DNA of 64,000 nucleotides, taken from positions 16,046 through 80,045 of the forward strand of contig JAGXRQ010000095.1 of the NCBI GenBank assembly GCA_018335675.1. The letters are read 5' to 3'. Both the position numbers and the translations under genes were made by a program. This stretch comes from Bacteroidota bacterium. Its GTDB lineage: Bacteria; Bacteroidota; Bacteroidia; Bacteroidales; UBA7960. Position 1 is the stretch's first letter. Each line of letters opens with the position of its first letter. The notes below the pieces were generated by a model, which saw only the letters and a program-made list of their open reading frames with translations, had not been told where the DNA came from and made no database searches. This document shows, piece after piece, positions 1 through 64,000 of this stretch.

Positions 1-210
1 TATTCTATTTTGCAAGTCAAATATTCTTCTATCTGTATCCGGATGAGCTTTTGCGGTAGAAATTAATGAGTCATATTCCAGAACAAGCTTTTGCCTGTCA
101 TTCATTAATCCCTCCAACGAATTGGCTTGCAATGACAAAGTTTGCGCAATAAATAATAAAACCATTATGCATAATAGTTTTATCCTTGCTACGTTTCTTA
201 AAAAGACCAT
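1..210 (-). CDS. hypothetical secreted protein, N-terminal fragment (gene continues beyond window start)
   Basis: Absent from the ORF track because it runs off the window. The reverse strand reads ATG (210-208) MVFLRNVARIKLLCIMVLLFIAQTLSLQANSLEGLMNDRQ... and stays open to position 1 (70 codons). The N-terminus is hydrophobic and signal-like. No family recognised. Confidence 0.3.
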   Translation of the reverse strand, partial: MVFLRNVARIKLLCIMVLLFIAQTLSLQANSLEGLMNDRQKLVLEYDSLISTAKAHPDTDRRIFDLQNRI

Positions 211-409
211 AATAATTGTTTTTGAGTGTGATGTAATAATTCAATAATAGAGTCGTTAAAAATATAAAATTATCACTTACAAAGACATCTTTTAATCCGA
301 AATTTGAAAAAACATTTCATTCCTAAAACTTTTTATTTAAAGTAATTCTAAAAAACAAATAAACGATGATAAAATGACTCAAAAAATTTGATAATTTGCT
401 AAAAAACAT

Positions 410-417
410 TACATTTG
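410..417 (+). promoter_or_regulatory. candidate Bacteroidota -7 promoter element (TAnnTTTG)
   Basis: TACATTTG lies 33 nt upstream of the ATG at 450. Confidence 0.4.
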
Positions 418-449
418 TCGTTTGTAAATAACCTTAAAACCTAAAAATT

Positions 450-1568
450 ATGAAAACAAAAATGAAATTTTTATTGCTGTTTAGTCTTGCTGCAATTATA
501 GGATTTTATTCATGTAGCAAAGATGAAGATACTGTGCTTCCTGCAGATGAGGCAAAAGCTGAAGTTACAAATGCAGTGAATGATATGAAAGGAACTGTCC
601 AAGATGTCATGAATGCTCAAGCTATGCAAGCCGGAATATTTATGATGAGCCTTGAACCTGACTTCGGAAAAAGCCTTGTTTCTCATTATGCATTTGTAAA
701 TCCGAAAGATTTAGTAATGTTTATGAGCAATCCTTCAAAAAACAAATTGTTCAAACCATCATATTATGCAAAGCATGACATATTCCCAACAGGTACATAT
801 GAGTATAACTTCACAACTAATGTATTTGATCAAACTGACCAACATGATCTTTTAGTTATCTATTTCCCTTCAGATCAAGCCGCTTTTGATGCAAATACTA
901 ATGATGCTGAGTTAGCAATTACTACATTCTCATATCAAACATACAATTTGTATGACTCTTGGGATCAAACTTATTATGAAGTTGAAGTCCCAACTAGATT
1001 AGTTGCTTATATCAAAGTTGATAACGTTTCTGTATTTACTGTTGATTATACAGCAAGTTTCCAACTATCAACCAACAATGAAGAAATTGTTCCTAAATCA
1101 TTGGCAGTTACTGTAACTGTTAATCCTTACACATTCACAATGAATTATTCGGGCAATAATGAGGAATATACAACCTCAATGTCGTTTAGTCAAGGTAACG
1201 ATGTAATTGCAGAATATAATGTTACAGTTAAATTAACAAGTGATTTGTGGGATGAAGCACCTGAAAAAATCAGCGGACATATTCAATTCACTCCTTTAAA
1301 ATTAAAAGGTTTTATAAATATGTTTGCAGTAGAACAAGCTGCAAACCAAACACCTGCTAATGTTGCTCTTATGAATGAAAATATCAGTGTAACATTAATC
1401 CACGTAGATATTAACAGAACACTTGGTTCAGTTGAAGCAAGAGCGTTTGTTACAGATTGGGGTGAAAGTATTGAACCTGTTCTTGTTTATGACGACGGAA
1501 CATGGCAAAAACTTGAAACTATTTTTCAACCTCTTGTAAATGAATTTGATGATCTTTTTTCAAAATAA
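450..1568 (+). CDS. hypothetical lipoprotein
   Basis: 372-aa ORF. The signal peptide ends in a lipobox-like FYSC followed by SKDED. No recognisable catalytic motifs. A terminator hairpin follows. Confidence 0.6.
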   Translation: MKTKMKFLLLFSLAAIIGFYSCSKDEDTVLPADEAKAEVTNAVNDMKGTVQDVMNAQAMQAGIFMMSLEPDFGKSLVSHYAFVNPKDLVMFMSNPSKNKLFKPSYYAKHDIFPTGTYEYNFTTNVFDQTDQHDLLVIYFPSDQAAFDANTNDAELAITTFSYQTYNLYDSWDQTYYEVEVPTRLVAYIKVDNVSVFTVDYTASFQLSTNNEEIVPKSLAVTVTVNPYTFTMNYSGNNEEYTTSMSFSQGNDVIAEYNVTVKLTSDLWDEAPEKISGHIQFTPLKLKGFINMFAVEQAANQTPANVALMNENISVTLIHVDINRTLGSVEARAFVTDWGESIEPVLVYDDGTWQKLETIFQPLVNEFDDLFSK

Positions 1569-1590
1569 AATATTACTGAATTGATAAAAA

Positions 1591-1620
1591 GGCTGTAGGA
1601 ATTCCTGCAGCCTTTTTATT
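1591..1620 (+). terminator. rho-independent terminator
   Basis: GGCTGTAGG-AATT-CCTGCAGCC hairpin followed by TTTTTATTTT, 22 nt after the stop codon. Confidence 0.6.
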
Positions 1621-1668
1621 TTGTGTAAGGTTGAACTATTTTTAAAGCCTTTAATAAAATTACTTTGC

Positions 1669-1676
1669 TAATTTTG
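1669..1676 (+). promoter_or_regulatory. candidate -7 promoter element (TAnnTTTG)
   Basis: TAATTTTG lies 16 nt upstream of the ATG at 1692. This argues that the TTG at 1665 used by the ORF track is not the real start. Confidence 0.4.
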
Positions 1677-1691
1677 TCAAAAAAAAAGAAC

Positions 1692-3056
1692 ATGGATAAT
1701 CTTGAAATAAATGCTATTTCACCTATCGACGGCAGATATTATAATAACACAAAAAAACTTAGAGAATTCTTTTCAGAAGCCGCATTGATTAAGTATAGGG
1801 TTTATGTTGAAATAGAATACTTTATTGCATTGTATCAATTACCAATTGAGGAGTTAAACAAACTTTCCGAAGAAAAAATTAATCAAATCAAACTCATTTA
1901 CCAAGATTTTAAACTTAAAGATGCTGCAAGGGTTAAAGAGATTGAAAAAACAACAAACCACGATATTAAAGCAGTTGAATATTTCATCAAAGAGAAATTT
2001 GAAGAAATAGGATTATCAGATTTTAAAGAGTTTATCCACTTTGGTCTTACATCTCAGGATATTAATAATACTGCCTTCCCATTAATGCTAAAAGAAGCAT
2101 TGTATGTTGAATTAATACCTGCTATTGAGAAAGTAATGGATAAGCTTGAAAGTATGTCTGAAGAATATAAAAATCAGGCTTTGCTTGCCTTTACTCACGG
2201 ACAACCGGCGTCTCCAACTGCACTTGGCAAAGAGCTTTATGTATTTTTAAATCGATTAGACACTCAAATAAATCATTTAAAAAGCTTGCCTTTCCCCGCT
2301 AAATTTGGTGGAGCCACAGGCAATCTGAATGCTCATTTGGTAGCATATCCTGAAATAAATTGGATAAAGTTTGCAAATAATTTTGTTGAAAATAATCTTG
2401 GGCTTAAACGTTCTAAAGTAACTACCCAAATTGAACATTATGACAACATCGCTTCAATCTTTGATTGTCTAAAACGAATTTGCACAATAATTATTGACCT
2501 TGACAGAGATATGTGGACTTACATTTCCAAAGAGTATTTTAAGCAAAAGATAAAGGAAAATGAAGTTGGGTCATCTGCTATGCCACACAAAGTAAATCCT
2601 ATTGATTTTGAAAACTCCGAAGGTAATTTGGGAATTGCAATTGCAATTTTCGAGCATCTTTCTGCCAAGTTGCCAATATCTAGATTACAAAGAGATCTTA
2701 CAGACTCTACAGTACTAAGAAATATTGGAGTTCCAATGGCACATATGTTGATTTCTTTACAAGCTACAATTAAGGGATTAGAAAAAGTTATTCTTAATAA
2801 AGCCGCTATTGATAAAGATCTTGATGCAAATCCAATGGTTATTGCCGAAGCTATTCAAACAATTCTTAGGAAACTTAACTATCCAAAACCTTATGAAACG
2901 CTTAAAGAATTGACAAGGACTAATGAAGCTATTACATTACAGCATCTTTATACATTCATTGATTCGCTTGATATTCCTGAGAATTACAAAGCTCAACTAA
3001 AAAGTTTAACACCTTCTAATTATACAGGGTATAACCTTGATGCTTTAATTAAATAA
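1692..3056 (+). CDS. purB: adenylosuccinate lyase
   Basis: MDNLEINAISPIDGRYY N-terminus, the fumarate-lyase signature GSSAMPHKVNP and a TSQDINNTA motif. Start moved to the ATG at 1692, giving 454 aa. Confidence 0.93.
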   Translation: MDNLEINAISPIDGRYYNNTKKLREFFSEAALIKYRVYVEIEYFIALYQLPIEELNKLSEEKINQIKLIYQDFKLKDAARVKEIEKTTNHDIKAVEYFIKEKFEEIGLSDFKEFIHFGLTSQDINNTAFPLMLKEALYVELIPAIEKVMDKLESMSEEYKNQALLAFTHGQPASPTALGKELYVFLNRLDTQINHLKSLPFPAKFGGATGNLNAHLVAYPEINWIKFANNFVENNLGLKRSKVTTQIEHYDNIASIFDCLKRICTIIIDLDRDMWTYISKEYFKQKIKENEVGSSAMPHKVNPIDFENSEGNLGIAIAIFEHLSAKLPISRLQRDLTDSTVLRNIGVPMAHMLISLQATIKGLEKVILNKAAIDKDLDANPMVIAEAIQTILRKLNYPKPYETLKELTRTNEAITLQHLYTFIDSLDIPENYKAQLKSLTPSNYTGYNLDALIK

Positions 3057-3078
3057 AATTCTGAACTTCTATTATTAA

Positions 3079-4899
3079 ATGAAAAATATCTGGAAAATTG
3101 CCAAATACATCTATCCTTATAAAAAGAAGGTTTGGCTGCACGTATTGTATACTTTTGCCGGAGTTTCCTTTTCTCTTTTCTCAATTGGAATGCTAATCCC
3201 ATTTTTAGGAATACTCTTTGGAACTCAATCATACGTAAACGAACCTGTTGAGCTCTCATTAAGTATTGATTCTTTAAAACATTATTTCAACTATAATATC
3301 AGCCTGATGATTAATCAGTTTGGTAAGATAAACACTTTACTCATACTCAGTGCAGTTATGATGATTGGAAGTTTTATAAAAAATGGGTTTCTATACCTAG
3401 CAATGTACTATTTAGCTCCAATAAGAAACGGCGTTGTTCAGGATATTCGTAATACTCTTTATCAGAAAACCCTGGAATTGCCAATGTCATATTACTCAAA
3501 TGAAAGAAAAGGAGACCTGATATCACGTATGACAAATGATGTACATCAGATTGAATGGAGCATCATTAGTTCACTTGAAATGCTATTCCGTGAGCCAATA
3601 ACAATAATTGTTTACATTGCAAGTTTATTGGTGATTAGTCCGCAACTTACACTTTTTGTTGTTATCCTCTTGCCATTCAGTGGATTTATTATTGGAAGAA
3701 TTGGAAAATCCTTGAGAAAAACATCATCTGTTGGTCAGAAAAAGCTTGGAACAATTATTTCCATGATGGAAGAAACACTTACCGGACTAAGAATAATTAA
3801 GGCTTTCAATGCAGAAGCAAAAACAACCAAGAAGTTCAGCACACTAAACCAAGATTATACAAATATTATGAATAAAATCTACCGAAGAAACTACCTCGCT
3901 AGGCCTTTGGTGGAGTTTTTGGGAACATTGGTTGTAGTATTAATTATGATTTATGGCACCTATATGGTTCTACGTACCGGAAGCTCATTATCATCTCAAG
4001 CATTTATCGGATATTTATTAATATTTTCTCAAATATTAAATCCGGCAAAATCATTCTCAACAGCTTATTATAACATTCAAAGAGGACTTGCTTCGGCCGA
4101 CAGAACAGAGGAAATTTTATCAGCAGAAAACAAGATAGTTGAAATGCCTGATGCAAATCAAATTAATGAGTTTAATGATTCTATTGAATTTAAAAACGTT
4201 TCTTTCAGATATGAAAAACAATTTGTTCTTCAAGATATTAATCTTAAAATAAACAAGGGCAAAACTATTGCTTTAGTTGGTCCCTCTGGAGCCGGAAAAT
4301 CCACTATGGTTGACCTTATCCCGAGATTATACGAAGTATCAGAAGGGGAAATATTGATTGACGGAACCGATATTCGCAAACTGAAAATTAAAGATTTACG
4401 TGCATTAATGGGCAATGTAAATCAGGATGCAATTTTATTTAATGATTCTTTTTACAACAATATTGCTTTTGGGGATAGAGAAGTTTCTAATGAAGATGTA
4501 ATTAATGCTGCAAAAATAGCCAATGCACATGAATTTATAATTCGTACTGAGCAAGGCTATGATACAAATATTGGAGATATGGGAAATAAGTTAAGCGGAG
4601 GACAAAAACAAAGACTTGTAATTGCCAGAGCCGTGCTAAACAACCCTCCTGTTCTGATACTTGATGAAGCCACTTCTGCTTTAGATACCGAGAGTGAAAA
4701 ACAAGTTCAACAGGCACTATCTAATGTAATGAAAAACAGGACATCAATAGTTATTGCCCATAGGCTTTCAACAGTAGTGAATGCAGATTTAATATGCGTT
4801 GTAAACGATGGTAAGATAGTTGAGCAGGGAAAGCACGATGAATTGATTAAATTGCAAGGATTATATCATAGGCTTCACAACCTACAAATGTTTTCATAA
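3079..4899 (+). CDS. ABC transporter, fused permease/ATPase (MsbA / lipid A exporter-like)
   Basis: 606 aa. The N-terminal half has six hydrophobic segments. Walker A GPSGAGKST, ABC signature LSGGQKQR and Walker B LILDEATSALD are present. Confidence 0.9.
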   Translation: MKNIWKIAKYIYPYKKKVWLHVLYTFAGVSFSLFSIGMLIPFLGILFGTQSYVNEPVELSLSIDSLKHYFNYNISLMINQFGKINTLLILSAVMMIGSFIKNGFLYLAMYYLAPIRNGVVQDIRNTLYQKTLELPMSYYSNERKGDLISRMTNDVHQIEWSIISSLEMLFREPITIIVYIASLLVISPQLTLFVVILLPFSGFIIGRIGKSLRKTSSVGQKKLGTIISMMEETLTGLRIIKAFNAEAKTTKKFSTLNQDYTNIMNKIYRRNYLARPLVEFLGTLVVVLIMIYGTYMVLRTGSSLSSQAFIGYLLIFSQILNPAKSFSTAYYNIQRGLASADRTEEILSAENKIVEMPDANQINEFNDSIEFKNVSFRYEKQFVLQDINLKINKGKTIALVGPSGAGKSTMVDLIPRLYEVSEGEILIDGTDIRKLKIKDLRALMGNVNQDAILFNDSFYNNIAFGDREVSNEDVINAAKIANAHEFIIRTEQGYDTNIGDMGNKLSGGQKQRLVIARAVLNNPPVLILDEATSALDTESEKQVQQALSNVMKNRTSIVIAHRLSTVVNADLICVVNDGKIVEQGKHDELIKLQGLYHRLHNLQMFS

Positions 4900-4993
4900 A
4901 AAAAAACACAAAATCATATTTATAATTTCAATTATCATTATTTTTACAGCCGGTTTGAAAAATAAAATTTATTGAATAAACAATTTCTAAATT

Positions 4994-5587
4994 ATGGATT
5001 TAAGCAACATATTAGCTATAGCTGGAAAAAGTGGTCTTTTTAAGGTTATGTCGCAAACAAAAAACGGAGTTATTGTAGAATCTCTTGAAGATGGTAAAAA
5101 AATACCTGTATTTGCAAACAGCCGTTCGAGTGCACTTGAAGACATCAGTGTATTTACAGTAAGTGAAGATCTTCCTCTTAAGGAAGTATTTAAAAAGATT
5201 TTTGAAAAAGCTAATGGTGGAAAAGCCGTTGACTCCAAAGCCGACAAAAATGAAATGCTTAAATTCTTCGAAGAAGTTCTTCCTGAATTTGATAAAGAAA
5301 GAGTTTATGTATCTGACATAAAAAAGATATTATCGTGGTATAATCTTCTTCTTGAGAAAAACCTTATGGTTTTTGAAGAAGAAAAACCTGAGAAGAAAAC
5401 AAAGGCTAAAGCCAAAGCTGAAGGAGAAGTTTCCGAAGATAAAAAAGAGAAAGCTGCAAAGTCAGCACCAAAAAAGGAATCATTGACAAAGCAAAAATCA
5501 ACGGCACAAGGCTCAAAAACGTTAAAAGCACAGCCTGCAAAAGGAGGCAGCTCCAAAAATAAAGGAATTGGAATAAAACAAAAATAA
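4994..5587 (+). CDS. DUF5606-like protein with Lys/Ala-rich (histone H1-like) C-terminal tail
   Basis: The N-terminus LSNILAIAGKSGLFKVMSQTKNGVIVESLEDGKKIPV matches my memory of the Bacteroidota DUF5606 family. The last ~70 aa are KKTKAKAKAEGE...KNKGIGIKQK. Confidence 0.65.
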   Translation: MDLSNILAIAGKSGLFKVMSQTKNGVIVESLEDGKKIPVFANSRSSALEDISVFTVSEDLPLKEVFKKIFEKANGGKAVDSKADKNEMLKFFEEVLPEFDKERVYVSDIKKILSWYNLLLEKNLMVFEEEKPEKKTKAKAKAEGEVSEDKKEKAAKSAPKKESLTKQKSTAQGSKTLKAQPAKGGSSKNKGIGIKQK

Positions 5588-5593
5588 AAACTG

Positions 5594-5619
5594 AAGTCCG
5601 GCAACGGACTTTTTTTTTA
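5594..5619 (+). terminator. rho-independent terminator
   Basis: AAGTCCG-GCAA-CGGACTT hairpin followed by a T9 run. Confidence 0.65.
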
Positions 5620-5629
5620 AATATTAGCT

Positions 5630-6667
5630 ATGTATAAAATTATAATTAGGCCGCTCTTCTTTCTATTTTCTCCTGAGTTTATTCATCATTTCGTAAGTTT
5701 TTGCCTTAAGGCAATTTTTATAATACCCGGGCTAAAATCTCTTGCAAGAAAAACATTTGTCATTAAATCCAAAAACCTTGAAAGAGAGGTATTTGGATTA
5801 AAATTCCCTAATCCGGTTGGATTTGCTGCCGGATTTGATAAAAAAGCAGACCTATATAATCATTTATCAAACTTTGGATTTAGCCATATAGAGATAGGCA
5901 CCGTCACTCCCCTGCCCCAACCCGGAAATCCTAAACCAAGGCTTTTCAGACTAAAAAAGGATAAAGCATTAATAAACAGGATGGGCTTTAATAATCCAGG
6001 TCTCGAAAAATTCGTTAAAAACCTCAGAAAAAACAAACCTAACATTATTATTGGAGGCAATATTGGGAAAAACACATTAACGCCTAATGAAAAGGCAGTT
6101 GATGATTATTGCAAATGCTATGAATCACTGTATGATTTTGTTGACTATTTCGTTGTTAATGTAAGCTGTCCTAATATCACAGACTTAAAGAAACTTGCTG
6201 ATAAAGATTCTTTGCTGCAAATTCTTTCGGCAATACAAAACTTAAATTCACAAAAACTTAAACCACGTCCTCTGCTTTTGAAGATTTCCCCCGATCTGAA
6301 CGAATCTCAACTTGATGATACTTTGGAAGTTATAAGGGTTGCTAAATTTGATGGAATTATAGCAACAAATACGACAACAACAAGGAATAATTTACAAACA
6401 TCCAATGAAAAAGTTCAAAAAATTGGCAATGGCGGATTAAGTGGAAAACCATTATATGACAGGTCTAATCAAGTAATTTCTTATCTTCATAAAAAAACAA
6501 ACGGCAATTTGCCCATAATTGGTGTTGGCGGTATAAACTCGGCTGAAGATGCAATTAATAAGCTAAAGGCCGGAGCAACTCTTGTTCAGGTATATACAGG
6601 TTTTATCTACGACGGTCCTTTTCTCGCTAAACGTATTAATAAAAAAATACTCAGAGATTTGAGATAA
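5630..6667 (+). CDS. pyrD: dihydroorotate dehydrogenase (quinone), class 2
   Basis: 345 aa with GFDK, IEIGTVTP, NRMGFNN, VNVSCPN and GVGGI motifs, plus a hydrophobic N-terminal extension typical of the membrane-associated class 2 enzyme. Confidence 0.9.
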   Translation: MYKIIIRPLFFLFSPEFIHHFVSFCLKAIFIIPGLKSLARKTFVIKSKNLEREVFGLKFPNPVGFAAGFDKKADLYNHLSNFGFSHIEIGTVTPLPQPGNPKPRLFRLKKDKALINRMGFNNPGLEKFVKNLRKNKPNIIIGGNIGKNTLTPNEKAVDDYCKCYESLYDFVDYFVVNVSCPNITDLKKLADKDSLLQILSAIQNLNSQKLKPRPLLLKISPDLNESQLDDTLEVIRVAKFDGIIATNTTTTRNNLQTSNEKVQKIGNGGLSGKPLYDRSNQVISYLHKKTNGNLPIIGVGGINSAEDAINKLKAGATLVQVYTGFIYDGPFLAKRINKKILRDLR

Positions 6668-6758
6668 CAAAAAAACTACAACCGCCAAACTTATTTAACA
6701 TATTTTTGTTGACTCTATTGCAATAAATTTATAATTTTCAATTGCAATTTCATATTAT

Positions 6759-7997
6759 ATGAAGAGAGCCATAATATATGTTATAATATTTTTTTCTACC
6801 TTCATAAGTAGCATAAATTTATATTCCCAAAAAGATTCAGGATTTAGGTTTAACAATACTCGTAGAAGTAAAATAACCATACCAGTAAACGTTGCCCACA
6901 ATTTAGTAATAGTTCCGGTAAGCATTAACAATTCACCCCCATTTAACTTTCTACTAGACACCGGCGTAAAAACAACTTTATTGTCAGAGCCACTGATGCT
7001 AGGCTTCCTGAAAATCGACAGTAGCGAAGCAGTTATTGTTTTAGGATTGGGGAAAGACGGATATATAGTTGCTGAAAGGATTCCAAATGTGACGTTTAAA
7101 ATGGACGGACTTACAGGAAAAGAGATGAACCTAATTGTACTCCCTGAAGGCGTAGTATCTTTATCCGAGCATTTAGGATTTCCGGTATATGGGATACTTG
7201 GATATGATTTTTTTAAGGAATTTCCGGTTAGAATAAACTATGCTTCAAAAATTATTAGAGTTTATCAGAAATCAGATTATAAAGTACCTCGCAGAAAGAC
7301 AACAAGAGTTCCCCTTTACATTAAAAATTCAAAACCCTATATAAAAGCTGAAATTACAAGCTGGGATGGAAGAAAAGATACAGTTGAATTACTTTTTGAC
7401 TTAGGTGCAAGTAGTCCTCTAATACTTAACGAGCAGTATAAAGATTTTTCAGAGAAGCATATTGAAAGCTTTCTGGGAAAAGGATTGAGCGGAAAGATAA
7501 TTGGTAAAGAAGGAAGAATAAAATCTATAAAAATTGAAGACATAATTATTGAAAACCCACTTGTTTCATATCCAGAGGAAGACTTTCTGTTTCCACCTGA
7601 GGCAAATATTGACAGATGGGATGGTATATTGGGGGGTGCAATCTTAAAGAAGTTCCAGATTATTATAGATTATCCCGGAAATGTGCTATATCTAAAAAAG
7701 AATTACAGTTTTAAAGAACAATTATATCCAAACTTATCTGGAATAGAGATTGTAGCAGAAGGACTTGCCTATAATAAATTTAAAGTTGATTTTGTTAGAG
7801 TAGATTCTCCTGCTAATAAAGCAGATATTCGGGAAGGTGATTTTATAATAGCTATAAATGAGAGACCTACATTCTTTTATACTTTAGATGAAGTAGTTGG
7901 AGAATTAAATACAAGGCCTAATGATATAGTTACGTTGAAATTGCAAAGAGGAGATCAGATTCTCATCAAGAGAATAATTCTAAAGTCTGACATATAA
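6759..7997 (+). CDS. secreted retropepsin-like aspartyl protease (two lobes) with C-terminal PDZ domain
   Basis: Signal peptide present. The first lobe carries LLDTGVKTT and the second LFDLGASSP. The C-terminal ~85 aa (GIEIV...GDFIIAINE...) are PDZ-like. Confidence 0.6.
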   Translation: MKRAIIYVIIFFSTFISSINLYSQKDSGFRFNNTRRSKITIPVNVAHNLVIVPVSINNSPPFNFLLDTGVKTTLLSEPLMLGFLKIDSSEAVIVLGLGKDGYIVAERIPNVTFKMDGLTGKEMNLIVLPEGVVSLSEHLGFPVYGILGYDFFKEFPVRINYASKIIRVYQKSDYKVPRRKTTRVPLYIKNSKPYIKAEITSWDGRKDTVELLFDLGASSPLILNEQYKDFSEKHIESFLGKGLSGKIIGKEGRIKSIKIEDIIIENPLVSYPEEDFLFPPEANIDRWDGILGGAILKKFQIIIDYPGNVLYLKKNYSFKEQLYPNLSGIEIVAEGLAYNKFKVDFVRVDSPANKADIREGDFIIAINERPTFFYTLDEVVGELNTRPNDIVTLKLQRGDQILIKRIILKSDI

Positions 7998-9767
7998 CTA
8001 AGGCCAAAGAATATTAACTTCTTTAAGTTTGGCTTTTTCAACCCAATCTAATGGTATTATATTCCAGTTATTTCTGGGCTCAGGACTAATTTTATTAAGG
8101 CTTTTAATGTATTCTATCATTAATAATCTGAGTATAGTGTCATTAACATCAACAACCCTATCTCTAAGCTCATTTTGACTAATTCCGGCACCCTTTACCA
8201 TATGAAAACCACCTCCACTTCCACGATAACTATTTAAAGCCACCTTGTATCTCTTTTCCAGCAAAAATTCTTCTCCTGTTTCCATTTGATGAATTGTAAT
8301 TCTTTCTCCCTGGGGTTTAGATACATCAACGGTATATTTAATACCGGCTGCAGAATCAAAATTGTATATACGTTTTTGCAACATTGAAGTACCATTATAT
8401 CTGGAATCTGGATTTCCCAGTGAATCTAACCTATAATTCAGTAGTAAATCGTTTTCTTCTACCATATAATTAAACCAAAGGCCATAATTGTACTCCAGAA
8501 AATTCTTAATCTCATTGCCGGTAAGCTCCATTGTACAAAGGTAATTTTCAAAAGGATACCATTTAAACATATCTCTTACTCTAATATCGCCTGCTCTTAT
8601 GAAAAGGTCAGGATTTAATGGGGCAGCAAATGAAATATCGGCATCGGAAAAATGCAATTGTACTTGATGAATAAAGTCAACAGCCGATGAATTTCCAAAA
8701 AGAGATTCTTTAATACTGATATCTGTAGTTGTTGATCCAACTTTCTGTATGCTGTATTCAAATACCTCACTGATATCTTTCTCAAACCTATTTAGATAAT
8801 TAACACTTGGCGGGAGCCCAGCGATTTTATATACTTCTCCACGTTTAGCAGAAAGTTTAAATTTTCTTTTTGCTTCTCTATCAAAATCTAAATGTGCAAC
8901 AGCAACATTTTTACCGTGAGGTCCGGGACCAATTACAAGAACAGAATCCCCATTTTTGTTAATTACAAATTTGTTATGTTCAAGGTGGTCGTGACCGGTA
9001 AAAATGACATCAAAACCAGGAATATAATGAGCAATATATGCTGACAAATTATCAACTAATTTTTTATTAGGGTCTTTGGGGTCGAAATCTCCAAAGCCAC
9101 TATGAAACAACCCAATAATTGCATCAGGAGCTTCTTTTTCTTTAATATGAGCCACCCAGTATTCTGCAGCTTCAACCATATCTTGAATAACCAGGCCTTT
9201 ATAAAGCTTCTCAGGGATCCAGTATGTTAATGCTGGTGTTACCATTCCCAATACAGCTATTTTAACGCCGCTTCTATTTATTATTACATAAGGTGTAAAA
9301 TATGGCTCTCCTGTTTTTTCATCAATTATGTTGGCTCCGAGCCATGGAGCCTGCATTTGCTTTTTGATGTTGTTATAAACATCAGGCCCGGCCTCAATAT
9401 CGTGATTACCAACAGTGACAGCATCATATTTCATAAAATTCATAATCCGTGCAAATAAATTAACCTTGTTTTTGTCAATGTTATTCGCCCAGTAAGCAGT
9501 AGGTTGTCCTTGAATTAAATCACCATTATCTAGAAGTATAATTTTATTTTGATATTCACCTTTTACCGACTCCATTAGATACTGAACATTTGCAAGTCCA
9601 TATCCCAAAGGCATATTATTAATAAAATCATAAGGAAATACTGTAGCATGAATGTCGGATGTTACGACAATTTTTATATCAACTTTTTTTGCTATTAAAC
9701 TGACATTCAAAGCAATAGCAAGTAAAAGAAAAATCACAAAACTCTTTCTAATAAAACCTACGTTCAT
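7998..9767 (-). CDS. bifunctional metallophosphatase / 5'-nucleotidase family protein
   Basis: 589 aa with a signal peptide. Calcineurin-like motifs are present: SDIHA, GDLIQG, GNHDIE, HSG and GHDH. The C-terminal 5'-nucleotidase substrate domain is present. Confidence 0.8.
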   Translation of the reverse strand: MNVGFIRKSFVIFLLLAIALNVSLIAKKVDIKIVVTSDIHATVFPYDFINNMPLGYGLANVQYLMESVKGEYQNKIILLDNGDLIQGQPTAYWANNIDKNKVNLFARIMNFMKYDAVTVGNHDIEAGPDVYNNIKKQMQAPWLGANIIDEKTGEPYFTPYVIINRSGVKIAVLGMVTPALTYWIPEKLYKGLVIQDMVEAAEYWVAHIKEKEAPDAIIGLFHSGFGDFDPKDPNKKLVDNLSAYIAHYIPGFDVIFTGHDHLEHNKFVINKNGDSVLVIGPGPHGKNVAVAHLDFDREAKRKFKLSAKRGEVYKIAGLPPSVNYLNRFEKDISEVFEYSIQKVGSTTTDISIKESLFGNSSAVDFIHQVQLHFSDADISFAAPLNPDLFIRAGDIRVRDMFKWYPFENYLCTMELTGNEIKNFLEYNYGLWFNYMVEENDLLLNYRLDSLGNPDSRYNGTSMLQKRIYNFDSAAGIKYTVDVSKPQGERITIHQMETGEEFLLEKRYKVALNSYRGSGGGFHMVKGAGISQNELRDRVVDVNDTILRLLMIEYIKSLNKISPEPRNNWNIIPLDWVEKAKLKEVNILWP

Positions 9768-9788
9768 CGCAACAATATTATAGATATG

Positions 9789-9817
9789 AAAAAAAAGCGC
9801 CGTAATAACCGGCGCTT
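9789..9817 (-). terminator. rho-independent terminator of rpoD
   Basis: On the minus strand, AGCGCCG-GTTATTA-CGGCGCT is followed by a T7-8 run, 8 nt after the rpoD stop. Confidence 0.6.
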
Positions 9818-9824
9818 TTAAACT

Positions 9825-10691
9825 TTACTGCCCCAGATAAGCTTTAAGCAGTTTACTTCTAGAAGTATGCTTAAGTCTTCTGATAGCTTTTTCTTTAATT
9901 TGTCTAACTCTTTCTCTTGTAAGGTCAAACTTTGCACCTATTTCATCAAGAGTAAGTCCATGATTCATCCCAATACCGAAATAAAGGTTAATTACATCTC
10001 GCTCTTTCTCTGTAAGAGTTGCTAGCGAGCGTTGAATTTCTTTTGCAAGAGATTCGTGTATCAGACTTGAATCTGCATTTGGAGAATCGTTGTTGATATA
10101 TACATCCAATAAACTGGCATCTTCACCTTGCACCAATGGAGCATCAACAGATACATGGTGAGTAGAAATTCTGAATGACTCAGCAATTTTATCCACATGT
10201 ATATCAAGCGCTTCTGCAAGTTCTTCAGCAGAAGGTGGTCGTTCAAATTTCTGTTCAAGGCGCGACGCCTCTTTTTTGATTTTATTTAAAGAGCCAACCT
10301 GATTTAAAGGAAGCCTAACAATTCTAGATTGTTCAGCTAAAGCCTGAAGAATAGACTGTCTAATCCACCATACAGCATAAGAAATAAATTTAAAACCACG
10401 GGTTTCGTCAAATCTCTTTGCTGCTTTAATCAATCCAAGATTACCCTCGTTTATAAGGTCAGGTAGACTAAGTCCTTGATTTTGATATTGCTTAGCAACA
10501 GAAACCACAAAACGTAAATTAGCTTTTGTCAATTTTTCAAGTGCCGCCTGATCACCTTGCTTTATTCTTTGAGCAAGCTGAACCTCTTCTTCTGCTGTAA
10601 TCAGAGGAACTTTACCAATCTCCTGCAAGTATTTATCCAGGGAAGCTGTATCACGGTTTGTGATTGATTTCGAAATCTTTAATTGTCTCAT
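9825..10691 (-). CDS. rpoD: RNA polymerase primary sigma factor (sigma-70 family, SigA)
   Basis: 288 aa. Region 2 ([13 protein letters not shown]), region 3 and region 4 ([24 protein letters not shown]) are present. The short N-terminus is typical of Bacteroidota SigA. Confidence 0.93.
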
Positions 10692-10763
10692 ATATTTTTA
10701 TAAGTATTTAAATTTCAGGGAGTAAGCAAGTATTTAATTGAGCTATATGTTCAAAAAAGTGCA

Positions 10764-10771
10764 CAAAGGTA
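10764..10771 (-). promoter_or_regulatory. candidate -7 promoter element for rpoD
   Basis: The minus strand reads TACCTTTG (TAnnTTTG) about 73 nt upstream of the rpoD ATG. Confidence 0.4.
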
Positions 10772-10830
10772 CAAAAATTAACTGACTTTCACAAACTAAA
10801 TATGAGTGTGAAATTTGCTAAATATTTTAC

Positions 10831-10868
10831 GTAAAACAGGCTAATTTGTTACAGTTAAATTAGCCTGC
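10831..10868 (-). terminator. hairpin / weak terminator downstream of htrA
   Basis: 11-bp stem CAGGCTAATTT...AAATTAGCCTG with short T runs on both sides. Confidence 0.4.
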
Positions 10869-10905
10869 TTTTATCTTAACAATAATTTAAGACAGAAGTT
10901 CAATT

Positions 10906-11004
10906 AAGTCGGAAGTCGACAGTCGATAGTCAACAGTTGACAGTCGATAGTCAACTGTTTTATAATCTTCAATCTTAAAAATCTTACAAATCTTCAATCT
11001 TGAA
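10906..11004. repeat. degenerate heptamer tandem array (NAGTCGA x7, then AATCTTN units)
   Basis: aagtcgg aagtcga cagtcga tagtcaa cagttga cagtcga tagtcaa, then aatcttc aatctta..aatctta caaatcttc aatcttg. It starts immediately after the htrA stop. Confidence 0.9.
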
Positions 11005-12480
11005 TCAATTCATATTAACACCGTAATAAAATCTGTTGCCATTTGGATAAATGCCTTCTACCAAAATTCCTCCTTTAGCTTCTCCAAGCAAATTTGTAAC
11101 ATCTCTAGAAGTTTTCACTGGCTTTCTATCTATGTGCGTAATAATAAAACCTTCTCTTATGCCGGCATTTCTTAACCTTCCTTGCCTAATCGCCGATATT
11201 CTTACACCATGTTTAATATTCAATCTTTCCAATTCAGATTTTGAAGCTGGTTCAAAATCGGCTCCTATCTTTTGGATTAGGTCTTTTTCTCCTTTTTGAA
11301 CTATCTCAAGATCACCGTGAATATTTCTCATAACAGCAGTTGTCTCAAAAGTTTTTCCATCTCTGTGATACTTTATTATGACTTTTTCGCCCGGACGTTT
11401 TCTTCCTGAAAATTCTATTAATTCAGAAGGAGTATTAATTCTCTGATTGTCCATTCCAATAACAACGTCGCCTGGTTTTATTCCGGCTTCATAGGCTGCG
11501 CTTTTTTCCCTTACGCTTTGAACATAAGCACCTCTGAATATGCTTAATCCAAGTTCTTGAGCAATTTTAGAATTCAGTTCAGATACCTCTATTCCCAAAA
11601 AGCCTCTTTGAACTTCACCAAATTGAATCAAATCTTCGCTAACTTTTTTAGCAATATTTGAAGGAATGGCAAATGAATATCCGGCAAATGAACCTGTTTG
11701 TGACGCAATTGCAGCATTTATACCAATCAGCTCGCCTCTTGAATTTACAAGAGCACCACCGCTATTTCCCCTATTTAAAGCTGCATCTGTTTGAATAAAA
11801 GACTCTATTGCAGTTCCGCCACCCAGAATATTTATATTTCGTCCCTTTGCACTTACAATGCCCGCAGTAACTGTGCTTGTAAGATTAAAGGGATTTCCTA
11901 CTGCAAGCACCCATTCTCCAACTCTAACCTCGTCAGAATCACCAAATGCAAGGAATGGTAACCCTTCAACATTAACTTTTATAAGAGCGAGATCGGTAGT
12001 TGGATCTGTTCCTATAATAATTGCATCATAAATACTATTATCATTGAGGGTAACTTCAATTTTGTCAGCATCCTGAACAACATGATTGTTTGTAACAATA
12101 TAGCCATCTCCACTAATTATAACTCCGCTTCCGGTGGCAACAACAGTTCGCTGTGGCGTTCGGGGTCTTTGAGGACCAAAGAAAAACTCACGAAACGGAT
12201 TGTTATAAAAATCATCAAAAAGATTACCTTTTTGCTCATATTCTGTTCGAATATGCACAACTGAGTTTACTGTCATTTCCGAAACAAGAACAAAATCGGG
12301 TAACCCGCTCGGCAAATTAGATACATAATGCGACAATCTGGCATGATAATCATCAGAAGCACTGCCTGATAAAAAATTCAAATCTGCATTATTTCTACTT
12401 CCTAAAAATAAACTGTTAAGTCCGAGAGCTACAATACCCCCAAGAACTGCCACAAAAAAATAAAATCCAAATCTTTTCAT
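11005..12480 (-). CDS. htrA: HtrA/DegP-family periplasmic serine protease with two PDZ domains
   Basis: 491 aa with an N-terminal anchor. Catalytic motifs TNNHV, DLALIK and GNSGGALVN are present, followed by two PDZ-like C-terminal domains. Confidence 0.9.
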   Translation of the reverse strand: MKRFGFYFFVAVLGGIVALGLNSLFLGSRNNADLNFLSGSASDDYHARLSHYVSNLPSGLPDFVLVSEMTVNSVVHIRTEYEQKGNLFDDFYNNPFREFFFGPQRPRTPQRTVVATGSGVIISGDGYIVTNNHVVQDADKIEVTLNDNSIYDAIIIGTDPTTDLALIKVNVEGLPFLAFGDSDEVRVGEWVLAVGNPFNLTSTVTAGIVSAKGRNINILGGGTAIESFIQTDAALNRGNSGGALVNSRGELIGINAAIASQTGSFAGYSFAIPSNIAKKVSEDLIQFGEVQRGFLGIEVSELNSKIAQELGLSIFRGAYVQSVREKSAAYEAGIKPGDVVIGMDNQRINTPSELIEFSGRKRPGEKVIIKYHRDGKTFETTAVMRNIHGDLEIVQKGEKDLIQKIGADFEPASKSELERLNIKHGVRISAIRQGRLRNAGIREGFIITHIDRKPVKTSRDVTNLLGEAKGGILVEGIYPNGNRFYYGVNMN

Positions 12481-12662
12481 ACTTATCTCCTTTCGTTTTT
12501 ATTTTAATAACGCTTCGAAACACCACAAATTGTAGGCCTTTAGGCAGTTATTGCGTGTTAAATTTTGTTAATTACGCATTGATTTAAATTAACCTTAAAC
12601 AAGAAATCTCAATTAGTTATTTTGTAATTTTGGAGCTGATTATCTATATCAAAAGCAATTAG

Positions 12663-13433
12663 ATGAAAAGGAAAAGAACAACAGAATACAACTTCCTAAA
12701 TTTAGGATTCGGATTGCTTTTGGGCTTCTTTATAGGAGGTGGAATTGCTTATTTGCATTTCAACCGACAAAATGACAGCTTAATATACAATTATTTTCAA
12801 GAATTGTATGAAAAAGCACAAAGTACTTTCCGGCCTAAATATTCCAATGAATACATAGCTCTAAAAGAAAATCATAATATACCGGACAAAACTGATGAAA
12901 AAGATTCACAAAGACGTCATAACTCCGGCTCTGAAATATCTTACATTCACATTGACAACAACATACGTATTATCGCCGACAGCACAGTGCCGGTTTCTGA
13001 GGATTCAGAAATTGAAACTATTACTGAAAATTCAGATTCTTCTACAGTACATGAAAATATTAAACTAATAACAGATAAACTTATTTCAACAAAAGCAATT
13101 GTTTTTGATTTTGAAAGAGCTTCAACAAGCGACGCAACAAGGGATTTAGATTCACTGTTGGGAAATGTTCCTGAAAGAAGAAAAGTACCGGATAATCTAT
13201 TTTACATTGAATATTATGAATCTCCAATAAACTATCAGGGATATAAAATGAGCAAAAACAGGATTATGTTGTATGGAATTTCATCAATAAATGCAGCTAA
13301 ATTTATTGTTTTAAAAAATGAGATTTATTTGAAATATTTAGACGATTATTATTTACTAAAAGAAACAAGCGAATATATGCCATTAAGGCCAATTACAGAA
13401 GCATACATTATCAACCAATTAGAAATTAAATGA
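12663..13433 (+). CDS. hypothetical membrane-anchored protein
   Basis: 256-aa ORF with one N-terminal TM helix (FLNLGFGLLLGFFIGGGIAYL). It overlaps the dapF start by 4 nt (ATGA). No recognisable domain. Confidence 0.5.
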   Translation: MKRKRTTEYNFLNLGFGLLLGFFIGGGIAYLHFNRQNDSLIYNYFQELYEKAQSTFRPKYSNEYIALKENHNIPDKTDEKDSQRRHNSGSEISYIHIDNNIRIIADSTVPVSEDSEIETITENSDSSTVHENIKLITDKLISTKAIVFDFERASTSDATRDLDSLLGNVPERRKVPDNLFYIEYYESPINYQGYKMSKNRIMLYGISSINAAKFIVLKNEIYLKYLDDYYLLKETSEYMPLRPITEAYIINQLEIK

Positions 13434-14221
13434 TTACAGATTTTTATAAATATCATGGTAGTGGCAATGATTTTATTATCGTAGATGATTTTGATAACAA
13501 GATAGAGAAGTCTGTCAAAAACATCCAAAAACACATTAACCATTTATGCAACAGGCGATTAGGCATTGGCGCCGATGGACTAATGTTTTTACAAAACAGC
13601 AAAACAGCAGATTTCAAAATGAAATTTTACAACTCTGATGGAAAAGTAGGAACAATGTGTGGAAATGGTGGTAGATGCATTGCTGCATTTGCATATATGA
13701 AAGGTTATGCAGAGAAAACAATGAAATTTGAAGCCATAGACGGAATACATAATGCTGAAATTATCAACGATGAAGTAAATTTAAAAATGAGCGACATTGA
13801 AGGTTACAAAAGATTTGGAAATTCAATCTTTTTAGATACAGGCTCCCCTCATTATGTCCAATTCGTAAAAGATGCAGCAAGTATTGATGTTATTAGGAAA
13901 GGGAGAAAAATAAGACATGATGATAATATTAATCCCGGAGGCACAAATGTAAATTTTGTAGAAATTCAAAAGGATGCATTGTTTGTTAGAACATTTGAAA
14001 GAGGAGTTGAAGACGAAACATTATCTTGTGGAACGGGAGTAGTTGCCTCTGCTGTTGCTTCTTTCATTAGAGGTTTTATCAAGCCCGAGTATAAAATAAA
14101 AACACTAGGCGGCAATTTGAAAGTAAAATTTACTAGTAATGCTGAGACAGGCCAAATTGAAGATGTTTGGCTGAAGGGCCCCGCAGTTTTAGTTTTTAAA
14201 GGTATGTTGGATTTGGCTTAA
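13430..14221 (+). CDS. dapF: diaminopimelate epimerase
   Basis: 263 aa. GSGNDFII is present, along with both catalytic cysteine motifs NSDGKVGTMCGNGGRC and LSCGTG. Confidence 0.9.
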   Translation: MITDFYKYHGSGNDFIIVDDFDNKIEKSVKNIQKHINHLCNRRLGIGADGLMFLQNSKTADFKMKFYNSDGKVGTMCGNGGRCIAAFAYMKGYAEKTMKFEAIDGIHNAEIINDEVNLKMSDIEGYKRFGNSIFLDTGSPHYVQFVKDAASIDVIRKGRKIRHDDNINPGGTNVNFVEIQKDALFVRTFERGVEDETLSCGTGVVASAVASFIRGFIKPEYKIKTLGGNLKVKFTSNAETGQIEDVWLKGPAVLVFKGMLDLA

Positions 14222-14352
14222 GGGAAGTGACAGGGAAGTGACAGGGAAGTGACAGAAACGTTACAGGAAAAGGTGACAGTAGAAAGTCGCCTCACCCAAC
14301 ACCCGATACCCGATACCCGATACCCGACACCTGACACCTGATACCTGATACC
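14222..14352. repeat. tandem arrays: 11-mer GGGAAGTGACA x3, then heptamer (C/T)ACC(C/T)GA x8
   Basis: Starts at the base after the dapF stop. It reads gggaagtgaca x3 and degenerate copies, then cacccaa cacccga tacccga x3 cacctga x2 tacctga. Confidence 0.9.
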
Positions 14353-14409
14353 AATTATTCTATTATCTCATTTTTATTATTTTTGTTCGCACCTTCAAAT
14401 AAACTAAAT

Positions 14410-14931
14410 ATGAAAACACTAAAAGGCAAAAAGATTCAGCTTAGGGCAATGGAGCCAAAAGATATTGATTTTCTTTTTCAAATAGAGAATGACACAACAA
14501 TTTGGAATGTTAGCAATACCAATACTCCATATTCCAGATATTATCTGGAGCAATATATTATAAATAGTCATAATGATATATACTCTGAAAAACAGCTTCG
14601 ACTTATAATTGAGGCTGACAAAAAAAAGCCTGTAGGAGCAATTGATTTATTCGAATTTGATCCAAAGCATCTTAGGGCCGGAATTGGAATTTTGATTATT
14701 GCCGAAGAAAGAAAAAAGGGATATGCATCAGAAACTCTTGATGTTTTGATTAATTATTGTAAAAACAATTTGTTTTTAAACCAATTGTTTTGCAATATTG
14801 AAGCTGATAATAAAAACAGCTTGAAACTCTTTAAGGATAAAGGCTTTGAAATTACCGGAACAAAAAGAAACTGGATAAGAACTGAAGTCGGCTTTAAAGA
14901 TGAATTATTCTTACAATTGTTTTTCAAATAG
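14410..14931 (+). CDS. GNAT family N-acetyltransferase (RimJ/RimL-like)
   Basis: MKTLKGKKIQLRAMEPKDIDFLF N-terminus and an acetyl-CoA loop EERKKGYASE. Start moved to the ATG at 14410, since the track start at 14383 is a non-ATG extension. Confidence 0.8.
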   Translation: MKTLKGKKIQLRAMEPKDIDFLFQIENDTTIWNVSNTNTPYSRYYLEQYIINSHNDIYSEKQLRLIIEADKKKPVGAIDLFEFDPKHLRAGIGILIIAEERKKGYASETLDVLINYCKNNLFLNQLFCNIEADNKNSLKLFKDKGFEITGTKRNWIRTEVGFKDELFLQLFFK

Positions 14932-14962
14932 AAAATTGGACAAATTTCTAAATCAATTATTT

Positions 14963-16027
14963 ATGGCAAAAAAGAAGAAAAAGGGTAAGTCGAACTTAAA
15001 AAAGATTCTGCTATGGATTTTAGGAGTTGTCGTTATACTCGCATCTATTGCAGGATATAAAATGTATAGCTTTGTTTATGGACCAAATGTTGACCTTAAA
15101 GGCGAAGAAACCACTTATATATACATAAAAACCGGAAGTACTTATAATGAAGTAAGAAATTCTTTTATTGAAGAAGGTTATATTAGAAATGTAAATTCCT
15201 TTGATTGGGTTTCTGAGAGAAAAAATTATCCTAACCTTGTTAAGGCGGGAAGGTTTCTTATTAAAGACGGGATGAGCAATAACGAGCTAATAAATAAGCT
15301 GCGATTAGGCAGGCAAGAACCTATAAACCTCACTTTTACAAATATGCGCACAAAAGAACAACTTGCTGGGCATATTGCAAACCGCATTGAAGCTGACTCA
15401 CTTTCCATAATAAGTTTATTAAACGACAGGTCTGTAATGAATTCATATGGGCATACAGTGGAAAACGCAGCACTATTATTCATACCAAACACTTATGAGT
15501 TTTTTTGGAATACATCAGCCGAGCAACTTTTACAAAGGATGCAAAGAGAATATCAACGATTTTGGAATGATGAAAGGCTAAACAAAGCAGCTTCAATTAA
15601 AATGACACCCCAAGAAATAGGCATAATGGCCTCAATTGTTCAGCAGGAAACAACCAAAGTTGACGAAATGGACATTATTGCAGGTGTTTATGTTAATCGT
15701 ATAAAAAGTAGAATGCCCTTACAAGCTGATCCAACTGTAGTTTTTGCACATAAGGATTTTACAATTACAAGGGTACTAAAAAAACATCTTGAAATAGATT
15801 CACCCTATAATACATACAAATACAGAGGATTACCCCCGGGTCCGATAAGCCTGCCCTCTCCTACTGCAATTGAAAGCGTTTTGAATTATAAAAAACATGA
15901 TTACCTGTACTTCTGCGCCAAAGACGACTTTAGTGGCTATCACGCATTTGCACGCACGTATCAGCAACATTTGGCTAATGCTAGAAAATACCAACAAGAA
16001 CTCAATCGCAGGAATATTATGAGGTAA
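14963..16027 (+). CDS. mltG: endolytic murein transglycosylase MltG (YceG-like)
   Basis: N-terminal KKKKGK followed by a TM helix, and a YceG core (ASIVQQET, LQADPTV, SPYNTY, GLPPGPI). Start set at the ATG at 14963, downstream of the overlap with the preceding gene. Confidence 0.88.
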   Translation: MAKKKKKGKSNLKKILLWILGVVVILASIAGYKMYSFVYGPNVDLKGEETTYIYIKTGSTYNEVRNSFIEEGYIRNVNSFDWVSERKNYPNLVKAGRFLIKDGMSNNELINKLRLGRQEPINLTFTNMRTKEQLAGHIANRIEADSLSIISLLNDRSVMNSYGHTVENAALLFIPNTYEFFWNTSAEQLLQRMQREYQRFWNDERLNKAASIKMTPQEIGIMASIVQQETTKVDEMDIIAGVYVNRIKSRMPLQADPTVVFAHKDFTITRVLKKHLEIDSPYNTYKYRGLPPGPISLPSPTAIESVLNYKKHDYLYFCAKDDFSGYHAFARTYQQHLANARKYQQELNRRNIMR

Positions 16028-16099
16028 TTTAATGTGATTTGTTATCTTTGAAACATAAAGATTATGGTTATAAATTAGTTATCCCTAAAAGTTAAAGTT

Positions 16100-17509
16100 A
16101 TGACAAAGATTATTTTTGGCACTGATGGTTGGAGAGCAGCAATTGCTAAGGAATTTACAGTTGAGAACGTTGCACGAATCAGCCAGGGCGCAGCTCAATG
16201 GCTCATAAACAATAAAGAAAACTTGTCTGTTGTAATTGGACATGATTGCAGATTTGGAGGACCATTATTTGCTGAAACAGCGGCAAAAATCTTCCTGTCA
16301 AACAACATCAAAGTATATTTAGCCAAAGGATTTGTGTCAACTCCAATGATTTCAATGGGCGCATTGCATCACAAAACCGGCTTAGGAGTTATCATTACCG
16401 CTAGTCATAATCCATACACAGACAACGGCTACAAGCTAAAAGGTGGTTATGGTGGGCCACTTATGGAAACCGACATTCACGATGTTGAAAAGCTTATTCC
16501 GGATAATAATATGCATGAAATAGATTCCATTTCACTTGATGAATACGAAAAAAAGGGATTACTAAAATATGTTGATCTTGAAACAATGTATTGTGATTAT
16601 CTGGAAAAGAAATTTGATTTGAAAATGATTAGAAATTCAGGAATGCAATTCGCGTTTGATGCAATGTATGGTTCAGGTCAAAATGTAATGCGTAGGTTGT
16701 TTCCTGATATAACGCTTTTGCATTGCGAACACAATCCTCTATTCAACTATATTTCACCCGAGCCATTATTAAGAAATCTTCAGGAAATGTCGGATGTTAT
16801 AAGAATTGCCGAAGATATCGACTGTGGTTTGGCTATTGATGGAGATGCAGACAGAATTGCATTATTCAACCATAAAGGAGAATACATTGATTCTCATCAC
16901 ATTCTGCTGCTGCTAATTCATTATTTGAATAAATACAAAAAACTTGATGGAAAAGTTGCTACCGGCTTTTCTTCAACACAGAAAATAAAAAAACTTTGTA
17001 AGCTTTATAATTTAGATCTGGAAATTGTAAAAATAGGTTTTAAACATATTTGCGGGTTAATGCTTACAGAAAATATCCTTGTTGGAGGTGAAGAATCAGG
17101 CGGAATAGCAGTAGCAGGCCATATTCCGGAAAGAGACGGTATTTATAATGGAATTCTTATATGGGAGTTTCTTGCTAAAACTGGAAAGTCGCTTCAGGAT
17201 ATTATTGATGAGATTTATGAATTAACAGGTTCGTTTGCTTTTGAAAGATCTGATCTTAGAATTTCACAAGAAGACAAACTGCGCATTGTAAAAAACTGTG
17301 AACTAGGAGCTTACAAAAACTTCGGGAAATATAAAGTTGAAAAAATAGAAACTCTTGATGGCTTTAAATACTATTTCAACGATGATGAATGGTTGATGAT
17401 TAGGCCATCCGGCACTGAACCTGTTCTTCGCACATATGCCGAATCATACACTAAAGAAGATGCCTTAAAAATTCTCAAAGCGGGCTATGATACTATCATG
17501 CAAAAATAA
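16100..17509 (+). CDS. alpha-D-phosphohexomutase (phosphoglucomutase/phosphomannomutase family)
   Basis: 469 aa with FGTDGWR, the phosphoserine loop TASHNP, the metal loop DGDADR, and GEESGG. Confidence 0.85.
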   Translation: MTKIIFGTDGWRAAIAKEFTVENVARISQGAAQWLINNKENLSVVIGHDCRFGGPLFAETAAKIFLSNNIKVYLAKGFVSTPMISMGALHHKTGLGVIITASHNPYTDNGYKLKGGYGGPLMETDIHDVEKLIPDNNMHEIDSISLDEYEKKGLLKYVDLETMYCDYLEKKFDLKMIRNSGMQFAFDAMYGSGQNVMRRLFPDITLLHCEHNPLFNYISPEPLLRNLQEMSDVIRIAEDIDCGLAIDGDADRIALFNHKGEYIDSHHILLLLIHYLNKYKKLDGKVATGFSSTQKIKKLCKLYNLDLEIVKIGFKHICGLMLTENILVGGEESGGIAVAGHIPERDGIYNGILIWEFLAKTGKSLQDIIDEIYELTGSFAFERSDLRISQEDKLRIVKNCELGAYKNFGKYKVEKIETLDGFKYYFNDDEWLMIRPSGTEPVLRTYAESYTKEDALKILKAGYDTIMQK

Positions 17510-18416
17510 AGCAATTGTATTTTTGCTTTGTGCAACTTCTTTTTTAAAAATTGTTAGTGCGCAGACTGTTGAAACCGACAGTCTGCCTTCTATTAATAAC
17601 ACTAGACTTATTATATCAAGTGCAACCATTGCCACAGGCTACACCACAGCAATAATACTTCTTGATCAGGCATGGTATAAAAATTATCCGCGATCCTCAT
17701 TTCACTTTCACAACGATAACGCCGACTGGCTACAAATTGATAAAATGGGTCACTCCATTTCTTCATATTATTTAAGCATCTTAAGTTATAAAACTTTTAG
17801 CTGGGCCGGGTTAGATAATAAAAGTGCAACATTATGGGGCAGTTTATCCGGTTGGGCATTTATATCAGTTATAGAAGTTTTGGATGGTTTTTCTGCTGAA
17901 TGGGGCGCTTCTACGGGCGATATTGTTGCCAATACATTTGGAACTGCGCTATTTACAACACAGCAACTCACCTGGGAAGAGCAAAGAATTAAACTAAGAT
18001 ACTCATATCATAAAAGCGGACTTGAAGTTTACAGACCAGATTTGCTGGGAACAAATCTTGCCGAAAATATGCTCAAGGATTATAATGGTATAACATCCTG
18101 GTTATCATTCAACATAAACTCTTTTGCAGGCGAGAATTCTATAATTCCGCCTTGGCTTAATATAGCAGTTGGTTATGGCGCTTCCGGAATGTTGGGAAGT
18201 ATCTCAAACCCTTCAGAGCACAACGGCCAGCCTCTGCCCTACTACAAAAGAACAAGGCATTTTTATCTTTCACCTGATGTTGATTTTGGGAAAATTAAAA
18301 CAAATTCTACTTTTCTAAAAAGCGTTTTCTCTTTGTTCGACTTTTTGAAAATGCCGGCACCCGCAATTGAATATAGTAAAGAGTATGGATTGCAATTTCA
18401 TTTGGTGTTTTTTTAG
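17487..18416 (+). CDS. DUF2279/YfiM-like outer-membrane-associated protein
   Basis: 309 aa with a signal peptide and a DKMGH motif. The family assignment is from memory only. Confidence 0.45.
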   Translation: MILSCKNKAIVFLLCATSFLKIVSAQTVETDSLPSINNTRLIISSATIATGYTTAIILLDQAWYKNYPRSSFHFHNDNADWLQIDKMGHSISSYYLSILSYKTFSWAGLDNKSATLWGSLSGWAFISVIEVLDGFSAEWGASTGDIVANTFGTALFTTQQLTWEEQRIKLRYSYHKSGLEVYRPDLLGTNLAENMLKDYNGITSWLSFNINSFAGENSIIPPWLNIAVGYGASGMLGSISNPSEHNGQPLPYYKRTRHFYLSPDVDFGKIKTNSTFLKSVFSLFDFLKMPAPAIEYSKEYGLQFHLVFF

Positions 18417-18483
18417 AGGAAATTGCCTTGTAAAAGAGATTTTTCTATTGGCAGAAATTCTTGAATTAACAAAAGAAAAACAC

Positions 18484-18491
18484 TATTTTTG
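18484..18491 (+). promoter_or_regulatory. candidate -7 promoter element for the MNT/HepT pair
   Basis: TATTTTTG lies 20 nt upstream of the ATG at 18511. Confidence 0.4.
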
Positions 18492-18510
18492 TGTTAACAA
18501 TATTACTCAT

Positions 18511-18819
18511 ATGACCAACAGAGAATACATAATTACTACAATAAAAAAACACAGATCCGAACTTTCAAAATATGGAATTAAGGAAGTTGGGCTGTTTGGT
18601 TCATATTCAAGAGAAGAACAATCAACCCATAGCGATATTGATATACTTATTGATTTTGAGAAGGATAGAGAAAACTATGATAATTATATGGCTGTTTTTG
18701 ACATCTTTGAAAAAATTTTCAAAAATGAGAAAGTTGAGGTTGTTACAAAAAATGGGTTAAGTCCTTATATTGGGCCTAGAATTCTTAACGAAGTTTTATA
18801 TGTATTAAGAGCCACTTGA
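18511..18819 (+). CDS. mntA: nucleotidyltransferase-domain antitoxin (MNT/MntA family)
   Basis: 102 aa. GLFGSYSREEQSTHSDIDILIDF is the minimal nucleotidyltransferase GS...DxD signature. Start moved to the ATG at 18511. Confidence 0.8.
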   Translation: MTNREYIITTIKKHRSELSKYGIKEVGLFGSYSREEQSTHSDIDILIDFEKDRENYDNYMAVFDIFEKIFKNEKVEVVTKNGLSPYIGPRILNEVLYVLRAT

Positions 18820-19144
18820 ATACTTAAAGCATATTAGAGATGAGTGCGCATATGTTTTATCAGTTGTCAATCAAGACACTGCAATAGATGATTTTTTAAA
18901 CGATGAAACACTAAAAAGAGCTATTGTCAGAAGTTTAGAGATTATTGGTGAGGCCACAAAAAAAATTCCGGATGATTTTAAAAATAAATGGGGTACTATT
19001 AATTGGAGAAACATGGCGGGTATGAGAGATCGTTTAATTCACAATTATATGGGAGTTAATTACTCAATAGTATGGGATGTTGTTAAAAACAAGATTCCTG
19101 AACTTCATGAACAGATTCTACACGTTATAGAAAATAATAATTAA
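18809..19144 (+). pseudogene. hepT: HepT (DUF86) toxin homolog with no canonical start codon
   Basis: The open frame EPLEYLKHIRDECAYVLSVV...EIIGEATKKIP...MRDRLIHNYMGVNY...ENNN* contains the RX4HXY active-site motif (R-DRLI-H-N-Y). No ATG, GTG or TTG occurs before codon ~69. Just upstream in frame is ATG TAT TAA (18800-18808). Absent from the ORF track. Confidence 0.7.
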
Positions 19145-19149
19145 AAGAG

Positions 19150-19340
19150 CTGCGATATGAGGGAGACGTGCCTTCCCTGCACGGCTCTGATTCAAACCAC
19201 CATTTTCACAATTCCGCTGACATCAGACATACAAGCATTTAAGAAAATAAATCTCGCAGCGCCCGGATTGTGTTTTACATCTCATTCTACAAAACCGTAA
19301 ATCCTACGGATTAGTGATTGCAAGATTTGAAGATTGTTTT
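19150..19340. repeat. composite hairpin repeat, partial copy C
   Basis: Aligns to the 3' two-thirds of copies A and B. Shared pieces include gagacgtgcc..gcacggctc, aaaccaccattttc.., cgcagcgcccggattgtgt, ctacaaaaccgtaaatcctacggatt and aagatttgaagattg. Confidence 0.7.
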
Positions 19341-19341
19341 T

Positions 19342-19516
19342 TTCGGCCTGCGGAATTTTACCGTTACTAGCCTTAGTGAAACGTAGCTTTTTGAGAAAAT
19401 TTGAGACTCGCAAGCTCTAAAAGCATATTCTTGATAATAAAAATCAATTTGCGAAGCCTTGCAAATTTTCAAGCGGAGTGAACTTAGGCTAGTCGGTAAA
19501 ATTCCGAAGCCTTGAA
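19342..19516. repeat. 175-bp imperfect palindrome (MITE-like or structured-RNA-like)
   Basis: The left arm ggcctgcggaattttaccgttactagccttagtgaaacg..ttgagaaaatttgagactcgc pairs with the right arm gcgaagccttgcaaattttcaagcggagtgaacttaggctagtcggtaaaattccgaagcc. Confidence 0.75.
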
Positions 19517-19589
19517 TTTTTGCCTTACTTTTTTTTCAAGAAAAAAGTAAGAAGATAATTAATTATCAAAACTTGGGGTTTGCATCTCA

Positions 19590-19878
19590 CCTTCCAACCC
19601 AACCCCAAAACCATCATTCCCAATATTGGAAAAATCAACAATAATCAGGCATTGCTATATGAGACGCGCCTGTAGGCTCGTCTGTACATATGTGTCTTAA
19701 TGGATTAATTGGAGACATGCCGGGAAGGCTTGTCTTTACATCAAACCTCTTTCTCCGTTGCGCTGCCAATAAACATTTTAGCAATTAATAAACTGTATAG
19801 CGCAGCGCTTTGCTTTCGTGCAATTTTTTACGCTATTGATGTTGAACTCCTGACGGAGTAGGGATTGTGCAGATTGAA
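19590..19878. repeat. composite hairpin repeat, copy A (~290 bp)
   Basis: Contains ttcccaatattggaa, gagacgcgcc-tgt-aggctcgtctgtaca, ggagacatgcc-ggga-aggcttgtct, ..ttgcgctgccaataaaca.., tatagcgcagcgc, ctattgatgttgaactcctgacggag and agattgaaaagattg. Collinear with copy B at roughly 70 percent identity by eye. Confidence 0.75.
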
Positions 19879-20083
19879 AAGATTGAATATTAATAAACTT
19901 TTTTTTATGTCAATGGCTGTATAGACCGGGTGCGCAGCCCGGCAAAACGGCGAGCAAGCGCAGGCCTGAATGTGAGAAGGCATAGAAAACATTAAAATGT
20001 AATAAATTGTAATCAGATTAATGTATTTGCAATTGGAAAACAAAAATTGTGTTCTCCAGTGACTGGTATGAAAAATTAAACTT

Positions 20084-20091
20084 TATATTTG
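20084..20091 (+). promoter_or_regulatory. candidate -7 promoter element for the ORF6N gene
   Basis: TATATTTG lies ~18 nt before the start of the conserved reading frame at 20109. Confidence 0.4.
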
Positions 20092-20108
20092 CAGATAATT
20101 TATGCTAA

Positions 20109-20660
20109 TTAATAAGTAATGATAAGAATGCAATCGCAATTCCTGAAGAAATAGTATTAAAAAAGATATATACTATCAGAAACGAAAAGGTAATGCTTGA
20201 CATGGAACTGGCGGAACTGTATAATGTTGAAACCAAGCAGCTAAAAAGAGCAGTAAGACGTAATATTAAAAGATTCCCCGCCGATTTTATGTTCGAATTA
20301 ACAGATGCCGAGTTTTCAACCTTGAGGAGCCAATTTGGCACCTCAAGTTGGGGCGGTATCCGATATGCACCAATGGCTTTTACAGAACAGGGCGTAGCAA
20401 TGCTTTCAAGCATCCTGAACAGCGACAGGGCAATTCAAGTAAACATCCAAATTATAAGAGTTTTTACCAAGTTACGTAATCTATTGTCAACCCACAGGGA
20501 GATTTTGCAGAAACTTGAACAGTTAGAAAAGAAAGATATTGAGCAGGATGATAAAATCCTATTGATTTTTGAATACTTGAAACAACTTGAAAAGGTCAAA
20601 CAAGAGGAGTTGGAGTATACAAATCGACAACATATTGGTTATAAAAGAAAAAACAATTAA
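20109..20660 (+). CDS. ORF6N (KilA-N-related) DNA-binding domain protein, start uncertain or possibly 5'-degraded
   Basis: KIYTIRNEKVMLDMELAELYNVETKQLKRAVRRNIKRFPADFMFELT is the ORF6N core. The first ATG (20193) falls inside this conserved block. The 28 in-frame codons upstream (from 20109) are open but contain no ATG, GTG or TTG. Confidence 0.7.
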   Translation, partial: LISNDKNAIAIPEEIVLKKIYTIRNEKVMLDMELAELYNVETKQLKRAVRRNIKRFPADFMFELTDAEFSTLRSQFGTSSWGGIRYAPMAFTEQGVAMLSSILNSDRAIQVNIQIIRVFTKLRNLLSTHREILQKLEQLEKKDIEQDDKILLIFEYLKQLEKVKQEELEYTNRQHIGYKRKNN

Positions 20661-20849
20661 TTGTTGAAAACGATACAATTGAAAGCTGCGCTTCATGGGG
20701 CACTCCTATATTCTCAAGCATACCAAAAAACAAAGGAAAGTATTCACATAAAGCAGAGTTGATTTTAAATAACAGGGGTAAAAAAACAACTTTACCTTTT
20801 AGAATTAATTACGAAGTAAAATAACGATAGCCTTTTGGCTAAACATTCC

Positions 20850-21140
20850 TCCCCAAAACCAAAATAATTATTCCCAACATTGGGAAATAATGAAATAATA
20901 CAGGCCTAAACCTCGGAGACGCGCCATCATAGGCGCGTCTGTACAGGTATCGCCGCTATTGATTTAGAGACGTGCCGGGAAGGCACGTCTCTACTGCAAA
21001 CCATTTTCTCCTTTGCGCTGACAATAAACATTGTGCAATTAATAAACTACATTGCGCAGCGCCCGGATTTGTGTGCAATTATCGGGCTATTGATATTAAA
21101 CCCCTAGCGGGGCATTTATTAAAGATTTATCAGATTGAAA
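20850..21140. repeat. composite hairpin repeat, copy B (~290 bp)
   Basis: Contains ttcccaacattgggaa and two perfect hairpins, ggagacgcgcc-atcat-aggcgcgtct and gagacgtgcc-gggaa-ggcacgtctc. Also cattgcgcagcgcccggatttgtgt, ctattgatattaaacccctagcgggg and cagattgaaagatt. Confidence 0.75.
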
Positions 21141-21154
21141 GATTAATTGGTTGA

Positions 21155-21238
21155 TACCCATTTACCCTTATACCTTATACCTTATACCTTATACCTTATA
21201 CCTTATACCCTTATACCCTTATACCCTTATACCCTTAT
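21155..21238. repeat. tandem array: TATACCT x5 then TATACCCT x4
   Basis: Counted directly. Heptamers run 21169-21203 and octamers 21204-21235. Confidence 0.9.
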
Positions 21239-21363
21239 GCAATTAATTTCAAAAACACAACACTCCCAATCCCTGACTGTAAATTATGTTAAAAATGCAT
21301 TTAACATTAAGGTTTTAAAACAAATAGTTTTTACCTTTCTAGAATAATTCAAACTTCTGTTTC

Positions 21364-24006
21364 ATGAAAACACAAAAAAGCTCTATTTGGCTTGCTACTA
21401 TTCTTATTAGCATTTTTACATTTTCAAACACTTTTTCATCAAATTTAGAACCCCAAAAACTTACTGCTCCGAAAGATTTTTTCGGGTTTAATCCCGGCGC
21501 TGATAAAAAGCTTATAAGTTATGAGGAGCTTATTAATTATTTGTTTTTGCTGGAAAAGGAGTCACCAATGCTAAAAATGCATCATGCCGGCAACTCTCCA
21601 ATGGGCAAACCAATGTATATAACGTTCATTTCTGCTGCTGAAAACATTAATAATCTCAATAAATTACAGGAAATCAATCGTGAACTTGCATTAAACCCTA
21701 ATATCAGCGAAAATGAAAAAGCTAAAATGATTGAAGATGGGAACGTTTTCGTAATGGCAACTCTGTCAATGCATTCCAACGAGGTTGGCCCGTCTCAGGC
21801 TGCTCCTATAATGGCTTATGAACTTTTATTTGAAAGACAAGAAGAAGTTAAGGATTATCTCGAAAATGTAGTTTTGATGCTTATTCCTTGCCATAATCCT
21901 GATGGAATGGATATGACTGTAGAGCATTACAGAAAATATGTTGGAACTCCTTACGAAGGAAGTACCCTTCCGGGTGTTTATCATAAATATGTAGGGCATA
22001 ATAACAACAGGGACTTTGTTGCACTAACACAAGAAGACACAAAAGTAATTGCTGACATTTATAATATTCAATGGTATCCTCAGGTTTTTGTTGAAAAACA
22101 TCAGATGGGAATCACCGATCCTAGATATTTTGTTCCGCCTGCTCACGACCCTATTGCAGAAAATATAGATGAAGGAATCTGGAACTGGAATTGGGTATTT
22201 GGCTCAAATATGTCTAAATATATGACAAACAAAGGATTAACCGGAATAACCCAGCATTATCTCTTCGATGACTATTGGCCTGGATCTACTCAAACTTGTG
22301 CTTGGAAAAATGTTATTGGCATGCTAACAGAAGCTGCTAGTGTGCAATTGGCAACTCCTGTTTATGTTGAAAAAAGTGAAATGAGAGTTATTGGAAAAGG
22401 CCTTTCTGAATACAAGAAAAGTATTAACATGCCAATTCCGTGGCAAGGTGGATGGTGGAAATTGTCTGATATTGTAAGGTATGAAGTAGAATCTATTTTT
22501 TCTATGCTAAAAACATCATCACTATACAGAAAAGAAATATTAACATTTAGAAATGATTTATGTGTAAAAGAAGTAAATAAGGGCTATAATGAATCTCCCT
22601 ATTTCTACATTATACCTAAACAACAACACGATTATAGTGAAACACTAAACATGCTTATATTACTTGAAAGACACGGAATTAATATATATCAGCTTAAAGA
22701 AGACGCAGTTGTACAAGGAAGAAAATACTATGAGGGAGACTACATAATACCTCTATCACAGGCATACCGGCCATTTATCAAAGAAGTAATGGAGAAACAA
22801 GAATTCCCGGTAAGAAGATATACCCCTGGAGGCGAAATGATTAGACCATACGACATAACAAGTTGGTCGCTTCCGCTGCACAGAGGCATTGAAAGTCACG
22901 AAATTACACAACCTCAGCAATGGCTATACGAAAAATTTGTTCCAGTTAATATTACTGAAAAAACAAAAGAATCACCCAAACTACCATTTGGCTTTTTAGT
23001 TTATTGCGCAACTAATAACGACTCCTATAAAATTGCATTTCAGGCACTTGCAAAAAATATTGATGTTTTTAGAACAACTGATAATGCAACTATTAATGGA
23101 ACTTTCATTCCTTCAGGTAGTTTCATCATAGAAAAAACCAATAAAAATTCGAATCAAATTGAAATGATATCTGCATCGGCAAAGATTTATCCGATATCAT
23201 TCAAACAAAAACCTGAAATAAAAACAAATAAACTTGCACTTCCAAAAATTGCAATAACAGAATCATACTTTCATGATATGGATGCAGGATGGACAAGATT
23301 TTTGTTTGATCAATACGGAATACCTTTCACTGTTATAAGACCGTGCGAATTTGCAGGTAAAAATTTGATAAAACAATTTGATGTAATAATCTTTCCTGAC
23401 CAAAATAAAAATGCATTAATGCAGGGAAGATGGCAACGTGGTGAAAATGTTGTTATTCCTTTTTATCATCCAGACTTTGCAAAAGGAATGGAAAAAGCCG
23501 GATGGCAAGAAGTTTTAGAATTTATTGAGCAAGGAGGTATAGTAATTTCATGGGCACAGAGTACAGAATTATTTTTAGGACTTATGGAGCCCAAGACCGG
23601 CCAACCATATAACTTTCCTATTAGCAACATTGCGCAATCACTACAAGATCAAGGGTTTAAATGTCCGGGGTCATTACTTTCAGTTACTTTAAACACCAAG
23701 CACCCTATTAGCTGGGGTATGCCTGAGAAATTCGGCGTATTTCACAGGGAAAATAACGTATTTGCAACATCTATCCCAATTTTTGATATGGACAGAAGAG
23801 CAATTGCAACATTTACCGAAAAGCCTGAAATACTTAGCGGATATGCAGAAAAGATAGAATTGCTTGAAAACCAGCCTGCAGTAGTATGGCTTAAAAAAGG
23901 GAAAGGACAAGTAGTTTTGTTTTCATTTGCCCCAAATTTCAGAGGATCAACCCCTGTTACTAATAAATTGATTTTCAATTCAATACTGCTAATTCACTCA
24001 TTCTAA
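21364..24006 (+). CDS. M14-family zinc carboxypeptidase-like protein (large, secreted)
   Basis: 880 aa with a signal peptide. Contains HSNE (HxxE zinc site), HNPDG, NNNRDF and a downstream His (EKHQMG). Confidence 0.75.
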   Translation: MKTQKSSIWLATILISIFTFSNTFSSNLEPQKLTAPKDFFGFNPGADKKLISYEELINYLFLLEKESPMLKMHHAGNSPMGKPMYITFISAAENINNLNKLQEINRELALNPNISENEKAKMIEDGNVFVMATLSMHSNEVGPSQAAPIMAYELLFERQEEVKDYLENVVLMLIPCHNPDGMDMTVEHYRKYVGTPYEGSTLPGVYHKYVGHNNNRDFVALTQEDTKVIADIYNIQWYPQVFVEKHQMGITDPRYFVPPAHDPIAENIDEGIWNWNWVFGSNMSKYMTNKGLTGITQHYLFDDYWPGSTQTCAWKNVIGMLTEAASVQLATPVYVEKSEMRVIGKGLSEYKKSINMPIPWQGGWWKLSDIVRYEVESIFSMLKTSSLYRKEILTFRNDLCVKEVNKGYNESPYFYIIPKQQHDYSETLNMLILLERHGINIYQLKEDAVVQGRKYYEGDYIIPLSQAYRPFIKEVMEKQEFPVRRYTPGGEMIRPYDITSWSLPLHRGIESHEITQPQQWLYEKFVPVNITEKTKESPKLPFGFLVYCATNNDSYKIAFQALAKNIDVFRTTDNATINGTFIPSGSFIIEKTNKNSNQIEMISASAKIYPISFKQKPEIKTNKLALPKIAITESYFHDMDAGWTRFLFDQYGIPFTVIRPCEFAGKNLIKQFDVIIFPDQNKNALMQGRWQRGENVVIPFYHPDFAKGMEKAGWQEVLEFIEQGGIVISWAQSTELFLGLMEPKTGQPYNFPISNIAQSLQDQGFKCPGSLLSVTLNTKHPISWGMPEKFGVFHRENNVFATSIPIFDMDRRAIATFTEKPEILSGYAEKIELLENQPAVVWLKKGKGQVVLFSFAPNFRGSTPVTNKLIFNSILLIHSF

Positions 24007-24111
24007 TTAAAAAATAAAAGCATTTTTTATTAGTTAATCGTAAATGTTTTACATTTGCATTTCCTTTCATTTCCATTAATTTATATCTGACGAATTTTCT
24101 ATTTTTTTCTT

Positions 24112-24876
24112 ATGGGAAACAAATTAAAATATAAGATTTTAGCAAGTTTTTTATTGCTTGTTTCTTTGCTAGTAATTGCAGGGACTGTGTCAATAATTGA
24201 ATTCATAAAGTTAAGCAAAACCGTAACTGCAATTATTGATGACAATTATAAAACTATCGAAGCCACTAAAACTATGGCTGAATCAATTGAACGTATTGAT
24301 AGTGGAATACTTTTACATATTCTGGGTGAAAAAGAAGAGAGTATTAAGATAATTCAAGCGGCTGATATTATGTTTATTGAGTCTTTTAATGTGGCAAAAA
24401 ACAACATAACTGAATTTAATGAAAGTATTTATATTGACAATATTACAGAAAACTATAATATTTTCAAGTCATATTGGATAAATAATTTATACCAGCATAA
24501 TTTTCAAGGCGACTTAAATTGGTACCATAACCAAATACATTTATCTTTTATCAACACAAAGCAAGCAATAACCAACCTGATGTATATAAATCAAAATAGT
24601 CTCTATAACCATTCTACACAGTTAAAGGAAAAATCACAAAGAGCAATAATGCCAGGTATTGTATCAATTATTGGATCTATTGTTTTTTTAGTAATGTTGA
24701 ATTTTTTCATCACAAAACACTATATCACTCCAATTACTGAATTGTCGGAAGCAATTAAAAACTTTGACAAAAATGATAAATATCTGCATTCAAATATCAA
24801 TTCAAAAGATGAATTAAAAAAGTTAGAAACAGACATAAATAATCTTATCACAAAACTTCAATACAACAAAATCTGA
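24112..24876 (+). CDS. membrane sensor-like protein: TM, 4-helix-bundle ectodomain, TM, HAMP, no output domain
   Basis: 254 aa with two TM helices (aa ~10-32 and ~180-200). The C-terminal sequence PITELSEAIKNFDKNDKYLHSNINSKDELKKLETDINNLITKL is HAMP-like. The protein ends about 7 aa later. Confidence 0.5.
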   Translation: MGNKLKYKILASFLLLVSLLVIAGTVSIIEFIKLSKTVTAIIDDNYKTIEATKTMAESIERIDSGILLHILGEKEESIKIIQAADIMFIESFNVAKNNITEFNESIYIDNITENYNIFKSYWINNLYQHNFQGDLNWYHNQIHLSFINTKQAITNLMYINQNSLYNHSTQLKEKSQRAIMPGIVSIIGSIVFLVMLNFFITKHYITPITELSEAIKNFDKNDKYLHSNINSKDELKKLETDINNLITKLQYNKI

Positions 24877-24886
24877 TTTATCTTAA

Positions 24887-26329
24887 ATGAGAACAGAGGT
24901 TATATATAAATTTCTAAGCTATGTATTGTTATTCAATGCGGTGTTTTTATTTATAGCCGCTGCAATTTCTTTATTCTATAATGAATCTTCTGCATATCCA
25001 TTAATGTTTAGCGGTTTTATTTGTATTATTTTCTGTGCACTTCCTTTTATTTTTGTCGACAACATTGATGATATTAATTTTAATGAAGGTATTGCTATAG
25101 TTGTAATAAGCTGGCTTACAACCTGCATAATTGGGATGTTACCATATTTAATGTGGGGAGGTGAGTTTTCGTTAATAAATTCTTGGTTTGAAAGTGTTTC
25201 AGGTTATACTACTACAGGTTCCTCAATTCTAAACAATATTGAAGGCTTACCTAAAGGATTATTGTTTTGGAGATCATCAACTCACTGGATTGGAGGAGTG
25301 GGTGTAATTATTTTTGTTTTATTAATATTACCGCATGCCACGAGCTCACGACTAACAATTTTAAACACTGAAATTAATGAATTGTCAAAGGCAAATTTCA
25401 AATTCAGGGCAAAAAAAATCATACAGGTTTTGGTCATTGTTTATGTAGGATTAACAGCATTACAAACAGTTGCGCTTATCTTGGCTGGGATGAATAGTTT
25501 TGACGCCATAAATCATTCATTTGCAACCATTGCCACAGGTGGGTTTTCAACTAAAAACTCCAGCTTGGCGTATTTCAATAGTGAAATCATTGACTACATT
25601 GTAATATTCTTTATGATTCTCGCAGGGATACATTTTGGACTACTGTTTGGAACTTTTACTGGGAGGCGTGAAAATATTTTTAAATCTAAGGTTGTGAAAA
25701 TTTTCCTTCTTGTTTTATTGAGTGGAGTGATTCTGGTTTCTTTGAAGTTGTTTTTTTCAGGAACCTACAACTTTATGGATTCGATTAGATATGGAGCTTT
25801 TCAAGTTATTTCGCTTGGCACTACCACTGGGTTTGCAAATGCAGACAGTTTTGCCTGGCCTCCTTTTACTCATATAATATTGATTTACTTCACAATACAA
25901 TGCGCAATGATGGGCTCTACATCGGGAGGATTAAAATTTGACCGTATATATTTATTTTTTAAATCTTTAAAAAAACAATTAACATTAATAAAGCATCCAA
26001 AAGCTATCGTATCGTTTAAAATGAATAACATCCATATTAGCGACCACTTGGAAACAATGACATTAGTTTTTATTATTCTCTATATCTTCAGTTTCTTTGT
26101 AACAACAGTTATTCTTACTTTTTTGAATGTTGATTTATACACTGCTTTTTCAGCATCTATCGCAACAATAGGTAATGTTGGGCCAGGGTTTGGAGAAGTG
26201 AGTTCATTATCTAATTATTCAGAAATACCCTCCATTGGAAAATTTGTGTTAACTATAAATATGTTATTAGGAAGATTAGAAATATTGAATATTTTCGCAT
26301 TTCTGATTTTAAAAAGAGGAAATTTTTAA
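24887..26329 (+). CDS. trkH: TrkH/KtrB-family potassium uptake membrane subunit
   Basis: 480 aa and polytopic, with repeated selectivity-filter-like motifs (GYTTTGSS, ATGGFST, GTTTGFA, MGSTSGGLK). Confidence 0.88.
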   Translation: MRTEVIYKFLSYVLLFNAVFLFIAAAISLFYNESSAYPLMFSGFICIIFCALPFIFVDNIDDINFNEGIAIVVISWLTTCIIGMLPYLMWGGEFSLINSWFESVSGYTTTGSSILNNIEGLPKGLLFWRSSTHWIGGVGVIIFVLLILPHATSSRLTILNTEINELSKANFKFRAKKIIQVLVIVYVGLTALQTVALILAGMNSFDAINHSFATIATGGFSTKNSSLAYFNSEIIDYIVIFFMILAGIHFGLLFGTFTGRRENIFKSKVVKIFLLVLLSGVILVSLKLFFSGTYNFMDSIRYGAFQVISLGTTTGFANADSFAWPPFTHIILIYFTIQCAMMGSTSGGLKFDRIYLFFKSLKKQLTLIKHPKAIVSFKMNNIHISDHLETMTLVFIILYIFSFFVTTVILTFLNVDLYTAFSASIATIGNVGPGFGEVSSLSNYSEIPSIGKFVLTINMLLGRLEILNIFAFLILKRGNF

Positions 26330-26332
26330 AGA

Positions 26333-27058
26333 TTAAACTAGTTTTACCCAACTCACTTTTCTATCAAATTCATAACCTATTTTTGCAAGCATTTTCTTTG
26401 TTTGAATATTCTGAGATTCAATGTTTACGAATGCAGGTCTGTTGGTTTTAATTCTTTCTGTTGTTAAATACCTGAGAATATTTTCACCTATACCCTGACC
26501 TCTATACTGTTGAATAATATTTAGAAACCCAATAGAACTATCGTCGTGCGTAAGCGCCCATCCCACAAGCTCACCATCCACAAAATATCCTGCAGAAATA
26601 TCTTTAATAAGTCTGTCGCATATATATTCAACAGAAGTAAAATCCTTGTAGGCTGAATTGCTATATATAAAACCTGCGAGTGCTTTATCAATATGCTTGC
26701 ATTCAATCTCGGAGGGCTCTACTTCCTTGCCTTCAGGTATATATAGTCTTTCAGTAGTAAGTCTCCATTCTATCCTTTTTTCTTTTGTCAAAATTGGCAG
26801 CATCCAGTCTTCAACATTTGCAAAATAACTTGTTTCATAGTCCATATTTTCAATCAAAGTTTCAAGGTCTTCTTTATTCTGAACACTACAATATGCCCAA
26901 GTGTAATCACTAGATCCCAGCAGTAAAAAGGATTTATCTTTTTGATAAAAATTATCAAGCTTGTAATTTCCGAAAAAACCTATCACAGCCATATTTTGAA
27001 TAGGGTCATTGTTTAATATCTCCTGAATATTTGTTTGCAATTGATACATAATTATCAA
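26333..27058 (-). CDS. GNAT family N-acetyltransferase
   Basis: 241 aa. The C-terminal acetyltransferase fold carries QQYRGQGIGENILRYL (the Q/RxxGxG/A acetyl-CoA loop). Confidence 0.7.
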   Translation of the reverse strand: MIIMYQLQTNIQEILNNDPIQNMAVIGFFGNYKLDNFYQKDKSFLLLGSSDYTWAYCSVQNKEDLETLIENMDYETSYFANVEDWMLPILTKEKRIEWRLTTERLYIPEGKEVEPSEIECKHIDKALAGFIYSNSAYKDFTSVEYICDRLIKDISAGYFVDGELVGWALTHDDSSIGFLNIIQQYRGQGIGENILRYLTTERIKTNRPAFVNIESQNIQTKKMLAKIGYEFDRKVSWVKLV

Positions 27059-27285
27059 ATTTGGATACTACTTCATTTGCATCATAAAGTTATAATTATT
27101 TGTAAAACAAATAGGCAATCATATTAAAATTAAGCAATAAATGACACAAAATTATTTTAGCTATTGGTAATTGACTTGGCTTAAACCGGCATGATCATAT
27201 GTGAATCAATTAAATATAAGTTTTTTTTCTTGGTAATAATATTTCTTTTTCGTAACTTGCTATGATTTTTATACACCATATGCCT

Positions 27286-30200
27286 ATGAATAAGAAAATC
27301 TACTTCATCACAGTTTTTGCACTAATTTTCTTTCTGCTTTTGTCAGAATATTCTTTTTCTCAACAATCAGAGGAAGGCTTTGGCATTTCTATTTCTGCTG
27401 ATAAAGTTTTTGACGACAGCGATTTAAGGGAAAGCCCCTCAAGAATACTAATTTGGGAAAATGATTTAATCAAATCGAATACCGGAGAGTATTTTTTTAT
27501 TACCAAAACTCCTATTGCTTATACATCGTTTGGTATTGGTTGGAAAGCGGACAGTGACAAATCTCCTGCCGGTCATTTTACGGTAAAATTCAGAGTAAGG
27601 CAAGAAAATGGAGAATGGTCTGATTATTATGAAGATGAGGCATATGTGCATCCTTCGGAAACACCTACCGAATTATATTTTACTAATTTGCTGTTCCCTC
27701 CCACCGAAGAAGCATATCACTACATAGAGTTTTCTATTTTAGCACCTGAAAAAGTTCATTTGCAAATGGTTAGGATGGATATTATTGATATAAGAGGAAC
27801 GGGAAAACCAGGACCTGCACCTGGAGATGAAAAAGCATATTACGAATCAGAAAAAAGCTGTCCGCCATTTCCTGCAATTATCACAAGAGCAGATTGGTGC
27901 GGTGGTTATACAGCATGTCATAACCCCACATATACACCAACATACATAAGTGCAACACATACTGTTTTGCATCATGGGGCATCTCCAGACACATACACTG
28001 ATGGACACGCAGTTGTAAGATCATATTGGAACTATCATGTTAATACATTAAAATGGGCAGACATAGGCTACAATTACCTTTTTGACAAATATGGAAACTT
28101 TTTTCAAGGCAGATTTAATCCAAATCTTCCAAATAGTGACGTAAGAGGCGCGCATGCCGGGAATTCAAATGGAGCATCAATAGGATTAAATTATCTAGGA
28201 AATTCTGATGTAACATTGCCAACAACTGCACAACTTAATAAAACTTATGAGTTTCTTGCATGGTGGTACGACAGAAAAGGATTCGACCCGACTTCATCAG
28301 CCACAATCGCGTTACAGAGCGGCGGGAGTGGCAGTGTTCCAAGAATATGCGGTCATAAAGATGTAAATATTGGCGGAACAGCTTGTCCGGGAAATGCCGC
28401 ATATGCGCAATTATCAAGCATCAGAACAAACACTAAATCCATTATCGATAACTGCAATAATAATGTTCCCACAAACTTGCAAAGAACATTACACGGATGC
28501 CCCAATAATCAGGTTACATTCAATTGGACAAATTCAGGAACAGGCTGGTATATTCAGGTTTCTACAGCATCAAACTATTCAAACCCATATTGGAAATGGG
28601 TGTCAGGACTTACTTCATATTTAGCACCTGGAGAGTTTGTTCTTCAATCTGACGGTGTTACTAATCTGGTTTTTCAGGAAGGAACAACATACTATTGGAG
28701 AATACACAATGGAAGTTCATTCACTAATGGACCGAGTTTCTCAATCCCCTATTGCAGCACAAACCCGCCAACCACATCCATTTCCGTAAGTTATGAGGGT
28801 GATTGGGTTACTGAAAACTTTACGGCTACTTTCAATGATGTTGCAAATCAAAGCGTTATTGCCAGAAGATTCTATCAAGTACTTGAGTATGATGGAACAT
28901 ACTGGGGCGCTAATCCAAATCGAGGCTTTTTTGGAGACAATTTTGAAACTTTAAACACATCATTGTGGACCACAGTTTCGGGAACATGGTCAGTATCTGG
29001 CAATCAGCTTAGACAAACAGATGCAAGCGTCAACAACACAAACATTTATGCTCCTCTTAATCAAATGCTTTCAAATAGATATATGTATCAATTTGTGGCA
29101 AAGGTTGAAGGCAGTGGAACAACCAGAAGATTCGGACTTCACTTTTTCTGCGACAATGCAAGCCTTAGCGAAAGAGGTAATTCATATTTTGTATTCTTTA
29201 GAGTGGACGACCAAAGCCTTCAGTTTTACAAAGTAACCAATAATACATTCTCTCTTGTAAAAACAATTAGTAATGTTACAACAACAGTTGGTCAGTGGTA
29301 TGATATTAAAGTAATTTATGATAGAATCACTGGGGAAATAATCGTTTATAGAGATGATGTTTTTTTAGGTTCCTGGACCGACTCATCGCCATATAGCACA
29401 AACGGAAATCATATCTCTTTCCGCACAGACAACAGTCAGCTATACATTAATGAAATCAAAGTATACAGGACAAGATTACCTGAAGCAACAATTTCAGTTG
29501 GTGCAGACAACTCTAATGATTTAAGAACGCAAAGTCCAAATCCAACAACTGCAGGCGGAAAGATTAAATCTATTGTAACTGACAACCTTGGAAATCTTTC
29601 TCAAATAGCTTATTATGATTTAAAAATTGACAGAACACCTCCCACAAATATTTCCTATGTATATGATGGTATTGGAAGTGATATTAGCCAAACGAATTCA
29701 ACTACGCAATTATCTGCCAATTGGGCTAATTCCTCAGATGTAAACTCAGGTATTAAAAAGTATTGGTATGCAATAGGTACATCCGCAGGAAATACAAATA
29801 TTGTAGGATGGACAGATAATGGGACTAACACTTCAGTTACTCACACCGGATTAACCTTAACCAACGGAACTACCTATTATTTTTCAGTGCGTTCAGAAAA
29901 TGGGGCCGGATTATTAAGTACAGTTGCCTCTTCTAACGGACAAACTGTAGTTGTGGGACCAACCAATTTGCAGCATACACTGCACGGTTGTCCGAATAAT
30001 AACGTAACATTTAGTTGGACAAACTCAGGCTCTGGATGGTATATACAAGTTTCTAAATTCTCAAATTTCTCCTCTCCTTATTGGAAGTGGGTTTCAGGAC
30101 TCACATCTTATACCGGACCGGCTGGATTTGTTCTTCAATCTGATGGAGTTACTCCTTTGCAATTTGAGGATGCAACTACTTATTACTGGAGGATTTATGG

Positions 30201-31710
30201 CAATGGAGCTTTCACGTCTTCTTTAAACTTTACAACTCCAACTTGTAATTGTACCCAAATTTCTGACTTCCCGTATTTCCAAAATTTCAACAACGGTGAA
30301 GGTCAATGTTGGTCTGTAGAGTCGGTTTCTGAAACTACCTGGACACCATTAACCGGATTTACTATTGGAGAAACTATCAATGTTAATCCTGTTAGCGGAT
30401 CGCACTTGTATAGGTGCCAATGGACTGCAACGGAAAATCAGAACGAATGGTTGATATCGCCTGTGTTTAATTTCACAAACCTAAGCTCTCCGGAAATAAG
30501 TTTCAAGTTTACAGGAAGTTATCATTGGTCGGTCATTAATCCGAATTGCGATTTGGATCTTATGATAAGAATAAATGCAGGAAGTTGGAATAAATTGTGG
30601 AATAACAAAGATCATTCAAATTTTACATCTAATGACATCAACTGGACATGGCTAAATGAGGTTGTTTCACTTAGCAGCTATGCAGGGCAAAACAACGTGC
30701 AACTTGCATTCAGATATACCGGATTCGACGGAGCTGCATTCGCTCTGGATGAGATAAAAGTTTCTAATATGACTATTCCGGGAGATGTAAACAACGATGG
30801 AAGTATTAATGTATTGGATATTGTTTGGCTTGTAAATCATCTAAATGGCTCTACTCCAACAGGTTTTAATTTTTCAGCAGCCGATGTAAATAATGATGGT
30901 TTAATTAATATTGCAGACCTTACAAATCTGATAAACATCATATTCAATGGTGCAAAGTTGAATGAAAATAAAGTTGATTCTGAACAACCACATCTTTATC
31001 TTGACGAAGATGGCCTTATAAGGTTTATCAGTGATGGGACAATTTTAGCTATACATTTTCAGCTCATTTGTGATGAATTGCAGAATATGGAAGTTGATCT
31101 TTTACTTCAAACAGGACACACTTTCGTATTCAACAATGTTACAGGATATGGATTATTGTACAGTATGAGCGGAAGTTTAATTCCCGAAGGTGAAATTGAC
31201 TTATTTCAAATAAGCGGAGTGGACTTTTCCGGTGTAAGTTGGGGAATGGCTCAGGCATCTAACCTGAATCATCAAGCAGTTGACATTATTACTCATTCAT
31301 TTTTCGACCCGGACGATGGTGATGAACCTGATGACGACGATGATGGTGATGACGGAGACGATGATGACGACGGAAATGATGACGGTGATGATGACGGCAG
31401 TGAAACATTCATTTCAGACAATTATGAAATAATAAGCGAAATACTCGTATATCCAAACCCAAGTACTGGTAATTTTTCAGTCTCTTTTAAAACAAATGAA
31501 GCTATTGTTGTTGAAATTATTATTTATGACGAAATCGGTAGAAGCATATACAGAAAAGAAGCCACTTTTAATCCCGGATATCATAGTATCAAATTCTCTA
31601 AGAATGACATACATTTCGGCAATAAGGCTATAATTCTCGTGAACATTTTTGATATTTTCAAATCTAACATACTAGGAAATTATCAAAGAATAGTTATTTT
31701 CGCAAATTGA
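27286..31710 (+). CDS. giant T9SS-secreted peptidoglycan amidase (PGRP/Amidase_2), with LamG-like, FN3, MAM-like (choice-of-anchor-J-like), dockerin-like, unassigned module, poly-Asp linker and T9SS CTD
   Basis: Signal peptide MNKKIYFITVF... (start moved to 27286). The amidase_2 core spans ~27877-28405 (HTVLHHGAS, WADIGYNYLFDKYGNFFQGR, GAHAGNSNGASIG, ICGHKDV..TACPG). Dockerin-like GDVNNDGSINVLD...ADVNNDGLINIADL at ~30781-30950. T9SS CTD (VYPNPSTGNFSVSF...) at ~31444-31707. Confidence 0.85.
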   Translation: MNKKIYFITVFALIFFLLLSEYSFSQQSEEGFGISISADKVFDDSDLRESPSRILIWENDLIKSNTGEYFFITKTPIAYTSFGIGWKADSDKSPAGHFTVKFRVRQENGEWSDYYEDEAYVHPSETPTELYFTNLLFPPTEEAYHYIEFSILAPEKVHLQMVRMDIIDIRGTGKPGPAPGDEKAYYESEKSCPPFPAIITRADWCGGYTACHNPTYTPTYISATHTVLHHGASPDTYTDGHAVVRSYWNYHVNTLKWADIGYNYLFDKYGNFFQGRFNPNLPNSDVRGAHAGNSNGASIGLNYLGNSDVTLPTTAQLNKTYEFLAWWYDRKGFDPTSSATIALQSGGSGSVPRICGHKDVNIGGTACPGNAAYAQLSSIRTNTKSIIDNCNNNVPTNLQRTLHGCPNNQVTFNWTNSGTGWYIQVSTASNYSNPYWKWVSGLTSYLAPGEFVLQSDGVTNLVFQEGTTYYWRIHNGSSFTNGPSFSIPYCSTNPPTTSISVSYEGDWVTENFTATFNDVANQSVIARRFYQVLEYDGTYWGANPNRGFFGDNFETLNTSLWTTVSGTWSVSGNQLRQTDASVNNTNIYAPLNQMLSNRYMYQFVAKVEGSGTTRRFGLHFFCDNASLSERGNSYFVFFRVDDQSLQFYKVTNNTFSLVKTISNVTTTVGQWYDIKVIYDRITGEIIVYRDDVFLGSWTDSSPYSTNGNHISFRTDNSQLYINEIKVYRTRLPEATISVGADNSNDLRTQSPNPTTAGGKIKSIVTDNLGNLSQIAYYDLKIDRTPPTNISYVYDGIGSDISQTNSTTQLSANWANSSDVNSGIKKYWYAIGTSAGNTNIVGWTDNGTNTSVTHTGLTLTNGTTYYFSVRSENGAGLLSTVASSNGQTVVVGPTNLQHTLHGCPNNNVTFSWTNSGSGWYIQVSKFSNFSSPYWKWVSGLTSYTGPAGFVLQSDGVTPLQFEDATTYYWRIYGNGAFTSSLNFTTPTCNCTQISDFPYFQNFNNGEGQCWSVESVSETTWTPLTGFTIGETINVNPVSGSHLYRCQWTATENQNEWLISPVFNFTNLSSPEISFKFTGSYHWSVINPNCDLDLMIRINAGSWNKLWNNKDHSNFTSNDINWTWLNEVVSLSSYAGQNNVQLAFRYTGFDGAAFALDEIKVSNMTIPGDVNNDGSINVLDIVWLVNHLNGSTPTGFNFSAADVNNDGLINIADLTNLINIIFNGAKLNENKVDSEQPHLYLDEDGLIRFISDGTILAIHFQLICDELQNMEVDLLLQTGHTFVFNNVTGYGLLYSMSGSLIPEGEIDLFQISGVDFSGVSWGMAQASNLNHQAVDIITHSFFDPDDGDEPDDDDDGDDGDDDDDGNDDGDDDGSETFISDNYEIISEILVYPNPSTGNFSVSFKTNEAIVVEIIIYDEIGRSIYRKEATFNPGYHSIKFSKNDIHFGNKAIILVNIFDIFKSNILGNYQRIVIFAN

Positions 31711-31785
31711 TTAATTATTAAAGATAAACTCGACCAAAATTATTAATTATTTCAAACCATTTAGTATTAACCAAAACCAAACAGA

Positions 31786-34700
31786 ATGAAAAAATTATTT
31801 TTACTTATTGTAGCGGCAATTTTTCTAAACACTTTAGTTATTGCCCAAATCAGTCAACCCGGCTCACCAAAAAGTTTTGAATATCTCAAAACAGGTGATG
31901 AGTTGTCTCAAGTTAAATTTGCTTTAATGCCATTTATAGATATTGAGGCATTGAAAGCAGAGGATTTAGAAATTGATGAATTAAAAGACAGACCTTGGAG
32001 GTTTGGACAAGTGCATCAGGTTTCATTAAACCCTAATAATTCAGGAACATGGGACATACTTGGAAACGGCACGAAAATATGGAGACTTGGGATAAATTGC
32101 GAGGGTGCGCTTTCTATCAACATATTGTTTGATATGTACAAGCTTCCTGCAGGAGCTCAGTTATTCGTATATTCTGCAGACAGAAAAGAGATATTAGGCG
32201 CTTTTACCAATATTAACAATCAGGAAGACAACCTATTTCCTGTGTCTTTCATTTTTTCAGATAATGTCATTGTAGAATATAATGAACCAAAAGGTGTTGA
32301 GTTTGAAGGAAAGTTGAGTATTTCTGAAGTTACACATGGATATAGAACACTTGCCGATTATGTAAAAGCTTTTGGTCAAGCAGGATCCTGCAATGTAAAC
32401 GTAGCTTGTCCTCAAGGAGCAGCATGGGGAAATCAAATAAATTCAGTGCTTATGCTAGCATCATCTAATGGTGTGAGTAATGGATTCTGTTCAGGAGCAC
32501 TTATAAATAATACAAATAACGATGGCACCCCTTATTTTTTATCAGCAAACCATTGCTATTCAGCTCCCGGTTCAGTTTTTTATATCTTCAACTGGCAAAG
32601 TGCAACCTGCTCTAATCCAGGCAGTTCACCTTCATTCCAATCAGTAGCAGGAGCTACAGACAGAGCAAGAAATGCTGCTTCCGATTTTTGGCTAGTACAA
32701 TTAAATACGACTCCCCCTCAAAGCTACAATCCTTATTATTCTGGTTGGAACAGAACAACTGATGCCACTATGTCCGGTACTATATGGGGTATTCACCACC
32801 CAAGAGGAGACATTAAAAAAATAAGTTGGGCAACTGGCGGTGCAACTACTTCTAATTATTTAGGTGCGACTGGTAGTGGAACTACACATTGGAGAGTTGG
32901 CTCTTGGAGCGATGGCACAACTACTGAAGGTGGTTCATCAGGCTCTCCACTATTTGACCCACAAGGAAGAATAATGGGACAGTTACATGGAGGATATGCT
33001 GCTTGCGGAAATACTGACCCTGACTGGTACGGAAAACTTGGAGTTTCATGGACAGGTGGCGGCACAAATGCAACACGCTTAAGCAACTGGCTGGATCCAT
33101 CTAGTACTGGCGTAGTTGTTATTGATGGATATGATCCATTTGGTATTACATATACTACAGATGCTCAGATGCAGAGCATTACACATCCGGTTGCAAGTTA
33201 TAATTCGTTGGAAACTATAACTCCTACTGTTGTTGTAAGAAATAATGGAACTGCTAATATTACAACAGGAACTGTTAGCTATACTCTAAACGGCGGAACT
33301 GCAATTACAACTAGCTTAGGTGCACTTGCAAGCGGTGCAACTACAAATATTACATTCCCAGCAATCACACTTACTGCCGGCAACCAGGTATTTGTAGCTA
33401 CTGTTACTGTTGCCGGTGACGAAAATCCTGGAAACAATTCATTAACTAGAAACTTTTCTGTAGTTGATTGCGGCACTCCTGTTTCATTACCATTTAATCA
33501 AGGATTTAATAGCGGATCTATCCCAAGCTGTTGGACTCAAGAATATGTATCTGCTCATAATCACAACTGGCAATTTGGTGCCGGAAACGGTGGCAGCAAC
33601 CCTGCATCTGCTTTTGAGGGTAGTGGTAATGCTTATTTTAAAATTACTGGCACACCAAGAGGAAGAACCACAAAACTTGTTACTCCAAAACTGGGTCTGG
33701 CAGATTTTGCTGATGTAGTATTAAGCTTCCGTTTATATAACCAGTTTTGGAGTCCTGACCAAGATGTTTTACGAGTATATTACAAAAATTCATCTGCAGG
33801 TTCATGGGTGCTTCTTAATACATATAATACAAGTGTAACTGCTTGGACTCCAATAACAATAAATATTCCTAATGGTGTATTAACCAACGACTTCTATATT
33901 GCATTTGAAGGTGAAGCTAACTGGGGTTATGGCGTTTGTATCGATGCTGTCAGTATTACAGGAGAAGCTGCTTCAGGCGTATTAAATCCAACAGCATTTA
34001 CTGGTACAGGAGTAAGTGAATCTCAAATAAATTTGGGTTGGACTAAAAATGCATCTAATAATAACGTAATGGTAGCTGTAAACACTACTAATACATTTGG
34101 TACTCCAAGTGGCGCTTACACTGTTGGACAAGCAATCGCCGGAGGTGGAACTATTATTTACAGAGCTGATGGAACTTCATTCAACCACACTAGTCTTAAC
34201 CCTTCAACAACCTATTATTATAAAGCGTGGTCGTATAATGGAACTAATCAGTATTCTTCTGGAGTTACTGCTAATGCGACAACACAGTGCGGAATTATCA
34301 ACACATTCCCTTATAATCAAAACTTTGATGGTGGATCGGGGTTATGCTGGACAGTTCAATCTAACTCCACAACTACTTGGGCACCAATAACAACTTTTAC
34401 AATTGGAGGCACTACAATAATTAATCCGGTTAGTGGATCTCATTTTTACAGATGTAACTGGCATGGTACTGACAGTCAAAATGAATGGCTATTAACGCCG
34501 ACCTTTAACTTCACTGGCGTTAATCCACAAATGAAGTTTTGGTTTAATGGAAGTTATTACTGGTCGGTAGCTGATTATGACAACTGCGATTTAGACGTAA
34601 TGGTCAGAGTAAATGGTGGCGCATGGACCAAGATATGGGGAGAAACAGACCATCCTAATTTTACATCAACCGATGTAAACTGGGTATGGCTTGAAACTAC

Positions 34701-35661
34701 TTTAAGCCTATCTGCATATGCAGGCCAAAGTAATGTGCAATTTGCATTCAGATATACGGGAACTGATGGAGCTGCTTTCTCAGTAGATAATATAACAATT
34801 GAACACGCGGGTGGTATACTTGGCGATGTAAACGGCGACGGATTTGTTAATGTTGGGGATGTTGTTTGGATTGTTAGTCATTTGAATGGCAGCACTCCTG
34901 GAGGCTTCATTATGGCAAATGCTGACGTTAATGGAGACGGCTCTGTTAATCTTGCCGACCTTACTGCAATGATAAATATTATTCTGGGCTTAAAAATAGA
35001 ATCTTCTTCAATAAATTCTTTGCCGGGAGATATTTATATTAATGAAAATGGTAAGATTACATTTAAAAGTGATGGAAGTATTACTGCCTTGCAGTTTGTA
35101 ATTTCAGGTGACAATATGCAGGATGCAAGCATAACTGAAATCATAGACAATTTTACTATTTCTGTGATAAACGATGGCAACTCATTACATGGAATAATAT
35201 ACAATATGGAACTTGACACTTTCAATAATACTGAAATTGAATTATTCAGCATCCATAATGTAGATTTATTTAATCTGACATGGGAAATGGCTGTTGCGGC
35301 AAATACTGAACATGAATTAGTTACGGTAAACACTCACGACCTGAATTCACCTGTAACTGATGGCAACATAACTTCGGATGTATTCTCTGCAAAAGTATTT
35401 CCTAATCCAAGTACCGGAATATTCAATATCAAACTTAATATTCCGGATCAGTCATTTATCAATATTCGTATAATTGACGAAAAAGGAAGAGTTGTTTATT
35501 CAAAACAAAACATAGAATATAATCAAGGAATGCATATTATTTCATTCGATCAGTTGAACACTAAGATGAGTGGAGTTTATTTCTTGCAAGTTACAGGTTT
35601 TGATTCTGCAAAGCAAAATACTATTTTCAAACATGAAGAACGTATTATAATTGCGAGATAA
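31786..35661 (+). CDS. giant T9SS-secreted S1 serine endopeptidase (lysyl-endopeptidase-like), with CARDB-like, MAM-like, FN3, MAM-like, dockerin-like, unassigned module and T9SS CTD
   Basis: Signal peptide present. Catalytic triad context: CSGALINN..PYFLSANHC (His), SDFWLVQL (Asp) and EGGSSGSPLFD (Ser). Dockerin-like GDVNGDGFVNVGD...ADVNGDGSVNLADL at ~34822-34990. CTD VFPNPSTGIFNIKL at ~35395-35658. Confidence 0.85.
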   Translation: MKKLFLLIVAAIFLNTLVIAQISQPGSPKSFEYLKTGDELSQVKFALMPFIDIEALKAEDLEIDELKDRPWRFGQVHQVSLNPNNSGTWDILGNGTKIWRLGINCEGALSINILFDMYKLPAGAQLFVYSADRKEILGAFTNINNQEDNLFPVSFIFSDNVIVEYNEPKGVEFEGKLSISEVTHGYRTLADYVKAFGQAGSCNVNVACPQGAAWGNQINSVLMLASSNGVSNGFCSGALINNTNNDGTPYFLSANHCYSAPGSVFYIFNWQSATCSNPGSSPSFQSVAGATDRARNAASDFWLVQLNTTPPQSYNPYYSGWNRTTDATMSGTIWGIHHPRGDIKKISWATGGATTSNYLGATGSGTTHWRVGSWSDGTTTEGGSSGSPLFDPQGRIMGQLHGGYAACGNTDPDWYGKLGVSWTGGGTNATRLSNWLDPSSTGVVVIDGYDPFGITYTTDAQMQSITHPVASYNSLETITPTVVVRNNGTANITTGTVSYTLNGGTAITTSLGALASGATTNITFPAITLTAGNQVFVATVTVAGDENPGNNSLTRNFSVVDCGTPVSLPFNQGFNSGSIPSCWTQEYVSAHNHNWQFGAGNGGSNPASAFEGSGNAYFKITGTPRGRTTKLVTPKLGLADFADVVLSFRLYNQFWSPDQDVLRVYYKNSSAGSWVLLNTYNTSVTAWTPITINIPNGVLTNDFYIAFEGEANWGYGVCIDAVSITGEAASGVLNPTAFTGTGVSESQINLGWTKNASNNNVMVAVNTTNTFGTPSGAYTVGQAIAGGGTIIYRADGTSFNHTSLNPSTTYYYKAWSYNGTNQYSSGVTANATTQCGIINTFPYNQNFDGGSGLCWTVQSNSTTTWAPITTFTIGGTTIINPVSGSHFYRCNWHGTDSQNEWLLTPTFNFTGVNPQMKFWFNGSYYWSVADYDNCDLDVMVRVNGGAWTKIWGETDHPNFTSTDVNWVWLETTLSLSAYAGQSNVQFAFRYTGTDGAAFSVDNITIEHAGGILGDVNGDGFVNVGDVVWIVSHLNGSTPGGFIMANADVNGDGSVNLADLTAMINIILGLKIESSSINSLPGDIYINENGKITFKSDGSITALQFVISGDNMQDASITEIIDNFTISVINDGNSLHGIIYNMELDTFNNTEIELFSIHNVDLFNLTWEMAVAANTEHELVTVNTHDLNSPVTDGNITSDVFSAKVFPNPSTGIFNIKLNIPDQSFINIRIIDEKGRVVYSKQNIEYNQGMHIISFDQLNTKMSGVYFLQVTGFDSAKQNTIFKHEERIIIAR

Positions 35662-35680
35662 TCTGACTCATTATTTTAAA

Positions 35681-35712
35681 AAAAGGGCAATTTATAATTG
35701 CCCTTTTTTTTT
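35681..35712 (+). terminator. rho-independent terminator
   Basis: AAGGGCAATT-TAT-AATTGCCCTT hairpin followed by a T9 run. Confidence 0.65.
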
Positions 35713-35847
35713 AACATTTTTATGATTTTTTTGTTGATATAATTGCAATTATCTGAATCAGTTATAATTAATATTATTACATTAGCCAATTAATATTTTT
35801 TATAAAATTCCTATAAATTCTCAAAGTATAAAACAACTCTTACTAAG

Positions 35848-38800
35848 ATGAAGAATCTAATTAGAACCTTTACATCTATTGCAATTATTATTGCTTTCAG
35901 CTTTAATGCAAAAAGCCAGAATATTAAAATTGACACTTCAGAATTATCTTATGCAAAAGAATTAAACTCTGATCAAATTAGAGCAATTGAAGAACAACAG
36001 CAACTCGAAAAAACTTACCAAGTTGTTCGTGGTGAGAGACCACCGATTAATATAGAAGAAGTTAAAGAAGAAGCTTTCGAAAAAGGCAGAATAGCAATCA
36101 AAATTCAGCCATATTTAGCAGAAAAATTAGCAGAAAAGTTTATTTACCCTGATAAAACCGGTTTTGTTAAAACAGGAGTAAAGAATCTAGATTACTTGAA
36201 TGAAGTTTTAAATGTTAAAGCATACAATCCTCTGTTTATCAATATCTATAACACAACAGAGAAAACAATTTTGAACAGAGAAAAGCATAAAGCTTGGGGA
36301 TTTCATTTATGGTTCGAGATTGAATTAGACGAAAAAACCGACATTAAACAAGTCGTAAAATTATTTTCAGAATTGCCGGAAATTGCAATTGCAGAACCTT
36401 TTTATAAGAAAGAATTGCTTGGTATTAGTGAAAGGGACAATAATGAAATTACTAGAGATAAATGGACTCCTAACGACCCACAACTTGGCAATCAGTGGCA
36501 TTATAACAATACAGGACAACAAGGCGGAACTGCCGGATGTGATATTAGTTTGTTTTCAGCTTGGAATATTGAGAAAGGACATACTTCAGTTATTGTAAGT
36601 ATTCAAGACGGTGGAATTCAGATCGACCATGTTGATTTGGCGGCAAATATGTGGTCAGGAATTGGATATAACTTCGTTAACAATTCTCCAACAATTACAG
36701 TTCACAATCATGGAGTTCACGTTGCAGGAACTGTTGCTGCGGTGAATAATAACAACATTGGTGTTGCCGGAGTTGCCGGAGGTTCGGGCTCAGGCGATGG
36801 CATCAGACTAATGTCAAGTCAGGTTTTTACAACCACAGGTTCGGGAGGATTTCACCTCGCTCCTATTCATGCAGCCGACAATGGAGCCGCTATTTCGCAA
36901 AACAGTTGGGGTTACACAAGTGCAAATGTATTTGAACAAAATGTATTAGATGCTATTGACTATTTCAATGCAAATGGTGGTGGTTTGGTATTAAATGGTG
37001 GAATAACCATTTTTGCAGCCGGAAACAGCAATGCAACAGGAAACTGGTACCCGGGATGTTACTCAGGCACTTTTGCAATTGCAGCAACAAACAATCAGGA
37101 TGTGAAATCATGGTATTCAAACTATGGTGCTTGGATAGACATTTCAGCCCCGGGAGGAGAAACGAATACTGTTACTCAAAGAGGAGTATTAAGCTCAATA
37201 TCAACAAACAGCTACGCTTATTATCAAGGAACTTCAATGGCTTGCCCTCACGCATCAGGTGTAGCAGCACTTATTGTTTCATACGCACATAGAAATGGAA
37301 TAATGCTAGACAATATTGATATTGCAGATATTCTAAGAAACTCTACTGATAATCATTATGGTGTAAATGCCGGGTTTGTTGGAAATCTTGGAACAGGCAG
37401 ACTTAATGCATTTAAAGCGCTTCAGGAAACTCAAAGCTATATATCTGGTGTATTAAATCCTAAAAACATTACTGCTGTGGCTAATAGCACAAGTGAAATT
37501 AATATTAGCTGGACAAAAAATGATAATGCAAACGATGTTATGCTCGTTTGGTCTGCTGATGGAACATTTGGAACACCAAATGAGGGTTCATCATACAGCA
37601 TTGGAAATACTATTCCGGGCGGAGGTATTGTTTTATATAGAGGTGCTGCAACAACATTCAACCATGTAGGCCTTGCTGCCGCTACAAAATATTATTACAG
37701 AGTTTTTTCTTATAATGCTTCAAATGAGTATTCCTCTGGAAGAGGAACAAGCACAGCTACTTGGTGCGATATATTAACAAGCTTACCAGTATTAGAAAAC
37801 TTTAATACATCAAGCACCTTACCTATTTGCTGGGAAATTATTGATAACCAAGGAAATGGACAGGTTTGGCAAATTGGAACTCACACAAGTGGACTTAGTG
37901 GAACAGGCGGTAATTACGCATTTCTAAACAGCGATGGGTATGGTTCAGGAAGTTCTCAAAACTCTGACCTTGTTACTCCTATAATGGATTTATCAGCATA
38001 TACTAATGTAAGACTTGAATTCAAACATTATTTCAGAGAGTATACGGGTTCATCAGGAAAACTTTTTTATTCAATAAACGGCGGTGCATCATGGGTTCAA
38101 ATTCAGCAATGGTCAGTAACAACAGCAAATCCTGTATCTTTTAGCCAGGTAATTTCCGCAGTTGAAGGCCAAGCTGCTGTTAGATTTAAGTGGAATTATA
38201 CAGGAAGTTGGGGTTATTATTGGGATATTGATGATATTGCAATTACTGGTGATGTTTCTACAGGTGTTGCTAACCCTAACTCTTTTACGGCAACTCCGGC
38301 AAATAGTACACAAATAAATCTTGCATGGAATAAAAACACCGACAATAACAATGTTATGATTGCTGTGAATACATCTAATACTTTTGGCACTCCATCAGGA
38401 AACTATAGTGCAGGGCAACCCATTTCCGGAGGTGGAACAGTTATTTATAACTCAAGTGGAACTTCATTTAATCATTCCGGTTTAAATCCATCAACGACAT
38501 ATTATTATAAGGCCTGGTCGTATAATAGTGAAACAATATACTCCGGTGGGGTTACAGCACAAGCAAACACTCTTTGTGGAACCATAAGCACATTGCCATT
38601 CACAGAGGGATTTGAAGCTGCTGGTATTCCATCTTGCTGGACTCAAGAATATGTTTCAACACATAATTTAAATTGGTCTTTTGGAGCCGGAAATGGAGGC
38701 TCAAATCCATCAACCGCTTTCCAAGGAAGCAGAAATGCGTATATAAAAATTAATGGAACTCCGAGAGGGCAATCCACTAAACTAATAACACCACCTCTAA

Positions 38801-39270
38801 ATTTATCTTCATATACTGATGTGCAGTTAACATTTTACTATTTTAATCAGTTTTGGAGTCCGGATCAGGATGTCTTGAGAGTTTATTATAAAAACTCTGC
38901 ATCTGGTTCCTGGGTGCTATTAAACACTTATAATGCAAACGTCAATTCCTGGACTTCTGTTACTATAAATATTCCAAATGGTGTATTAAGCAATGATTTT
39001 TACATTGCTTTTGAAGGAGAAGCAAACTGGGGATATGGTGTTTGTATTGACGCCGTTACAATTAATGGTGTTAGTTCATTAGTTATTGCTGGTGATGTAA
39101 ACGGCGACGGATTTGTAAACGTTGGCGATATTGTTTGGATGGTTAGCCACCTGAATGGAAGCACACCTGCAGGATTTATTATGGCAAATGCTGACGTAAA
39201 TCTAAATGGAAGTGTGAATATTGCAGATTTATCTGCACTTATTAATCTGATTTTGAATGTTATAAAATAA
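35848..39270 (+). CDS. secreted S8 subtilisin-family protease, with FN3, MAM-like, FN3, MAM-like and a terminal dockerin-like module (no T9SS CTD)
   Basis: Signal peptide present. S8 motifs are IQDGGI (Asp), HGVHVAGTVAA (His), AAGNS (Asn) and GTSMACPHASGVAAL (Ser). The protein ends ...GDVNGDGFVNVGD..ADVNLNGSVNIADLSALINLILNVIK*, and the terminator follows within ~25 nt. Confidence 0.85.
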   Translation: MKNLIRTFTSIAIIIAFSFNAKSQNIKIDTSELSYAKELNSDQIRAIEEQQQLEKTYQVVRGERPPINIEEVKEEAFEKGRIAIKIQPYLAEKLAEKFIYPDKTGFVKTGVKNLDYLNEVLNVKAYNPLFINIYNTTEKTILNREKHKAWGFHLWFEIELDEKTDIKQVVKLFSELPEIAIAEPFYKKELLGISERDNNEITRDKWTPNDPQLGNQWHYNNTGQQGGTAGCDISLFSAWNIEKGHTSVIVSIQDGGIQIDHVDLAANMWSGIGYNFVNNSPTITVHNHGVHVAGTVAAVNNNNIGVAGVAGGSGSGDGIRLMSSQVFTTTGSGGFHLAPIHAADNGAAISQNSWGYTSANVFEQNVLDAIDYFNANGGGLVLNGGITIFAAGNSNATGNWYPGCYSGTFAIAATNNQDVKSWYSNYGAWIDISAPGGETNTVTQRGVLSSISTNSYAYYQGTSMACPHASGVAALIVSYAHRNGIMLDNIDIADILRNSTDNHYGVNAGFVGNLGTGRLNAFKALQETQSYISGVLNPKNITAVANSTSEINISWTKNDNANDVMLVWSADGTFGTPNEGSSYSIGNTIPGGGIVLYRGAATTFNHVGLAAATKYYYRVFSYNASNEYSSGRGTSTATWCDILTSLPVLENFNTSSTLPICWEIIDNQGNGQVWQIGTHTSGLSGTGGNYAFLNSDGYGSGSSQNSDLVTPIMDLSAYTNVRLEFKHYFREYTGSSGKLFYSINGGASWVQIQQWSVTTANPVSFSQVISAVEGQAAVRFKWNYTGSWGYYWDIDDIAITGDVSTGVANPNSFTATPANSTQINLAWNKNTDNNNVMIAVNTSNTFGTPSGNYSAGQPISGGGTVIYNSSGTSFNHSGLNPSTTYYYKAWSYNSETIYSGGVTAQANTLCGTISTLPFTEGFEAAGIPSCWTQEYVSTHNLNWSFGAGNGGSNPSTAFQGSRNAYIKINGTPRGQSTKLITPPLNLSSYTDVQLTFYYFNQFWSPDQDVLRVYYKNSASGSWVLLNTYNANVNSWTSVTINIPNGVLSNDFYIAFEGEANWGYGVCIDAVTINGVSSLVIAGDVNGDGFVNVGDIVWMVSHLNGSTPAGFIMANADVNLNGSVNIADLSALINLILNVIK

Positions 39271-39295
39271 CGTTTCTTGTCAAAATAAAGTAAAA

Positions 39296-39330
39296 GGCTG
39301 TCTCAGATAATTTTGAGGCAGCTTTTTTTT
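39296..39330. terminator. terminator hairpin between convergent genes
   Basis: GGCTGTCTC...GAGGCAGC(C) stem followed by a T8 run. It overlaps the stop codon of the minus-strand aminotransferase gene. Confidence 0.55.
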
Positions 39331-40501
39331 AGATACTATCAATTATAATTTTGCAAGCTTCTCTTAACTGTTCTTCGGTAATAATTAAAGGCGGCGCTAT
39401 TCTCATACAATTATCGGCAAATAGAAACCAATCAGTAATTAATCCATTCTTAAGGCAGGAATCTATAACTTTCTTATTCTCGTTAAAATCCTCAAATTCA
39501 ATAGCCAACAGAGCACCTCTGCCTCTAATATTTTTTATTTTGGGGTGAATGAGCAATTCTTTACAAACATTTTCAATCATTAAGGCCTTCTGCCACAACT
39601 TATTATCTATAATTACTTCAAGATTGGCAAGAGCCGCTGCTGCACAAACCGGATTACCCCCAAAGGTAGTTATGTGACCTAATACTGGATTATTTGTAAG
39701 GCTATTCATTATTTCTTTTGATGAAATAAATGCCCCAATCGGTAATCCCCCTCCCATTCCTTTTGCCAATAACAAAATATCAGGAACAACATCAAATTGT
39801 TCAAAAGCCCACAAGCTTACTGTGCGCCCGAATCCGGTCTGTATCTCATCAAATATCAACAAAACTCCTTTTGCCGAGCAAATGTTTCTTAACTTTTTTA
39901 TAAATTCAATATCAGGAACAATAACGCCGGCTTCACCCTGAATTGGCTCAACAATTACACAAGCAGTGTTGGTTGATATTTGATTCAGCATCTCTATATT
40001 ATTGAATTCCAGAATCCTAACATCCGGCAAAAGCGGACGAAATGCATTTTTCATTCTTTCATCACCCATAACACTCAAAGCACCATGAGAGCTTCCATGA
40101 TATGCATTCTTAAAACAGACAATTTCTGTTCTACCGGTATATCTTTTTGACAACTTCAATGCACCCTCTACTGCCTCACTGCCTGAGTTTACAAGATAAA
40201 CACTGTTAAGTTTCTCAGGCAAATTTGACGTTAATAACTCAGCTAGTTTTACTTGTGGTGTTTGGATAAACTCACCATAAACCATTAAGTGCATATGTTT
40301 ATCCAATTGTTCTTTTATTGCTTTTACAACATGAGGATGCCTGTGACCAACATTACTAACAGCAATTCCACTGATAAGATCAATATATTTCTCATCATTT
40401 GGCCCATACAAATACACACCCTCTGCTCTTGAAACTTCAATTGCTAAAGGAGAATCACTTGTTTGAGCCAGAAATTTGTAAAACAATTCGCGGTTGGTCA
40501 T
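39329..40501 (-). CDS. class-III PLP-dependent aminotransferase (acetylornithine/ornithine aminotransferase-like)
   Basis: 390 aa with SGSEAVEGALKLS, FDEIQTGFGRT and LLLAKGMGGGLPIGAF (PLP lysine). Confidence 0.85.
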   Translation of the reverse strand: MTNRELFYKFLAQTSDSPLAIEVSRAEGVYLYGPNDEKYIDLISGIAVSNVGHRHPHVVKAIKEQLDKHMHLMVYGEFIQTPQVKLAELLTSNLPEKLNSVYLVNSGSEAVEGALKLSKRYTGRTEIVCFKNAYHGSSHGALSVMGDERMKNAFRPLLPDVRILEFNNIEMLNQISTNTACVIVEPIQGEAGVIVPDIEFIKKLRNICSAKGVLLIFDEIQTGFGRTVSLWAFEQFDVVPDILLLAKGMGGGLPIGAFISSKEIMNSLTNNPVLGHITTFGGNPVCAAAALANLEVIIDNKLWQKALMIENVCKELLIHPKIKNIRGRGALLAIEFEDFNENKKVIDSCLKNGLITDWFLFADNCMRIAPPLIITEEQLREACKIIIDSI

Positions 40502-40595
40502 AGATTTTAGGTATTAGGTTTGGGGTATTAGGTTTTGGGGTTAGGGTTTAACTTTTAACTTTTAACTTCGACTTTCGACTTACAACTTACAACTG
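40502..40595. repeat. heptamer tandem array filling the entire rarA-to-aminotransferase intergenic spacer
   Basis: ttttagg tattagg tttgggg tattagg ttttgggg ttagggt ttaactt x3 cgacttt cgactta caactta caactg. It is bounded exactly by the stop codon at 40596 and the start codon at 40501. Confidence 0.9.
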
Positions 40596-41864
40596 TCAAT
40601 ACCCGTATTTCTTTTTCCACAAACTCCTTAATCTAGTTCTTATTTCATTTTCGCGAGCATTATTGCCGGGGTCATAAAACTTTTCACCTTTTATCTTATC
40701 AGGCAAAAATTCCATATCCACAAAATTATTCTCAAAGTCATGAGCATATCTGTAATCTTTTCCATAGCCTATATCTTTCATAAGTTTGGTAGGAGCATTT
40801 CTTATATGTAATGGAACCGCAAGGTCGCCTGACTCTCTCACAGTAGCCCAGGCTTTTTCAATAGCCATATATGCAGCATTACTTTTGGGAGAACACGCTA
40901 AATACGTGGCAGTTTGAGACAGAATAATTCTGCCTTCGGGCATTCCAATCATAGTAATTGCCTGAAAACAGTTTGTTGCTAACAACAAAGCATTTGGGTT
41001 TGCATTTCCAATATCTTCAGATGCAAGAATAACCATTCTACGAGCAATAAACTTTGGGTCTTCTCCCCCATCAAGCATTCTTGCAAGATAATAAACAGCA
41101 GCATTTGGATCACTACCTCTAATTGATTTAATAAATGCGGAAATAATATCATAATGCATCTCCCCATTTTTATCGTATAATGCTAAATTTTGCTGTATAG
41201 TTTCTAAAACAATTTTATCAGTAATGACAACTTCTTTAGAATGATGTGATTTAATAACCAGTTCAAAAGCATTTAATAGTTTCCTTGCATCTCCACCTGA
41301 AATCCTAAGTAATGCTTCTGTCTCTTCAATTTTAACAATCTTATCCCATTCTTTCTCAATAAACGCCACAGCCTTGTTAATCAATAAATTAAGATCATCA
41401 ACATTAAGTTCTTTCAATATATAAACCTGACATCTCGAAAGTAATGGACTTATTACTTCAAACGAAGGATTTTCTGTGGTGGCTCCAATAAGTATAACTA
41501 ACCCTTTTTCAACTGCACCTAGTAAAGAATCTTGCTGTGACTTACTAAAACGATGAATCTCATCTATGAACAATATTGCATTTCTGCCTGAATTTGACGC
41601 CTTCTGAAATACTTCACGAACATCTTTTACACCGGAACTTACAGCACTTAAAGTATAAAAAGGTTTTGATAATAATTTTGAAATTAAAAAAGCAAGCGTT
41701 GTTTTCCCAACACCTGGTGGTCCCCACAGAATCATAGATGGGATATTTCCTAGCTCAATCGTCTTTCTTAGAATGGCCCCCTCACCTACCAAATGTTTCT
41801 GCCCCAAATAATCGTTAAGATTATCCGGACGAAGTATTTCAGCAAGTGGTTTGTGATCTGACAT
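40596..41864 (-). CDS. rarA: replication-associated recombination protein A (AAA+ ATPase RarA/MgsA)
   Basis: 422 aa. Walker A GPPGVGKTT and Walker B FIDEIHRF are present, along with the C-terminal MgsA domain (HYDIISAFIKSIRGSDPNAA, NAPTKLMK). Confidence 0.9.
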   Translation of the reverse strand: MSDHKPLAEILRPDNLNDYLGQKHLVGEGAILRKTIELGNIPSMILWGPPGVGKTTLAFLISKLLSKPFYTLSAVSSGVKDVREVFQKASNSGRNAILFIDEIHRFSKSQQDSLLGAVEKGLVILIGATTENPSFEVISPLLSRCQVYILKELNVDDLNLLINKAVAFIEKEWDKIVKIEETEALLRISGGDARKLLNAFELVIKSHHSKEVVITDKIVLETIQQNLALYDKNGEMHYDIISAFIKSIRGSDPNAAVYYLARMLDGGEDPKFIARRMVILASEDIGNANPNALLLATNCFQAITMIGMPEGRIILSQTATYLACSPKSNAAYMAIEKAWATVRESGDLAVPLHIRNAPTKLMKDIGYGKDYRYAHDFENNFVDMEFLPDKIKGEKFYDPGNNARENEIRTRLRSLWKKKYGY

Positions 41865-41871
41865 AAAGCTC

Positions 41872-41916
41872 GGGGTTTTGGGTTTAGTTTTTAACTTTTA
41901 GTTTTTAACTTTTAAC
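41872..41916. repeat. heptamer tandem array in the M48-to-rarA spacer
   Basis: ggggttt tgggttt agttttt aactttt agttttt aactttt aac. It runs into the stop codon of the M48 gene. Confidence 0.85.
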
Positions 41917-43153
41917 TTTCTTCAAATTTACTAAGAAATTCCAACCTCTTTAATAATGGAGGATGAGAATAACTTACAAAGACAACTGCAGAGTGTGGCC
42001 TTAAGTTGCTTAAGTTATTGACGCTAAGCTTTTTAAGAGCATCCTGCAATGGTGCAGCTTTGTAATTTATGGCAGCATACTCGTCAGCTTGATATTCATG
42101 CTTGCGACTAATCACATTACCAATGATTCCAAGTATTGTTGATATTGGTGAATATAATAATCCGAAAGCAAGTACACCAAGATGAAAAGCTGATTGTTTA
42201 CCTCCAAGGGCTAAAGATAGCTCTTCGTAGTTGATAAAAACACCCAAAAGGTAGAGTAAAAGTGCCGTATGTATCAATGAGATAAACATACCCTTTAAAG
42301 TGTGTTTCATTTTATAATGACCAATTTCGTGTGCAAGAACAGCAACTAGTTCTTCAGTTGTATGGTCTTTTATAAGAGTGTCGTAAAGAACAATTCGTTT
42401 TTTCGGGCCTAATCCGCTAAAATATGCATTTGCCTTAGTACTACGTTTCGATCCATCAATTACAAAAATATTATCTAATTTAAATCCTGCTTTCTTGGCA
42501 AAAGATTCAATTGCATCTCTCAACTCTCCTTGCTCAAGCGGAGTTTGTTTGTTGAATAATGGAACAATTAAAGTGCTATAAAACATTGTCATAAATATCG
42601 AAAATGCGGAAAAGAGCACCCATGCGTATAACCAAAATAAGTTGCCTGCAATTTCATAAAACCAAACAAATGCAGCAATTAGTCCACCGCCAATTATTGC
42701 AGCCAGAAACCATCCTTTTATTTTATCAAGAATAAAAGTTTTAACTGTAGTTTTATTAAATCCAAACTTCTCTTCAATTACAAACGTATCGTATATATCA
42801 AATGGAGTTGACATTATATCTGAGGCTATACCAATAACAGCAAAAAATAGAATTGATAAAAGAATTGTATTATTTGTGTATTGCCTAAGAATACCATCTA
42901 ACCAACCAAATCCACCAAAAAATAGCATTAACAAAATAATGATGAATGAAATAAAACTTATAATAAGTCCGAATTTCATATTAATTTTCAAATAGTCCTG
43001 TGACTTTTTGTATTTCTCCGCTTCATAAATACCTTTTAGTTCTTCGGGCAACACATTGCTAAGCTTTGTATAATTCAAATACCCAAGCGTTCTCTCAAAA
43101 GCATAATCAAGCACTATGAAAGCAATAATGACATAATATATTGTATTTTCCAT
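41912..43153 (-). CDS. M48-family zinc metalloprotease (Ste24/CAAX prenyl protease-like)
   Basis: 413 aa and polytopic. HEIGHYKMKH (HExxH) with a downstream E...AD motif, plus an N-terminal 5-TM domain. Confidence 0.85.
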   Translation of the reverse strand: MENTIYYVIIAFIVLDYAFERTLGYLNYTKLSNVLPEELKGIYEAEKYKKSQDYLKINMKFGLIISFISFIIILLMLFFGGFGWLDGILRQYTNNTILLSILFFAVIGIASDIMSTPFDIYDTFVIEEKFGFNKTTVKTFILDKIKGWFLAAIIGGGLIAAFVWFYEIAGNLFWLYAWVLFSAFSIFMTMFYSTLIVPLFNKQTPLEQGELRDAIESFAKKAGFKLDNIFVIDGSKRSTKANAYFSGLGPKKRIVLYDTLIKDHTTEELVAVLAHEIGHYKMKHTLKGMFISLIHTALLLYLLGVFINYEELSLALGGKQSAFHLGVLAFGLLYSPISTILGIIGNVISRKHEYQADEYAAINYKAAPLQDALKKLSVNNLSNLRPHSAVVFVSYSHPPLLKRLEFLSKFEES

Positions 43154-43264
43154 ATTATTTCCCTATATCCATTTTTATCCACAAATCACATAAATTTACA
43201 CAAATCACCCGACACCTATTCCCCTTTTATTATTCACATATTATCATATTGGCAAATTGGCACA

Positions 43265-45442
43265 TTAATAACCACCAGCACGTTTTCGCACAAACCATTC
43301 AACAGATAAAAACAATAAAAGAACAAAAAACAACCATCTCCAGTTTATCAAGTCAGAATATTGCTTATGACTGTATAATATAGCAGCTATATCCTTTCTT
43401 CCCTTAATATCATTAACAAGTTCTTCAAGACCTCCGGGAAAATACATTTTTGCGTCAGTTTCTAAAGCCATTCTGAACAACAAATTGTGGTCTGCAAGCA
43501 AATTGCCAGCTTCAAAATTTAATTCAGCAATTGTAATGACACCAGTAACCTGAAATATCTCATTATTAACTATCGTAGTAGCCTTATATGAGTAATTACC
43601 CGGTGGAAACAATCCGATATTCAAATTATATGAATTAGAACTTCTGCTAAATTCATAATTAAATTCTGTTTCTTCTTCATTTTTCAAAACCAAACTAACC
43701 GAAGGTTCATTAATAAGCTCATAACTAGCATTATACAATTCAGCTTCAAACACAATAGCTTCATTTTCAAAAATAAGATTTCTGGTATTGATTCTAAAAA
43801 GGTTCTTATCTTCTTTTAGAGCAAGATATTGAGATATTTTTGCAATAATCTCATTAAAAAAGTTGTGGTTACCTGAACGTTGAAAGTTATGCAATTTCCA
43901 TCTCCAAAGACCTTCGCCAAAAATGAATCCATATTTCTTATTAGACTGGTCGTTGAACATTATTAAAGGATCTTGAGTTTCAACACTTCCTATTTTTTGA
44001 AACAAAAATATGTTTGATGATGGTGATAAAAGATAATTCGCAAATGCTGTGCTAAGCGGAGGCATATAATTTACAAGGTTCTCAATCTCTTTTCCTACCG
44101 TAAACAATGTAAAGTTCTTATTTACAACACCTTGAGCGTTATTAAATTGACTAGATCTCGCCCTAACATTTACTCCAAGATTAAGACTGTTTATTATGGT
44201 ATAATTTGTTTGTCCGCCAAATACAAATAATACAGGGATATCGCTTTTAAATATTTCTGAAAGAACTCTATGATTAGGTAATCTGTATGATGGAAGCTGA
44301 TGGAGAATTATTAAATTGTAAGCCTGAACATTCCCATTGAAACCTATCAAAGGGAAGTATTCGACTTCATAGTTATCATTATCATCAAGGGCTTGCTTTA
44401 TGGCTCCAATATCGGGGTGAGGCGCATCTGCAAGAATCAAAATCTTTTGCCTACTGTCAATTACATCTATGTAGAATCGCCTAACATTGTTTTCAATATT
44501 AAACTCATCCGCAACAGCATCAACAATTACATCATATCGTTGAGTGCCAACCGAAACAGCCTCAAGTTCAACAAGTTCAGTGTGAAATTCATGCTCAGAA
44601 GTAAACTTTAGCACCTTACTAAATACTTCTGCTCCATCCTTTTTGATTTGCAACCTTGTACTTAAGCTGCTGCATTTTCTAGCTTCTACAACAATTTCAA
44701 CGGGAAAATAATTTCCTAGATATGTAATCGCATTATATGAAATTTTATTAATAAGCACATCCCTTCGTGCTATTGTATCTCCAAGTGCAATTGTATAAGT
44801 AGGAAACTTCATTTCTGTTGCAGCATAAACAGGATTAAGTCCTTGATTATAAATACCATCAGAAGCGATTATAACAGCTCCAACATTTCTATTAGAATAC
44901 AAATCAGTTATCCCTTTGAATATCAGCGACATATCGGTTAGCTTATCATTAAAACTAATCGAATCTTGTCTTCTGAACCCGTCACCGAAAGAAAACAAAT
45001 GAAGATCATATTCATTTTTCAGTAGCTTAATAACGGATTCTTTTTCAGATAAATAATTATTCAGCTCATTTGGTTCTTTATCATAAGCTAATTTTATAGA
45101 CTCTGAATTATCCTGAATAAAAACAATAATAGGGTCTTCATCATTTGTTGTAAAACGCTCAATTACAGGACCTAAAATCAGAACACTTATAACAAATACA
45201 GTTACAAACCTAAATACAACAAGCAACCATTTTTGCCAAAACAATATTTCCAGGCTATTATCTCGCCAGTACAACAATGCTGTAATCAGCAAAGCCACAG
45301 CAAGACAAAACAATATAAACCAGCTAGGGTAATGGAATAAGATATTAGACAAAACAAATCCTTTCTTTAAAAAACATACGCAAAGATAAAACGATTGCGG
45401 CAAGTTTACGCTAATAAAAAAGCTGAAATATTTGAACAACAA
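43265..45442 (-). CDS. membrane-anchored vWA-like domain protein, function unknown
   Basis: 725-aa ORF with two N-terminal TM helices. IVFIQDNSESI resembles a DxSxS MIDAS motif. A C-terminal TM helix is present (WLFFVLLLFLSVEWFV). The track start is a TTG, and an internal TTG (MSNILFHYPSW) is an alternative. Confidence 0.5.
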   Translation of the reverse strand: MLFKYFSFFISVNLPQSFYLCVCFLKKGFVLSNILFHYPSWFILFCLAVALLITALLYWRDNSLEILFWQKWLLVVFRFVTVFVISVLILGPVIERFTTNDEDPIIVFIQDNSESIKLAYDKEPNELNNYLSEKESVIKLLKNEYDLHLFSFGDGFRRQDSISFNDKLTDMSLIFKGITDLYSNRNVGAVIIASDGIYNQGLNPVYAATEMKFPTYTIALGDTIARRDVLINKISYNAITYLGNYFPVEIVVEARKCSSLSTRLQIKKDGAEVFSKVLKFTSEHEFHTELVELEAVSVGTQRYDVIVDAVADEFNIENNVRRFYIDVIDSRQKILILADAPHPDIGAIKQALDDNDNYEVEYFPLIGFNGNVQAYNLIILHQLPSYRLPNHRVLSEIFKSDIPVLFVFGGQTNYTIINSLNLGVNVRARSSQFNNAQGVVNKNFTLFTVGKEIENLVNYMPPLSTAFANYLLSPSSNIFLFQKIGSVETQDPLIMFNDQSNKKYGFIFGEGLWRWKLHNFQRSGNHNFFNEIIAKISQYLALKEDKNLFRINTRNLIFENEAIVFEAELYNASYELINEPSVSLVLKNEEETEFNYEFSRSSNSYNLNIGLFPPGNYSYKATTIVNNEIFQVTGVITIAELNFEAGNLLADHNLLFRMALETDAKMYFPGGLEELVNDIKGRKDIAAILYSHKQYSDLINWRWLFFVLLLFLSVEWFVRKRAGGY

Positions 45443-45600
45443 ATTTCTTTTTAAAGAGAAAAAAAAACATTATATTTGAAAAATACTTAGGTTTTTCATT
45501 TTATAATTGTCATTCAATATAATAATTGATTTTTTTGGCTGAATTTGATATCAAAATAAAAAACTATAATTAACAAGGAAAATCATAAAAACAAACACAT

Positions 45601-46476
45601 ATGAAAAACATACTCATTCCCACCGACTTTTCCGACCACGCAAAAAATGCCGGATTTTATGCTGTCGAAATAGCAAAAGTTATTAAATCGCAGATATATA
45701 TACTTCATACCTTCAACATTGCGGCGTCAAAACTTTATCCTCCTGTTTATTCGGGCACAATGCCTTCAGAGCAAGAAAGAAAAGCTTTAACTCAACAATT
45801 AGAAAAAGACAATGAAATTAATCTAAGAACTTTTAAAGAAACTATTTTAAAAGGCCAGGCTGAGCCTGTTGCTCATTTGGCTCAATCAACAGGTTTTGTG
45901 AGTGAAAGTGTTAATCAATTTGCTGAGAAAAAAAATGCAGATCTAATCGTTATGGGCACAAAAGCTAAATTAAAACGCTCTGATGCTTCACTTGCACCAA
46001 TAACATTTGATGTTATCAACTCAGGCGTAATTCCGGTTTTAGCAATTCATGAAAACATTAAATTTTCGCCTGTTAAAAAGATTGCAATTGCTGTAAATAA
46101 AAATTTTGATCAGGAGCTTCTGAATTTATTTGAAACTGTTATAAAGTTTGCAAAATATTTTAAATCTGAAATACATATTTTATATTGCAGCAAAACTGAT
46201 GATGCTGATGAAATTAACATTTTCAATAATAGTGTGAGGGAAGAGGCAAATAGTCTATTATCAGGAATAAAATGGACTCTTGTAAATATTAAAAACAACA
46301 ATAACGAAGAAAAACTTGCCACAAAAGTAGATGAGTATATTTTTGCAAATAACATAAACATACTTTCTTTAATAACCCGCAAGCAAGATTTATTTCAAAA
46401 AATATATCAAAGCTCTAAGATTCAGGCTAAAAAATTCCACACCGAAATTCCATTATTAGCTATTCCGGGAGTATAA
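45601..46476 (+). CDS. universal stress protein family, tandem Usp domains
   Basis: 291 aa. MKNILIPTDFSDHAKNA and DLIVMGTK are present, with a second Usp-like half. Confidence 0.8.
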   Translation: MKNILIPTDFSDHAKNAGFYAVEIAKVIKSQIYILHTFNIAASKLYPPVYSGTMPSEQERKALTQQLEKDNEINLRTFKETILKGQAEPVAHLAQSTGFVSESVNQFAEKKNADLIVMGTKAKLKRSDASLAPITFDVINSGVIPVLAIHENIKFSPVKKIAIAVNKNFDQELLNLFETVIKFAKYFKSEIHILYCSKTDDADEINIFNNSVREEANSLLSGIKWTLVNIKNNNNEEKLATKVDEYIFANNINILSLITRKQDLFQKIYQSSKIQAKKFHTEIPLLAIPGV

Positions 46477-46492
46477 AAGGAAAAATGATTTT

Positions 46493-46530
46493 AAAAAAAA
46501 CGGCCTTAAAGATTCTTTAAGGCCGTTTTA
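46493..46530. terminator. bidirectional rho-independent terminator
   Basis: Perfect 11-bp stem CGGCCTTAAAG-att-CTTTAAGGCCG flanked by A8 and T4, between the convergent usp and floA genes. Confidence 0.65.
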
Positions 46531-46550
46531 ATTTGTTTATATATCAAGAG

Positions 46551-47555
46551 TTATTTACTCAACTCATCTTTGCCTTTATCTTTTTTGCTGGCAATAGGTT
46601 TTGATATATTTTCTCTCATGGAAGTATCAGCTTTAATATTTTCCATTCTATAATAATCCATAATACCTAGATTTCCATTTTTTAGTGCTTCTGAAATTGC
46701 TTTTGGAATTTCAGCTTCTGCTTGAATAACATTGGCTCTAGCTTCCTGTGCTTTAGCTTTCATTTCCTGCTCGGCAGCAACAGCCATTGCTCTTCTTTCC
46801 TCAGCCTTAGCCTGCGCAATGTTTTTGTCGGCATTTGCCTGGTCGATTTGCAACATAGCTCCAATGTTTTTACCAACATCAATATCAGCGATATCGATAG
46901 AAAGAATTTCATATGCGGTACCAGAGTCAAGTCCTTTAGATAAAACAACTTTAGAGATACTATCAGGATTTTCAAGTACTTGTTTGTGATTAGTTGCAGA
47001 ACCAATAGACGTAACAATACCTTCACCAACGCGGGCAAGGATAGTTTCTTCACCTGCACCACCAACAAGTTGTTTGATATTTGCTCTTAATGTAACTCTG
47101 GCTTTAGTAATAAGCTGAATACCATCCTTTGCAACAGCAGCTACCGGAGGAGTGTTTATAACTTTAGGCTTTACAGACATTTGCACTGCTTCTAAAACGT
47201 CTCTACCTGCAAGGTCGATAGCAGTAGCTGTTTTAAAATCAAGTGGGATATTGGCTTTATCAGCACTAATCAATGCATTAACAACAGCTTTTACTCTTCC
47301 TCCAGCGAGAAAATGAGCCTCAAGGTCGTTTCTCTGAAGTTTTAATCCGGCTTTGGTAGCAGCAATTAGATTATTAACAATAATTGCAGGCGGAATTTTT
47401 CTCCAACGCATTAATACTAGTTGTAACAGATTAATTCTTACACCTGATAAAAGAGCTGAAAACCACAACCCAAGAGGTATAAAATAAAAAATTATCCAAA
47501 GGCCGATAAGACTCCCTATGGCGATGGCAATAATTACAGCAACATTTGTTTCCAT
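46551..47555 (-). CDS. floA: flotillin-like protein FloA (SPFH domain, YqfA/UPF0365)
   Basis: 334 aa. Long stretches match my memory of B. subtilis YqfA: [59 protein letters not shown] and [17 protein letters not shown]. Confidence 0.88.
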
Positions 47556-47558
47556 GAT

Positions 47559-48029
47559 TTATTTAGTTTTTTGTTTAACAATAATTTTATTCCCTTCAAC
47601 TTTCAAAACAACAATGTCTTGATTTTCATCAATTAAATTATCCTTTGATACAACTTCATAAAATTCATCATTTATAATAGCTTTACCAACCGGATTTAAA
47701 CGAGTAACAGTTTTACCTTCATCTCCAACTTTTATCTTATCATTATCAATAATATTCACTTTTCCGTCAATCTCTGTATTCAGCATCATTTTTTTCCAAG
47801 TCCCTGCTTTAATTGATATTGCTATAGCAGCAGCTGATAAGGCTACTGTTGATAAAAGCGTTATTGTACCTATTTGGTTGCCAAATTCAGAATAAGACAA
47901 ATAAATACCAACTGCCATCATACCGGCTCCAATAAACCCAACAACGGTAGTTCCAGGCACAACCAATACTTCCAAAAGTATGAAGATTATACCTGCAACA
48001 ATAAGGCTAATAACAACAACCCACATCAT
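47559..48029 (-). CDS. nfeD: NfeD-family membrane protein (partner of FloA)
   Basis: 156 aa with three N-terminal TM helices and a C-terminal OB-like soluble domain. It lies 3 nt upstream of floA. Confidence 0.8.
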   Translation of the reverse strand: MMWVVVISLIVAGIIFILLEVLVVPGTTVVGFIGAGMMAVGIYLSYSEFGNQIGTITLLSTVALSAAAIAISIKAGTWKKMMLNTEIDGKVNIIDNDKIKVGDEGKTVTRLNPVGKAIINDEFYEVVSKDNLIDENQDIVVLKVEGNKIIVKQKTK

Positions 48030-48128
48030 AAATTGAAACAGTTAATATTAATAACTAAAACTCCAACAACAAATGTAAAAAAAATAAGTTGGTTTTGGAT
48101 GTTTAAAGAAAATAAATTATGGGTAAAA

Positions 48129-48773
48129 CTATTTGTTTTGATTTTTTTTCCCAAAGTGAAGTTTATTCTCTTCTCCTTTAAGAAGCCTGTATATATTTTT
48201 CCTGTGAGTTAGCGGAACAAAAACAGCTACAACCACTGAAAATATCATTTCTGCAAGTACAGCTTCTTTATCAAAGAAGATAATTATAATAGGAAAAGTA
48301 ATAGAAGCTATAATTGAGCCTAGAGAAACTATTCTTGTAATTAAAAATATCAACGCAAAAACACCGAGTGAAATCAAAACTGTTCCGGGAAATAATGCAA
48401 TTACAATTCCAGCAAGTGTAGCAATTCCCTTACCTCCTCTAAACCCTGCGAATATTGGAAATATATGCCCTAACAAAGCCATTACACCAAGCAATAGCTT
48501 AAACATGACATATGTATTTTCACCGGGAAATATTTCCGGAAAAATCAATACTAAATTCACAGCTGCTATACCTTTAAAGGCATCAATTATCAAAACAATA
48601 ATCCCTGTTTTCAAGCCAAGCACTCTAATAGCATTAGTTGAACCTGCGTTTTTACTTCCATGATCTCTTACATCTATATTATGAAAAGATTTGCCAATCC
48701 ATACAGCAGTTGGGATTGACCCAAGAAGATAACCCCCAATAAGCATTGCGGCAAGAATTAAAGAATACTCCAT
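48129..48773 (-). CDS. plsY: glycerol-3-phosphate acyltransferase PlsY
   Basis: 214 aa and polytopic, with GSKNAGSTNAIRVLG and FRGGKG motifs. Confidence 0.9.
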   Translation of the reverse strand: MEYSLILAAMLIGGYLLGSIPTAVWIGKSFHNIDVRDHGSKNAGSTNAIRVLGLKTGIIVLIIDAFKGIAAVNLVLIFPEIFPGENTYVMFKLLLGVMALLGHIFPIFAGFRGGKGIATLAGIVIALFPGTVLISLGVFALIFLITRIVSLGSIIASITFPIIIIFFDKEAVLAEMIFSVVVAVFVPLTHRKNIYRLLKGEENKLHFGKKNQNK

Positions 48774-48855
48774 AATAAACTTTTGAAATTAGTTTTTACA
48801 TATGAATTTTTACGAAGGCGCAAATATAAACATATAAACAATATACGCAATTGCG

Positions 48856-51800
48856 CTAATCATTAATTCTTTGAATCATCCTAACAAAATCAAACGGACG
48901 TCTCTCGGTTGATAAAAGGAAGGCAAAAGGAGTTTCTCCACTAGGCACATCCATCCTCCTCTTTTTTGGATCTAAGTCGCTAATAAACTTGTTAAATTGA
49001 GGATTAGCCCCAATTATTTGCATAATACTATTTGAGTATGAGAAATAAAAGTATTCGGCTCCTAAAAGCTGATCTAGAGGTTGAAGGTTGGGCTTATCCT
49101 GAGATATATTCGATTCGGCTTCAGCAACTTCCTCTGTAATTTCAGGCATCTCATCTGTATTAGATTTTTTATCATTTTCATCACTATCAGCCACATCAGG
49201 AGTTTCAACATATAATGAATCTTGCTCTGCTAAACCATTCTCATCAATTTCTATTACATCTTCTTCTGATATTTCAAGTGGTTTACCTCCATGGGTAACA
49301 GGTTCAAGAATAAAAGAAATAATATCCCCTCCCCTTTGTTTTCGGATATGGAAATAACCATTAACATATTTATTCAATGGAATTTTATTAATATTTCCTA
49401 CACCTATGGCTCCCTTCGACACAAAACTTGTTGTTCTTTGATTCCAGGATAATTTTAAATCGGCCAAGTAAACTGTGTGAGTCAGTTCAGGGGGTACTCT
49501 ACGAATTACTCCACTCTGAATGATCTCTTCTCTTAAAACTGCTGCCTGAATTTCTCCGGTTTTTATCCTATATGCTTTAAGATATTTTTGCCTGTTAAGG
49601 TTTATCCTGCTTAATTTCTGTTCTTTTTCAATTACTCCGGCAATAAAATCCATTCCGCTATCAATAAAGTAGAAATCAATACCCAATACAATATCATAGT
49701 CTGTTTTAAACTCTTTTATATTATGGGTAACTGTGCCATATGATTTTGTTTTTAATTGCCCAAAATCACTACCAATATCAACAACTCCTTCTCCCTCTAA
49801 AAGACAAGTTTGAGGATTAAGCCTTATAAAATTATCCGGCATATTTCGATTTCTAAGCCTTTCCAAAGAACTTAATTGATATTCTTTGCTTAAATCATCC
49901 CAAGTAAGATAGCCTGTTGCAGAAACGATTTCCTTATCAAGGTAATGTCTTCTTCTATCGAAAAACGCTGGATAAATATGAAATGAATCACCTGCCAAAA
50001 TTAGAGCACTTTTCAAATCAACATTCATATCACTTTTCAAATTCTCTGTAACAGGTATCAAAACATTATCTGGATTTATAACATTATCGAATTTAAACCA
50101 GTTGGTTACCATTGGAGTGCAATTCACAAATATTTTCGTAGAGCCAATAAATCTCATATGCTTTTCTGATGCTGTAAGTTCAACATCGCCTTTATATGCG
50201 AATCTTGGACTTAAAGTAAAATCCTGATCTTCTAGTATTTTACCTTTTGCAAAAGTTGTATTCGACCCCGGTATTACGTCTATTTCATCAAAGTAAATTT
50301 GTTGCTTTTCTGCAGTTATATCAACATAATCATACTTACCCGAACCCCTGTATTTATTTCTGGAAATTATATCTGCAGTAACATTATAAAAGTAATGATA
50401 TCTGTCTTTTGTGTTTGCAACAATCCGTGCATCTTCTAGCTTTTTTATCTCAGCTCTGAGCAATACCGAAACCAGTCCATCTTTAGGGAAAATAGCAGCA
50501 TCTGCAACTTTAACAACATTTACCTCACTCGCATTAATCACATTTTCAGCAACTGTAAAATCAATTTTGCCTGCAAAGAATCTCAATGAATCCTGAGCTC
50601 TATGTGTAGAAATCAGTTCTTTTCCTCTAAAATCGAGGTCAATAATCTGGTCTGTACTCATATTTGCAATTTCTTCAGGATCAGGAGCCACAACACTAGT
50701 TAAACTGAGCGATTGTTTTTTCATATCCCAATCGAAATTATAACCATACCCGTCGAATCGATTTTCAGGGAAGGATATTTTACCTCCTGTTTCATTTTCA
50801 TCCAATACACCTGTAAAGACTTCTAAGTTAAAATGTCCGCTATAATTAAATGCATTAAATGCAACTCGCTTGCCGTCTGCAGTATATATTTTGAAATCTG
50901 CATTGGGGCTGTCGAATGTTTTTGCTTTAAAGGCCATATAATCTGCTGAAAGTTCAGACCCAAACAAATCCATTTTCCCGCTTCCGGTAAGTCCAACAGG
51001 AGTAATAGACAGTTTACCTCTCAATTGCGTCATCCCGGCATAAAGTTCAATTGGCTCTTTTGTCTCTGAAATGGCAAGTTCATCTTGATACGGTAAAAAC
51101 AACATTTTTACATCTTTTGCAGACACATCAGGGTATTCAACAGGCTCAAGTTGTTCAGCCAGAGCAAATGTTTTCAAATCGGCTCGGGCAGAATCCAAAA
51201 ACATTATCATTTTGTTTGCCTGCATGGTTGCATTAAGATATTCCATTTTCCCATTGGCCATAAGTCCTTCATAACTCATATCGATAGGGCCGTAATAATG
51301 TGCTTTTCCATTATAAATAGGATAACCCTCTTCCGGGGTCTTAGAATTGAAACCTAAAGAATAATCTCGCTGAACTTTCAAATAATCTCTAAAATCAGGA
51401 AAAATTCCCGTTGATATAAACACCCCATCAAATGCAATATTATCTGTTGTTGCATGGTCGAGGCTATCAACAGTAAACGGTACCAGTTTAAAGTAAACAT
51501 CCGCCCTACGATATGTTCCACTATGTACAAATTCTTTGTCGTAGTAAACAAAAGATTCATTATTGCTATTAAAAATTGGATACCTTGGAATAGGCAGCCT
51601 ACCGGATTTATTTTTGGGATTATCTATAAGTAATTCTCCATTTATTCCTTCCAATACAGTTCTAACCCTTACATAAGAATGAATTCCCCGTGAATCGGGC
51701 TGGAAAGACTTAACCCTAAAACTTAAAGAGTCGGTGTTGATTAGATCTATTTTAAATGCTTCATAATTAAAAAAGAATTCTTTGCCGAAGAAATCGAATA

Positions 51801-53562
51801 GGCCGGATTCTATCCTTCCATTAAAATACATATTGCGATTCTTTTGCATAACAACTGTACTTCCAAATGGATGCAGAACAACGTTTTTTGATGAACTTAA
51901 AGGGATGCGCGATATCCCTTGAATATGCAAATCGAAGTTTAATAGATTTATTCTGGCGTTGACCAAAGCCTCCGATTCTATTCTTATTACATCGAAATCG
52001 GACCTCCCTGTTGCTGCACCAAGATAGTGATAAAGCTTATCATTTATTGTAATCATATCATAATCAAGATCATAAACCAAAAATCCATGATGCGACATAT
52101 CCAACAACATAGCCTTAGTGGAAGGAACATTTGATCTTATATATCGCGAAAAATCTTCAACATGAAATGTTTGAGTGTTTTTGTCGCGGGCATAATTTCT
52201 CAAATGAAACAAAGGATTCATATCTGCAATACCTTGCATGCGCATAAAAAGCATATCGCTGAAGAAATTATGAGATTCAAAAACCGCTCTTTTAGGACCC
52301 GAAAAACCCCTAACAGCCTGAAATAATATTTCTTTTGAACCCTTATACCAATATAATGCTTCACAATACATATCAATATTGTGATACGTGTTCATAAAAG
52401 GAGCCCTGGAAATACCCTTTTCATCGCGCAGCAAATAAAACTCTTTTCTTTCGTGCAGATATCTCATCTGAATATTTGGATGATAGATAGAATCCCCTGA
52501 ATAATAAATACTTACACTTGATCTGTCTGCACTAATCCTGTCGTCTCTAATACTGAATGCTTTAGCTCCCACAGTTATAAATAGAGAATCATTCTCGAAA
52601 AAATGAATGTAAGCATTACCATCGGCAGTTCCTGAGCCCAAAACTCTTTGTCCCTCCATTGTGAAGCCACCCACATAATTTACTTCCGGAAAAATATTCC
52701 TAATCTCATGCACTACCTGATACGACTGAAACTTTGGATATCTGGCGTTTTCCGGTTTTACATCAGCTACAATTCTTTCTGAAAGTTTTCCATGTAAAGG
52801 AGTATCGAAAAACTTTTTATTATAGAAATGCACAGAATCAGCATCATATCTTGCAAGCTTTAGATTTATATTGTATGATGACAAATTTGCATAAACATTT
52901 TTTCTGTCAAGTTCAACTCTTTCCCAAGTTACCAAGCCCCCTTTGCCTTTCCATGCTTCATCAAAAGGAAAAAGAGAACCTTTAGTATTATGAATTATCA
53001 AGCTATCCCTCTGAGCATAACAATAAAGGTTACCATCTTGAAAATCAACTCTCAAAGTGTCGTTAATGAAATGCAGTATATAATTGTTATTGCTGTATTT
53101 CCACGACAATGTTGGAGAATCAAACACAAGATTGTCTTTAAAGATTTTAAAAGAATATTCCAGATGACGCAGATATCTGCTTTGATTTCTGAGTGTTAGT
53201 AGGGGTTTGATGCTATTGTGCCATTCTTCAAAGTTGTGGCGAGCATGTTTGGTTTTAAGCACTGCCATAACAGTGTTTATGTATAACGGATAATCAATGG
53301 GAGCTCGTAATCGCAAACCCAACATTGCGTCCATTGTATTATAAATCATTTCCTTTTGCTCATCCATAAGGTTACCATACTTCCAAACTTCACCAAATGA
53401 ATCAACAAGAGCATCCAGCTTTACTTTTTCATTTCTTTCAACAGCCGAGAATAGATTTTTTATTTCCTGAAAGAATTGCACATTATCTCGTGTAAAAGTA
53501 TTCTGTGCAACTGACAAAAAAGGCAGAAGAATTAAAACAGTAAATAGAGCTTTTTTAATCAT
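48856..53562 (-). CDS. very large conserved-looking secreted protein of unknown function
   Basis: Uninterrupted 1568-aa ORF with a signal peptide (MIKKALFTVLILLPFLSVAQ) and an acidic stretch near the C-terminus. No motif I can assign. Confidence 0.6.
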   Translation of the reverse strand: MIKKALFTVLILLPFLSVAQNTFTRDNVQFFQEIKNLFSAVERNEKVKLDALVDSFGEVWKYGNLMDEQKEMIYNTMDAMLGLRLRAPIDYPLYINTVMAVLKTKHARHNFEEWHNSIKPLLTLRNQSRYLRHLEYSFKIFKDNLVFDSPTLSWKYSNNNYILHFINDTLRVDFQDGNLYCYAQRDSLIIHNTKGSLFPFDEAWKGKGGLVTWERVELDRKNVYANLSSYNINLKLARYDADSVHFYNKKFFDTPLHGKLSERIVADVKPENARYPKFQSYQVVHEIRNIFPEVNYVGGFTMEGQRVLGSGTADGNAYIHFFENDSLFITVGAKAFSIRDDRISADRSSVSIYYSGDSIYHPNIQMRYLHERKEFYLLRDEKGISRAPFMNTYHNIDMYCEALYWYKGSKEILFQAVRGFSGPKRAVFESHNFFSDMLFMRMQGIADMNPLFHLRNYARDKNTQTFHVEDFSRYIRSNVPSTKAMLLDMSHHGFLVYDLDYDMITINDKLYHYLGAATGRSDFDVIRIESEALVNARINLLNFDLHIQGISRIPLSSSKNVVLHPFGSTVVMQKNRNMYFNGRIESGLFDFFGKEFFFNYEAFKIDLINTDSLSFRVKSFQPDSRGIHSYVRVRTVLEGINGELLIDNPKNKSGRLPIPRYPIFNSNNESFVYYDKEFVHSGTYRRADVYFKLVPFTVDSLDHATTDNIAFDGVFISTGIFPDFRDYLKVQRDYSLGFNSKTPEEGYPIYNGKAHYYGPIDMSYEGLMANGKMEYLNATMQANKMIMFLDSARADLKTFALAEQLEPVEYPDVSAKDVKMLFLPYQDELAISETKEPIELYAGMTQLRGKLSITPVGLTGSGKMDLFGSELSADYMAFKAKTFDSPNADFKIYTADGKRVAFNAFNYSGHFNLEVFTGVLDENETGGKISFPENRFDGYGYNFDWDMKKQSLSLTSVVAPDPEEIANMSTDQIIDLDFRGKELISTHRAQDSLRFFAGKIDFTVAENVINASEVNVVKVADAAIFPKDGLVSVLLRAEIKKLEDARIVANTKDRYHYFYNVTADIISRNKYRGSGKYDYVDITAEKQQIYFDEIDVIPGSNTTFAKGKILEDQDFTLSPRFAYKGDVELTASEKHMRFIGSTKIFVNCTPMVTNWFKFDNVINPDNVLIPVTENLKSDMNVDLKSALILAGDSFHIYPAFFDRRRHYLDKEIVSATGYLTWDDLSKEYQLSSLERLRNRNMPDNFIRLNPQTCLLEGEGVVDIGSDFGQLKTKSYGTVTHNIKEFKTDYDIVLGIDFYFIDSGMDFIAGVIEKEQKLSRINLNRQKYLKAYRIKTGEIQAAVLREEIIQSGVIRRVPPELTHTVYLADLKLSWNQRTTSFVSKGAIGVGNINKIPLNKYVNGYFHIRKQRGGDIISFILEPVTHGGKPLEISEEDVIEIDENGLAEQDSLYVETPDVADSDENDKKSNTDEMPEITEEVAEAESNISQDKPNLQPLDQLLGAEYFYFSYSNSIMQIIGANPQFNKFISDLDPKKRRMDVPSGETPFAFLLSTERRPFDFVRMIQRIND

Positions 53563-53574
53563 AATTTACAATCA

Positions 53575-54408
53575 CTATTTCTTTTTAAAACAAAGCGAAA
53601 TCCACTCTTTTTCAAGTTTTTCTCCAACATGTTCAAGGCCCAAAGAAGTCGCCTTATCTTCAATTAAACTTTTATCAATACTAAAAAACCCGCTAAATAA
53701 GATTAAGCCACTCTGATTAAGAACCTTGCTGTAACTTTCCATATCTTCCAGCAATACATTTCGAGTAATATTTGCAATTATAATATCAAACTTTTGCTTT
53801 CCCAAAGCAGTAGCATCTCCAAGTATAACTTCAATGTTTTTGCAGTTATTTCTTTCAACGTTTTCAATAGTATTTTCGTAGGCATAAATATAATTATCAA
53901 TAGCAGTAAGTGTTTTAGCCCCTCTTTTTTCGGCTAGAATTGCCAAAACTCCGGTACCGCAACCCATATCCAAAACAGTTTTATCTTTAAAGTCAATCTC
54001 AAGCAACCATTTTACCATAAGAGAAGTAGTTTCGTGATGCCCGGGTCCGAACGACATTTTAGGCTCTATTATCAACTCATAAGTAATCCCTTTCTTTTCT
54101 TCATGAAAAGGCGCCCTGATATAACAATCTTCTATATGAACAGGTTCGAAGTTGCTTTCCCAAACCTGATTCCAATTAGTATCATCTATTTTTTTAACAT
54201 TATATGATATATCAACTTTGGGGTTGTCTGAAAACTGTGATGCCTCTTTAATTGCGTCTTCACTAAAGAGTTTGCCTTCAATATAGCCCTTAAAACCATT
54301 CTCAGTTTCTTCGAAACTATCAAACCCAATATCAGCAAGTTGTGCAATTAAAATATCTGCCCAAGGGTCTTTGGGTGCGACAATATATGTAACTTCAACG
54401 TAATCCAT
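53575..54408 (-). CDS. prmA: ribosomal protein L11 methyltransferase
   Basis: 277 aa. SAM-binding VLDMGCGTGVLAI and the PrmA N-terminal domain are present. Confidence 0.9.
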   Translation of the reverse strand: MDYVEVTYIVAPKDPWADILIAQLADIGFDSFEETENGFKGYIEGKLFSEDAIKEASQFSDNPKVDISYNVKKIDDTNWNQVWESNFEPVHIEDCYIRAPFHEEKKGITYELIIEPKMSFGPGHHETTSLMVKWLLEIDFKDKTVLDMGCGTGVLAILAEKRGAKTLTAIDNYIYAYENTIENVERNNCKNIEVILGDATALGKQKFDIIIANITRNVLLEDMESYSKVLNQSGLILFSGFFSIDKSLIEDKATSLGLEHVGEKLEKEWISLCFKKK

Positions 54409-54430
54409 GATTTAATACAATTTATTTTTG

Positions 54431-54680
54431 TTTCGTTCCTACGGAACTAATTTAATTAAATTTCTTCATTTGCTATAAACATTTCATCCCTACGGGATTA
54501 ACAAATTAAAAATTCGTACGTCTTATCTCCGTTAGCAGTGAAATCATATTTATCTATTAAAACTTCGCCTTTATGAATTACCACATTAATAATCTGTATG
54601 TTTTAACTCCGTTAGGAGTGAAATGTCTATAAAAAAATGGTATCCCAGTTTATTTAAAATCCCGGAGGGATGAAACCAAT
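54431..54680. repeat. cluster of five short hairpin units (YYCC-loop-GGRR adjoining TGAAAY), in both orientations
   Basis: The five units are gttcc-tac-ggaac (54435), atttcatccc-tac-gggat (54481), ctcc-gtta-gcag-tgaaat (54527), ctcc-gtta-ggag-tgaaat (54607) and tccc-gga-ggga-tgaaac (54660). Confidence 0.75.
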
Positions 54681-54724
54681 AAATATCATTCCTCAGCAGA
54701 TTTGATTCACCAAACAAAATCAAT

Positions 54725-55498
54725 CTAAAAAGAACAAATTATTTGGAAAAAATCAGAAGATTTAAGAGAAGCACCACCAATTAGTCCTCCATCCACATCA
54801 GTTTGTTTGAATAATTCCTTGGCATTCTGCGCATTACAACTTCCACCGTATAGAATTGAAATACTATTTGCTATTTCCATTCCATATTTTTCATTAATTA
54901 GATTGCGAATAAACTCATGCATTTCCTGAGCCTGTTGCGGAGACGCTGTTTCTCCTGTGCCTATTGCCCACACGGGTTCGTATGCAATTACAACCTTTTT
55001 AAAATCAGCCTCATCCATCCAGAATAAACTCTTAACAATCTGTTGTTTAACAACGTTAAAATGTTGTTCAGATTTTCTTTCCGGCAAAAGTTCACCACAG
55101 CAAAAAACAGGTATCAAGCTATTATCAATGGCCTGCGACACTTTTGCGGCTAATGCTTGGTCATCTTCTTTAAAATACTGCCTTCTTTCAGAATGACCAA
55201 CAAGAACGTGAGTAGCCCCAATAGACTTAAGCATAGTTGCTGAAACTTCACCTGTATATGCGCCTTTATCAGTTGAATAGCAATTTTGAGCTCCAACGTA
55301 CACTCCCTTTACCTTTTTCGCAATTTTTACAATTTCTGTAAGATGAGTGAATGGCGGAAAAAATATCACCTCAGGGTTGCCACTAATTGCACTTAATGGT
55401 TTATTGATAATCAGCTCGCAAATTGATGTTGCCAGCGCCTTGCCTTCTTCCAAAGTGGTGTTCATTTTCCAGTTTCCTGCTACAATATTCTTTTTCAT
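54725..55498 (-). CDS. tpiA: triose-phosphate isomerase
   Basis: 257 aa with AGNWKMN, VGHSERR, AYEPVWAIGTG and GGASL motifs. Confidence 0.95.
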   Translation of the reverse strand: MKKNIVAGNWKMNTTLEEGKALATSICELIINKPLSAISGNPEVIFFPPFTHLTEIVKIAKKVKGVYVGAQNCYSTDKGAYTGEVSATMLKSIGATHVLVGHSERRQYFKEDDQALAAKVSQAIDNSLIPVFCCGELLPERKSEQHFNVVKQQIVKSLFWMDEADFKKVVIAYEPVWAIGTGETASPQQAQEMHEFIRNLINEKYGMEIANSISILYGGSCNAQNAKELFKQTDVDGGLIGGASLKSSDFFQIICSF

Positions 55499-55560
55499 GA
55501 TGTGTATATTTTATCGTTTTTTATAATGCGATTTCGTTTTGTAAAATTATCGTTTTAATT

Positions 55561-55613
55561 TTAAGATTTGTAAGATTCTTAAGATTTGTAAGATGTAAGA
55601 TTTGTAAGATGTA
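55561..55613. repeat. 9/7-mer tandem array TAAGATTTG / TAAGATG
   Basis: taagatttg taagattct taagatttg taagatg taagatttg taagatg taa. Confidence 0.9.
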
Positions 55614-55616
55614 ACC

Positions 55617-55700
55617 CGAAGCTGGAAGTCCCTATCGGGAGCTTCCAGTTCTAGCGTGAGGAACTTCCAGCTTCCGCGACAGCGGAACTGGAAGCTTCCG
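55617..55700. repeat. two adjacent long hairpins built from CTGGAAG/CTTCCAG units
   Basis: gaagctggaagtccc-tatc-gggagcttccagttc and ggaacttccagcttccgc-gaca-gcggaactggaagcttcc. Confidence 0.7.
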
Positions 55701-55707
55701 GGGGTAT

Positions 55708-55736
55708 TATTTAATCCCTAAAACTCGCCTTTTTTT
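55708..55736 (+). repeat. left copy of the 29-bp direct repeat bracketing the CRISPR-Cas locus
   Basis: atttaatccCtaaaactcgcctttttttt. It is 28/29 identical to 62476-62504 in the same orientation. Confidence 0.85.
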
Positions 55737-55767
55737 TCTTCAATCTTACAAATCTTGCAAATCAAAG

Positions 55768-56792
55768 AGTAGTGTATTATTCCATTTTTAAATCAAACCA
55801 CAACACTACTCCTGCTTTTGTAGTGTTTTTACTAGTTGTTAATTATTCCATTTTTAAATCAAACCACAACATGTTTATTTAGAAAGAGCCGCAAATGGTG
55901 GTTGTTAATTATTCCATTTTTAAATCAAACCACAACACGTCACAGGCTATTGCATCATCCACCGCAGTTGTTAATTATTCCATTTTTAAATCAAACCACA
56001 ACCTACCCATAATTACAAATGCCACCAATAGGTTGTTAATTATTCCATTTTTAAATCAAACCACAACCAGCTTAAACAACCTGCCGTTGATAAACATGTT
56101 GTTAATTATTCCATTTTTAAATCAAACCACAACTTCCGCGTATTCTACGTAATTGCTGTCAATGTTGTTAATTATTCCATTTTTAAATCAAACCACAACA
56201 AAAGACAGTGATAGCTTTTCATTTAAAAAGTTGTTAATTATTCCATTTTTAAATCAAACCACAACCTGACCCACGAATAAAGGAACTTGAAGAAAGTTGT
56301 TAATTATTCCATTTTTAAATCAAACCACAACTGCTTCAATGATAAGGCACTCCGAATCATTGTTGTTAATTATTCCATTTTTAAATCAAACCACAACCAT
56401 CTGCGCTGCGCTGTTTTGATTAATCCAGTTGTTAATTATTCCATTTTTAAATCAAACCACAACATTGCTAGCCGCCGGACAATATACAGAATGGTTGTTA
56501 ATTATTCCATTTTTAAATCAAACCACAACGTAGCGACGCGCAATTATTGGAAGAAATTGGTTGTTAATTATTCCATTTTTAAATCAAACCACAACAAAAA
56601 ACATGCACAACCCCTTGATTGAGTAGTTGTTAATTATTCCATTTTTAAATCAAACCACAACCCCCCGCCTTACTTGTTTCCTTATATACGCGTTGTTAAT
56701 TATTCCATTTTTAAATCAAACCACAACATTGATTTTACAATCAAAATAAGCTATTATGTTGTTAATTATTCCATTTTTAAATCAAACCACAA
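55768..56792 (-). CRISPR. CRISPR array, 16 repeats of 36 bp and 15 spacers (14 x 30 bp, 1 x 29 bp)
   Basis: Plus-strand repeat is GTTGTTAATTATTCCATTTTTAAATCAAACCACAAC. Repeat starts: 55768 (degenerate, 3 mismatches), 55834, 55900, 55966, 56031, 56097, 56163, 56229, 56295, 56361, 56427, 56493, 56559, 56625, 56691, 56757. Minus-strand transcription is inferred from tracrRNA complementarity and from the degenerate repeat lying at the cas-distal end. Confidence 0.97.
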
Positions 56793-56921
56793 CATAGAGC
56801 TTTAAAACATATTAAAAATAGATGTTTTGAAGTGTTTTTTATCACAAGAAAAACACCAACAAACTTCTATGAAGTAGTTTGATTATGGTTATTTTATTTT
56901 TCCAATTATGTCAAAGAACTT
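56793..56921 (-). promoter_or_regulatory. putative CRISPR leader (cas2 stop to first repeat)
   Basis: 129-bp AT-rich non-coding stretch adjacent to the non-degenerate end of the array. No clean TAnnTTTG was found, so read-through from cas2 is possible. Confidence 0.5.
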
Positions 56922-57260
56922 TTAAAACAATTCCAGTTGAGCAGGTGCAGAACCCATTTCCTTTTCTTTTCTTCCAATAAAGTTTACAATATTACCATAT
57001 TGTTTATCTGTTATTGAAAGAATACTTACCTGCCCTTTTTCCGGCACAAATCGCCTAACTCTTTTTACATGCACTTCTGCCGATTCACGACTGGCACAAT
57101 GCCTTATATAAACCGAATATTGCATCATTGTAAAACCATCTTTTATCAGGTTTTTTCTAAAGCCTGTTGCAGCTTTGATTTGCTTTTTAGTGGTAACCGG
57201 TAAATCAAAAAACACAAATAACCACATTATATGATACGCATTTAGCCTTAACTGCTCCAT
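56922..57260 (-). CDS. cas2: CRISPR-associated endoribonuclease Cas2
   Basis: 112 aa. MWLFVFFDLPVTTKKQ...MQYSVYIRH is the typical Cas2 ferredoxin-like N-terminus. It lies 6 nt downstream of cas1. Confidence 0.9.
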   Translation of the reverse strand: MEQLRLNAYHIMWLFVFFDLPVTTKKQIKAATGFRKNLIKDGFTMMQYSVYIRHCASRESAEVHVKRVRRFVPEKGQVSILSITDKQYGNIVNFIGRKEKEMGSAPAQLELF

Positions 57261-57266
57261 TTTACA

Positions 57267-58157
57267 TTATTGCAATAAAGGATATTTTATTTTTTTTGTT
57301 TCTCCGAAAAAGCACTTTACCAATGATGCTGTTGTATTTGATAACGCAATCATCAAAGGTCTTCTGTTTTTGTCTATAAATACATCATCTGCCAGAACTT
57401 TAAGCAACTCCGCTTTGGTTTCTTTATTAAGAAACTGGTCCTCCGGATTATTTTTGTATATATTATAAACCCTTGCATCAACAAATGGGCGGTACGGCTC
57501 CATTATGTCATCTGCAAGGCAATATGAATTATATTTATTACTGTGATGGATCCCCAATGCGGGCATCAAACCTGAACCAACCAAAGCTCTGGCAACGGCT
57601 GCTCTCAATATTATATAACCATAATTCAATAAATCATTGGGGTATTCTCCAAATCTCTCACGGTTAAAATCCTTACCAAACAACTTTCCCCAATACTCTC
57701 TTGCAGCAGCACCTTCACGATTTTCGGGATCACCTGATTTAACATCTTTTGCAAAACTTAATACAGTATTATGTTTAATCCCTAGCTTTTTTAATAAATA
57801 TGCCTGATTTGTGATTTTTGCCTCTACTGTTTGTTTCCAAAGGTTCTTTTTTAAAGGAATACCGGCTTCAATCTGTTGTCTAATCGTTTCATTCTGAGTA
57901 TTGTTTCCGTCAAGATTAAGCAACATTGACTGTGGGTGGTGCTTTGAATTGCAAAACACAATAGCAGCATTATTACTCATTAAAGCCTCTATTAGTGACA
58001 TACTTAAACTTAGTCTCATATTTTCCAGAATCACAAAACCAATATCCTCTATCGGCACACTAACGATATCACCGTCTGCTTCAGGTGTTGCAATAAGTTG
58101 ATTATTTTGTAAATTCAACTTATATGGATTTGAGAAAAACAATGTGCGTTTTAGCAT
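57267..58157 (-). CDS. cas1: CRISPR-associated integrase Cas1 (type II)
   Basis: 296 aa. The catalytic region is GIHHSNKYNSYCLADDIMEPYRPFVD. It lies 11 nt downstream of cas9. Confidence 0.95.
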   Translation of the reverse strand: MLKRTLFFSNPYKLNLQNNQLIATPEADGDIVSVPIEDIGFVILENMRLSLSMSLIEALMSNNAAIVFCNSKHHPQSMLLNLDGNNTQNETIRQQIEAGIPLKKNLWKQTVEAKITNQAYLLKKLGIKHNTVLSFAKDVKSGDPENREGAAAREYWGKLFGKDFNRERFGEYPNDLLNYGYIILRAAVARALVGSGLMPALGIHHSNKYNSYCLADDIMEPYRPFVDARVYNIYKNNPEDQFLNKETKAELLKVLADDVFIDKNRRPLMIALSNTTASLVKCFFGETKKIKYPLLQ

Positions 58158-58168
58158 AAATTCATTAT

Positions 58169-61100
58169 TTATAATTGAATTATTTTACCCAATGCTGTTA
58201 TTTTAAAATCAAAGCCCTCAACTATTGTATTAAACTGGTTGTGATTTAATTTTCGCTGAGGTTTATGTTCTTCATCAATGCAAAAGGCACCATCTTGAAC
58301 CTTTAAATCAGATGCTTGTGTGGCTTCTTGGTGAAACCTTAAAACTATTGTTGCATATTCGCCAATTTTTCCAGATGGTCTTATTATACGTTGATTACTT
58401 AATCCAATAATCTTATAAAGCCTCTTCTTAATTTCAGAATGTTCTAAGTCCCAGACTTCTTCCGGTGATTTTTCCCAAAGAATAACGAGTGTTCCTATTT
58501 TAATAATAGATTTTAAAGGTAATTCCAGCTTTCCATTATTTTTTGCCTTCGGTATTAAGCCATAATAACCTTCGATGTTTTGAGCTTTCAATTCTTTCTG
58601 AACTGAGTATTTAAAAAACTCTGCCGCTTCAAGGTTTGATTTCAATTCAAAATCTCTTTTTATGTTACCATTTTCATCTTTGCCTTCATATATGGCCATC
58701 ATATAGTTACTGTCATTTGCAACATGAAAATACTCCTTATACGGCTTTGGATTTATTAATGCTTTGTCTCTTTGCTTTTTAAGATGTATTGGGTTTGTAA
58801 CCGACGGGGTATAGATTCTAACTTTTTTTATTGGAATAGGCTCTCCGTTTTTATTTGGAAGTGAATATATCTTTTGTATTTCTTTCTCAAGGTTCTCGAT
58901 TTCACTTTTTAAAATAGATTCTTCACTTTCTTCGGCTTTGCTCAACTTCTTTTTCAAATTATCAATTTCGCTTCTAAGAATCTTTTCTTTTTTACGCCCA
59001 TCTTCAACAATTTGTCTAACTCTCTCATCAACAATATTTTTTATGTTTGAATCTTCAAAATTGTTATCCAGAGCCTTTCTAACTACATATTTAATCTGTT
59101 TTTCAATTTCACCATTTTTATTAACTATCTCTTTTTCAATAGCTCCGTAGAAAGTATCTTTATGCAGGCTTCCTCTTACGGAATCTCCCTTTTGGTATAT
59201 GGCATTACCATTTTTATCTTTTACAACTCTACCTCTTTTTCTGAGTTTTTTCTTACTTTGCTTTGGTAAAACATCAGGAGTGTAGTGTGAAATTAAAACC
59301 TCATCTTCAAGTCTCTTCAAGTCTTCCGTGAAAGTATTCCAAGGCTTTGGAGTATTAAACTTGTATTTCGTGTCATTTATAAAGCTATCATCTCTGTCAT
59401 GATAATATTTTGCAAGGTTTTCATAGTTTTCTTTAGTCATGCATGCAATTACAACGGCGTCAATACAATGATGCACGTGATTAACTCTTTCTTTTTTCTC
59501 ATAATCATTCTGCAAACCCCACATTTTCCTAAAATCTGCAACAGTATTACCCTTAACAGTATATACTTTGTCAAATACAGTTTTCATGTATAAACGCCCA
59601 TATTTTGCAATTATGCCCATATCAACCAATTGACTGTTTTTGAATCCTTGGGGCACATCTATCATAAAAAAGCGACTCAATTTATTTCTGTAATAATCCC
59701 TCTCAAAGCATAGTCTGTGTCTTTTTTGTATTGCTCTATCTTTGCTATCTTTTTCAGCAGCTCCCTTGGATGCCCTTATAGCAGCCTGCACTTGTTTATC
59801 TAGTTCTTCTATCTTTGCAAGCCAAAGTCTTTCAACCCTTTCTTTTATTTCATCATAGTTAGAAATTTCAGATGGTAAATTATTCTTCTTGATAGAGCGG
59901 TTAAACCTGTTGTTGCACAACGTTTTATTTTCCTGAGAGTTATCAAAAGAAAGGCTTCTGGGGATGGTATGTTCTATATCATATTGAGGATTTGAACCAA
60001 GAAATTCACTTAAAGCAATTTCCTCTCCTGTATAAATACATTTATGCCCTTGTTCCTCCCAAAGCTGATATTTTAAAACATCGTCCTCACTTGGTTGAGT
60101 AGTCATTCCCTGAGCCTTATAATGCTCAAGAATACTTTCATAATATTTTTTTCTTATAGTTTCTCTATCTCTTTGCCAAGTTTGCAAAGCTTTCCTTTCA
60201 TTAGCATTAAGTAAGCCACGGGACATTTCAATGTTCACCTTAGTGTTCTCATCAATTATTTCATTATTTATCAACTCGTTGATTACTTTTCTTAGTTGAT
60301 GTAATGCCCTCATTGCCATCGGATTTCTAATTGAGGAGATTAGCGGACTTCCTAGATACTTCTTCCCATTGTCATCTTTTTTAGCCGGCTTATACACTTC
60401 AATAGCAGAAGGGTGATAAATATTATCCAGTTTTTTAATATCTGCCTTGTAATTATTTAATAAGAAATCTTTTACTCTTTCATCAATGGTTTGAATCTTT
60501 AAAAAGTCGCCACGACCTAAATTCTTTATCATTTGGGTTTTAAGCTGACTTAATGCTCTGCTCTCTATTCTTTTCTTAATTTCATCAGGAAAAGAATTAT
60601 ACGTTTTCTCCCCAAAATAGGATAATAATCCTTTTACTAAATCATTATGATAATAACTAATTGATTCATCACTCCAGCACTCTCCATTCTCTCTGCAATT
60701 CTTGATTATTCCATTAATAATTTCAATAATTGCTTTTTCCTCATTTTGTGTTTCAATGATATTTATTATCTCACCATTAATTTTGTTTCTTTTTATCTCA
60801 TCAGTCCATATTTCTTGTGGCAAGGCATTAGACATATTAGCTAAAACAACAGCGTGGGAATAAATAAGCCCACTTCTTAGATAAGGTAGTATATTCTTTA
60901 GCGCCTTTAAACTTAGTGAAGCAAATTCATTTTTTAATTTAATTCTGGAAAATTCAGCAATTTGTTCATCATCTAGTTTTAGTTTATTTTTTGCAAATTC
61001 AACCAATTTTTCATCATTATTAAAAGTCATCAACACATGCCAAACATCGTCAATATTTATCATTGATGTTTTTCCATCTTTTTTTCTAACATGTTCAATA

Positions 61101-62218
61101 TGCCAATTTAAAAAATCATCACCAAAAATGCTTTTAAATCTTGCTGATACAGGGTTGCCACTAACTGTAGTGTTCATTTGGTAATTAAATATATAGTCTT
61201 CAGCTTTTTTGTCCCTGTCCTTAAAATACTTGTATCTGTTTTTGGGGGCTAATGCTTTCGCAATATCTTCAAATGGAAAATGATCTTTTTTAAGGTAGAA
61301 TTTTTCAATTACTTTTTTTCGTTCTTCCTCATTTAGTGGTCTAAGTTTTTCATCTTCAGGGGTTTGTATTCGAATATTATTCACAAAGCATAACATTCTG
61401 TATTCTTCAAATAAAGGATGAGAAACAGAGCACCTTTGTTTATTCTTTTCAAAAACACACATTCCAATTAATCCTTTTTGTGACTTCAACGGTCTTTGGA
61501 AAAAAATAGCTTTATAAATCTTGTTCTTAAAATCATCTGAAAGCTCTTGAACTTCACAAATTTTATCAAACTCCTCTAAATAATGTTCTTCTCTATGAGT
61601 ATATTGATCGCGGATTTTCTCCCCTTTTAAATACTTTTCATAAAAAAATTGCCCAAGGGTTTTCTCTCCTTTTGCAATATTTATTTCCTCAATATTCTTT
61701 TTTACAGCACCATCAGATTCTTTAGTTCCTTCAAGTCTATTGCTTAAAAAACCTCTTCTTTGTGCTATATGATATAATGCCCTACCTATTATGAATCTGT
61801 TATTCTCAACATTTTGGTCAAGCTTCTCCGTTGCACAAATACTCCTGAAATAATAAGGATTACGATTTGACATTTCATCTGTTTTCCACCAAGCATGAAA
61901 CAATTCATTAGTTGGGTAAACTTTTTTGTAGCGCCAATTAAAAAGATCTTCTTCACTGATTTTTGGGCAAAATCCATATTCTGTTAATACTTTAAGAGTT
62001 TCTATTTTCCTCAGCTTTCTTCTGAATTTCAGCCTTCTGGCACTTCTATATTTTGTTCTTTCAGCTGCCTTGGAGTTTTCAATACCTTTCTCAATTTTTA
62101 CTCCCTCTTGAAATATTCTTACTCCTTTTTCAATAAGTTTAAAACTTTCTTTATCTTTTTCAACCACAGCCCATCCGATGCTGTTAGTTCCGAGGTCAAG
62201 TCCCAAAATTTTCGTCAT
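58169..62218 (-). CDS. cas9: Cas9 (type II-C context), 1349 aa
   Basis: RuvC-I ILGLDLGTNSIGWAV (D8), an Arg-rich bridge helix (aa ~52-72), RuvC-II NIEMSR (E664), HNH YDIEHTIPRS...NNRFNRSIKKN (H750, codon 59971-59969 checked) and RuvC-III NHVHHCIDA (H917 and D920, codons checked). No csn2 or cas4 in the locus. Confidence 0.95.
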   Translation of the reverse strand: MTKILGLDLGTNSIGWAVVEKDKESFKLIEKGVRIFQEGVKIEKGIENSKAAERTKYRSARRLKFRRKLRKIETLKVLTEYGFCPKISEEDLFNWRYKKVYPTNELFHAWWKTDEMSNRNPYYFRSICATEKLDQNVENNRFIIGRALYHIAQRRGFLSNRLEGTKESDGAVKKNIEEINIAKGEKTLGQFFYEKYLKGEKIRDQYTHREEHYLEEFDKICEVQELSDDFKNKIYKAIFFQRPLKSQKGLIGMCVFEKNKQRCSVSHPLFEEYRMLCFVNNIRIQTPEDEKLRPLNEEERKKVIEKFYLKKDHFPFEDIAKALAPKNRYKYFKDRDKKAEDYIFNYQMNTTVSGNPVSARFKSIFGDDFLNWHIEHVRKKDGKTSMINIDDVWHVLMTFNNDEKLVEFAKNKLKLDDEQIAEFSRIKLKNEFASLSLKALKNILPYLRSGLIYSHAVVLANMSNALPQEIWTDEIKRNKINGEIINIIETQNEEKAIIEIINGIIKNCRENGECWSDESISYYHNDLVKGLLSYFGEKTYNSFPDEIKKRIESRALSQLKTQMIKNLGRGDFLKIQTIDERVKDFLLNNYKADIKKLDNIYHPSAIEVYKPAKKDDNGKKYLGSPLISSIRNPMAMRALHQLRKVINELINNEIIDENTKVNIEMSRGLLNANERKALQTWQRDRETIRKKYYESILEHYKAQGMTTQPSEDDVLKYQLWEEQGHKCIYTGEEIALSEFLGSNPQYDIEHTIPRSLSFDNSQENKTLCNNRFNRSIKKNNLPSEISNYDEIKERVERLWLAKIEELDKQVQAAIRASKGAAEKDSKDRAIQKRHRLCFERDYYRNKLSRFFMIDVPQGFKNSQLVDMGIIAKYGRLYMKTVFDKVYTVKGNTVADFRKMWGLQNDYEKKERVNHVHHCIDAVVIACMTKENYENLAKYYHDRDDSFINDTKYKFNTPKPWNTFTEDLKRLEDEVLISHYTPDVLPKQSKKKLRKRGRVVKDKNGNAIYQKGDSVRGSLHKDTFYGAIEKEIVNKNGEIEKQIKYVVRKALDNNFEDSNIKNIVDERVRQIVEDGRKKEKILRSEIDNLKKKLSKAEESEESILKSEIENLEKEIQKIYSLPNKNGEPIPIKKVRIYTPSVTNPIHLKKQRDKALINPKPYKEYFHVANDSNYMMAIYEGKDENGNIKRDFELKSNLEAAEFFKYSVQKELKAQNIEGYYGLIPKAKNNGKLELPLKSIIKIGTLVILWEKSPEEVWDLEHSEIKKRLYKIIGLSNQRIIRPSGKIGEYATIVLRFHQEATQASDLKVQDGAFCIDEEHKPQRKLNHNQFNTIVEGFDFKITALGKIIQL

Positions 62219-62264
62219 AGCTAAATGTTTTTATAGTAAATTATGTTTATTTGAATTAGTTCTA

Positions 62265-62272
62265 TATCTTTG
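62265..62272 (+). promoter_or_regulatory. candidate -7 promoter element for tracrRNA
   Basis: TATCTTTG (TAnnTTTG) lies ~12 nt upstream of the anti-repeat, on the strand opposite cas9 and 47 nt from the cas9 ATG. Confidence 0.5.
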
Positions 62273-62276
62273 CAAC

Positions 62277-62368
62277 AAGATATAAAATTCCATTTTAAAT
62301 CTTATCACAATAAGGCTATATGCCGAAGGATTTTTATCCTATACTCCCGCTTCGGTGGGAGTTTTTTA
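62277..62368 (+). ncRNA. tracrRNA: tracrRNA (anti-repeat, nexus, hairpin, terminator hairpin)
   Basis: The anti-repeat at 62284-62311 (AAAAUUCCAUUUUAAAUCUUAUCACAAU) pairs with the minus-strand repeat transcript GUUGUGGUUUGAUUUAAAAAUGGAAU. It is followed by AAGGCUAUAUGCC (compare the SpCas9 nexus AAGGCUAGUCC), AGGAU-UUUU-AUCCU, and ACUCCCGC-UUCG-GUGGGAGU with U6. The 5' end is estimated from the promoter motif only. Confidence 0.8.
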
Positions 62369-62475
62369 TTTACGTGTAAATATAATTAATTTTTACAAAA
62401 TAAAATTCGTGTTTTCGTCTAAGTAATTTTTGTTATTTGTCTTCTAATAATTATGAAAAAATACTTTGCATAAAA

Positions 62476-62504
62476 ATTTAATCCTTAAAACTCGCCTTTT
62501 TTTT
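62476..62504 (+). repeat. right copy of the 29-bp direct repeat bracketing the CRISPR-Cas locus
   Basis: atttaatccTtaaaactcgcctttttttt. It is 28/29 identical to 55708-55736. Confidence 0.85.
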
Positions 62505-62625
62505 ATACCTTTTACCATTATCCCAAAACTCAAAACCCAAAACCTAAAACCCAAAACCCCAACCTAAAACCTAATCCCCAATCTTACCAATCTTACAAAT
62601 CTTCAATCTTACCAATCAAAAAAAA
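62505..62625. repeat. heptamer tandem array (CCCAAAA / CCTAAAA units changing stepwise into CAATCTT units)
   Basis: cccaaaa ctcaaaa cccaaaa cctaaaa cccaaaa ccccaa cctaaaa cctaatc cccaatc ttaccaatc ttacaaatc ttcaatc ttaccaatc. Confidence 0.9.
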
Positions 62626-62670
62626 ATGTAGTTTTGGAATCGGAATTATTATTCATTATACAATATTTAT

Positions 62671-64000
62671 ATGCAAAAAGACCAACAGTTATCTGCAGAT
62701 GTGGTTGTTATTGGAGGTGGTATAAGTGGGCTTACTGCGGCGGCGTTGCTTAATAATGTTGGCTTGAAAACCATTGTATTAGAACAAAGTGCTCAATCGG
62801 GTGGCTACCTCGCTAAGTATGTGAAGAATGGTTTTTCTTTCGATACATCTATACACTGGCTTAATCATTGCAACTCTGAAGGTGTTGTTAGTAAGGTATT
62901 TAATATTATTGGCAACGACTTTCCTGTTGCATCTACTCAGCATAGAATTAAGAGGTTTCTGGGCAAAAATTTCGATTATATTCTTACCAGCAATCCCGAC
63001 GATTTGAAAAATGATCTCATTAGAGATTTTCCTGAAGACAAGGATGGCATTGAGAAATTTTTTCATGCTGCAAAAAAAATGACTCCTTTATTTAAACGTT
63101 TTCATGAGTATTACAGAACTAGTGATACAATGAATCAGTTTGAGAAAATCAAGTACAATCTTACGAGACTTAAATTTGCATTGCCTTTTATAAAGTTTAT
63201 AAAATACTCGGGTAAGAAAGGAAAGATCAAGGGGCTAAACAGATACTTCAAATCTCCGGTTTTTCATGAGATTTTCTCCAACGAGCCGGATCTGCTTTCA
63301 TGCCTTATCCCTATTGCATGGGCGTATAATAAAGATTTCCAAAATCCTCCGGAAGATGGCAGTCAATCATATCCCAAATGGCTTGAGAAAAAGACTCATG
63401 AGCTTGGCGGTCAAATAATTAACAATGCAAAAGCTAAAAAAATTACTCACAAAAATGGCAGATGCAATTCAGTAATATTTGAACAAAAAAAGCAGAAACA
63501 TGAAATTCTTTGCTCGAATGTTATTGCAGCCTGCGATATTATTTCTCTTTATGAAGATATAATGCCTGAGGAATACAGTCCGAAAAAAATGCTGAAAAAG
63601 CTTAAATCTGCCGAACTATACAGCTCTGCAATAGTTGTTAATATATCTCTTGATTGTCCGGCCGAAAAATTCGGACTTAATGAGGAGCTTATAATGTTCA
63701 ACAAATACGAACTTAAGCAGTCAAACCTTGATAATCCTGAAACACCAATCAGCCATCTGTCTGTTTTTTCTCAGTCGGCCAGAAATAAAGGATTGGCTCC
63801 TGAAGGTAAAGGTTCTCTTACTATTATTATGCCTACATCTTTTGAAAGTCACAACAGATGGGAAACAACCACACATGAAAATGGAAATATCGTAAGAGGA
63901 GATAATTATAAAAAGCTTAAACAAAAATATGCCGAAGTAATTATCGACAGGCTTGAGGAATTTTTGAAAAATGACATAAGAAAGCACATAATTGAATATA
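62671..64000 (+). CDS. FAD/NAD(P)-binding oxidoreductase, phytoene desaturase (CrtI/CrtD)-like family, 3'-truncated by window end
   Basis: Absent from the ORF track because no stop lies within the window. ATG at 62671, and I read 443 codons without a stop. The N-terminus is MQKDQQLSADVVVIGGGISGLTAAALL...VLEQ (Rossmann GxGxxG). Confidence 0.8.
   Translation, partial: MQKDQQLSADVVVIGGGISGLTAAALLNNVGLKTIVLEQSAQSGGYLAKYVKNGFSFDTSIHWLNHCNSEGVVSKVFNIIGNDFPVASTQHRIKRFLGKNFDYILTSNPDDLKNDLIRDFPEDKDGIEKFFHAAKKMTPLFKRFHEYYRTSDTMNQFEKIKYNLTRLKFALPFIKFIKYSGKKGKIKGLNRYFKSPVFHEIFSNEPDLLSCLIPIAWAYNKDFQNPPEDGSQSYPKWLEKKTHELGGQIINNAKAKKITHKNGRCNSVIFEQKKQKHEILCSNVIAACDIISLYEDIMPEEYSPKKMLKKLKSAELYSSAIVVNISLDCPAEKFGLNEELIMFNKYELKQSNLDNPETPISHLSVFSQSARNKGLAPEGKGSLTIIMPTSFESHNRWETTTHENGNIVRGDNYKKLKQKYAEVIIDRLEEFLKNDIRKHIIEY

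Follow-up and report, generated by a model that had tools for sequence, protein, structure and literature searches.

Gene content and organization of the locus

The window analysed here, a 64,000-nt stretch of DNA from a Bacteroidota bacterium, carries on its minus strand the genes cas9 (58169..62218), cas1 (57267..58157), and cas2 (56922..57260), which are accompanied by a CRISPR array on the same strand and by a tracrRNA gene on the plus strand. The 1349 aa Cas9 matches TIGR01865 with 462 bits (cut-off of 100 bits), as well as the Pfam families HNH_4, RuvC_III, and Cas9_a. It is a single large protein in which HNH is inserted and the RuvC domain is split, and its catalytic set is full: RuvC residues D8, E664, H917, and D920 and HNH residues H750 and N773 are all found in the expected motifs. 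An earlier note on this DNA had described all of them except N773 as intact, and the motifs agree with it. Cas1 (296 aa) is of the type II/NMENI class (TIGR03639, type II Cas1, 304 bits; PADLOC Cas1_II), Cas2 (112 aa) matches the TIGR01573 Cas2 family with 66.5 bits (PADLOC Cas2_II), and the pair adjoins an array of 16 repeats, as in the adaptation modules of type II systems.

The distances between these elements are short: 11 bp between cas9 and cas1, 6 bp between cas1 and cas2, and 128 bp between cas2 and the array. The locus is flanked by tpiA and prmA on one side and by a gene encoding a FAD oxidoreductase on the other. As the gaps of 11 bp (cas9-cas1) and 128 bp (cas2-array) leave no space for a fourth cas gene, the gene content, namely cas9, cas1, and cas2 (all minus), a tracrRNA (plus), and an array, with neither the csn2 of type II-A nor the cas4 of type II-B, is that of type II-C. 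The completeness of the locus, as well as the lack of csn2 and cas4, had been proposed in the earlier note; the former is supported by the gene content compared with that of 20 related loci, and the latter by the gap sizes and the identity of the neighbouring genes.

CRISPR array and leader

The array (55769..56793, minus strand) comprises sixteen 36-nt repeats separated by 15 spacers, of which 14 are of 30 nt and one is of 29 nt. Fifteen repeats, with starts from 55835 to 56758, are exact copies of GTTGTTAATTATTCCATTTTTAAATCAAACCACAAC (plus strand), which corresponds to GTTGTGGTTTGATTTAAAAATGGAATAATTAACAAC in the crRNA sense. Sixteen copies of a 36-nt sequence at a period of 65-66 bp cannot have arisen by chance. 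The remaining, cas-distal repeat (55769..55804, minus strand) differs from the others by three mismatches, all at its outer end (3' in the crRNA sense), and marks the trailer, that is, the oldest end of the array. Repeats are decayed at the same position in the related loci L006, L021, and L023. The numbers of repeats, spacers, and identical copies, as well as the cas-distal position of the degenerate repeat, had been described correctly before, while the start of the array needs to be shifted by one nucleotide, from 55768 to 55769. Likewise, a leader is indeed located between cas2 and the array, but it measures 128 nt and not 129.

Because of the complementarity to tracrRNA and the same sense of repeats in 12 related loci, the array can be assigned to the minus strand, with its crRNAs read in the direction of the cas genes. 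This orientation and the start of the crRNA repeat (GUUGUGGUUUGAUUUAAAAAUGG) are as suggested previously; the 20 related loci back both, as they do the intact nuclease residues, the strand of the tracrRNA, and the cas-distal position of the degenerate repeat. Arrays of about 66-bp period occur in 15 related loci among those in which an array was found (16 of the 23 loci fetched). The repeats of these loci, 13 of which could be recovered as full 36-nt consensus sequences, begin with GTTGTGG(T/A)TTGA in the crRNA sense.

The leader (56794..56921, minus strand) extends from the cas2 stop codon to the first repeat and presumably acts as a promoter region. It contains two blocks common to the relatives: GTTCTTTGA, which immediately follows the cas2 stop, and a block resembling (C)CACTTC, represented here by ACTACTTC.

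tracrRNA and its family

The predicted tracrRNA gene (62278..62368, plus strand; 5' end approximate) is divergent from cas9 and has the features expected of a type II tracrRNA. Pairing between its anti-repeat (62286-62311) and nt 1-27 of the minus-strand repeat has an energy of -21.5 to -23.6 kcal/mol. Next come a nexus stem GGC/GCC (62314-62316 paired to 62322-62324), a hairpin (62328-62339), and a terminator hairpin (62343-62362) with a U-tract (a T-run on the plus strand). The -7 promoter element of Bacteroidetes has the consensus TAnnTTTG. A motif that matches it, TATCTTTG (62265..62272, plus strand), is located about 10-15 nt upstream of the anti-repeat and may direct transcription initiation there; similar motifs occupy a similar position in most related loci. 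A sigma-70 promoter scan revealed no enrichment over shuffled sequences (36 vs. 32 +/- 6), as expected for Bacteroidota, and thus the TAnnTTTG motifs were read by eye and with a regular expression.

A divergent tracrRNA is encoded directly upstream of cas9 in 20 of 23 loci. A covariance model based on 17 related loci plus two tracrRNAs with biochemical validation (Rsp and Cme3 included), and constructed with this locus left out, gave a single significant match, at 62293-62368 of the plus strand (95.7 bits, E=1.8e-18), and the tracrRNA described here keeps every conserved position of its family. The RNAalifold analysis indicated the conservation of three helices, two of them with compensatory changes (7 of 14 pairs). 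In 11 of 15 loci the cognate repeat:anti-repeat duplex was the best or tied for the best, with a mean energy of -22.6 kcal/mol, as compared to -13.3 kcal/mol for non-cognate pairs. These results show that the tracrRNA is a member of a conserved, biochemically validated family. Together with the terminator and the anti-repeat, they confirm its previously proposed location on the plus strand. No Rfam 15 model matches this family: no Rfam 15 family reached the gathering score anywhere in the window, and the matches at E<=1 within the locus were at chance level only. An sgRNA designed in silico (spacer-GUUGUGGUUUGAUUUAAAAAUGGAAU-GAAA-AUUCCAUUUUAAAUCUUAUCACAAUAAGGCUAUAUGCCGAAGGAUUUUUAUCCUAUACUCCCGCUUCGGUGGGAGUUUUUU) is predicted to fold into a duplex, a nexus, and two hairpins (z = -7.6).

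Predicted function of the locus and biogenesis of its crRNAs

All parts of the system are present and intact, and the repeat and the anti-repeat match each other. Judging from the sequence, the locus is very probably a complete, apparently intact chromosomal type II-C CRISPR-Cas9 adaptive-immunity system of an uncultured Bacteroidota bacterium. From these parts we infer its transcription starts, RNA processing, PAM location, cleavage activity, and spacer-acquisition end as follows. Transcription of the array would proceed along the minus strand, with the leader at the cas2 side as its most likely origin. The divergent tracrRNA of about 90 nt would base-pair with each repeat over its first ~27 nt, forming a duplex with a conserved 2x2 internal loop. 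This duplex may then be processed (RNase III is responsible for this step in characterised type II systems) and would be loaded on Cas9. Guided in this way, Cas9 would locate a protospacer adjoining a 3' PAM, and both DNA strands would be cut, one domain acting through H750 and N773 (HNH) and the other through D8, E664, H917, and D920 (RuvC). New spacers would be added by Cas1-Cas2 at the cas2-proximal repeat.

In the type II-C systems of Neisseria, Campylobacter, and Flavobacterium, each repeat carries a promoter, and the crRNA 5' ends are set by transcription initiation, independently of a leader promoter and of RNase III. On the basis of sequence, we consider such biogenesis rather unlikely in the case of this locus, although several features are in its favour. 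Repeat-encoded promoters are typical of II-C systems in the literature (PMC8092290; PMC10309648), and a TTG is present in the repeat about 33 nt upstream of each spacer, a feature proposed as the -33 element in F. columnare (PMC8092290), whose 36-nt II-C repeat has the same GTTGTGGTTTGAT start (PMC5395568). Additionally, no perfect TAnnTTTG box was found in the leader of this locus. On the other hand, the 3' end of the repeat (TAATTAACAAC), when read directly, lacks a TAnnTTTG-like -7 box, while in gut relatives a perfect TAnnTTTG is present in the leader, at -92, and is directed into the array. Moreover, the degenerate repeat occupies the 3' end in the crRNA sense, which places the leader at the 5' end. 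This is a conventional, leader-driven layout, unlike that of F. columnare, where the array is reported to be transcribed towards the leader, putatively from repeat-embedded promoters (PMC8092290).

Spacer targets, an interrupted sibling allele, and the flanking DNA

The intactness of all components makes it plausible that the locus represents an active defence system. However, in a second assembly (ENA; locus L024), which is 100% identical over 13.5 kb including the array, an insertion sequence interrupts cas9 at the site that corresponds to 60453-60460 and is accompanied by a target duplication of 8 bp. Thus, the system is dispensable in at least part of the population. The fragments encoded at the ends of this insertion sequence (31 and 45 aa) gave no credible Pfam or NCBIfam match. 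As the array of the second assembly is identical to the one described here, their comparison is silent on which array end varies.

None of the searches for spacer targets gave a protospacer. The whole array, used as a BLAST query against phage (50,697 records) and plasmid (72,556 records) collections, returned only repeat-like or chance matches. Exact 22-24-nt cores of eight spacers had zero matches in IMG/VR, as had the full repeat and one spacer in JGI metagenomes. Within the window, no near match (<8 mismatches) to any spacer occurs outside the array. The spacers searched in the phage, plasmid, IMG/VR, and JGI metagenome data thus gave no protospacer from which a PAM could be read, in keeping with what the earlier note said of the PAM.

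These observations bear on whether the locus, intact in sequence, might be out of use and represent a remnant heading for loss. We find this improbable. The interrupted cas9 in an assembly identical over the DNA compared, the lack of a match of any of the 15 spacers to the sequences searched, and the degenerate trailer repeat would be consistent with such a fate. It is disfavoured by the full length of the three cas open reading frames with every catalytic residue in place, by the identity of the 15 internal repeats, and by the retention of all conserved family positions in the tracrRNA, while missing protospacer matches are usual for poorly sampled environmental hosts.

Direct repeats that flank the locus were considered as marks of a mobile CRISPR-Cas cassette. 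Their 9-mer component recurs in an unrelated intergenic region (10971-10996). Their 29-nt component is present only at the two flanks, and its 17-nt core gave at least two matches in 22 of 100 shuffles.

Relationship of the Cas9 protein to known orthologs

The best PDB matches to the Cas9 protein (E of about 1e-44 to 1e-30) are named Cas9 in the search output, and we take these entries to be the type II-C enzymes GeoCas9 and NmeCas9. The supposition that the locus is really of type II-A or II-B, with a fourth gene overlooked, for which we found no supporting point, is effectively refuted by the gaps of 11, 6, and 128 bp, by the neighbours tpiA, prmA, and the FAD oxidoreductase gene, and by these top-scoring structures, if they are indeed the two II-C enzymes. 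NmeCas9 and GeoCas9 loci share with the one described here the gene set (cas9, cas1, cas2, and tracrRNA) and the common nexus design ACAAUAAGGC...GCCG. However, the two proteins are only about 25% identical to this Cas9 in the N-terminal 400 aa and are of about 1080 aa, as compared to 1349 aa. In the Nme system, crRNAs originate from repeat promoters and the tracrRNA is encoded elsewhere in the locus.

At least 120 homologs of this Cas9 are present in the database, 53-68% identical and nearly all of full length. Many of them are annotated as Cas9, and several are from Bacteroidales or Prolixibacteraceae. The nearest relatives are from genera of the Marinilabiliales type, Draconibacterium, Saccharicrinis, and Mariniphaga among them. 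GenBank already contains the exact protein under MBS4014081.1, with a Cas9 annotation. Two insertions distinguish this protein from relatives of about 1200 aa, one within the REC lobe (residues 499-574) and the other in its C-terminal portion (1083-1111). The earlier note had suggested that a 36-nt repeat combined with a Cas9 of about 1350 aa may represent a different sublineage. This is at odds with the number of database relatives and the GenBank record, as well as with the description of the same repeat family and tracrRNA scaffold by Gasiunas et al. 2020 (PMC7606464). The repeats of about 47 nt that the note gave for Bacteroidota II-C loci do exist, but they are those of clade X, to which Gasiunas et al. 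assigned 45-50-nt repeats (PMC7606464). Bacteroidota Cas9s with such repeats (also Jpa, 1459 aa, with a 46-nt repeat, and that of B. fragilis, with a 47-nt repeat) share with this locus the phylum, the II-C gene content, and a related nexus motif, but the locus described here is part of the lineage with 36-nt repeats.

The 36-nt repeat family starting with GUUGUGGUUUGAU, together with this tracrRNA scaffold, is represented by Rsp, Ghe, and Cme3, whose PAMs were determined with these sgRNAs in an in vitro cleavage screen (Gasiunas et al. 2020, PMC7606464); the same repeat start is found also in Flavobacterium columnare and Alistipes. Our locus shares with the clade VIII/GUUGUGGUUUGAU guide-RNA family the repeat start, the tracrRNA core CACAAUAAGGC...GCCG, and a Cas9 that is colinear with the N-terminal 400 aa of Rsp. 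In a neighbour-joining tree of the N-terminal 400 aa, constructed without II-A and II-B references, it groups with Rsp, a clade VIII enzyme. Rsp Cas9 (Rikenellaceae sp., WP_035473639, 1213-1214 aa) was tested in vitro and recognizes the PAM NVNDCCY, i.e., N4CC (PMC7606464, Suppl. Data 2). The Rsp 36-nt repeat starts with GUUGUGGUUUGAUG, and its tracrRNA core (...CUUAYCACAAUAAGGC-loop-GCCG-hairpin-terminator) is as in this locus. Rsp and this Cas9, which share a broad branch of the N-terminal tree, are 48% identical and colinear over the N-terminal 400 aa; the latter is about 135 aa longer, mainly owing to the two insertions. Its WED/PI region is about 44-46% identical to those of L013 and L017, used as Rsp proxies, and 38% identical to that of L021. 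With such identity to the proxies, the N4CC PAM of Rsp is not transferable to this enzyme, and the subclade of about 1345 aa could have a new PAM.

Ghe (Elkhorn Slough mat metagenome, 1525 aa, clade IX, NARWTAC-like PAM) and Cme3 (compost, 1124 aa, PAM NATCCTN) are more distant (PMC7606464). The Ghe repeat start, GUUGUGGUUUGAUG, is as here, while that of Cme3, GUUGUGGAUUGAU, differs slightly, and the Ghe tracrRNA scaffold is nearly identical to this one from CUUAUCACAAUAAGGCUAUAUGCCGAAGGAU through the terminator. However, both proteins are only 32-42% identical to this Cas9 in alignable N-terminal segments, with large indels, and are of a different clade. The F. columnare system, another Bacteroidota II-C system, for which a plasmid-interference assay was done and natural spacer acquisition was observed, contains parDE between cas9 and the array and has the PAM N5TAAA (PMC8092290), whereas the locus described here lacks an accessory gene.

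This Cas9 is thus an ordinary further member of a lineage already catalogued and partly tested biochemically, and the locus adds nothing unexpected to the biology of type II-C. Its practical value is modest, as that of one more Cas9 ortholog, about 48% identical (N-terminal 400 aa) to the nearest in vitro-tested enzyme. A guide RNA can be designed with confidence, since the tracrRNA scaffold matches sgRNAs working for Rsp, Ghe, and Cme3. With 1349 aa the protein is no smaller than SpCas9, and any appeal as an editor depends wholly on its PAM.

Array polarity among relatives

In the locus described here and in L006, L021, and L023, where the far array end can be seen and is degenerate, the crRNA sense proceeds from the leader into the array, as in type II-A, and hence the PAM-proximal end of a spacer points away from the leader. 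Three relatives at a greater distance (L008, L009, and L012) have a Neisseria-like array, transcribed towards cas2. Degenerate repeats of L008 and L009 are also cas-distal, while the L012 contig stops there. Tentatively, the array may have been flipped relative to the cas2-side leader within this Cas9 clade, a possibility to which we assign a less than even chance. Together with the insertion-disrupted sibling allele, the flipped arrays of relatives offer small, checkable points on the turnover of such loci. The Cas1 and Cas2 proteins of the relatives with Neisseria-like arrays are about 52-57% and 65-71% identical, respectively, to those of this locus. If the flip is true, Cas1-Cas2 pairs with this level of identity must integrate spacers the opposite way round with respect to the leader, and the clade would lend itself naturally to tests of how the orientation of spacers is determined by type II integrases.

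Organization of the locus

The CRISPR-Cas9 locus of the window is a real, complete and standard type II-C locus, and its annotation in the earlier note was correct and careful. Repeat finders, as well as a direct count, place a CRISPR array at 55769-56793, an extent that follows from 15 identical repeats of 36 nt (first bases 55835 to 56758; plus-strand reading GTTGTTAATTATTCCATTTTTAAATCAAACCACAAC), a sixteenth, degenerate copy with three mismatches to the others (55769-55804), and 15 spacers, all of 30 nt except one of 29 nt; the sixteen repeats and fifteen spacers reported earlier were thus recovered. A leader of 128 nt (56794-56921) separates the cas2 stop from the first repeat. Both locus and leader had been recognized before, each with a figure off by one (a start at 55768 and a length of 129 nt). 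The cas2 (56922-57260, 112 aa), cas1 (57267-58157, 296 aa) and cas9 (58169-62218, 1349 aa) genes, all on the minus strand, form a tightly packed operon in which the gaps are of 6 bp (cas1-cas2) and 11 bp (cas9-cas1).

The family assignment of the three proteins is unambiguous: they match NCBIfam models TIGR01865 (Cas9, 462 bits), TIGR03639 (type II Cas1, 304 bits) and TIGR01573 (Cas2), Pfam HNH_4, RuvC_III and Cas9_a in the case of Cas9, and PADLOC Cas1_II and Cas2_II. The nuclease residues described as intact all lie in canonical motifs, namely D8 in GLDLGTN, E664 in NIEMSR, H750 in YDIEHTIP, and both H917 and D920 in HHCIDA; N773 is also present, in RFNRS. The absence of csn2 and cas4 was confirmed as well, as the locus leaves no space for a gene of either kind. 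Its neighbours have housekeeping functions: tpiA and prmA precede the array, and a gene of FAD-dependent oxidoreductase lies at the opposite end.

Three close relatives, from three genera, carry between cas9 and cas1 a gene of about 205-216 aa (L002:10128-10751, L006:10115-10729, L003:11211-11861) with motifs like those of HUH and Y1 transposases (PNHFHLL and YIHxNPVxHG), whose Pfam Y1_Tnp matches all stay below threshold. The conservation of its position is curious; the window, with its 11-bp gap, has no such gene. A different conserved ORF of 218 aa, with no Pfam match, occurs between cas9 and cas1 in two relatives (L003:10512-11168 and L014:11100-11756).

The tracrRNA

The region upstream of cas9, read divergently from the gene on the plus strand, is ...TATCTTTGCAACAAGATATAAAATTCCATTTTAAATCTTATCACAATAAGGCTATATGCCGAAGGATTTTTATCCTATACTCCCGCTTCGGTGGGAGTTTTTT. 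It includes an anti-repeat (62286-62311) that forms a duplex with nt 1-27 of the minus-strand repeat, interrupted by a 2x2 internal loop (-21.5 to -23.6 kcal/mol). The anti-repeat is followed by a terminator-like site at 62343-62367, an 8-pair stem and a T-run, which is the strongest of five such sites called in the locus, with the longest stem and the most G-C pairs. A motif of the TAnnTTTG type, the Bacteroidetes -7 promoter consensus, is located shortly upstream of the anti-repeat in most related loci and in the window at 62265-62272 (TATCTTTG). Judging by its position, transcription would start near 62278-62282 and give a predicted RNA of about 85-90 nt.

The same element occurs, in the same position and orientation, in 20 of the 23 loci encoding relatives of the window Cas9 that we compared, all from species-representative genomes. 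An alignment of 20 sequences yields three helices (nexus, hairpin and terminator), in which 7 of 14 pairs show pair-keeping changes on both sides; most of these changes fall in the terminator or the last pair of the middle hairpin. The anti-repeat also co-varies with the repeat of its own locus: in 11 of 15 loci no pairing is stronger than the cognate duplex, and cognate duplexes average -22.6 kcal/mol vs. -13.3 kcal/mol for non-cognate ones. A covariance model built with the window excluded, from 17 related loci and the published tracrRNAs of Rsp and Cme3, two Cas9 orthologues catalogued by Gasiunas et al. 2020 (PMC7606464), has a single significant match in the 64-kb window, at 62293-62368 of the plus strand (95.7 bits, E = 1.8e-18). 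No family in Rfam 15 matches the predicted tracrRNA.

Polarity of the array and expression of crRNA

As the tracrRNA terminator lies on the plus strand, whose repeat the anti-repeat resembles, the crRNA must be read from the minus strand, in the sense of the cas genes, as had been claimed. The repeat sense is the same in twelve related loci. Wherever the far end of the array is visible (in the window and in the related loci L006, L021 and L023), the last cas-distal repeat is degenerate with a decayed outer end, which indicates that the acquisition end most likely adjoins cas2, at the crRNA 5' end. The arrays of L008, L009 and L012, three relatives at a greater distance whose repeats have lost the ...ACAAC ending, are oriented the other way round with respect to the cas operon, so that crRNA transcription runs towards cas2. 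Degenerate repeats are again cas-distal in L008 and L009, and the contig of L012 ends there. This polarity is Neisseria-like.

A leader block, GTTCTTTGA, directly follows the cas2 stop and is common to close relatives, and a CCACTTC-like block is shared more widely. Five of the gut and rumen relatives (L015, L019, L020, L021 and L023) have, at -92, an exact TAnnTTTG oriented towards the array. Expression of crRNAs from promoters within the repeats, a mode described for II-C systems of Neisseria, Campylobacter and Flavobacterium in two reports (PMC8092290; PMC10309648), seems less likely here, as the repeat 3' end is devoid of a TAnnTTTG box. For the same reason, transcription of a pre-crRNA from the leader, followed by tracrRNA-dependent processing, is favoured by the sequence.

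Relationship to known Cas9 proteins and the PAM

Results of our analysis indicate that the locus is an ordinary new member of a known, partly characterized lineage and not the different sublineage suggested earlier on the basis of a contrast with repeats of ~47 nt and Cas9 proteins of 1400-1500 aa. The contrast is real for another Bacteroidota lineage (repeats of 45-50 bp are assigned to clade X by Gasiunas et al., PMC7606464, and the B. fragilis repeat is of 47 nt), but the lineage with 36-nt repeats is already well known. The repeat start GTTGTGGTTTGAT is found also in an Alistipes shahii array and in that of the Flavobacterium columnare type II-C system (PMC5395568), whose interference and acquisition were studied experimentally and whose PAM is N5TAAA (PMC8092290). 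Three orthologues of the same guide family, Rsp, Ghe and Cme3, have PAMs determined in an in vitro cleavage screen with their sgRNAs (PMC7606464, Suppl. Data 2). Rsp Cas9 (Rikenellaceae sp., 1213 aa, clade VIII, PAM NVNDCCY; PMC7606464) is colinear with the window Cas9 over its first 400 aa, with 48% identity, while Ghe (1525 aa) and Cme3 (1124 aa; PMC7606464) are 32-42% identical to it with large gaps. The tracrRNA scaffold of Ghe is almost identical to that of the window.

Neighbour-joining analysis of N-terminal regions places the window Cas9 within a subclade of ~1345-aa proteins from Marinilabiliales-type organisms. This subclade adjoins one of ~1200-aa proteins of gut and rumen Bacteroidales, to which Rsp belongs, and both Nme2 and Geobacillus Cas9 are far from it. 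Insertions in REC (residues 499-574) and in the C-terminal part (29 aa) account for most of the extra length of the window Cas9. A large protein database contains at least 120 cluster representatives that are 53-68% identical to it, nearly all of them over almost the entire length; their sources are Mariniphaga, Draconibacterium, Saccharicrinis, Carboxylicivirga and many MAGs. The exact protein is deposited in GenBank as MBS4014081.1 ([quoted passage not shown]); its contig, of 103 kb, also has annotations for the neighbouring Cas1, Cas2, TpiA and PrmA. No paper characterizing a Cas9 of the Marinilabiliales subclade was found in the literature collection searched. Taken together, the relatives, the tree and the database entries identify the window Cas9 as an uncharacterized orthologue within a known clade.

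The spacers, from which a PAM was to be read, matched no protospacer in phage and plasmid collections (whole array), IMG/VR (eight spacers), JGI metagenomes (one spacer) or the rest of the window. The WED/PI region is only ~44-46% identical to those of L013 and L017, relatives that group with Rsp (38% to that of the more distant gut relative L021), and hence it would be unsafe to carry the N4CC PAM of Rsp over to the window Cas9.

A disrupted cas9 allele in a sibling assembly

The Cas2 of the window is also encoded in a second assembly, ENA ERZ27300255. Its contig k141_14246 (L024) matches the window at 100% identity along 13.5 kb that include the array, but diverges 140 nt before the contig end, inside cas9 (L024:1-141), the other half of which is at the end of contig k141_21972 (L025:7767-7903). 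The two cas9 junctions overlap by 8 bp (window 60453-60460, TTAAATAA), and the foreign sequence has imperfect inverted repeats at its ends (AGCTAAGTTCTAA... and GGCTAAGTTCTAA..., also A/GGCTAAGTTCTAA...), one of them followed by a TATCTTTG box and an ORF starting MKTIQEIRNLFQELTG. The terminal inverted repeats and the 8-bp target duplication point to an insertion sequence, so that ERZ27300255 represents, to judge from these junctions, a population of the same organism in which an IS interrupts cas9 and truncates it after about residue 588. The short foreign ends gave no assignment to an IS family, and the inserted element is absent from the window. The sibling allele does not make the window cas9 inactive; it tempers the earlier statement that the locus looks active.

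Repeats and elements flanking the locus

Direct repeats bracket the whole locus (55709-55763 and 62476-62617). One, ATTTAATCC(C/T)TAAAACTCGCCTTTTTTTT, is 28/29 identical between the flanks and occurs only there within the window; the second is a 9-mer of the CAATCTTACAAATCTT type. An intergenic region at 10900-11000 contains a palindromic core, GTCGATAGTCAACAGTTGACAGTCGATAGTCAAC, and the same AATCTTA(A/C)AAATCTT 9-mer repeats as the locus flanks; the 9-mers are thus dispersed in this genome (9 matches vs. 0.9 expected). The flanking repeats could be a scar of insertion or recombination, or simply dispersed intergenic repeats that bracket the locus by chance. The loci of the relatives have other genomic surroundings, none with tpiA, prmA or the FAD oxidoreductase gene within 6 kb.

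Between tpiA and the array trailer, a G+C-rich twin-hairpin element (55604-55705; the genome is otherwise of 34% G+C) folds at -49.8 kcal/mol (z = -5.0) and is flanked by inverted 9-mer blocks (55558-55614 and 55741-55763). It has no Rfam match and looks REP- or MITE-like. About seven tandem CCCAAAA heptamers (62522-62571) separate the right-hand 29-nt flank repeat from the 9-mer repeats; the left-hand flank is without such an array. A 1568-aa ORF adjoining prmA (48856-53562, minus strand) has no Pfam or NCBIfam match, and the prmA-tpiA intergenic region contains a 48-nt direct repeat of 81% identity (54497-54544 and 54577-54624).

Follow-up and report, generated by a model that had tools for sequence, protein, structure and literature searches.

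A predicted tracrRNA gene divergent from cas9 in a type II-C CRISPR-Cas9 locus of an uncultured Bacteroidota bacterium

The region 62277-62368 on the plus strand very probably represents the canonical tracrRNA gene of a Bacteroidota type II-C CRISPR-Cas9 locus. All positions refer to the window, i.e. the whole analysed stretch of 64,000 nt taken from contig JAGXRQ010000095.1 (assembly GCA_018335675.1). The assignment is based on the agreement between the anatomy of the gene, covariation, the uniqueness of its scaffold in the genome and conserved synteny. A first-pass annotation had already proposed a tracrRNA at this site, and the anatomy, the covariation with local repeats and the family-wide synteny confirm this identification. 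The parts of the gene are as follows:

62277-62368, plus strand: predicted tracrRNA gene, with the 5' end expected at about 62276-62279 (from the -7 box) and the 3' end in the T-run 62363-62368
62265-62272, plus strand: TATCTTTG, -7 box of the predicted tracrRNA promoter, fitting the Bacteroidota consensus TAnnTTTG
62287-62311, plus strand: anti-repeat AUUCCAUUUUAAAUCUUAUCACAAU, 25 nt, from cofolding with the repeat and upper-stem covariation in relatives
62312-62325, plus strand: nexus AAGGCUAUAUGCCG, with a GGC/GCC stem at 62314-62324 that is invariant in 19/19 sequences
62327-62340, plus strand: hairpin 1, AGGAU-UUUU-AUCCU, 5 bp, with compensatory changes in two of the five pairs among relatives
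62343-62368, plus strand: GC-rich intrinsic terminator, stem at 62343-62362 with the loop UUCG, then the T-run

A nexus, one hairpin and a GC-rich terminator followed by a T-run had been described at first pass, and the same scaffold was recovered by folding and by a terminator scan. The TAnnTTTG element reported at 62265-62272 is likewise present as TATCTTTG and fits the consensus exactly. The terminator stem comprises 8 pairs, 5 of them G-C, and is followed by a T-rich tail; most of its pairs show compensatory changes. The fold of the tracrRNA has a z-score of -5.0, and none of 200 shuffled sequences folded as well. The longest open frame at the site does not exceed 46 codons.

The locus is arranged in the order tracrRNA, cas9, cas1, cas2, leader and 16-repeat array. 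Its further components are:

58169-62218, minus strand: cas9, 1349 aa, type II-C (TIGR01865 at 462 bits; HNH_4, RuvC_III and Cas9_a domains)
57267-58157, minus strand: cas1 (PF01867, E = 2.8e-26)
56922-57260, minus strand: cas2 (PF09827, E = 1.9e-18)
55769-56793, minus strand (crRNA sense): CRISPR array of 16 repeats of 36 nt and 15 spacers of 29-30 nt

Neither csn2 nor cas4 was found in the locus. The array has a period of 66 nt and is separated from cas2 by a leader of 128 nt. In crRNA sense, which is the minus strand, the repeat reads GTTGTGGTTTGATTTAAAAATGGAATAATTAACAAC and the array runs from the leader to a degenerate repeat. This terminal repeat (55769-55804) is the one farthest from the cas genes and carries 3 mismatches. 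The gene cas9 is single-copy in the 3.36-Mb assembly (genome G+C of 34.6%), and a gene for RNase III was found in the genome as well. The closest relatives of the Cas9 protein, with 57-64% identity, derive from Draconibacterium, Saccharicrinis and other Prolixibacteraceae-like Bacteroidota. With the tracrRNA included, the type II-C system of this uncultured Prolixibacteraceae-like bacterium is annotated in full (tracrRNA, cas9, cas1, cas2, leader and array).

The pairing of the repeat with 62277-62368 (+) was evaluated using RNAcofold. It consists of a helix of 8 bp, a 2x2 UU/UU loop, a helix of 9 bp, a bulged A in the crRNA and a helix of 6 bp, hence 23 bp in three helices. The 8-bp helix includes G.U pairs at repeat positions 1 and 7. 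The duplex has a predicted energy of -47.0 kcal/mol, compared to -29.5 kcal/mol with the opposite repeat strand. Its lower stem adjoins the nexus and the spacer, which corresponds to the canonical orientation of a Cas9 guide. The geometry matches in every detail the one read by hand in the first-pass annotation, which had suggested this very check.

The duplex energy is not unique in the genome. A genome-wide search for anti-repeats, combining a wobble-aware ungapped scan with duplex folding in a 45-nt window, revealed three other sites with slightly better energies (-24.9 to -27.0 kcal/mol, compared to -24.3 kcal/mol for the anti-repeat). The identification thus rests on scaffold, context and covariation. 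The three sites, together with an 11-bp repeat-complementary stretch in the leader (56874-56900), would fit a scenario in which the complementarity next to cas9 is fortuitous, no RNA is made there and the functional anti-repeat is located elsewhere in the genome. However, all eight rival sites that were checked, the top three included, lie within stop-free frames of 236-1206 codons. They also lack the tracrRNA scaffold: in a scan of this genome, covariance model R1, which was built from an alignment of 19 scaffolds, matches the cas9-adjacent site only (62299-62367, E = 8.7e-18; next best 0.57). The leader stretch forms a weak duplex (-16.6 vs -24.3 kcal/mol) and has no scaffold either. Moreover, covariation and synteny hold in more than 30 loci. 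A fortuitous match is therefore extremely unlikely and is effectively refuted by the comparative data. That another RNA of the genome could supply the anti-repeat had been raised at first pass as the point that would speak against a tracrRNA; the R1 scan of the genome yielded no such candidate with a scaffold.

For the comparison, 23 loci encoding relatives of this Cas9 were fetched, 22 of which include upstream sequence. The motif AUCUUAUCACAAUAAGGCUAUAUGCCGAAGG, followed by a hairpin and a GC-rich terminator, is found in 21/22 of these and is divergent from cas9. In L008 the element is located ~520 nt from the cas9 ATG, in the other relatives just upstream. In relatives with an available array, the local repeat and the variable upper stem of the anti-repeat have changed in concert, as seen in the pairs GAUGUAGGA:UUCUACAUC in L001, GAUGAUGAA:UUCAUCAUC in L019 and GAUUGAAAAUUG:CAAUUUUCAAUC in L007. 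These loci retain the lower stem and also the UU/UU loop, the latter with L021 and L023 as exceptions. In an alignment of 19 sequences, 9 of 16 scaffold pairs exhibit compensatory changes while the nexus stem is invariant. The Bacteroidaceae loci L013, L015, L019, L021 and L023 have the same scaffold as the window. In 18/21 related loci the tracrRNA strand carries an exact TAnnTTTG at a distance of 24-54 nt on the 5' side of the CACAAUAAGGC anchor; by a rough estimate, such an element is expected by chance in ~3% of 30-nt AT-rich windows.

Model R1 was also applied to a set of 150 further genomes representing different families and genera of the order. Exactly one match each was obtained in 24 of them (25/151 including this genome). 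Eleven of the R1-positive loci were fetched, and all of them (11/11) show the RNA divergent from the cas9 start; the distance between anchor and ATG is 68-159 nt. The corresponding distance in the window is 87 nt, which is mid-range for the family. Tight spacing of tracrRNA and cas9 is hence the family norm and not special to this locus. Together with the 19-scaffold alignment, the annotation provides a usable guide-RNA scaffold for this group of ~1350-aa Cas9 proteins.

Two variations among the relatives were seen in addition. In L021 and L023 (Bacteroidaceae), the anti-repeat carries AA in place of UU, which closes the loop and results in a continuous helix of 18 bp. In L009 and L012 the array has the opposite orientation with respect to cas9, but the tracrRNA is found in its usual place and direction beside cas9, so array orientation is not fixed in this family.

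By analogy with the family and with the established type II mechanism, the transcription, exact ends, processing and function of the tracrRNA can be outlined as follows. The RNA would be transcribed from its own promoter of the Bacteroidota type with TATCTTTG as -7 box, starting at about 62276-62279. Transcription would end at the GC-rich intrinsic terminator, within the T-run after 62362. The 25-nt anti-repeat is predicted to pair with the first 26 nt of each repeat in the minus-strand pre-crRNA. Cas9 would bind this duplex, the nexus and both 3' hairpins, and RNase III probably trims the duplex. The resulting crRNA:tracrRNA pair would then guide Cas9 to its DNA targets.

Further observations concern the array and the borders of the locus. 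Two 29-nt direct repeats at 55709-55737 and 62476-62504, with 28/29 identity and the sequence ATTTAATCC[C/T]TAAAACTCGCCTTTTTTTT, enclose the whole tracrRNA-cas9-cas1-cas2-array unit. Each of them adjoins short tandem tracts of the CAATCTT/ACAAATC type, and these tracts also form inverted pairs across the locus. The region of the tracrRNA and the cas9 start has no significant match in genomes of the same genus. Bracketing repeats and the missing match suggest that the locus is an insertion or a variable island. A search for the empty site in the same-genus genome G001 found the crtI-like flank, the neighbourhood of which is not syntenic.

Within every repeat of the array, nt 4-11 (GTGGTTTG) form an octamer ending in TTTG, similar to the Bacteroidota -7 box apart from two mismatches in the TA. 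The octamer sits in the conserved 5' half of the repeat, which reads GTTGTGGTTTGAT family-wide. Repeat-embedded promoters have been reported for type II-C arrays of Flavobacterium (PMC10309648). An active octamer would give rise to one crRNA precursor per repeat, initiated ~20 nt ahead of the next spacer. The minus-strand leader contains AAUCAAACUAC (56874-56900), complementary to nt 4-14 of the repeat (11 bp), which is probably a degenerate repeat remnant or due to chance.

The spacers were compared to phage sequences and to the assembly itself. None of the 15 spacers has a match among the INPHARED phages, and the 3' 22 nt of spacers 1-3 have none in IMG/VR. Spacer 9 (56200-56229, minus strand, TTTTTAAATGAAAAGCTATCACTGTCTTTT) shows a perfect 30/30 match in the same assembly (contig C128:16276-16305, corresponding to L036:8277-8306). 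The target is an ORF of 797 aa similar to TonB-dependent receptors (CarbopepD_reg_2 and Plug domains), and the 3' flank reads GGAATACGAA. Spacer 9 may be self-targeting, tolerated either because the PAM is non-permissive or because the system is inactive or repressed; a bin of mixed strains is an alternative. The flank of this perfect self-match was not taken as a valid PAM, and interference may or may not be active in this cell. Nucleotides 12-30 of spacer 14 match contig C63:3190-3208 with one mismatch (GCTCTTTCTACATAAACAT; 3' flank TTCCAAT; BLAST E = 0.045 against the own genome), which may represent a diverged protospacer or chance. A shorter match of the same spacer lies upstream of cas9:

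62243-62252, minus strand: AAATAAACAT, identical over 10 nt with the 3' (seed) end of spacer 14 and located 25-34 nt before the cas9 ATG; probably a chance match

Matches of 11 nt suffice for Cas9-mediated repression in S. pyogenes and F. novicida (10.1101/2020.05.21.102756). Given its position, the seed match could thus allow crRNA 14 to direct Cas9 to its own promoter region, where it would bind without cutting. We consider this very improbable. The match is at chance level, as it is equalled by 3.2% of dinucleotide shuffles and by 4.5% of genomic windows of similar GC, and no 3' seed match of at least 9 nt to the own cas9 upstream region was found in 13 related arrays (0/13). The 3' flank AATTTAC differs from GGAATAC, the flank of the only full protospacer found. 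Moreover, spacers are acquired and lost and hence do not constitute a stable regulatory device.

The first-pass annotation had placed the tracrRNA about 60 nt from the cas9 start codon and its -7 box ~45 nt away, in divergent orientation. Both distances hold, as the cas9 ATG is separated by 58 nt from position 62277 and by 46 nt from the -7 box. It was further stated that the cas9 promoter must overlap the tracrRNA gene, which is correct in part. With only 46 nt between -7 box and ATG, either the promoter regions interleave (<60 bp) or cas9 is transcribed from beyond the tracrRNA gene and thus through it. Overlap with the transcribed part is however not required, because a cas9 5' UTR of ≤ 18 nt would suffice to keep a 40-nt promoter upstream of 62277 and off the transcribed tracrRNA. 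As there is no minus-strand gene upstream from which transcription could read through, the cas9 promoter must be located within 62219-62670.

This arrangement raises the possibility that both units are coupled by antisense transcription or promoter interference. The cas9 promoter would then be located inside or beyond the tracrRNA gene, so that transcription of the two units would collide or the tracrRNA would be overlapped by an antisense cas9 5' UTR. The levels of cas9 and tracrRNA would be linked, e.g. via cutting of the duplex by RNase III, as a layer added to the canonical function of the tracrRNA. Besides the short distance, which is even reduced to 28 nt between -7 box and ATG in a relative of the same family (counted from the alignment), such coupling is consistent with the lack of an exact TAnnTTTG on the cas9 strand within 700 nt in this window. 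Such a box between the cas9 ATG and the tracrRNA gene occurs in only 3/21 relatives. Since the stem of the tracrRNA terminator lacks an A-run on its 5' side, the terminator is not bidirectional and would not stop minus-strand transcription. The confinement of the cas9 promoter to 62219-62670 points in the same direction. However, a missing consensus box is weak evidence since non-consensus promoters exist, and with a short 5' UTR as described above the promoter would not reach into the transcribed tracrRNA. Among the relatives, a search for conserved promoter motifs on the cas9 strand found none at a consistent position within or beyond the tracrRNA gene. Moreover, the distance from the ATG to the tracrRNA varies from about 56 to 211 nt in relatives, which argues against a constrained overlap. 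Taken together, coupling of this kind is unlikely at this locus.

A clade-wide version of the idea is conceivable as well, although we regard it as quite improbable. Here cas9, which unlike the tracrRNA usually has no consensus -7 box on its own strand, might use a weak promoter overlapping or beyond the tracrRNA gene, and transcription of the tracrRNA, or its pairing with an antisense cas9 5' UTR, would set the Cas9 levels. If true, this would be a conserved and guide-independent coupling of tracrRNA and Cas9. The placement of the cas9 promoter is in any case a question for the whole family rather than a locus-specific one, with a tracrRNA promoter 30-60 nt from the cas9 start codon.

Autoregulation guided by the tracrRNA itself, also considered at first pass, is not borne out. 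In S. pyogenes a long tracrRNA (tracr-L) acts as a natural single guide, the 5' end of which matches the cas9 promoter beside a PAM, so that Cas9 represses its own operon. The criteria given by Workman et al. are a PAM, a match to Pcas9 of at least 11 bp and, directly following the guide portion, a lower stem resembling that of the repeat (10.1101/2020.05.21.102756). The case for such autorepression here is one of analogy, as S. pyogenes likewise has a divergent tracrRNA near cas9 (10.1101/2020.05.21.102756). However, a search of the tracrRNA strand from the anti-repeat to a point 400 nt inside cas9 did not reveal the lower-stem motif [GA]TTGTG[GA]T, which can pair with AUCACAAU, either in this locus or in 20 relatives. 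The repeat-like lower stem is thus lacking in 21/21 loci, and because it is absent, a guide portion is not definable. A second TAnnTTTG box was not observed either on the tracrRNA strand of this window between the anti-repeat and a point 150 nt inside cas9; the only one is at 62265. A longer form of the tracrRNA would moreover have to start inside the cas9 coding sequence. Finally, the preprint surveyed regulation only in one branch of type II-A, and the term 'II-C' is absent from its text (10.1101/2020.05.21.102756). Autorepression of the S. pyogenes kind is hence very unlikely, and a regulatory role of the canonical tracrRNA beyond the normal family arrangement is not supported by anything found here.

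The tracrRNA was compared to known systems. Rfam tracrRNA families gave no match at E ≤ 1 in 54000-64000, indicating that this type of RNA is not in Rfam 15, and a full-text literature search with the scaffold sequence returned unrelated primer matches only. The type II-A tracrRNA of S. pyogenes resembles the one in the window in being divergent from and upstream of cas9, in a similar nexus and in the GC-rich terminator at its end. The nexus of the SpCas9 guide scaffold is AAGGCUAGUCCG, compared to AAGGCUAUAUGCCG here. In contrast, the S. pyogenes locus is of type II-A with csn2 and uses two promoters, one of the sigma-70 type for the short form and another one upstream for tracr-L with its repeat-like lower stem and an 11-nt match to Pcas9; both the second promoter box and the lower stem are absent here.

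The type II-C loci of Riemerella and Flavobacterium are similar with respect to the anti-repeat upstream of cas9 and the order cas9-cas1-cas2-array (PMC5006608, PMC10309648). The promoter logic of the Bacteroidetes TAnnTTTG element is discussed for these loci as well (PMC5006608, PMC10309648), and for Flavobacterium psychrophilum the tracrRNA is drawn beside cas9 (PMC10309648). They differ by repeats of 47 nt and the anti-repeat TGAAAGCAATTCACAA, whereas the repeats here are 36 nt long. Moreover, transcription of their arrays reportedly proceeds toward the variable end from promoters embedded in the repeats, while the array described here runs from the leader to the degenerate repeat.

The closest correspondence is to CRISPRCas_38, the single new tracrRNA model of its study and a family of 599 instances, 578 of them in Bacteroidetes, which is confined to type II-C (Fremin & Kyrpides 2022, RNA Biol 19:678, PMC9067536). 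Its members are typically located within 100 bases upstream of cas9, and 50/599 overlap the annotated cas9 start (PMC9067536). The RNA in the window is alike in host phylum, subtype and position (58 nt here; cas9-cas1-cas2 without csn2 or cas4). Alignment rows in the supplement, from an unlabelled block that we assigned to CRISPRCas_38 by length (~85 nt) and content, contain a 28-nt core AAUCUUAUCACAAUAAGGCUAUAUGCCG that equals window positions 62299-62326 and an upstream UAUAUUUG box (PMC9067536). Judged by these alignment rows rather than by a covariance-model score, the window agrees with the CRISPRCas_38 core around CACAAUAAGG and the nexus stem. Most rows differ by representing a sister subgroup (GAAAGCAAUUCACAAUAAGGAUUAUUCCG), with the subgroup of the window in the minority, and the published model ends before the terminator hairpin. 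The literature thus already covers this RNA family, including how it lies divergent from cas9 and near its start (PMC9067536), and the locus adds no new principle. A structured RNA directly upstream of Bacteroides cas9, with signal in stranded RNA-seq, has also been described and was read as tracrRNA (Fremin & Bhatt 2020 preprint, 10.1101/2020.03.31.018887). This Bacteroides RNA likely belongs to the same family as the tracrRNA in the window.
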